Notes under the pieces: generated by a model
What the model was told of the DNA's origin: nothing
What the model saw: only the letters and a program-made list of their open reading frames with translations
Databases searched by the model: none
Part shown: one piece after another, positions 1-64,000 of the stretch
Position numbering within the stretch: position 1 is the first letter of the stretch
How the letters are laid out: each line of letters opens with the position of its first letter
Translations under genes and position numbers: made by a program
NCBI RefSeq assembly: GCF_018977255.1
Contig: NW_024704743.1
Coordinates: 3,226,001 to 3,290,000 of the forward strand
Source: Callorhinchus milii
Taxonomy: Eukaryota
DNA length: 64,000 nt
Direction: 5' to 3'

Positions 1-250
1 AGGGCACTATATAAATGCAAGTTGTTGTTATTATTTTGGCTGTGCTTCCAGTTTCCTTATTAAGGAATAGAAATAGCTGTACATTAGACCTTCTCTCCCA
101 CTGCCCTCCTGTTTTGTCCTGTTAACGCCGTTCAACTCTTAACACTGGGACAAATGGTTGAGAACTTCAAGATGGCATGCGTCTTTTTAACTTGCAACAT
201 GTTATTTTGCTTTTTGTTTCAGAGTTTGACGGTGGGCAGGAGCTGACAAC

Positions 251-14037
<13,787 letters not shown>

Positions 14038-14169
14038 GAGTGCACGTGAGTGCGTGTCTTAAAGGAGCGAAGTGCTGATAGCACTTGACTCGCAAGCGAG
14101 AGGACCCCGGGGTTCGAGGTCCCGCCTGTGGTTACTCCTTTTATATATTTTTTAAAAAAAAGACCTACT

Positions 14170-14650
14170 CTCTATCCCTTCAACCTCGCGCACTACCGGT
14201 GCATTTCATGGCTTCCTGGCCAAAGCCCTGGAGCGCACGGTCGCAAACCAATCTCGCTCGCACCTCGCCCTCCACTCCCTGCTCGAGCCCCTCCCAGTCC
14301 GGTTCCTGCCCAGCCCGCAACACTGAGACGAGCACTCGTCGACGTGACAAGTGACGTCCTCGCTCTCTCTGACCAGGACTTCCTCTGCCTCCTCGTCCTC
14401 CTGGACCCCCTCTGTCGGGTTCGAAACAGTCGCCCCCACCTTCCTCCTCCACTGCCTCCGGAACTCTCTCCCTCAGTCCCTCACCTTGCCCCCCGCCCTT
14501 CCCACCTTCATATCTAACCTAAAGACTTTCCTTTTTGAGCGTGCTTACGGTCACCTTCCTCTCCCCACCCCCACCCCGCTCCCCCTGACTCGGAGGTCAG
14601 ACTCCGCCACTGTCAGGCGCTCCGGGATGCTATATAAGAGCAAGTTGTTG
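14170..14650 (+). mobile_element. L2-clade LINE fragment (RT region plus 3' tail)
   Basis: Frameshifted RT-like peptide …ALVDVTSDVLALSDQDFLCLLVLLD…, followed by the locally common L2 tail ending gcaagttgttg. Confidence 0.75.
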
Positions 14651-14680
14651 ATCTGTAGTGTTAACCTCCTGTCTGTGCAG

Positions 14681-14718
14681 TGCGGTGCGAGCGGAAAGTC
14701 TGCTGATGAATGATCAGG
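14681..14718 (+). CDS. ADCK5: ADCK5 exon 14, start only (inverted, runs into gap)
   Basis: tgtgcag|T GCG GTG CGA GCG GAA…; with the AG left over from exon 13 it gives …LLMAK-S-AVRAESLLMNDQ, like ADCK5 …MAKRAVRG…; phase 2 matches. Confidence 0.75.
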
Positions 14719-14743
14719 NNNNNNNNNNNNNNNNNNNNNNNNN
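14719..14743. other. Assembly gap (25 N)
   Basis: Run of N. Confidence 1.
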
Positions 14744-15519
14744 TGCAGTGTTTAAGATGCCAAAGGAACTAAATCACGTAGACAATGATAAGCTGTTTTA
14801 TTTTGTACTGAACAGTCGATCCGGAGGAGGTGGTCTGCGATTCAAGAGGAGTAAATTAAAAACTTGCAAACTCCACTTAAACCAGAACTCCGCCACCCAC
14901 ATAATCACCCACACTAAACTCCATAACCCCATCACACCAGTTCTTTCCAGGCTCCACTAGCTCCTCATCACCGAACAGATCGACTTCAAGATCCTCTCAC
15001 ATGCCTTCAAATCCCTTCTTGCCCTGGCACCTCCCTGCCTCTCCAACCTGCTTATGCCCCAATCCACTACCCCTTGCCTCTGCTCAACTGACTCTGGCCT
15101 CCTGCATGTCCCTCGCGCCTTCTGCTTGCCGTGCCTTCAGCCGCTACGCCCAAAACACTGGAACTCTCAATCTCTATCTCTCCACCTTGCCACCACCTTC
15201 TCCGTCTTCAGGTCACGTCCCCCCACCTTGGTGTCGTGCTCCGCTACTGTCGAGTGCCCTGAGACACTACCCTCCGTTACAGTGGGGCGCTATGGAAATG
15301 CAAATTGTTGTTGTTGTCATCATCATCGCTTTCTACAGTCTTCCAGTCTTGTGCGGACAGCAGGAACCAGTAGGGCTGCCCCTACCCCAACCTGCAGCGA
15401 GGTCCCTGCTTCCCTCACTGTGGCGTGTGAGAGGCCATTCAGACTGCGGGTCGGTCCTTAAGTTAATTTCTATTGTGTTCAATGGGAACCCGAAGGGCTG
15501 CAGAGGTTCGAACCATTAC

Positions 15520-15600
15520 CTGTAGGACAGATAGTGCACCATTCTTTCCGTATCCTGAACACACAACAATCTCCAGGTCTGGCTCCGGATTATTCTGGAA
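15520..15600 (-). CDS. CPSF1: CPSF1 exon 16 (inverted)
   Basis: Minus strand ttccag|[27 protein letters not shown]|gtaatg. Confidence 0.93.
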
Positions 15601-17008
15601 CTGGAAAGCGACACAGGGAAGGAAGTTAGGCAGTGTGCAACAGAACAGAACGGGAAAATCTTAACCCAGAAGACTAGTGGTATCGTTCAGCTGTTAAAAA
15701 CCTTGTTATTTCCTTCCTATAATCAAATTACATTGGAGTCCTGTAGAATGTTGTCAGAGCACTCGCTTTGCAAGCGAGAGGATCTGGGTCCAATTCCCGG
15801 GCAGGGCGAAACTTTGGGCAGGTTTCCTTACTCCACACGCCTCTGTTTACCTATAATAATAATAATCCTTGCATTTGATATAGCGCTTTTCACGTCGGGA
15901 GGACATCCCAAAGCGGGAGGACGGGAGGACGTTACCTAGCAGTAAGTAGGAACCTGGTTGTTAGTCGATTGTCGGATCGCTTTTCCAAGGATAATAAATT
16001 TAAAGTGCTTCACAGAATATATTGTAAAGTGGAATGACTGTGCAAATGCACGTACTCGCATCCACATCCCCATAGCTGCTCCCCAATTTCTGCGTGCCAT
16101 TTTGACACCCACCCAGCTGACCAAAAAATCAAGTCCTTCGCAATCCCCCAAATAAAATCAGTCGCTCGCTCTGTGCCTGTTTGTGGGACGTTGCTGTGCG
16201 CAAACTGGCTGCCTCGCTTCGCCCACAAAATTACAGAGTTACTTAATTTGCTTAGTTGCATGAAAGAGAACCAGTCGATTTCATTTGCGCCTGTACAATT
16301 ACTTCGGCTAATTGCATTGGTTGAGGAGTTGACAGCATGACAACCAACGGGACTTGCAGTTACGGCGATTTACGGCGAGGAATGAACTCCACAAGGCAGA
16401 TCCACGGGGGGTGAACTTTCTTTGCAAACGCTGTACTCACACTCGTTTTCAAATCCCTCGCGCCTCCCTATCTATCTGACCTGCTTACCCCCCCACTCCA
16501 ACACCCACTGCCTCTGCTCGGCCTGGCTCCGGCCTCCTGTTTGTCCCTCGTCCCCTCTGCTCCACCCTTCAGTGGCCGTGCCTTCAGCCACTAGCCTCAG
16601 GAACTCTCTCCCTCAATCCCTCCACCTTGCCCCCTCCCTTCCCACTTTCAAATCTCGCTTAATGACCTTCCTTTTTGATCGTGCTTATGGTCACCTCCCC
16701 CTTCCCTCTCCCCCGGCTCGGTGTCAGAGACCGCTACTGTCAAGCACTCTGGGATGCCACCCCTCGTGCCGTGTTTCGCCCACAAAATACACAGTCAATC
16801 CACTTTACAGTATATCCTGTGAAACGCTTTGAGGCGCCTCGATGACGTGATAAGGCGCAATTATTATTATTATTTCTATTGAGGTAAAAGAACTTGACAA
16901 AATCAAACTGTGGCATTCTCTAACAGCTATAAGATACAGCTGCAAGCTGTAAGACACACAGCAAAGATGGGAATTCCCAGTCACAAGGATAAGGCAATCA
17001 TTACTCAC

Positions 17009-17083
17009 CTCCTCAGAGAGGAAAGCAGGTTCTCCCATTGAAGCATTTACACAAGGACCGATATTCAATATGCTGTCACAAAC
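17009..17083 (-). CDS. CPSF1: CPSF1 exon 15 (inverted)
   Basis: Minus strand ccacag|[25 protein letters not shown]|gtgagt. Confidence 0.95.
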
Positions 17084-17691
17084 CTGTGGTAGAAAGAAGA
17101 AATTATCTTAATGCACAGAGAATGAGGATGTGGAACATATTGCCGCAGCATCTATTAAAGCTGAGTTCTGTAGCTTTGTGGTTTGCTGTAACCACTATTA
17201 TTACCCCCAGAAAACCAATCTGCCAATCGATTAACAATCCGGTTCCCACTTACTGCTAGGTAAACGGAGGTGCGTGGAGTAACAACAACATTACATTTGT
17301 ATAGCGCCTTTCACGTCAGGAGGACGGCCCAAGGCGCTGAAGGAAACTTGCCTCAGGTTTCTCCCTTCCCGGGAGTAGAACCCAGGTCCTCTCCCTTGCG
17401 AGGCGAGTGCTCTAACCACTAAGCTACAAGAGGGTCGGCCGGATATCTCATTAGGATCTGCTATTTACACAGCCCGTTGCGAAGATCGCAAATTTTAATC
17501 CTAAAACCGCTGTAATTCACAGCAAGAACACACACATCCACGCGAGACACGCACACGAGGTGCACATGAAAACACACACACTCACAGCAGACTTTTATCA
17601 TTCCCCCAAATGGTAATGGAAGGAAATCCTGTAAAGAATTGTGAAAGGTGCAACCAAGACAGCCCCTTGGAGGGTTAATCCTAGACTTTAC

Positions 17692-17745
17692 CTCAAAGGA
17701 ATATGTGGCCAGCTGAGTGCCAGACTGTGCTTCATTACCATAAAC
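17692..17745 (-). CDS. CPSF1: CPSF1 exon 14, 3' half (inverted)
   Basis: Minus strand VYGNEAQSGTQLATYSFE|gtaaag with no acceptor in front; continues …DEIE exactly. Confidence 0.93.
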
Positions 17746-17776
17746 CCGTTTGCCAGTGGGGTGGGGAGGGGGTTAC

Positions 17777-18035
17777 CTTTTGGCCATGAGAAGGTAGCGG
17801 TTGGCGGGGGAGCCCAGGGCGCTGTGGATGCCTCGCACGGTGTTGATGTTCCTGAAGACGAGCAGCATGGGCCGGGGCAGGGCCTTCAGCACCTGCATGA
17901 TGCGGTCAAAGTGCTGAGTGGCCATGTCCCTCATGTAGCGCGTCTCCTCGCGGCTCAGGACGTTCGCCAGGTACAGCGTACTCACTCGCATGTTGATGGG
18001 CCTCTGCATCAGGATCTCACAGAACAGGAAGTAGT
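17777..18035 (-). CDS. ADCK5: ADCK5 exon 13
   Basis: [12 protein letters not shown]…[40 protein letters not shown]. Confidence 0.95.
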
Positions 18036-21000
18036 CTGGGACACACAGAGTGAGAGAAAATGCGGTCAAGTGTAAAGACTATTTATTGGCAAATTTATTT
18101 CGACCATTTATTGTTAGCCAAGACACCCGGAGAAATGTCCTCTCCACCCCCTCGAATAGCATCATAGGATCTTCGGTTTAACAACTCACCCCCACTGGAG
18201 GGGAGGGGGGGGGTGGCACAGTGTAGAGCAAACCCCCACCTCCCTCAACCATCCCCTCGTGGTGTCAGCCTGAACACTGAGCTCATTGTTCCGCTATCCA
18301 TTTCCACACCGCGACTGTACAGTGACCCTCTCCCACACACACACACACAGTGACTGTACAGTGACTCTCTCCCACCCACACACAGTGACTATAACAGTGA
18401 CTCTCTCCCACACATACACACAGTAACTGTAACAGTGACTCTCCCACCCACACACAGTGACTATAACTGACTCTCTCTCCCACACACACACACAGTGACT
18501 GTACAGTGACTCTCCCACACACACACAGTAACTAACAGTGACTCTCTCCCACACACACACAGTGACTATAACAGTGACTCTCTCCCACATACACACAGTA
18601 ACTGTAACAGTGACTCTCTCCCACACACACACACACACACAGTGACTGTAACAGTGACTCTCTCCTACACACACATTGACTGTACAGTGCCTCTCACCCA
18701 CACACAGCAACTGTAACAGTGACTCTCACCCACACACACACAGTAACTGTAACAGTGACTCTCTTCCACCCACATAGTGACTGTAACAGTGACTCTCTCC
18801 CACACACACACAGTGATTGTAGTGACTGACTGCAGTGAGGCTCTTTGAGAGGGTGGAGGTTGCAAGGATTATTTCCCCCCTGATGGCCCAGACAGTCTAA
18901 CCTTGGACACCCAGCTCCCAGGAGTATTTCCTCATATCAGCATCGTTGTGGATGATGATGGAACGCCAGAGTTTGCAGAGATTCTTCCTGTCCCTGCAAC
19001 ACAAACTCTGTCAACCCCAGCTCCGAGCATAAAACCGCCCCCCCGCCTCACCCCCCCCCGCCCCCACCACCCCTCACAACCCCACCCCCAACCCTCACTT
19101 TGCACCCTCACCCCCAACACCACCCCCTTACACTCCCACTCTCACCCCCTCCCCAACCTCATCCCCTCCCAATAGCCTTTATACAGGGTGAACAAAAATT
19201 CATGATATCTCCCTATTATCTAAAAAAAAAAATTTCTTTAAGACTTATTAGACATTGTGATGGTATCAGGACTTTTTGGTCACTCTGTACAAAGTCTCAC
19301 CCTGTAACCAGAGGGGCTGATGTCAGGAGCCGGGGTCAGGACTCACTCACCTCATACTGAGGAACTCGTACAGTCCGTGATCCAGTAGCACTAGCTGTGC
19401 TTGACCATCAGGCCCTCTCCGCACCAGTACTGTACAATGCACACAGACAGCGAGAGAAAGAGAGAACATCAGCCATCAGAGTGGGACACTCAACCCATTC
19501 ATCTCCTAATCAAGAATATAATGTGGACTCACACAGCTCAGTGGTTAGCGCACCGACCTCGCAAGCAAGAGGACCGAGTTCGATTCCCGGGCAGGGCAAA
19601 AGCTTACGCAAGTTTCCTTCTCCACACACACTGTTTACCTCCAGAAAGCAATCCGCCAAATGACTAACAACTGGGTTCCTACTCACTGCTAGGTGAACAG
19701 ATGCACATGGAGAAAGAAAACTTGCCTATGGTTTTGACCCGCCCTTTGAATCAAAAACCTGGTCCTCTCGCTTGCGATGTGAGCGCACGAACCACCAAAC
19801 TACAGGCCTCCACTAACAAGCTTACGAGCGCGTGTCTCCTCACGCCCTTGTAAAATTTACGAGGCACTTACACAGTGTCTCAGAGTCCTTAACAAAGGGG
19901 TTCCTTTACCCCAAACAATTCCTTCATAATTATTGGAAATAATAATATGTGCATTTGGAGGCCTATCATTATTTATTAATCACATCATTGGGAGCTTCAC
20001 AGGATTTTCCTGTAATATGTTAACGACTGCGTATTTTGTAGGTCAAACGCAGCAGCCAATTTGCACACAGCAGTGACCCACAAGCAACCATGCAGTGAAT
20101 GACCAGTTCTATCTGGCGGATATTGGACAGGACACCGGGAGAGAGAAACTCCCTTCTCCTTTCCAACAGCGCCGCGGGAGCTTTAACACCCACCTGAACA
20201 GGCACAGACGGGGCCATCGTTTAATGTCTCAGTCGAAGGAGGGATGAGCCACTTATAATCATAATTCTTGCCTTTGATATAGTGCCTCATCACGGAAAAG
20301 TGATCCGCCAAACGACTAACAACCGGGTTCTTACTTTACTGCTAGGTATAGAGGCATGCGGAGTAGGGAAACTTGCCCAACATTTCGACCTGCCTGGGAA
20401 TCGAGCCCAGGTCCTCTCGCTTGGGAGGCAAGTGCTCTGACCACTAAGCTACAGGACTCCACTTCACTAGTTCCTGATCGCACCTGAAGGTAAGGGTAAG
20501 CGTCCCTACAAAAACAACAACTTAATTTTTCTAGCACCCTTTATGCCAGACGGCATCTCGGGAGCATTTAACCGGGCCACTAGTTACTGAGTCTCAGAGC
20601 ACTGTCTGGCCTGGGATGTGAGGAGACACTGCCACTTACCATTTCCAGGGTGAGGATCAGCGTGGATAAAGCCCGTGTAAAATATCTGCTCGGCAAAGAC
20701 CCTGATCAGCTTGTCTGAAACCTGAGCCAAAGGAAGGAGGTTGAAAGAAAGCAGAGAGTTAGTACGGTCTGGAATGCACTGCCTGAAAGGGTCGGTGGAA
20801 ACATATTCAATAACAATTTTCAAAAGGGAATTGGATAGAAATTTGAAAAGGAAAAGCTTCCAAGGATATGGGCAAAGAGCGGGGGATTGGGATTGATTGG
20901 GTCGCTCTTCTAAAGAGCCGGCACAAGGGGGTGGGAAGAGAGGTGACTTTGGCCCAGTCAAAGAGTACGTTCTTAAGGCAGACTCTGAAGGAGGCGAGGG

Positions 21001-24000
21001 AATGGGTGAGGAATAGGAGCTGGGGAATGGAGGTCCAGAGGGTAGGGACAGAAAGCCTGACCGCTGATGGTAGAGCAGGCAGACGGGGGACGTGTAGCCG
21101 AGCAGAGGGAGGAGGCATGTTGGTAGGGTTTATGAAGGTCACAGAGATCGCGAAGGGATGCAAAAGTGAGGACAATCAGAACTTACGTCTTTCACATTCA
21201 CACCCCGCTCCTTCAGTTCCGCCAGGTTGGTGATTTTACACCCATCACAGTAATCCGCAGTCAGGACTCTCTGAGAGAAAGCAGACAGACTTCAGCCCAA
21301 ACACATACTCACTCAGCCCCAACCCTCAAACACACACACTCACTCACCCCCAACCCTCATACACAGCCCCAAACCTAACACATATACACACACACACACA
21401 CACACAGGTTGTACCTATTAAAGCTACACATTAAAGATAGAGCCCCATTAACCAATAAACCATCAAGCAATGGCTTAGGGCCCCCGGTCTGAGGGTTTCC
21501 TCTCTTAACTACACGCTCCCTCTCTCTTGCTCCCACTCTCCATGTTGCCTCACAACCCAAACACACACGTGCACACCACACACACAGGCACGCACAGTTG
21601 CACACACAACACATGCACCCCACCCCCACTCACACAGCCTGACTTGATCTCTCTGACTTCTAAACATCTCAAGTGTTAATGAGGATGGATGTAAAGTGTC
21701 GATCAGCCACTGACTGAATCAGTGATGTCCCCCTCGGCCTCACTCACCTTGCTGCTCTTGTCCCAGTATACCTTCGGGATGACCACGTATTTGAAGTCTT
21801 TGAGATCCTGGGAACAGCGCTCCGCGTTCCGGCCCTCATTCTCAAAGTCCAACTCCTGCGCTAGTGCCCCCTTCAGGTCCTGTTCCGGCAGAACACAAAC
21901 AAGGTCTTCAATAAATGGATGGATTGATAAGAGGCAACAGAGCGCTCCAGTGCTACTGCTCCCTTCCTCAGTGGCTCCTGCTTAGCCAGGCTCATTCTGG
22001 TTTTTTTTTTTTGAGTCAGTCAGGTGTCTAACACACTCAGAAACCCATCACCGTGCTCAATAGAAACATAGAAAGAAGTAGACCATTCAGCCCCTCAAGC
22101 CTGTTCTGCCATTCTCTCAGATCATGGCTGATCTGTACCTTAAGTCCAATTACATGCCCTTGCCCAGTATCCCTTGATACCCTGACCTAACAACCATCTA
22201 TGCATCTCGGCATTGAAAATGTGAACGGATCCAGCCAACATCCACAGCCTTTTGGGGGGAGAGAGTTCCAGATTTCAACTACCCTTTGTGAGTGAAAAAC
22301 TGCCTCCAAATTTCACACCTAAATGGCCTAGCTCTAATTTTAAGACTATGCCCCCTTGTTCTGGATTCCCCCACCCGAGGAAATAGTTTCTCCTCAAGAG
22401 TAACGGTCTCCAAACCAAACTGAGAATTCCATGTATCCCACTTACACGTGAGTGTTGGAACGGAATCCTTGGAGGGACACATCCTGCTTACCAAATCCGG
22501 GCAGTCTTAGCTGCAGGTTGGCGAGAGCCAAGGGTTGTGGGGGGGGGGGGGGGAGGACCCCCAGAGTGCGCGTTGGGGTAACTGCTGGAGTGTAACCAGC
22601 TAAAACCGAACACTTGTGCTCATGATAGCAAATTGGCTGCATGCTCCTCCCTCCCTCTGGCTCGGCGGGCGAGAGCTCACCTGTGTCAGCGTGACTAGCC
22701 CTGAGCCTGTTCAGCGCAAGAGGACAGTGTACCTACCCGGAGCACCCAGCGGAAGCCAAACTTTGGATGCATCAGTTCAACGATGTCCAGGAGGAACTCC
22801 AGAGTCAGGATGTCTCCGTCAAACCGGTCCCGTAGATCGATGAACTGCACCTGAAACGTCCATGATTTAAGGTCTTCAGTCGTGATGTGAAAGAAGGGAA
22901 GGAGGGATCAAGGCAGAGAGATTGAGGGAGTCTCAAAGCTTCTGGGCGCAGTGGCTGAAAGCATGGCCGCCGATGGTTTAGTGGAGGGGATGAGGGACAA
23001 GCAGGAGAACAGAGCCAACCGAGCGGAGGCTGTGGGTAGTGGAGTGGGAAGAAAGCAGGTCAGAGAGGTAGAGAGGTGGCAGGGCATGAAGGGATCTGTA
23101 GGCAAGAGAAAGGTGCACATTAAACGGTCTCTTTACCATGTAAGTGCACAGTGTAAGTGTGACTTCACACTATATAAGTGTAATTGGCCTGTGATTGAAG
23201 GGGGGTAAATTCAGAACGAATCTACGCAGACACTATTTCAGTGAACGAGTAGTGAACCTGTGGAACAGGCTCTCTAGGGAGATGGTTGAAGCAGGAAGTG
23301 TTGATTCCTTCAAACACAGATGAGTTTGTTTTCTATTAGGAAATAACATTATGGGATATAGTACATAGATAGCTTGGGACATATCGTGCATGCGACTGTC
23401 AGGAAGGTGGAAGGTGAACTAGGTGGATCTTGGTCTTGTATTTCTTATGTAATCTCTCACAATGTGAAGTGCACAGTGTAAGTGTGACATCTCAACAACA
23501 AAAACAACGTACAGGTGTATCATGCCTTTCATGTCGGGCGGACATCCCAAGGCGATGCAGTCAAGGATTTGGACCCGAGCAGAGGGTTGGCATCAGGAGG
23601 GCGGGAAGGGTAAGGGTAGGAGGGTGAACCAAAGGCTCGGTCGAAGAGGAGCGTCTTGAGATGTGCCTTGAAGGAGGAAAGGGACGGAGCAAGGTGAAGG
23701 GATTGCGGGATGGAGTTCCAAAGAGTGGGGGCAGAGAGGCTGAAGACCTGACCGTCGATGGTGGAGTGGGCCGTACGGTGGATGCGGAGCAGGCCGGAGC
23801 CTGCTGAGCGGGGTGGAGGGAGCGGACAGGTTGATACGGCAGTGCACACACATAGCATGAGCCTCACAGAAGGGGAGTGGAGCGATACCTACTTTGACAG
23901 CCACAGGAGTCCCGTCAGGCAGCTCTGCCTTGTGTACCTGGGACAGGCTGGCGGCCGCGAATGGCTCATAGTCAAATTTCCTGAAGAGCCTGTCTGGGCT

Positions 24001-27000
24001 GGTGTTGAAATCTTCCCAAAATAACACGTCCACCTGGTGACAGCACAAACAGCAGCTGACACTACATCATAATAATTGCTGCTATCGATACAGCGCCTTA
24101 TCACCTCTTCGAGACGTCTCAAAGCGCTTCACAGGATATACTTCAAAGTGTGTATTTTGTGGGTGAAACGCGGCAGCCAATTGCGCACATCAGTGTCCCG
24201 CACACAGTTGTGGATTGAGTGACCCAATCATTTTTCTTTGAAGGATTACTCCCGGAAAAGCGATTCGCCAGTCGACTAACAACCGGGTTCCTACTCACCA
24301 CTAGGCAAACAGAGCCATGTGTGTGGAGCAAGAAAACTTACCTAAGGTTTCGTCCCCTTCCCGGCATCAAACTTGCAAGTGGACCCAGATATGATTCCCG
24401 GGCGGGCCGATTAGATGGAAAATTAATAATTAATAATAGATCATTACAGCACCGAAACAGGCAATTCAGCTCAACAAGTCTAGGGATGGGGGACTTTAGT
24501 TATGTGGAGAGGTGAGAAAAGCTGGGATTGTACTCCTTAGAGCAGAGAAGGTTAAGGAGAGATTTAATAGAGGTGTTCAAAATTCTGAGCGGTTTTGTTA
24601 GAGTAGATAGGGAGAAACTGTTTCCACTGGCAACTGGATCGGTAATCTGAGGACATAGATTCAGGATAATTGGCAAAAGAACCAGAGGAAAGTTGATGAG
24701 AATTGTTTTTGACACAGAGAGTTGTTACAGTGTGGAATGCACTGATTGGATTATGGAAACAGATTCATTAACAACTTTCCCAACGGAATTGGATAGGTAC
24801 TTGAAACGCACAAACTTGCAACGGTATGGGGAAAGAGCGGGCAATGGGATTGATTGGGTGGCTCTTCCAAAGAGCCGGCACAGGATGGGCCGAATGGCCT
24901 CCTTCTGTGCTGTAATATTCTATGATTCTATTTAAGACTTTGGGTAATGAGATGGGACTCTTCCCACAGGAGGCGAGAAAGATGACGACAAACCAGTGAG
25001 AAACGTACCTCTTGTTCCATCCTTCTGAGGGCCTGGTCCTCCAGCACACGCAGGGTGTTCGTGTACTCTGGGGGCAGCAGGTGGTTGAAGGCACACAGCC
25101 CCTGCCCCAGTTTGATGTACAGGCCCCCGTTCTTGATGGCTCCCTCCACGATGTTATTCGCTGCTCGCTGGTGACAAGCGGACATTTTTGCTAAGTAGTT
25201 CTGGCTGTTCTGATGACAGGATTCAAAAAGAACATAGCAGTGTCACTAGTACACACTGGTACCTAACACAGCGCCTCTGTGCAAGGAAATGGTGCGTCAG
25301 CCTGGCTCACTGGGAGCACATTCGCCCCGGAGTCCGAAAGTTGTGGGTTGAAGCTCCCCTAGCACTGTGCTACGGTGGCCTCACTTTAGAGGATAGTTTA
25401 AAATCTTTGTCCTCGCCCTTCAAAGCCCTCCCTCCATTGCTTTGCTCCTCCCTACCTCTGTGACCTGCTAACCCCGTATCAACCTGTCCGCTCCCTCCGC
25501 TCAGCAAGCTCCGGCCTGCTCCACGTTCCACCGGCCGGCTCGCCCCATCAGCGGTCGGGTCTTCAGTGTCTCAGCCCCCACCCTTTGGAACTCCATTCCA
25601 CCGCCCCTTCGCCTCGCTCCCTCCCTTTCCTCCTTCAAGGTGTGTCTTGAGGCCCTCTTCTTGGACCGCGCCTACGGCCACCCTCCTACCCCCACCCTCC
25701 CTACCCTCCACCCTTCCTGATCCCAACCCCCGGCTCGGGTCCAAATCCCTGACTGTCCAGCGCCTTGCGACGTCCTCCTGACATGAAAGGAGCTATGCAA
25801 ATGTAATTTGTTGTTGTCGTCAGTGATAGTGTGCAGACTGCCTGATGGGCTGGCACGTGTGGCACTTGGCTCGGAGACTCGCTCATGGGTCTCATCAATT
25901 CTAAGCTGGACAGCATCTCTCTCGAATGTGACATTTGCTGGAATTTTGTGTGAACTCAAACCCGCGCAACAATAATAATTTATATCTACAACAACTTGCA
26001 TTTATATAAAGCCCTTCACGTGCGGTAGAGTCCCGGAGAGCTTGATAGTGACGGAGTCCGATACTAACCAGAGGGAGCGGGGGAAGTGACCGTAAGCACG
26101 ATTAAAAAGGAAGGTCTTTAGAGAGGGATTTGAAGTGGGGAGGGAGGGGGCGAGCAGAAGGAATTTAGGATAGAGTTCTACAGAGCGAAGTGGAGCAGAG
26201 TGGCTGAAAGTTCCTGATTTCACACCAGAGCAGAGCAGGCAGGGCATACCAAGTAGGTCTTTGCTCGGTGAAACAGGCGGACACAGGGGCCAGAGAGCTT
26301 CCAATGGAAGCCTGAACTAATAATAATAATCTTTGCATTTGATGTAGCGCCTTATCACGTCTTCGAGACGTCTCAAAACGGTATATTTCAAAGTGAATTG
26401 ACTGTATATTTTGTGGGAGAAACGCGGCAGCAAATTGCATACAACAGTGTCCCACAAACAGTCGTGGATTGAGTGACCAAGTTATTATTTATTTAGAAGT
26501 CGCTGGGAACACTCAGCAGATCAGGCAGCACCTATGGAGAAAAGAAAGTGAGTCAATGTTTTGGGTCCATGACCCTTCGTCAGAACTGGTGGACCTGAAA
26601 CGATGACTCAATTTCCCTTCTCCATAGATGCTGCCTGACCTGCTGAGTGTTCCCAGCGACTTCTGTTTTTGTTTCAGATTTCCAGCATTTGCAGTATTTT
26701 GCGTTTATTATTTATTTATTTTTGGTTAAAGGGATTATTACCCCCGGAAAGCGATCCCCCCAATCGACTAACAAGTGGGTTCCTACTTACTGCTAGGTAA
26801 ACAGAGGCGTGTAGAATAAGGAGACTTACCTAAGGTTTTGCCCTGCCTGGGAATCGAACCCAGGCCCTCTCGCTTGCGAGGCGTGTGCTCTAAGCTACAG
26901 GACTATGTTAAAATGTGAAAGTGGGGGGAGGGAGGAATACTTACCTCCTCCATTCCCCGCAGGTCAATGTTCATCGTCCACCAATAGTCTGTGGAGATTT

Positions 27001-30000
27001 TTATTCCGACGTGAAGAGACCTGGAATGCAAACAAAGGACTGTCAGATGGACTGATTTTCATGTGATTGATCTGTTCTTCAATAGGCAGCTCATGGAGCC
27101 TGACAGAAACTGCGGTGATGAAGTGCAGAGTTTGGTACAGGTCAGGAGATGGAGTTTTAATCAACAACAACAACAAATCACATTTGTGCAGCGCCTTTCA
27201 GGTTGGGAGGACGTCCCAAGGCGCTGGACAGTCAGGGATTTTGACCCGAGCAGGGGTTTGGTATCAGGAGGGGTAGAGGACAGGGAGGGTGGGGGTAGGA
27301 GGGTGACTGAAGGCACAGTTGAAGAGGACGGTCTTGAGACATGCCTTGAAGGAGGCAATGGAGGGAGCGAGGCGAAAGACTGATGGATGGAGTTCTAAAA
27401 GATGGGGACAGAGTGACTGAAGGCCCGACCGCCGATGGTGGGGCGGGTTGGGCGGGGGACGTGGAGCAGGCAGGAGCCTGCTGAGCGGAGGGAGCGGACA
27501 GGTGCATATGGAGTTAGCATATCACAGAGATAGGAAGAATATCAAGAGGTGTCAAGAGAGGTTTAGGCACTTCAACCCATTCAGTCTCATCTTCCCACAA
27601 TGGGGAGGACAAGTTTGCAGGGCTATGGGGAGAGAGAGCAGGGGAGTGGGATTGATTTGGATGGCTCTTTTCAAAGAGCTGGCATAGACATGACAGGCTG
27701 AATAGCCTCGTACCATACTGGGCTGCGGGCCTCAAGTCATCTAACCTGAATTTCCACCTCTCTTTGACATTTTTCTTCCTCAAATTACTGCATTTAAATG
27801 AGCAGTAATAGTTTAGCAGCTCAAGTGTTATTAAATGTTACGAGCCCTTTTGATAAAAATAATCCTTGCATTTGATATAGCACCTTATCACATTTTCGAG
27901 ATGTCTCAAAGCGCTTCGCAGAATATACTGTAAAGTGAATAGACTATATATTGTGTGGGTGTGAAACGCAGCAGCCAATTGCATACAGCAGTGTCCCACA
28001 AACAGTCGTGGATTGAGTGACCAAATTTTTTTGAAAAAATTTTTTTTCAAGGGATTATTACCGCCTGGAATGCGATCTGCCAACTAACAATAGGGTTACT
28101 ATTACTGCTAAGAGAGACGTGTGTGTGGAGTAAGGAAACTTGCCTACAGTTTCACTCTGCCTGGGCCGGGTCCTCTCGCTTGTCAGGCGAACGCTTCAAC
28201 ACTGGCGTCAATTGCGGTATTTACAGTGGCTGAGTGGGATTTATGCTCAAAGTCACGAGAGCTCACTCGAGGGAAGAGGAGGGAATAAGTGTGAGGTCCA
28301 CTCGCCTGAAGAAGCGACTGATGCCCTCAGCCAGGATCCTGAGCTGCCTTCGCTCCCGGGAGTCGGTCATGGAAAGCCTGACCCCGGCAGTGACCGCAAC
28401 GCTGACTGCAGTCCCCAGAAGCAGCTTCTTAACAAGGCCCCGTCGCCGAACATAGCTGTGTAAGGAAAAGTAGTCATAAGAACATAAGAGCATAAGAATT
28501 TGCTGGCGAAAGAAGACCAATGTCCATCTCACTCGCCTTCCACCATCCTGGCAGTCGCTTGACATGTCGTGTCCCAAACTATATACCTAATCCTCAGATA
28601 TTATTTTCTAGCAGAAATCTATCTAATTTGTTCTTGAAACAAACAACACGTTTTGCCTCCACCACCTGTCTCCCTCGGGAGCCTATTCCATACGTTTATT
28701 ATTCGCTCACTGAGGTAGTGTTTCCTGATTTGTTTTGAATTTACCCCCTTCAATCGCTGGTCGTGTCCTGTTCAGTGCAAAATAAAAACAGTTTATCATG
28801 GTCTACATTATCTAATCTCTTTAGAATCTTAAAGACTATAATCAGATCATCCCTCAACCTTCCCTTCTCCAACGTGAACATGATTTACATTTACACATCT
28901 CCTTTCATGTCGGCAGTACGTTTCAAAGCACTTAACACATTTGGCTGGGGACACGAGCTGGAGGGTGGGAGATCGAAGAGCTTGAGGAATGACTGAAACC
29001 ACGGTCAAAGCTTTGAAGATTGGGAAGGAGGGATTGAGCCAGAGGGTTTTGAGTTCCAGAGAGACATTGATCCAGGTGTGAGGTCTCCTTTCAGTTCGTT
29101 TAAATGGTTAAAATAAAATTGTTCCTCGGTATGGTGCAAATGCATTTATAGCCCAGGTACGGGATACTTTTGGATCTGACACACCAGCTTCCTGTGCAGC
29201 TTGCCCACCCCCTCCACCACCTCTCCTCTCAGGCCGCCGACACCCAAGTCCATGAATCCAGCTAGATTATGCCAACTCTCTGCTCTCTTCCCTTCACCAG
29301 CTGCAGACCATCCAGAGCTCTGCAACCCGTGCTCTTTCCTGTATTAGGCTCCGCGTGCCCTTCCTCACCCGGTTCCGCTGGCACCCCATCCCCAGCGGAT
29401 CGAGTTCAAGATACTCTTCCTAACCTTTAAATCCCTCTGTGGCCTCGCCACACCCGACCTCTGCGACCTCCGCAAACCATACCAATCCAGCCGCTCTCTC
29501 CATTCTGGGCACCGGCCTGCTTCACAAACCCCTGCCCCACCATCAGTGGGTGGGCTTTCAGCATACCCGTCAACCACGCTCTAGAACTTCATCCCTTCTA
29601 CTCCCTCACCTCTTCTCTTCCAAGGTCCGTAGCGGGCGGGCATGGTACATTGCTAGCAGCAACCTGATGACTGGCGACCACTTTGACATCAATCCTGTCA
29701 TCTGATTTTATGCAGCCAAACACCATGTTATAATGGGAGTCGGTATCACTGCGTATGAAGACTCCGACTGCATGATGGAGGAAGCCTTCAGTGAAGCTCA
29801 TACAATCACAATGGATCACACTAACTTGATCTCATCCTTCACCAACCAACCGACTATCCTCCCATTACACCCGTCCGTGGTAGTCAACCACTTTGGTTGG
29901 CCAACAAAATAAATGTTGCTCGATTGAATATTTCTTGATTCTTGGCATATATTAAGGAATATTGAACCAAGAAACATTGATTTTGCTGGCCAACCCAAAA

Positions 30001-30223
30001 AGGTTGTCCAACCACTATATTACAACATTGTTCTGAGTTCACCATCTCTGTCCCATGTGGTGAAGGAGTGTCAGACATGACCTCACCTCCAGGTGCTCAC
30101 ATTGAATTGCATCACGTACCTCATAGGCTGGGATCTAAACTGCCGACTGCAGATGATGGATGGAGCCGGGAGAGCCCGTCTCGGGCCCTGAAGCAATGCC
30201 CAGTGGCGTCCACACAGCCAAAC
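17777..30223 (-). CDS. ADCK5: ADCK5 (aarF/UbiB domain-containing kinase 5), exons 2-13
   Basis: Exons 30120-30223, 28306-28455, 26945-27020, 25009-25209, 23893-24033, 22737-22850, 21748-21879, 21187-21270, 20640-20721, 19351-19429, 18902-18993 and 17777-18035. UbiB motifs [41 protein letters not shown] and LLDHG are present. Exon 1 was not located. Confidence 0.96.
18310..18830. repeat. Minisatellite (~30-38 bp unit acagtgactctctcccacacacacacagtgactgta)
   Basis: Direct tandem copies with variable (CA)n. Confidence 0.9.
18902..18993 (-). CDS. ADCK5: ADCK5 exon 12
   Basis: [34 protein letters not shown]. Confidence 0.93.
19351..19429 (-). CDS. ADCK5: ADCK5 exon 11
   Basis: [29 protein letters not shown]. 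Confidence 0.95.
20640..20721 (-). CDS. ADCK5: ADCK5 exon 10
   Basis: [31 protein letters not shown]. Confidence 0.95.
21187..21270 (-). CDS. ADCK5: ADCK5 exon 9
   Basis: [32 protein letters not shown]. Confidence 0.94.
21748..21879 (-). CDS. ADCK5: ADCK5 exon 8
   Basis: [48 protein letters not shown]. Confidence 0.95.
22737..22850 (-). CDS. ADCK5: ADCK5 exon 7
   Basis: [42 protein letters not shown]. Confidence 0.95.
23893..24033 (-). CDS. ADCK5: ADCK5 exon 6
   Basis: [51 protein letters not shown]. Confidence 0.95.
24480..24935 (+). mobile_element. CR1 LINE 3' fragment
   Basis: …gagcagagaaggttaaggagagatttaatagagg… and tail ttctatgattcta. Confidence 0.85.
25009..25209 (-). CDS. ADCK5: ADCK5 exon 5
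   Basis: [49 protein letters not shown]…RRMEQE; AG/GT. Confidence 0.95.
26495..26704. mobile_element. Penelope-like-element-derived palindromic repeat nested in a SINE
   Basis: Inverted arms (agaagtcgctgggaacactcagcag… / …ctgctgagtgttcccagcgacttct), a degenerate hammerhead core on the minus strand, and a flanking ttattatttattt direct repeat. Confidence 0.65.
26945..27020 (-). CDS. ADCK5: ADCK5 exon 4
   Basis: [29 protein letters not shown]. Confidence 0.93.
28306..28455 (-). CDS. ADCK5: ADCK5 exon 3 (GC donor)
   Basis: [49 protein letters not shown]; donor AG|GCGAGT. Confidence 0.88.
29877..30015. mobile_element. Palindromic MITE-like element (hAT-like ends)
   Basis: About 64-bp imperfect inverted arms with an ~11-nt spacer; ends resemble CAGTGGTNGNCAACC. 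Confidence 0.55.
30120..30223 (-). CDS. ADCK5: ADCK5 exon 2
   Basis: cctag|[34 protein letters not shown]|gtacgt; 104 nt, phase fits exon 3; basic, acid-free sequence like a mitochondrial presequence. Confidence 0.8.
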
Positions 30224-31154
30224 CTAGGAAACAAAACGGTTAAAATGTCAAGCTGCTAGTGTTATCTATAACCTACAATCATCACATCTCAAAATGCCAC
30301 TCACAATGAGTTACTCTGAGGTGTAGTGACCGTTATGTGGGCAAGTGCGGCTAAACTGCTCCCGCCCCTAGCCCGATGCCCATCCAGGTCTGCTAGTGGT
30401 ATTGCGTTGAATAGACAGAGATGAACGAATGATTAATTTTGGAGATGATGAATGTGGCAAGATATCAGTCATGATATCAGGGCCGGGGGATATTTAACCT
30501 GAACCACTGTAACAGATAATTATTTGGGGAGAACAAGTATGCAGGGCTATGGAGAGAGAGCGGGGGAGTGGGATTGATTTGGGTAGCTCTTTTCAAAGAG
30601 ACAGGATGAGCCGAATGGCCTCCTTCTGTGCTGTATAATTATCATTATTATAATTCTATGATTCTATGAACAGGGAGGATGGGAACGGAGTTTGACTTCT
30701 CATTCAAAAGGACAGTGTCTCCAACAATGCAGCTCTCTCAGTTTGGTTTGCATACTCATCAGCACGCTGATGGGCTTCCACTTGTGTCGGACACCCACCT
30801 GGCTGACCCCCACCCAAAATCTAAAAACTTAGGAGGCCAAGGAAGGAAAGATACATCGAGGTTAACAATCTGTGCGCTTGTTTGCATTTGGCCAAGTCCT
30901 TCAGCTAAAGAGGAAGGTCAGGCCCAATACCAGGCAACATGTCAAGGCAAAGCCGTTGCCTCTTTGTGAGAAGCCTCTCTGGCACTGACAGAGGTTGATC
31001 GCTGAGGCTATTTATAAATGCAGCAGCTGATCAAAAACTGTCATGGCCAAGACCTGGTAACCTCAGTGTGTAGGGGGCATCCACACAGTTGTACAGGGTG
31101 TCCTCTTACCCCGTAACAAAACAGCGATACGAGTCTATAGAGGAGCTGAAACAA

Positions 31155-31550
31155 CAATAATAATCCTTGCATTTGATATAGCGCCTTACTTATCACGTAC
31201 TCGAGATGTCTCAAAGCGCTTCACAGAACAAACTGTAAGGTGAATCGACTGTATACTCTGAGGACGAAACTAGGCAGTTAATTGTGCACAGCGGTCGTGG
31301 TTTGAGTACCAAATTATTATTAAATAATGATTATTATTATTTATTTATTAATATCCTTGAAGGGATCATATTACTCCCGGAAAAGCGATCTGCCGATCGA
31401 TTTAACAACCAAGTTCCTACTTACTGCTAGGTAAACAAGAGGCGTGTGGAATAAGGAAACTGGCCGAAGGTTTTGTCTTGCCCGGGAATTGAATCCTGGT
31501 CCTCTCGCTTGCGAGACGAGCGCTCTAACCACCAGGCTACGGGACTCCAC
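31155..31550 (-). mobile_element. tRNA-derived SINE
   Basis: Same family consensus, reverse strand. Confidence 0.85.
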
Positions 31551-32069
31551 AACAACTGACATCCCTAATACCCACCTCAAGTCCAGCAGTAATGGGACAG
31601 CTAGCGCAGAGGACATTAAGCAGGCCAGTGTTTGCCGAGCGGTGGGAGCGGTTGGGTCGGTAGGGGTCCAGGAGATCACAGGGGCAGGGTAAAAATATTC
31701 GAGACAGGATCTTGAATTCGATCCACTGGAGAATGGGAAGCAAGAGAAGCCGAGCGAAAAAGGGGATGATAGGCCGACAGAGCATCGGAAAAATACACGT
31801 TGCAAACAAAGCAAGCAAGAGTAAAGGTAAGTAAGTAGAAACCTGGTTGTTAGTTGACTGGTGGATCGCTCTCCGGGGGTAATAATCCCTCCCCAAAAAA
31901 ATACGATCACTCAATCCACGGCTGTGTGTTGGCCACCGCTGCGCGGAATTGGCTACCCGTGTTTCACCCACACAGTCAATTCACTGCATAGTGTGAAGTG
32001 CTTTGAGGCGCCTTAACAACATGATAAGCCGCTAGATCAAATGCAAGGATTATTGTTATTATTATTCGG

Positions 32070-32855
32070 GGAAGTTTAATGTGGAGGAATGCAATTTGGG
32101 AGGAAGAATGATGGAAAGGTAATATAAGCTGATGGTGGAGTCTTGAAGGGGGTGAAGTAACAGAGAGACCTGGGGGTTCACATAAGTAAATCTTTGAAGG
32201 TGGTCGGACAGGTAGATAAAGTCGTTAAAAAAGCATATGAGATTCTAAGCTTTATAAATAGGGGCATAGAATACAAAAGTCAGGAAGTTATGATGAATCT
32301 TTATAAAACACTGGTGTTCAGTTCTGGGCGCCACACTTTAGGAAGGATGTCAAGGCATTGGAGAGGGTGCAAAGGAGATTGATACCAGGAATGAGGGAGT
32401 TCGGTTATGAGGAGAGGCGAGAGAAGCCGGGATTATTCTTCTTGGAGCAGAGAAGGTTAAGAGGAGAATTAAAAATTAAGCTTTCAAAATTAAGAGGGGA
32501 TTCGATGGGGTGAACGAGGAGAAACTATTCCCACTGGCGGGTGGGTCGGTAAAACCCGGGGACACCGATTTAAAATGGTTGTTAAAAGAAACAGAGGGGA
32601 GGTGAGGAGAACTTTTTTTTCCACACAGCTGTGGAGTTGTTTGGATCTGGAATGCATTGCCTGGAAGGGTAGTGGGATTCGATAACAACTTTTAAAAGAG
32701 TAGATAATTATTTGGGGAGGACAAGTTTGCGGGGCTGTGGGGAGAGAGCGCGGGGGCGTGGGATTGATTTGGGTAGCTCTTTTCGAAGAATTGGCACAGA
32801 CGCACGATGGGCCGAATGGCCTCCTTCTGTGCTGTATAATTCTATGATTCTAAGT
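32070..32855 (+). mobile_element. CR1 LINE 3' fragment
   Basis: Peptide QVDKVVKKAYEILSFINRGIEYKSQEVMMNLYKTLV plus CR1 tail. Confidence 0.87.
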
Positions 32856-34564
32856 GCATTCATAGCACCCCGTGAACCTGTGAGGTTAGAGCCTGAGATC
32901 AGCCATAGCCCCTCTCCCCCCGGGAGTGGGAGCTTCCTTCACCTTCACCATCAGAACATAATGTTCAGAGTGAAACATTCAATGACAAGCTTAAATCAGA
33001 CAATATTTACACAGGACGTCTCAAAGATCAACAAAACACAGCACTGGAGTCTAGGAATAATAATAATAACAATCTGCATTTATTGTGGAACCTTTCATGT
33101 CAGGAGGATGTATGTCTATAAGATCTTTGCTTGATCTACTGTAACGTGTGGTGACCTTTCATTTTGTAGGCGGACGTCACAGACAATCTGCAATGTCCCA
33201 CAAACAGCCATGAAGCGAGTAATTTTGTCTGGGAAATTGTTGGCCAGGACACCAGGAGATAATAACTTCCTTCTCTTTTCCAATAGTGCAACAGGATCTT
33301 TAACATCCTCCTAACCAGACAGACAGGACCTCGGTTTAAAGTCTCACCTGGACAATGATGCATTTAGAACATGTCTACTCTCCCTGGAGCGGCTTGCCTG
33401 GTTTACCTCAATCTCCCCTTATCCCCTTCATAGCTGCATAACTATCGAATATCCTCCACTATTTTCCATCTCCTCTCCATCTATCCAGGCTGACACGCCA
33501 GTGCGAAGCTCCCCCAGCGCCGTATTGGAGTACCAGTCTAGACAGATGAAGATGAGATAATAATACTAACACTTGCATTTGATATAGCGTCTTATCACAT
33601 CTTTGAGACGTTTCAAAGCCCTCACAGAATATATATACTGTAAAGTGAATTGACTGTGTATCTTGTGGGCCAAACGCGGCAGCCAATTGCGCACAGCAGC
33701 GTCCCGCAAACACTCGTGGATTGAGTGACCAAATTATTATGATTATTATTTTTGAAGGGGTTATTACACCCGGAAAAGTGATCCGCCAATCGACTAACAA
33801 CCGGGTTTCTACTGACTGCTATCAATCCGCAGGCTAACCTACACTGGCAGGTTACAAGCTGACTAACAAACCTAGTTCAGGGTTTCCTTCTCGCTTTTGG
33901 AGGAACCTATTCCACGGAAACACTTGAGTAGCATAGGGTTCGGAACACTTGCCTCGCAAGTGAAGGGATCTGACTCCGTTCCCGGACGGGGTGAAATCTG
34001 AGACGAATTTCCTTACTCCACGTGCCTCCGTTTACCCAGCAGTGAGTAGGAACCCGTTTGTTCGTCAATTGGCTGATCGCTTTGCGGGGGTAATCCACCA
34101 AAAAAAGAAAGTAAAAATAATAATTTGGTCACTCAATCCACGACGGTTTGTGGGACACTGCTGCGCGCAATGGGCTGCCGTATTTTGTCCTCAAAATATA
34201 CAGTCAAATCATTTTTATTGTATATTCTGTGAAACGCTTTGAGACATCTATATCAAATGAAAGGATTATTATTATTATTATTATTATTATACAATACAAA
34301 ATTACATTTGTAAAGCACCTTTCATGTTAGGAGGACATCCCAAGGCACTGTTACGTTTCAATGTGATACGGTGCTGTGTCAAAAGCAAGAGTTATAAAAG
34401 TGGGAAATCGGGAACAAGATATGCTCAAAGATTCCTCATTCACAAGAACACAAGAGAGGTGAAGAACGATCAAGTTTTTCTTTTTTTTTGGAGGGATTAT
34501 TACCCCGGGAAAGCGATCCGCCAGTTGGCTAACAACCGGGTCCTCATTTACTGCCGGGTAAACA

Positions 34565-34902
34565 GAGATAATAATAATAATAATAATAATCCTTGCATTT
34601 GATATAGCGCTTTTCACGTCGGGAGGACGTCCCAAAGCGCTTCACAGAACACACTGTAAAGTGAATTGACTGTATATTTGTGGGCGAACGCGGCAGCCAA
34701 TTGCGCACAGCAATGTCCCACAAACAGTCGTAGATTGAAAATGACCAATTTATTATTGTTTTTGGTTTTTGGAGGGATTATTATTAGGCTCTGTGTGGAG
34801 TAAGGAAACTTGCCCAAGGTTTCGCCCCACCCGGGAATTGAACCCGGGTCCTCTCGCTTACGAGGCGACCGCGCTCACGAGCAAACTAAAGGACGGACTC
34901 CA
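34565..34902 (-). mobile_element. SINE, internally deleted young subfamily
   Basis: Near-identical to 6610-6932 and 61862-62152. Confidence 0.85.
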
Positions 34903-37243
34903 CTTAAACTCTCCTCTGAGACGCAGTCATTTTCCACCTGCCACGTAGGTTGCAGAGCACAGAAGGAGACTTTCTTTCTGTCTCTTGTGAGGACTGTAAT
35001 GCAAGATGGCACTCGGCGGTTAATGTTTGAGGAAATGTTACCGTCGGCTTAGAATGATTGACTGGTGACCTTGGAGGGAGACGAGCTCAACGCTGACTTT
35101 CGACAGATCGGTTCTATTTTCATTTCGGGAGTTAACCTCCTAAACAGAACATCCAGTTAAATCAACAACACACTATCAGCTTGAAAGGGTTCTAACCCAG
35201 ATAAATGGCCTCGAAATTATATAATCCTTCCATTTGATATAGCGCTTTTCACGTCTTCGAGACATCAGGAACAAACTGTAAAGTGAACTGACTGTATATT
35301 TGTGGGAACAACACAGCAGCAGTGTCCCACAAACAGCCGTGGATTGAAGTGACCAATTTTGTTATCGTTTTGTTTTCTTGAGGGATTATTATCAGGCGTG
35401 TGGAAGTAAGGAAACTCGCCAAGGTTTTGCCCTGCCGGGAATCGAACCCGGGTCTCTCGCTTGCGAGGCGAGTGCTCTAACCAGTGTGGTGGATTCCACG
35501 TCCGTTAAGCCTCGAAAAAACACGAGCGAGCTGGGCGTTCGCAGAACCTCAACAGGCAAACATAAATCAAAGGCAAGATTTGATTGTAAATTGCATATCG
35601 GAAGCTCTAACTCCAATTCAAACTCCCTGATTTAAAATAATTTTGGGGTTGTAGGAGATTGGGGGGGGGGGGGGGGGGGCTCATGTGGAGAAGGGGAACA
35701 TTTTATGGGCCGAAAGGCCCCGTGATCCTATCAACCCCACCCTCGCTCAGCTCCACTAGCTCCTCATCCCCCAGAGGATAGACTTCAAAATCCTGGTCCT
35801 GGTCTTCAAGGCTCTCCTCGGCCTTGCTCCTTCCTACCCGTGAGACCTGCTAACCCCATATCAACTTGTTTGCTCCCTCTGCTCAGCGGGCTCTGGCTTG
35901 CTCCATGTCCCACCATTGGCGGTCAAGCCTTCAGCCTTTCTGCCCCCACCCTTTGGATCTCCATCCTACAGTCCCTTTGCCTGGCTCCCTCCCTTGCCTC
36001 ATTCAAGGACCGTCTCAAGACCATCATCTTCGGTCACCCCCCTACACCCACCCTCTGTGCCTTCCACCCCTCGGGACTCCCAGCTTGGGTGCAAATCCTA
36101 GACTGTCCTGTGCCTTGGGATGTCCTCCCGACATGAATGGCATTGTGTAAATGGAGTTTGTTGGGTTTTTTTCTTGCTGTAACGCAGAGCAACGAGAGGT
36201 AGCTCTGGTATAGCTCTGGCTCGTGCAGGCTGCGGGTGGAGTGTCAAATGTATTCAAAAGGACAACCCTGATCCAATGATCTTACCTTAGTAAGCAGAAT
36301 AGACTCTAAAGTAGGCAATTCAGTTCTACCCGGGCTCCACTGGGTTCCTATCACCGAAACGATCGATTTCAGGATCCACACACCCGTATTCAAATCCCGT
36401 CGTGTCCTGGCACCTCCCCACCTCTCCGACCTGCGTACGCCCCAAACCACTGTCCGCTGCCTATGCTCAACAGGCTCCAGTGTCTACTGATGTTTACATT
36501 GGTAGATGCCACGTTCCTGATGCATTTCTGGACAAATTTGCCAGTAATATTTGGTGGTGGTGCCAGAATAATTCAGTCCATTCAGTTTGGGAGGACGGAT
36601 ACATCAGAGCATTGAAAGAAACAAATGGGGCTCTATATGAAGATCCATTACTTTTAGCTTTAGCTCTTATATCTAACAAACACGTAATTTTATGACTGTT
36701 GCTAAATACAGTTGACATTTATGCCATTGATAATGTTAATACATAATAAAAGTGCTATACACTGAACTTGGGGTTTTTCTTCAAACTTTGACGTGTGAAC
36801 AACGTCACCGTCATACTGTTGATCAGTTAATTAACTATTAAACAGCAGAGAATATCTGACAAAAGCATAGAAGACGTATGGACTTTGACATTAAGCAACG
36901 TTAGTGTGACATTTACCTAACCCTACCCCCGTCTTTGTTTTACGGCAAAAAAAAAACATAGGAACTGACAAAATTCCACGTCCAATATTGCAAGCCCGTA
37001 CGTGCTAACTGGTCCCAACTAACATTCAACGCACTTTTCTGGATTAAAATCCACCTACAAACCTTTTGGGTCAGACCCAACAATACCCCACACCGCGCCC
37101 CAGCTCTTGATCTATGAGTTCAGAGTCAAATACAGGGCTTGAACCATCAACCTTATGATTCAGGCGGGAGCCCTACACCTGAGCCAAGCTGACCGCCCCC
37201 CACCCCACTCCTTGCAGTAGTAGCCCGCAGCCCTTCTCGCAGG

Positions 37244-37986
37244 GGCCAGGTGGCCCCCCCCCTCCCTGGCGGCCAGGTGGCCCCCCCCTCCCTGGCGGCC
37301 AGGTGGCCCCCCCCTCCCTGGCGGCCAGGTGGCCCCCCCCCTCCCTGGCGGCCAGGTGGCCCCCCCTCCTCCCTCGCAGCCAGGTGCCCCCCCCTGGCGG
37401 CCAGGTGCCCCCCCCCTCCCTGGCGGCCAGGTGGCCCCCCCTCCCTGGCGGCCAGGTGGCCCCCCCCTCCCTGGCGGCCAGGTGGCCCCCCCCCTCCCTG
37501 GCGGCCAGGTGGCCCCCCCCTCCCTGGCGGCCAGGTGGCCCCCCCTCCCTGGCGGCCAGGTGGCCCCCCCCTCCCTGGCGGCCAGGTGGCCCCCCCCCTC
37601 CCTGGCGGCCAGGTGGCCCCCCCCTCCCTGGCGGCCAGGTGGCCCCCCCCTCCCTGGCGGCCAGGTGGCCCCCCCCTCCTGGCGGCCAGGTGGCCCCCCC
37701 CCTCCCTGGCGGCCAGGTGGCCCCCCCCCTCCCCTCGCGGCCAGGTGGCGCCCCCCCTCCCTGCGGCCAGGTGGCCCCCCCTCCTCCCTCGCGGCCAGGT
37801 GGCCCCCCCCTCCCTGGCGGCCAGGTGGCGCCCCCCCTCCCTCGCGGCCAGGTGGCCCCCCCCTCCCTCGCGGCCAGGTGGCCCCCCCTCCCTGGCGGCC
37901 AGGTGGCCCCCCCCCCCTGGCGGCCAGGTGGCCCCCCCTCCCTGGCGGCCAGGTGGCGCCCCCCCCTCCCTGGCGGCCAGGTGGCC
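37244..37986. repeat. GC-rich minisatellite (~25-26 bp unit ggccaggtggcccccccctccctggc), roughly 29 copies, runs into gap
   Basis: Direct tandem copies differing mainly in C-run length. Confidence 0.95.
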
Positions 37987-38011
37987 NNNNNNNNNNNNNN
38001 NNNNNNNNNNN
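37987..38011. other. Assembly gap (25 N)
   Basis: Run of N. Confidence 1.
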
Positions 38012-38582
38012 CCCCCTCCCCCCCCCCACCCATTCTCCCCCCCCCTTCCCCCCCCCCCCCCCCCCACTCCCCCCCACCCCCCCCCCCCCCCTCCCCCCCC
38101 CCACTTCCCCCCACCCCCCTCCCCCCCACACACCCCCCCCCCCCCCACACCCTCCCCCCCCACACACACACTCACACACACTTCTCCTCCCCCCCCACAC
38201 ACACACACTTCTCCTCCCCCCACACACACACTTCTCCTCCCCCCCCACACACACACTTCTCCTCCCCCCCACACACACACTTCTCCCCCCCCCACACACA
38301 CACTTCTCCTCCCCCCCCCCCCCACACACACACACTTCTCCTCCCCCCCCCACACACACACACTTCTCCTCCCCCCCCACACACACACACTTCTCCTCCC
38401 CCCCCACACACACACACTTCTCCCCCCCCCACACACACACTTCTCCTCCCCCCCCCCCCACACACACACACTTCTCCTCCCCCCCCCCCATACACACACT
38501 TCTCCTCCCCCCCCACACACACACACTTCTCCTCCCCCCCCACACACACACACATTTCTCCTCCCCCCACACACACACACAC
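38012..38582. repeat. Poly-C tract and minisatellite (cacacacacttctcctcccccccc)n
   Basis: Low-complexity tandem copies. Confidence 0.95.
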
Positions 38583-39369
38583 TCCACCCTCCCCAGCATC
38601 CACTCCCTTCCCCGTTCATGTCAGGTGGATGTCCCATAGTGCTGGACAGTCAGGGATTGCACCGAAGCTGGTGGTTGGGATCAGGAGGGGTGGAGGGTGG
38701 GGAGCGGTAGGAGGGTAACTGAAGGCACAGTCGAAGAGAAGGATCTTGAGGCACACACACCCCACCCCCCTCAAACACCTCCCTGTACTCCTCCACCATA
38801 CACTCCCCCACACCCTCAAACAAGCCTCCCACAATATAGTCTCCCTTCCCCCTTTCTCTCCCCCTAAAAACACCCACACTCCCCCCCTCGGTCTTGCCTC
38901 CACCTCCCCTGTTGTGTGGGTTGTGTGTTTCAGTGGCGTGCCTGCTTGACAGTATGAAATGTGGTTGAGGCTGTAGATGTTCTTCATACATATTTGTGTG
39001 CATCAATCACTAATATTTTTTTTCATTAACAGATGCTGGAGCCTTTGGGAAGTCCCACAACATTCCAGATGATGCTGGTAGGCCTTATTTGACGCTTTAG
39101 TCTTTCCTACATGAGAGAGAAGGGCGGGGAGAGTGTGGCACAGAGAAAGAGGGGAGAGCAGCACAGAGACAGGAAAAGGGACAAAATTAAGCAATTTACG
39201 CCTTAAAATTGATTTGAATGAAATGTTTGGTGTTATGGAGACCAATTCAGCGGCTAGACCATGCCCATGATGTCCCGAAGGAAGCGAGGAGATGAGTACC
39301 CAATCAATGTGAATTTTGATGTAGTGGGCAATGTAGGCCAGGATAACCTGGAGGACAACACCGAAAATC

Positions 39370-40100
39370 ATAGAATCTTACATGACTGGAGGATGCCATT
39401 CGAAAGAGCTATCCAACTAGCACCGTTCTTACCCCATAGCCCTGCAATATTTTCCTTTTTAAGTACCTATCATAATTCCCTTTTGAAAGCGATTATTGAA
39501 TCTGCTTCCACCATCCTTTCAGCCAGTACATTCCAGACCTTAACAAATCTGGGTTTAAAAAAAAATTATCTCTGTCTCCCCTCTGGTTCTTTTCCCAATT
39601 ATCTTAAATCTGTGTCCTATGGCTACCAACCCACACGCCGAGGAAACAGTTTCTCCTTATCTACTCTATCAAAACTCTTCATAATTTTGAACATCTCTAT
39701 TAAATCTCCCTTTAACCTTCTCTGCTCTGAGGAAAATAATCCCAGCCTCTCTAGTATCTCCACACAATTGAAGCCCCTCATCTCTGGTAGCGTTCGTGTG
39801 AATCTCTGCACCTCCTCCAATGCCCTGATGTTCTTCCTAAAGTATGTTACCTAGAATTGGACACAATACTCCAGCTGAGATCTAACCAGCGATTTGTAAA
39901 GGTTTAATATAACTTTGCTTTTGTACTCTATGCCTCTATTTATCAAACCATAGATCCCATATGCTTTCTTAACAGCTTTGTCAACTTGTCCTGTCTGCCA
40001 CCTTCATTGATTTGTGTATGTGAATCCCCCAGGTCTCTCTGTTCCTGCATCATTTACCTTATATTGCCTCTCTCCATTCCTCCTCCCAAAATGTGTTTCA
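39370..40100 (-). mobile_element. CR1 LINE 3' fragment
   Basis: Peptide QRFTRTLPEMRGFNCVEILERLGLFSSEQRRLKGDLIEMFKIMK. Confidence 0.87.
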
Positions 40101-42422
40101 TTGATTCAAGTGGACTTAAAGGACCACCGTGACTTTGATATTTGAAAGAAAAATGTCTTTTCTATATTTTTTTCCTAACTTCATGTCAATGGGTTGTTTT
40201 TTAATTGGATGTTGTTGGCAGTGTAGATGGGAGCTTGGCTATGTAACTTTCACTTTTGCTTCTAATATTTGGGGAGTGGAAATTAAACGAAAAATAAAAA
40301 TGTGAATGATGAAAGGAGGAGGTTGGAAGAATGTGGTGTTTAAAAACATCAGAGCTGTGCCACTAAACCCCACAACTGAAGAAACCCTGCTACGTAGTTG
40401 CATTTCATGTTTCCGGCCACGAGGTGGACCAGAGAGTCAGCAGCGGTCACCACTGCTTCCAGCCAGTTTATCCGTCCCTTGACCTGATTCCGACATTTCG
40501 TTGCCAAAGCATGTCACCTTCAAGCCAGAGCAGCTCCCAAGGAGACCACACGTACTTCCTCCCCAAGAAGGATTAGCTCCAATGGAGGAGCAAACACCAG
40601 CACAGAAGCGATGGTCTTCTGTTCTGCAAAAAGACTACTTGACTTCATCTCTGCCACCTGCACTCCTACCTCACGCTAGAAAAAATCATTCTAAACGCCT
40701 CCAAAAACTCTTATCCACGCCTTGTCATCTCCCGACTGGATTTTTCTAATGTGTTCCTTACTGGTTTCTCTAGCTCCATTATTCATAAACTTAATTATCT
40801 AATAATCTGCAGCGAACTCCACATGTCCATCACCCCAGTCCTCCACAGGGTCCTCTGGCTTCCTGTCACTCAGTGGATTGATTTCAAGGTCCTACCCTTC
40901 CAACCCTAGCGTCTCCCTATAATTTCATTCTACCACCTGCTCTGCTCAACCCTTCTCAGCTCTGCTAACTCAGGCTTGTCCTGTGTCCTCCGCCCTACCT
41001 GCATCGTCATCAGTGACCTGAGTGTTCCAATTCTGTGTCCCTTTCGAAACTCCTACCCTTAACCCCTCTGACTTGCCTTTCTTCTCTATCTGTCTTTTAA
41101 ATACTGCCTTAAAACCTACCTCTTGAATAATGTCTATTAGTCACTTTTCCCCTCTTCCCTCAGTAAAGCACCCGGAAGCATTATGTGAAAGGCACTGTAG
41201 AAATGCAAGTTATTCTGTATTACCAGAGGGAAATTATATCTCGTGGAGATATGGTGTACCACTCCCAATTATTTTAATCAATTACAGTGGAACCCTTTTA
41301 TAAGGCTCGTTCACCTACAAGATGTGTGCCCTTTAGACCTACAACTGGCTGCAAAATGCAAGATGTTCGCTTGAGCACATGCACTGTCCTGCTAAAAAAA
41401 AAANGACCGACTCCAGGTTGTTGCCAGAGTGAATTCCTGCACGCTGCATATGTGCAATGCACACAGGTAGTAACGAGCTAATAACCTGGAAGTCGGTCAT
41501 TTTTTGGATGGTGCATAGCTGACCAGAGAGTATGCACAGGGGTTACCTGGCTACCTTGCTCTTTATAGCAGCAAGATTGACAGTCAACACTGCCTACCAA
41601 CCAGCTGGTGCCTTATAATGAGCCTGCATTATATGCTGTTACTCAGAGCAACCTGTAATCCTTTCACTGAATTTGGATGCTCTGCTGGGTCTGATCTGGC
41701 ACATGGGGTTTGTTCATCCATCGTATGTATGTGTCTAAGGCTGTTGGTACTCTTTGAATGGTTGCAGATCATGGGCTGAGTCTTAATTGCTCAAGTGAAG
41801 ATTTCAATTGAATGTGAATAATATGATCACTGTTTGTGTGCGCGAAGTAAGGATGGTTTTTGATACATGCAGGGTCATGTATTGCTGCGCTTGAGTACAG
41901 TTATAGTTGCCACAACAGTGGTGTAGGAGCCATAGCCCAGCCTGGCTGCGGGGTGACTTCCTACCTAGAGAAGCACAATTTACAAATGGTGCTGACTTCT
42001 ACTATTTAACCCGAACTTGATGCAGGTGAGGCTGTGGAGTTTTGAATGAGCTGCACCTTGTGGATAGTGGAATTGGGGAGAACGGCGAGGAGTGTGTTTA
42101 AGAAATCAAAGCGGGAGGTGACAAAGGCATCAGTGAGGGTTTCAATGGCATTTGTTGTAAGATAGGGGGCGGGAAACGAAGTGGTGGAAAGTAATGCTGG
42201 TCAGGGACTGGATATCGGGTAGAAGGACAGCGACAGAGTGAGCACCAGCGCAGTCACGATAGAGAGAGAGCGGGGAATGGGATTAGAGGAGAGAGCTCCA
42301 GTTAGAGAATGAGCACCTTCTGTGTAATAATTGCTCTGACGTTCAGCGAAAGAGAGAGATAATCTGCTTTAGTCATGAAGAAATACATGGCCAGTAACTG
42401 AATCTGTTCTTCGCCTCTTCAG

Positions 42423-60141
<17,719 letters not shown>

Positions 60142-60464
60142 TGATGTGTTGGTAAAACTGGTTTAATGTCAGTCTTGTGAAACAAGAGAAGTTAGGGAAG
60201 AGCAGTTTGCAACTAACAGAGCTTCAGGTTTGTAACTTAGTAAACTGGCCTCTGGTTCCTGGTATCAGCATTAGCTCAATCAAGGTGAAAGTCTGTTGAC
60301 CCACTCCAGTCCATCTTCCCACTGGTATTGAGGTTCCCATGAAACCAAATCACTGTATAATCGGGTCAGATAGTGGCTTGTCACGCGATCAGTGCCCTCA
60401 GACAACAGCAGAGGATCGGCAGGTCGTTAAGATCGTGGAGGAATCGTTTTGTTTTGCAGGTAAC

Positions 60465-60712
60465 CTGATACTGTGTGCTGTCTGGTGTGTGTGTATCTGA
60501 TACTGTGTGCAGTCCTGTGTATGTAGTTGATATCGTGTGTGTGTGTATCTGATTCTGTGAGCTGCCCTGTGTGTGTGTGTGTGTGTACCTGATACTGTGA
60601 CTTGTCCTGTGTGTGTGTCTGATACTATGTGCAGTCGTGTGTGTATACACCCAATAGTGTGTACTGTCGTGTGTGTGTGTGTGTGCCTAGCACTGTGTGC
60701 TGTCCTGTGTAT
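60465..60712. repeat. (TG)-rich minisatellite (ctgatactgtgtgctgtcctgtgtgtgtgtac)n
   Basis: Tandem copies; the same unit recurs at 62635-63060. Confidence 0.85.
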
Positions 60713-60729
60713 GTGCTCCCAAATCTTCC

Positions 60730-62630
60730 CCCACATTCCTCCCTGACATCTCCACCCTCCTATCTTCCTTCTGCCTCTGTTCTGAACGCCTCCTCATCCT
60801 AGGCAACTTCATTCAACCTGCGCTTCATCCCCTCTTGCTCTGTCTCCACTGACTTCTCTCTCCTCTCACAACCTCGGGCTCCACATCCACTCAGCTATCC
60901 GTGGCCACCCGCCTGACCTGGTGATTACCCGGGTCCTCAGCATCTCAGACATCACCACCATCACCTACAAAGCTATTTCGGACCACTACTACTTCTCCCT
61001 TAACTCCTCCATCCCGCCACTCAACCCACATCCATCTCGTACCGCCCCTGTAAAAAAAGAGTCTTCCCCCCTCCCTATCCGCTGTCCTAGAGTCATCTGA
61101 ACTCCTCCCCTTCTGGGCTTCCTCCCGCATTGACTTATCCTCCTTGGTCACTCTCCTCCACACTCCATCTCTGACACTCTCGAAGTGCTTGACCCCCTCA
61201 CCTCCCGAACCACCTCCTAGTATCGCAAGTCATCCTGGTACACCAGCCACCTCCACTCCCTCACGGCACAGTGCGTGCCGCCGAATGCACCTGGCTCAAA
61301 TCAAACCTGGATTTGATTCCCGGCAGGGCGAAGTTTTGGTCAAGTTTCCTTACCACATGCCTCTTTACCTAGCAGTAAGTAGGAACCCAGTTGTTATTCG
61401 ATTGGTGGTTTGCTTTTCCTGGGTAATAATGCCTTAAAAAAAAATATGTTGATCACGACCGTTTGTGGGACGCTGCTGAGCGCAATTGGCTGCCGTGTTT
61501 CGCCCACAAAATATATGGTCAATTCACTTTACAGTATATTCTGTGAAGCGTTTTGAGACATCTTGAAGATGTGATAAGGAGCTATTTAAAGTGAATATTA
61601 TCTAATTTGAATGGTCCCGTCGGCAGATTTGGCTGGACCACATTAAAACTTACCGTTCTGTCCTCGCTTCCGCTAAATCGTTCTTCTACTCCCAAGATAA
61701 TCTTGGAGGCCATCCTTTAATCTCGCGCCTCGCCCATCCTCTCCAACTGTAAGGAGACCAAAATCTAGGGGATCCACTCAGCCGCCTCTGCCCTTCCAAC
61801 TACTACCCTCTCCCCATCTCCCCTTCACGCTCCGGCCCCTGCCCATCCCTCCCTCCACATCTTTGCAAGCGAGAGACCTGAGTTCAATTCCAGGCAGAGG
61901 GCGAAACCTTGGGCAAGTTTCCTTACTCCACCCAGAGCCTAATAATAATCCCTCCAAAACCAAAAACAATAATAAATTGGTCATTTTCAATCTACGACTG
62001 TTTGTGGGACATTGCTGTGCGCAATTGGCTGCCGCGTTCGCCCACAAATATACAGTCAATTCACTTTACAGTGTGTTCTGTGAAGCGCTTTGGGACGTCC
62101 TCCTGACGTGAAAAGCGCTATATCAAATGCGAGGATAATTATTATTATTATTATCTTCAACCTTGTCTATCCCTCCTCTCTCACCACCATTGTGACCCAT
62201 ATGAAACCCACCACCTGTTCCTTCGACCCCAGAGGATAGAGTTAAAAATCCTCTTCCTCGCCTTCAACTCCTTCCACTGCCTTTCATTTCCTTACCTCTT
62301 ACCTACTAACCCCATATCAATCTGTTCACTCTCTCCATCCAACCTGTTACACTTCCCCCGCCTGGCCAGTCCCACCATTGGCGATGGTGCCTTCAGCCTC
62401 TGCCCCCATCCTTTGGAACTCCATGCCATAGTCCCTTTGCCTTGCTCCCTCCCTTGCCATCTTCAAAGCATGTCGAAGACATTGACTGCGCCTTAGGTCA
62501 TCCTCCTACCACTACCTTCCCTGCCCTCTACCCTTCCTGATCCCAATCTCCTCAAGTCCAAATCCCTGACCATCCAGCATCTTGGGAAGTCCTCCGGATG
62601 TGAAAGGTGCTTTTCAAATGTAATTTGTTG
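60730..62630 (+). mobile_element. Fragmented L2 LINE (endonuclease-region remnant to 3' tail) with two nested SINEs
   Basis: LPDISTLLSSFCLCSERLLILGNF resembles the APE endonuclease LILGDFN motif; L2 tail ends …aaatgtaatttgttg. Confidence 0.7.
61862..62152 (+). mobile_element. SINE, internally deleted young subfamily
   Basis: Near-identical to 6610-6932 and 34565-34870. Confidence 0.85.
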
Positions 62631-62634
62631 TGGG

Positions 62635-63060
62635 TGTGTGTGCTTGAAACTGTCTACTGTGTGTGTACCTAGTACTGTGTGCTGTCTGGTGTGTGTGCAT
62701 ACCTGATGCTGTGTGCTGTCCTGTGTAAGTGGGTGTGTACCTGATACTGTGTGCTTTCTGGTGTGTGTGTGTGTGTGAGAGTTCAGTGTATCTGATACTG
62801 TGTGCTGGTTGGTTGGTGTGTGTGTGTACCTAATACTGTGTGCTGTCCTGTGTGGGTGGGTGTGTGTGTGTACCTAATACTGTGTGCTATCCTATTTGTG
62901 TGTACCTGCTGCTGTGTGCTGTCTGTTGTGTGTATGTGTGCACCTGATATTGTGTGCTGTCCTGTGTGTGGGTGTGTGTATATATACCTGAAGCTGTGTC
63001 CTGTGTGTGCGTGCGCGCACCTGATGCTGTGTGCTGTCCGGTGTGTACCTGATAGTGCAT
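62635..63060. repeat. (TG)-rich minisatellite, same unit as 60465-60712
   Basis: Tandem copies. Confidence 0.85.
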
Positions 63061-64000
63061 GCTGTACTTCGCGGGGTGTGTGCGCGTGCGTGCGCCCACG
63101 TCGGATATACATGTGCGTATCCACACGGGCGGACGGGGACGTGCAGGCCTACCCATGTGTGTATGAGAGAGAGTGAGTACCAGATGCTGTAACTAGCAGC
63201 AGAGTGATGAATGCTCTTTCGCACCATCATCTCTGTTGTGCGACTAATGTTTGCTTCTCAAGTACTAGTTAATTTTCCACATGTATACCGGCGAGCGCGC
63301 ATGCGTACACACGCCCCTGACCTTAGGGGAGAAGCTGGTTTGTTGCCATGGCACCAGTTTGACAGATTGTTTTTGTGAACTCGACCCCTACGGTGCTGTG
63401 ATTGTGTCTGTGAAAAAGTGCCACTTCGTTGATGCTGCGTCTGCTGTGTGTTAGAGGCGTGCACCGGCAGCCTGCGGTGTCCTGTCCGGCCACACTACGG
63501 CAGTGATCCGTGTGAGACGTGGGACTTTGCTCCAGTGGGCAGACCAGCCCTCAGCTATACGTGGACTCGGACTGAACAATTGCGGCGTCTCGGCTCGTAC
63601 ACTCGCCCTCCTTCCCCCTTTCCCCACACCCCCCCCCCCCTTCCCCCCCCATTCCGTGTCAGTAAATCAGCACTCACCGTGGAAACCTGATGGAGGGGGG
63701 TAACAGGGAGAGGAGACACCAGGCAATACAACGTGACACAAGCAATGTGTGGAAACTACAGAGTTTTTCAGTCTGCTATAAAGCAAGAGGAAGCCGGAAT
63801 CTTGTCAGGATTGGGATATGTTTCGGGCATGTGGCAGCTTATCTGAATGGTCTGATGGTTTGCGACAGAATCTTGCCGGTCGGTATCGGTCACCGTTGAG
63901 TGCTCCCGATAGTGTTTCCCCGACAGATGCATGTCCAGAAGAGCGTTGAATCCGGCCGGGTAGAGCATGGGATCGGATCAATGGAGCAGGACTTATGGTG

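Follow-up and report, generated by a model that had tools for sequence, protein, structure and literature searches.

The window analysed here is a stretch of 64,000 nucleotides (C2:3226001-3290000) of G000, a 991.5-Mb assembly in 1762 contigs, and protein comparison showed its exons to be identical or near-identical to proteins labelled Callorhinchus milii. It carries CPSF1 on the plus strand from 251, ADCK5 on the minus strand from ~30223 and exons of PUF60 on the plus strand after 42400 (Table 1). CPSF1 is an essential gene. Its assignment as the CPSF1 orthologue follows from both sequence and CPSF160 domains: the same-species protein P0124 carries PF10433, PF23726 and PF03178 (Pfam), one exon matches CPSF1 in the PDB with an E-value of 1e-20, and of the three beta-propellers of CPSF160 the window holds only the first. 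The window exons of CPSF1 are identical to the record P0001 at 303 of 303 positions up to a 1-nt deletion near 9040, where one base is missing from the coding exon 8950-9059 and the frame is shifted; both P0001 and the second haplotype copy of this region (scaffold C70) are intact at this position, and hence the missing base is probably a consensus error. ADCK5 was likewise assigned as the orthologue by its Pfam ABC1 (atypical kinase) match and by best matches named ADCK5, and its window exons are 94-100% identical to the same-species protein P0127. The human genes CPSF1 and ADCK5 are arranged tail-to-tail, and in two catfish the pair carries adjacent locus tags (Q7C36_014016/014015 and PDJAM_G00136680/00136670). 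Both genes are also found together here and are convergent once the flipped block between them has been restored; the difference from the vertebrate pair lies in the assembled order only and is in no way biological.

The window contains two runs of 25 Ns, at 14719-14743 and at 37987-38011. The second is flanked by a GC-rich tandem repeat (~22 bp) and by C-rich repeats (region 37250-38600). Residues 1-8 of ADCK5 found no match within the window, and this gap or its surroundings may therefore hold the first exons of both ADCK5 and PUF60. The PUF60 exons were placed at 42426-53134 (+), and the exon at 52975-53133 shows 100% identity with many vertebrate PUF60 proteins.

Table 1. Features at the CPSF1/ADCK5 locus (window positions) and of the flipped gene at a nearby gap (C2 positions)
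Feature	Position	Strand	Remarks
CPSF1 coding exons 1-12 (human-style 2-13)	251..12456	+	correct orientation; AG/GT ends at all 12, first exon donor only
CPSF1 exon 14, 5' part	13997..14038	+	end of left contig
Left junction	14037..14038		GG, common to right junction
Piece X2 (flipped)	14039..14718	+	680 nt; rest of ADCK5 intron 14039-14680 and 38 nt of next exon 14681-14718; belongs beside 17745
Internal gap	14719..14743		25 N, size unstated; stands for CPSF1 aa 508-1380 as numbered in P0124, plus ADCK5 aa 526-586; cuts ADCK5 exon after 38 nt
Piece X1 (flipped)	14744..17744	-	3,001 nt; CPSF1 exon 14 3' part 17744-17692, exon 15 17083-17009, exon 16 15600-15520; belongs beside 14038
Right junction	17745..17746		CC on plus, GG on minus
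ADCK5	17745..30223	-	correct orientation; 32-nt intron stub 17745-17776, long exon ~18035-17777, upstream exons to ~30223
Scribble-type gene	C2:3301457-3318117		exons 1-2 on plus (3301457-3303839); exons 3-8a on minus (3309504-3305090); PDZ exons on plus beyond gap

Two junctions and the restored reading frames

The original prediction described a base-precise inversion that splits a coding exon of CPSF1 and swaps the 3' ends of two convergent genes. The split of exon 14 was confirmed: the plus-strand frame reads ...DEIE to 14037 and meets a stop four codons on, and VYGNE... resumes on the minus strand from 17745, followed there by exons 15 and 16, both with AG/GT ends. Re-inversion of the block restores exon 14 to the base: it is then 95 nt long, has AG/GT ends and forms part of a stop-free frame of 202 aa across coding exons 9-15, in which 189 of the 202 residues are identical to aa 314-515 of the shark CPSF1 P0003. 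The reciprocal break in ADCK5 was also borne out, as after re-inversion the exon ending at 17777 splices in frame to 14681 through a restored GT-AG intron of 674 nt. The claimed swap of 3' ends was only partly correct: stubs of 3.0 kb and 0.68 kb are indeed exchanged, but the 3' ends themselves are not swapped, and the wording was overstated in that the internal gap takes the place of most of the 3' part of CPSF1 and of the end of ADCK5.

The GG microhomology reported for the junctions was reproduced and corresponds to a 2-nt overlap with three equivalent breakpoint pairs (14037/17746, 14038/17745 and 14039/17744). An overlap of at least 2 nt arose in 16% of 200,000 random blunt inversions simulated in the window; the GG overlap is therefore unremarkable, and its reading as a repair signature was rejected at this chance level of 0.16. 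It had further been stated that neither junction lies at an N-gap or in a shared repeat. With regard to repeats this holds, as no inverted-repeat arm crosses either junction among the 21 pairs listed for 13000-19000, but the 25-N gap within the block had been overlooked. Recombination between repeats was rejected, the nearest pair (I4, 14066-14106 with 17385-17425) lying inside the block. Reciprocal junctions that are blunt or share short homology are what a real germline inversion leaves behind, and they were found here; flips made by software produce them too. A clean, N-free and base-exact junction is no evidence for the reality of an inversion.

Missing sequence and the order in other animals

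The flipped block is not one whole inverted segment, and consists of 0.68 kb, 25 Ns and 3.0 kb, such that the internal gap lies 680 bases from the left junction and ~3,000 from the right. Past exon 16, 873 of the 1380 residues of P0124 cannot be placed in the window, and the same is true of 61 of the 586 residues of P0127. When G000 was searched with the CPSF1 tail (the last 873 residues, aa 492-1364 of the same-species protein P0002), no match at E<=1 was obtained among the best candidates scored; the whole of P0002 gave 22 matches, all within its first 498 residues, and the ADCK5 tail was absent among 17 matches. Since such searches score the best candidates only, the tails are to be read as ‘not found’ rather than as proven absent. 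A location for the rest of CPSF1 elsewhere in G000 was considered and rejected, given that the tail had no match and that PF03178 was matched on contigs C14 and C17 only; these two matches are presumably paralogues of CPSF1. The parts of the 3,001-nt flipped piece that were tested are single copy in G000. The inverted segment, which a real germline inversion would carry in full, is thus incomplete, and what stands in its place is the arrangement expected of an artefact, namely two short pieces that do not overlap, separated by a gap of unstated size.

The order of the locus in other DNA was assessed by comparing window 13700-18180 with 4 of the 24 public runs listed (X1, X2, X3 and X5; the run labels are unrelated to those of the flipped pieces). 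Runs X1, X2 and X3 represent three samples from one study and come from other animals than the source of the assembly; their contigs, of 885-963 million letters, cover introns, on which ground they were treated as genomic, and run X5 is, at a guess, RNA. In run X1 a contig of 642 nt (record 1) passes from 13740-14038 straight into 17744-17402, switching strand without a gap, with 299 and 343 nt on the two sides, and record 8 of run X2 makes the same un-inverted join on the CPSF1 side at 14036/17746. On the ADCK5 side, record 2 of run X1 joins 18180-17745 with 14039-14392, record 15 of run X3 also contains the un-inverted join, and record 9 of run X2 has its join at 17748/14036, in keeping with an intron variant of one base; in runs X1 and X3 this intron join is exact to the base. 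The CPSF1-side piece of run X3 ends at 14036, with 80 letters unlisted. The un-inverted order was thus seen in 2 of the 3 DNA-like runs on the CPSF1 side and in 3 of 3 on the ADCK5 side. No contig crossing a junction as assembled was present among the pieces listed for the four runs, whose contigs drop rare variants; a short contig of this kind could lie outside that listing, much of which was taken up by repeats. The unbroken passage of contigs through the junction points argues, from the behaviour of k-mer graphs, against these samples carrying a second allele. Run X5 contains exons 15-16 in spliced form, but none of its listed pieces lies at either junction, so that it favours neither order. 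Record 16 of run X3 extends 61 nt beyond 14718, and record 26 of run X5 carries a further 617 nt 3' of the ADCK5 exon at 17779, which indicates that sequence exists where the internal gap stands.

Full-length proteins of the same species are available for both genes (P0002, P0124 and P0127). P0124 (1380 aa) contains 17 residues translated from the intron tail before exon 14 (window 13942-13996) and then reads through DEIE|VYGNE; the translated intron tail shows this model to derive from genomic DNA that has the un-inverted order, and together with the runs it supplies independent same-species DNA in the order other than that assembled. In contrast, P0001 is a 444-aa ‘partial’ CPSF1 record that ends at the break, and it sits on a contig of 265,672 bases, the same length as C70, so that it reflects the same assembly and is not independent. 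The true order is the left contig (CPSF1 to mid-exon 14), piece X1, an unassembled middle, piece X2 and the right contig (ADCK5), where the unassembled middle comprises the rest of CPSF1 and the end of ADCK5.

Origin of the flipped block

The CPSF1/ADCK5 flip is very probably an assembly error and not biology: its description is true of the assembled sequence, but the animal itself in all likelihood does not carry the flip. What was observed is the true order of the locus in other animals, the lack of its middle part, the end of a contig at the left breakpoint, 25-N gaps of unstated size and a second gap-side flip. Mis-orientation during assembly, which the original prediction had preferred, is supported by the reads, by P0124, by the end of C70 at the breakpoint and by the flip at a nearby gap; the heterozygous inversion that it had offered as the alternative gained no positive support. 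C70 (265,672 b) carries the second haplotype of C2:3119852-3240038, with 56 substitutions and 31 indels in 30 kb. It terminates at the base equal to 14038, which makes the left breakpoint a contig end; at its far end C2 continues without a gap. The last 2.3 kb shared by C70 and the window lack SNPs; that this reflects a terminal read common to both was considered and rejected as weak, as SNP-free runs reach 8.2 kb.

It is highly probable that the flip consists of end-extensions into an unclosed gap that were written on the wrong strand. Two contigs would have been scaffolded across the gap, each contig end would have been extended a short way into it without closure (the two flipped pieces being the putative gap extensions), and the whole piece, X1-gap-X2, would then have been written reverse-complemented. 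The outcome of such steps would be two N-free, base-exact and reciprocal junctions at the old contig ends, with a 25-N placeholder inside. A candidate agent is long-read gap-filling software of the PBJelly type. PBJelly writes out a run of 25 Ns for overfilled gaps. Extension from both sides without closure, giving such ‘overfilled’ gaps, is described in passages of PMC3504050, PMC9635638, PMC9883250 and PMC7757076, and passages of two papers give 25 Ns as its gap threshold (PMC3504050, PMC6240028). The block resembles these overfilled gaps in that its putative extensions enter from both ends, that they do not overlap and that the gap is left open; it differs in that the putative extensions are reverse-complemented, which those passages do not describe for PBJelly. 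Nor do they mention the writing of 25 Ns for such gaps, and no description of strand-reversed gap extensions was found in the portions of the literature on gap fillers that were covered. Against this reading, there is no flip at the gap C2:3136208, and at the right breakpoint, of which G000 holds no second copy, no contig was seen to end.

An assembly fault of another kind is improbable. Here scaffolding or curation would have cut a contig at two points, or reversed small contigs, and the joins would later have been sealed without Ns. The un-inverted order in the reads and in P0124 fits this equally, and the 4.56-kb block flipped in place within a scribble-type gene fits a mis-oriented small contig as well; however, 680 nt is small for an independent long-read contig, and cutting and flipping alone leaves the absence of the middle from all 1762 contigs unexplained.

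Still less probable is a real inversion that extends from CPSF1 exon 14 into the ADCK5 intron and that the sequenced animal carried in heterozygous or mosaic form. It would have arisen by blunt or 2-nt microhomology end joining, the contigs having broken at the breakpoints and been extended with reads of the inverted allele. If true, it would constitute a null allele of both CPSF1 and ADCK5 on a single copy of the chromosome, with both junctions caught by the assembly. Natural simple inversions form through non-homologous or microhomology-mediated end joining and have blunt or microhomology junctions, and the block resembles them in its two reciprocal, base-exact junctions, its two common bases and the lack of a long repeat. 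A heterozygote could be viable, the read evidence comes from animals other than the source animal, and a graph that branches at a true heterozygous breakpoint would likewise make C70 stop at the last base in common, with the GG included. However, the block departs from such inversions in that its interior is missing, with a gap, that one breakpoint is a contig end, that no carrier was seen among the pieces listed for the three DNA-like runs and that flips recur at gaps. The middle of a real inverted segment should also be assembled somewhere and was not found, the GG overlap is at chance level, and the breakage of a second conserved gene by a gap-side flip ~61 kb away would call for two gap-touching inversions, which is unlikely. 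Finally, an inversion that is fixed or common in the species, which would leave both genes truncated or have them rebuilt through trans-splicing, is barely conceivable: P0001 ends at the break but derives from the same assembly, no supporting evidence was found, and it is contradicted by un-inverted joins at one or both junctions in all three DNA-like runs, by the full-length same-species proteins and by the motif DE[ILV]EV[YF]G, intact in 102 of the 120 homologues listed.

Other gaps of the assembly

Five 25-N gaps were surveyed in C2:3090001-3470000, three of which could be assessed, and flips were found at two of these (the internal gap described above and C2:3309650), the kind of recurrence expected of an artefact. 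C2:3309650 is the next gap but one, ~61 kb on, and adjoins a scribble-type gene that the flip cuts in the middle of an exon. The block concerned (3305090-3309649, 4.56 kb) lies on the opposite strand with one end touching the 25-N gap. Taken in order, exons 1-2 and 3-8a give one stop-free LRR frame of 248 aa, and AG/GT are present at each boundary as far as exon 8, where an N-free junction cuts the exon and no donor follows. This order is based on splice phases and LRR register, homologue searches having returned generic LRR proteins or clusters, and a pattern search within 50 kb found no further LRR exon of the gene. To judge from sequence, it is probably the same kind of artefact as the CPSF1/ADCK5 flip. 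It is one-sided and in place rather than a two-sided swap, and a single simple rule for the exact fault therefore does not emerge from the two flips.

At the gap C2:3136208-3136232, C70 contains ~145.5 kb (its positions 103,830-249,337) that are absent from C2, so that a 25-N gap in G000 can be huge. To the right of this gap, 83 nt (C2:3136233-3136315) are a direct copy of C2:3133740-3133819, 2.4 kb to the left, with 100% identity over 80 nt; the misplaced copy begins at GATC and joins the next contig over a common AGGA, without Ns. Pfam was scanned with 137 sequences, 133 of which were drawn from the 213 ORFs listed, and the 35 ORFs near the gap C2:3458315 gave no credible match.

The CPSF1/ADCK5 flip is of no biological significance and calls for caution over orientation errors beside gaps in G000. 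Annotation from this assembly shows CPSF1 truncated at 444 aa (P0001), and the nearby scribble-type gene is broken likewise; on these grounds, claims of gene loss, truncation or micro-inversion are not to be trusted where they concern sequence a few kb or less from one of its 25-N gaps. On contig C1, a SPRY1-type coding sequence with a Pfam Sprouty match lies on the minus strand at 848455-847457. On the same contig, the 3.3 kb to the right of a 25-N gap (842949-846187) is a direct duplicate of the left flank (836934-840219), with 98.2% identity and 21 gap openings.
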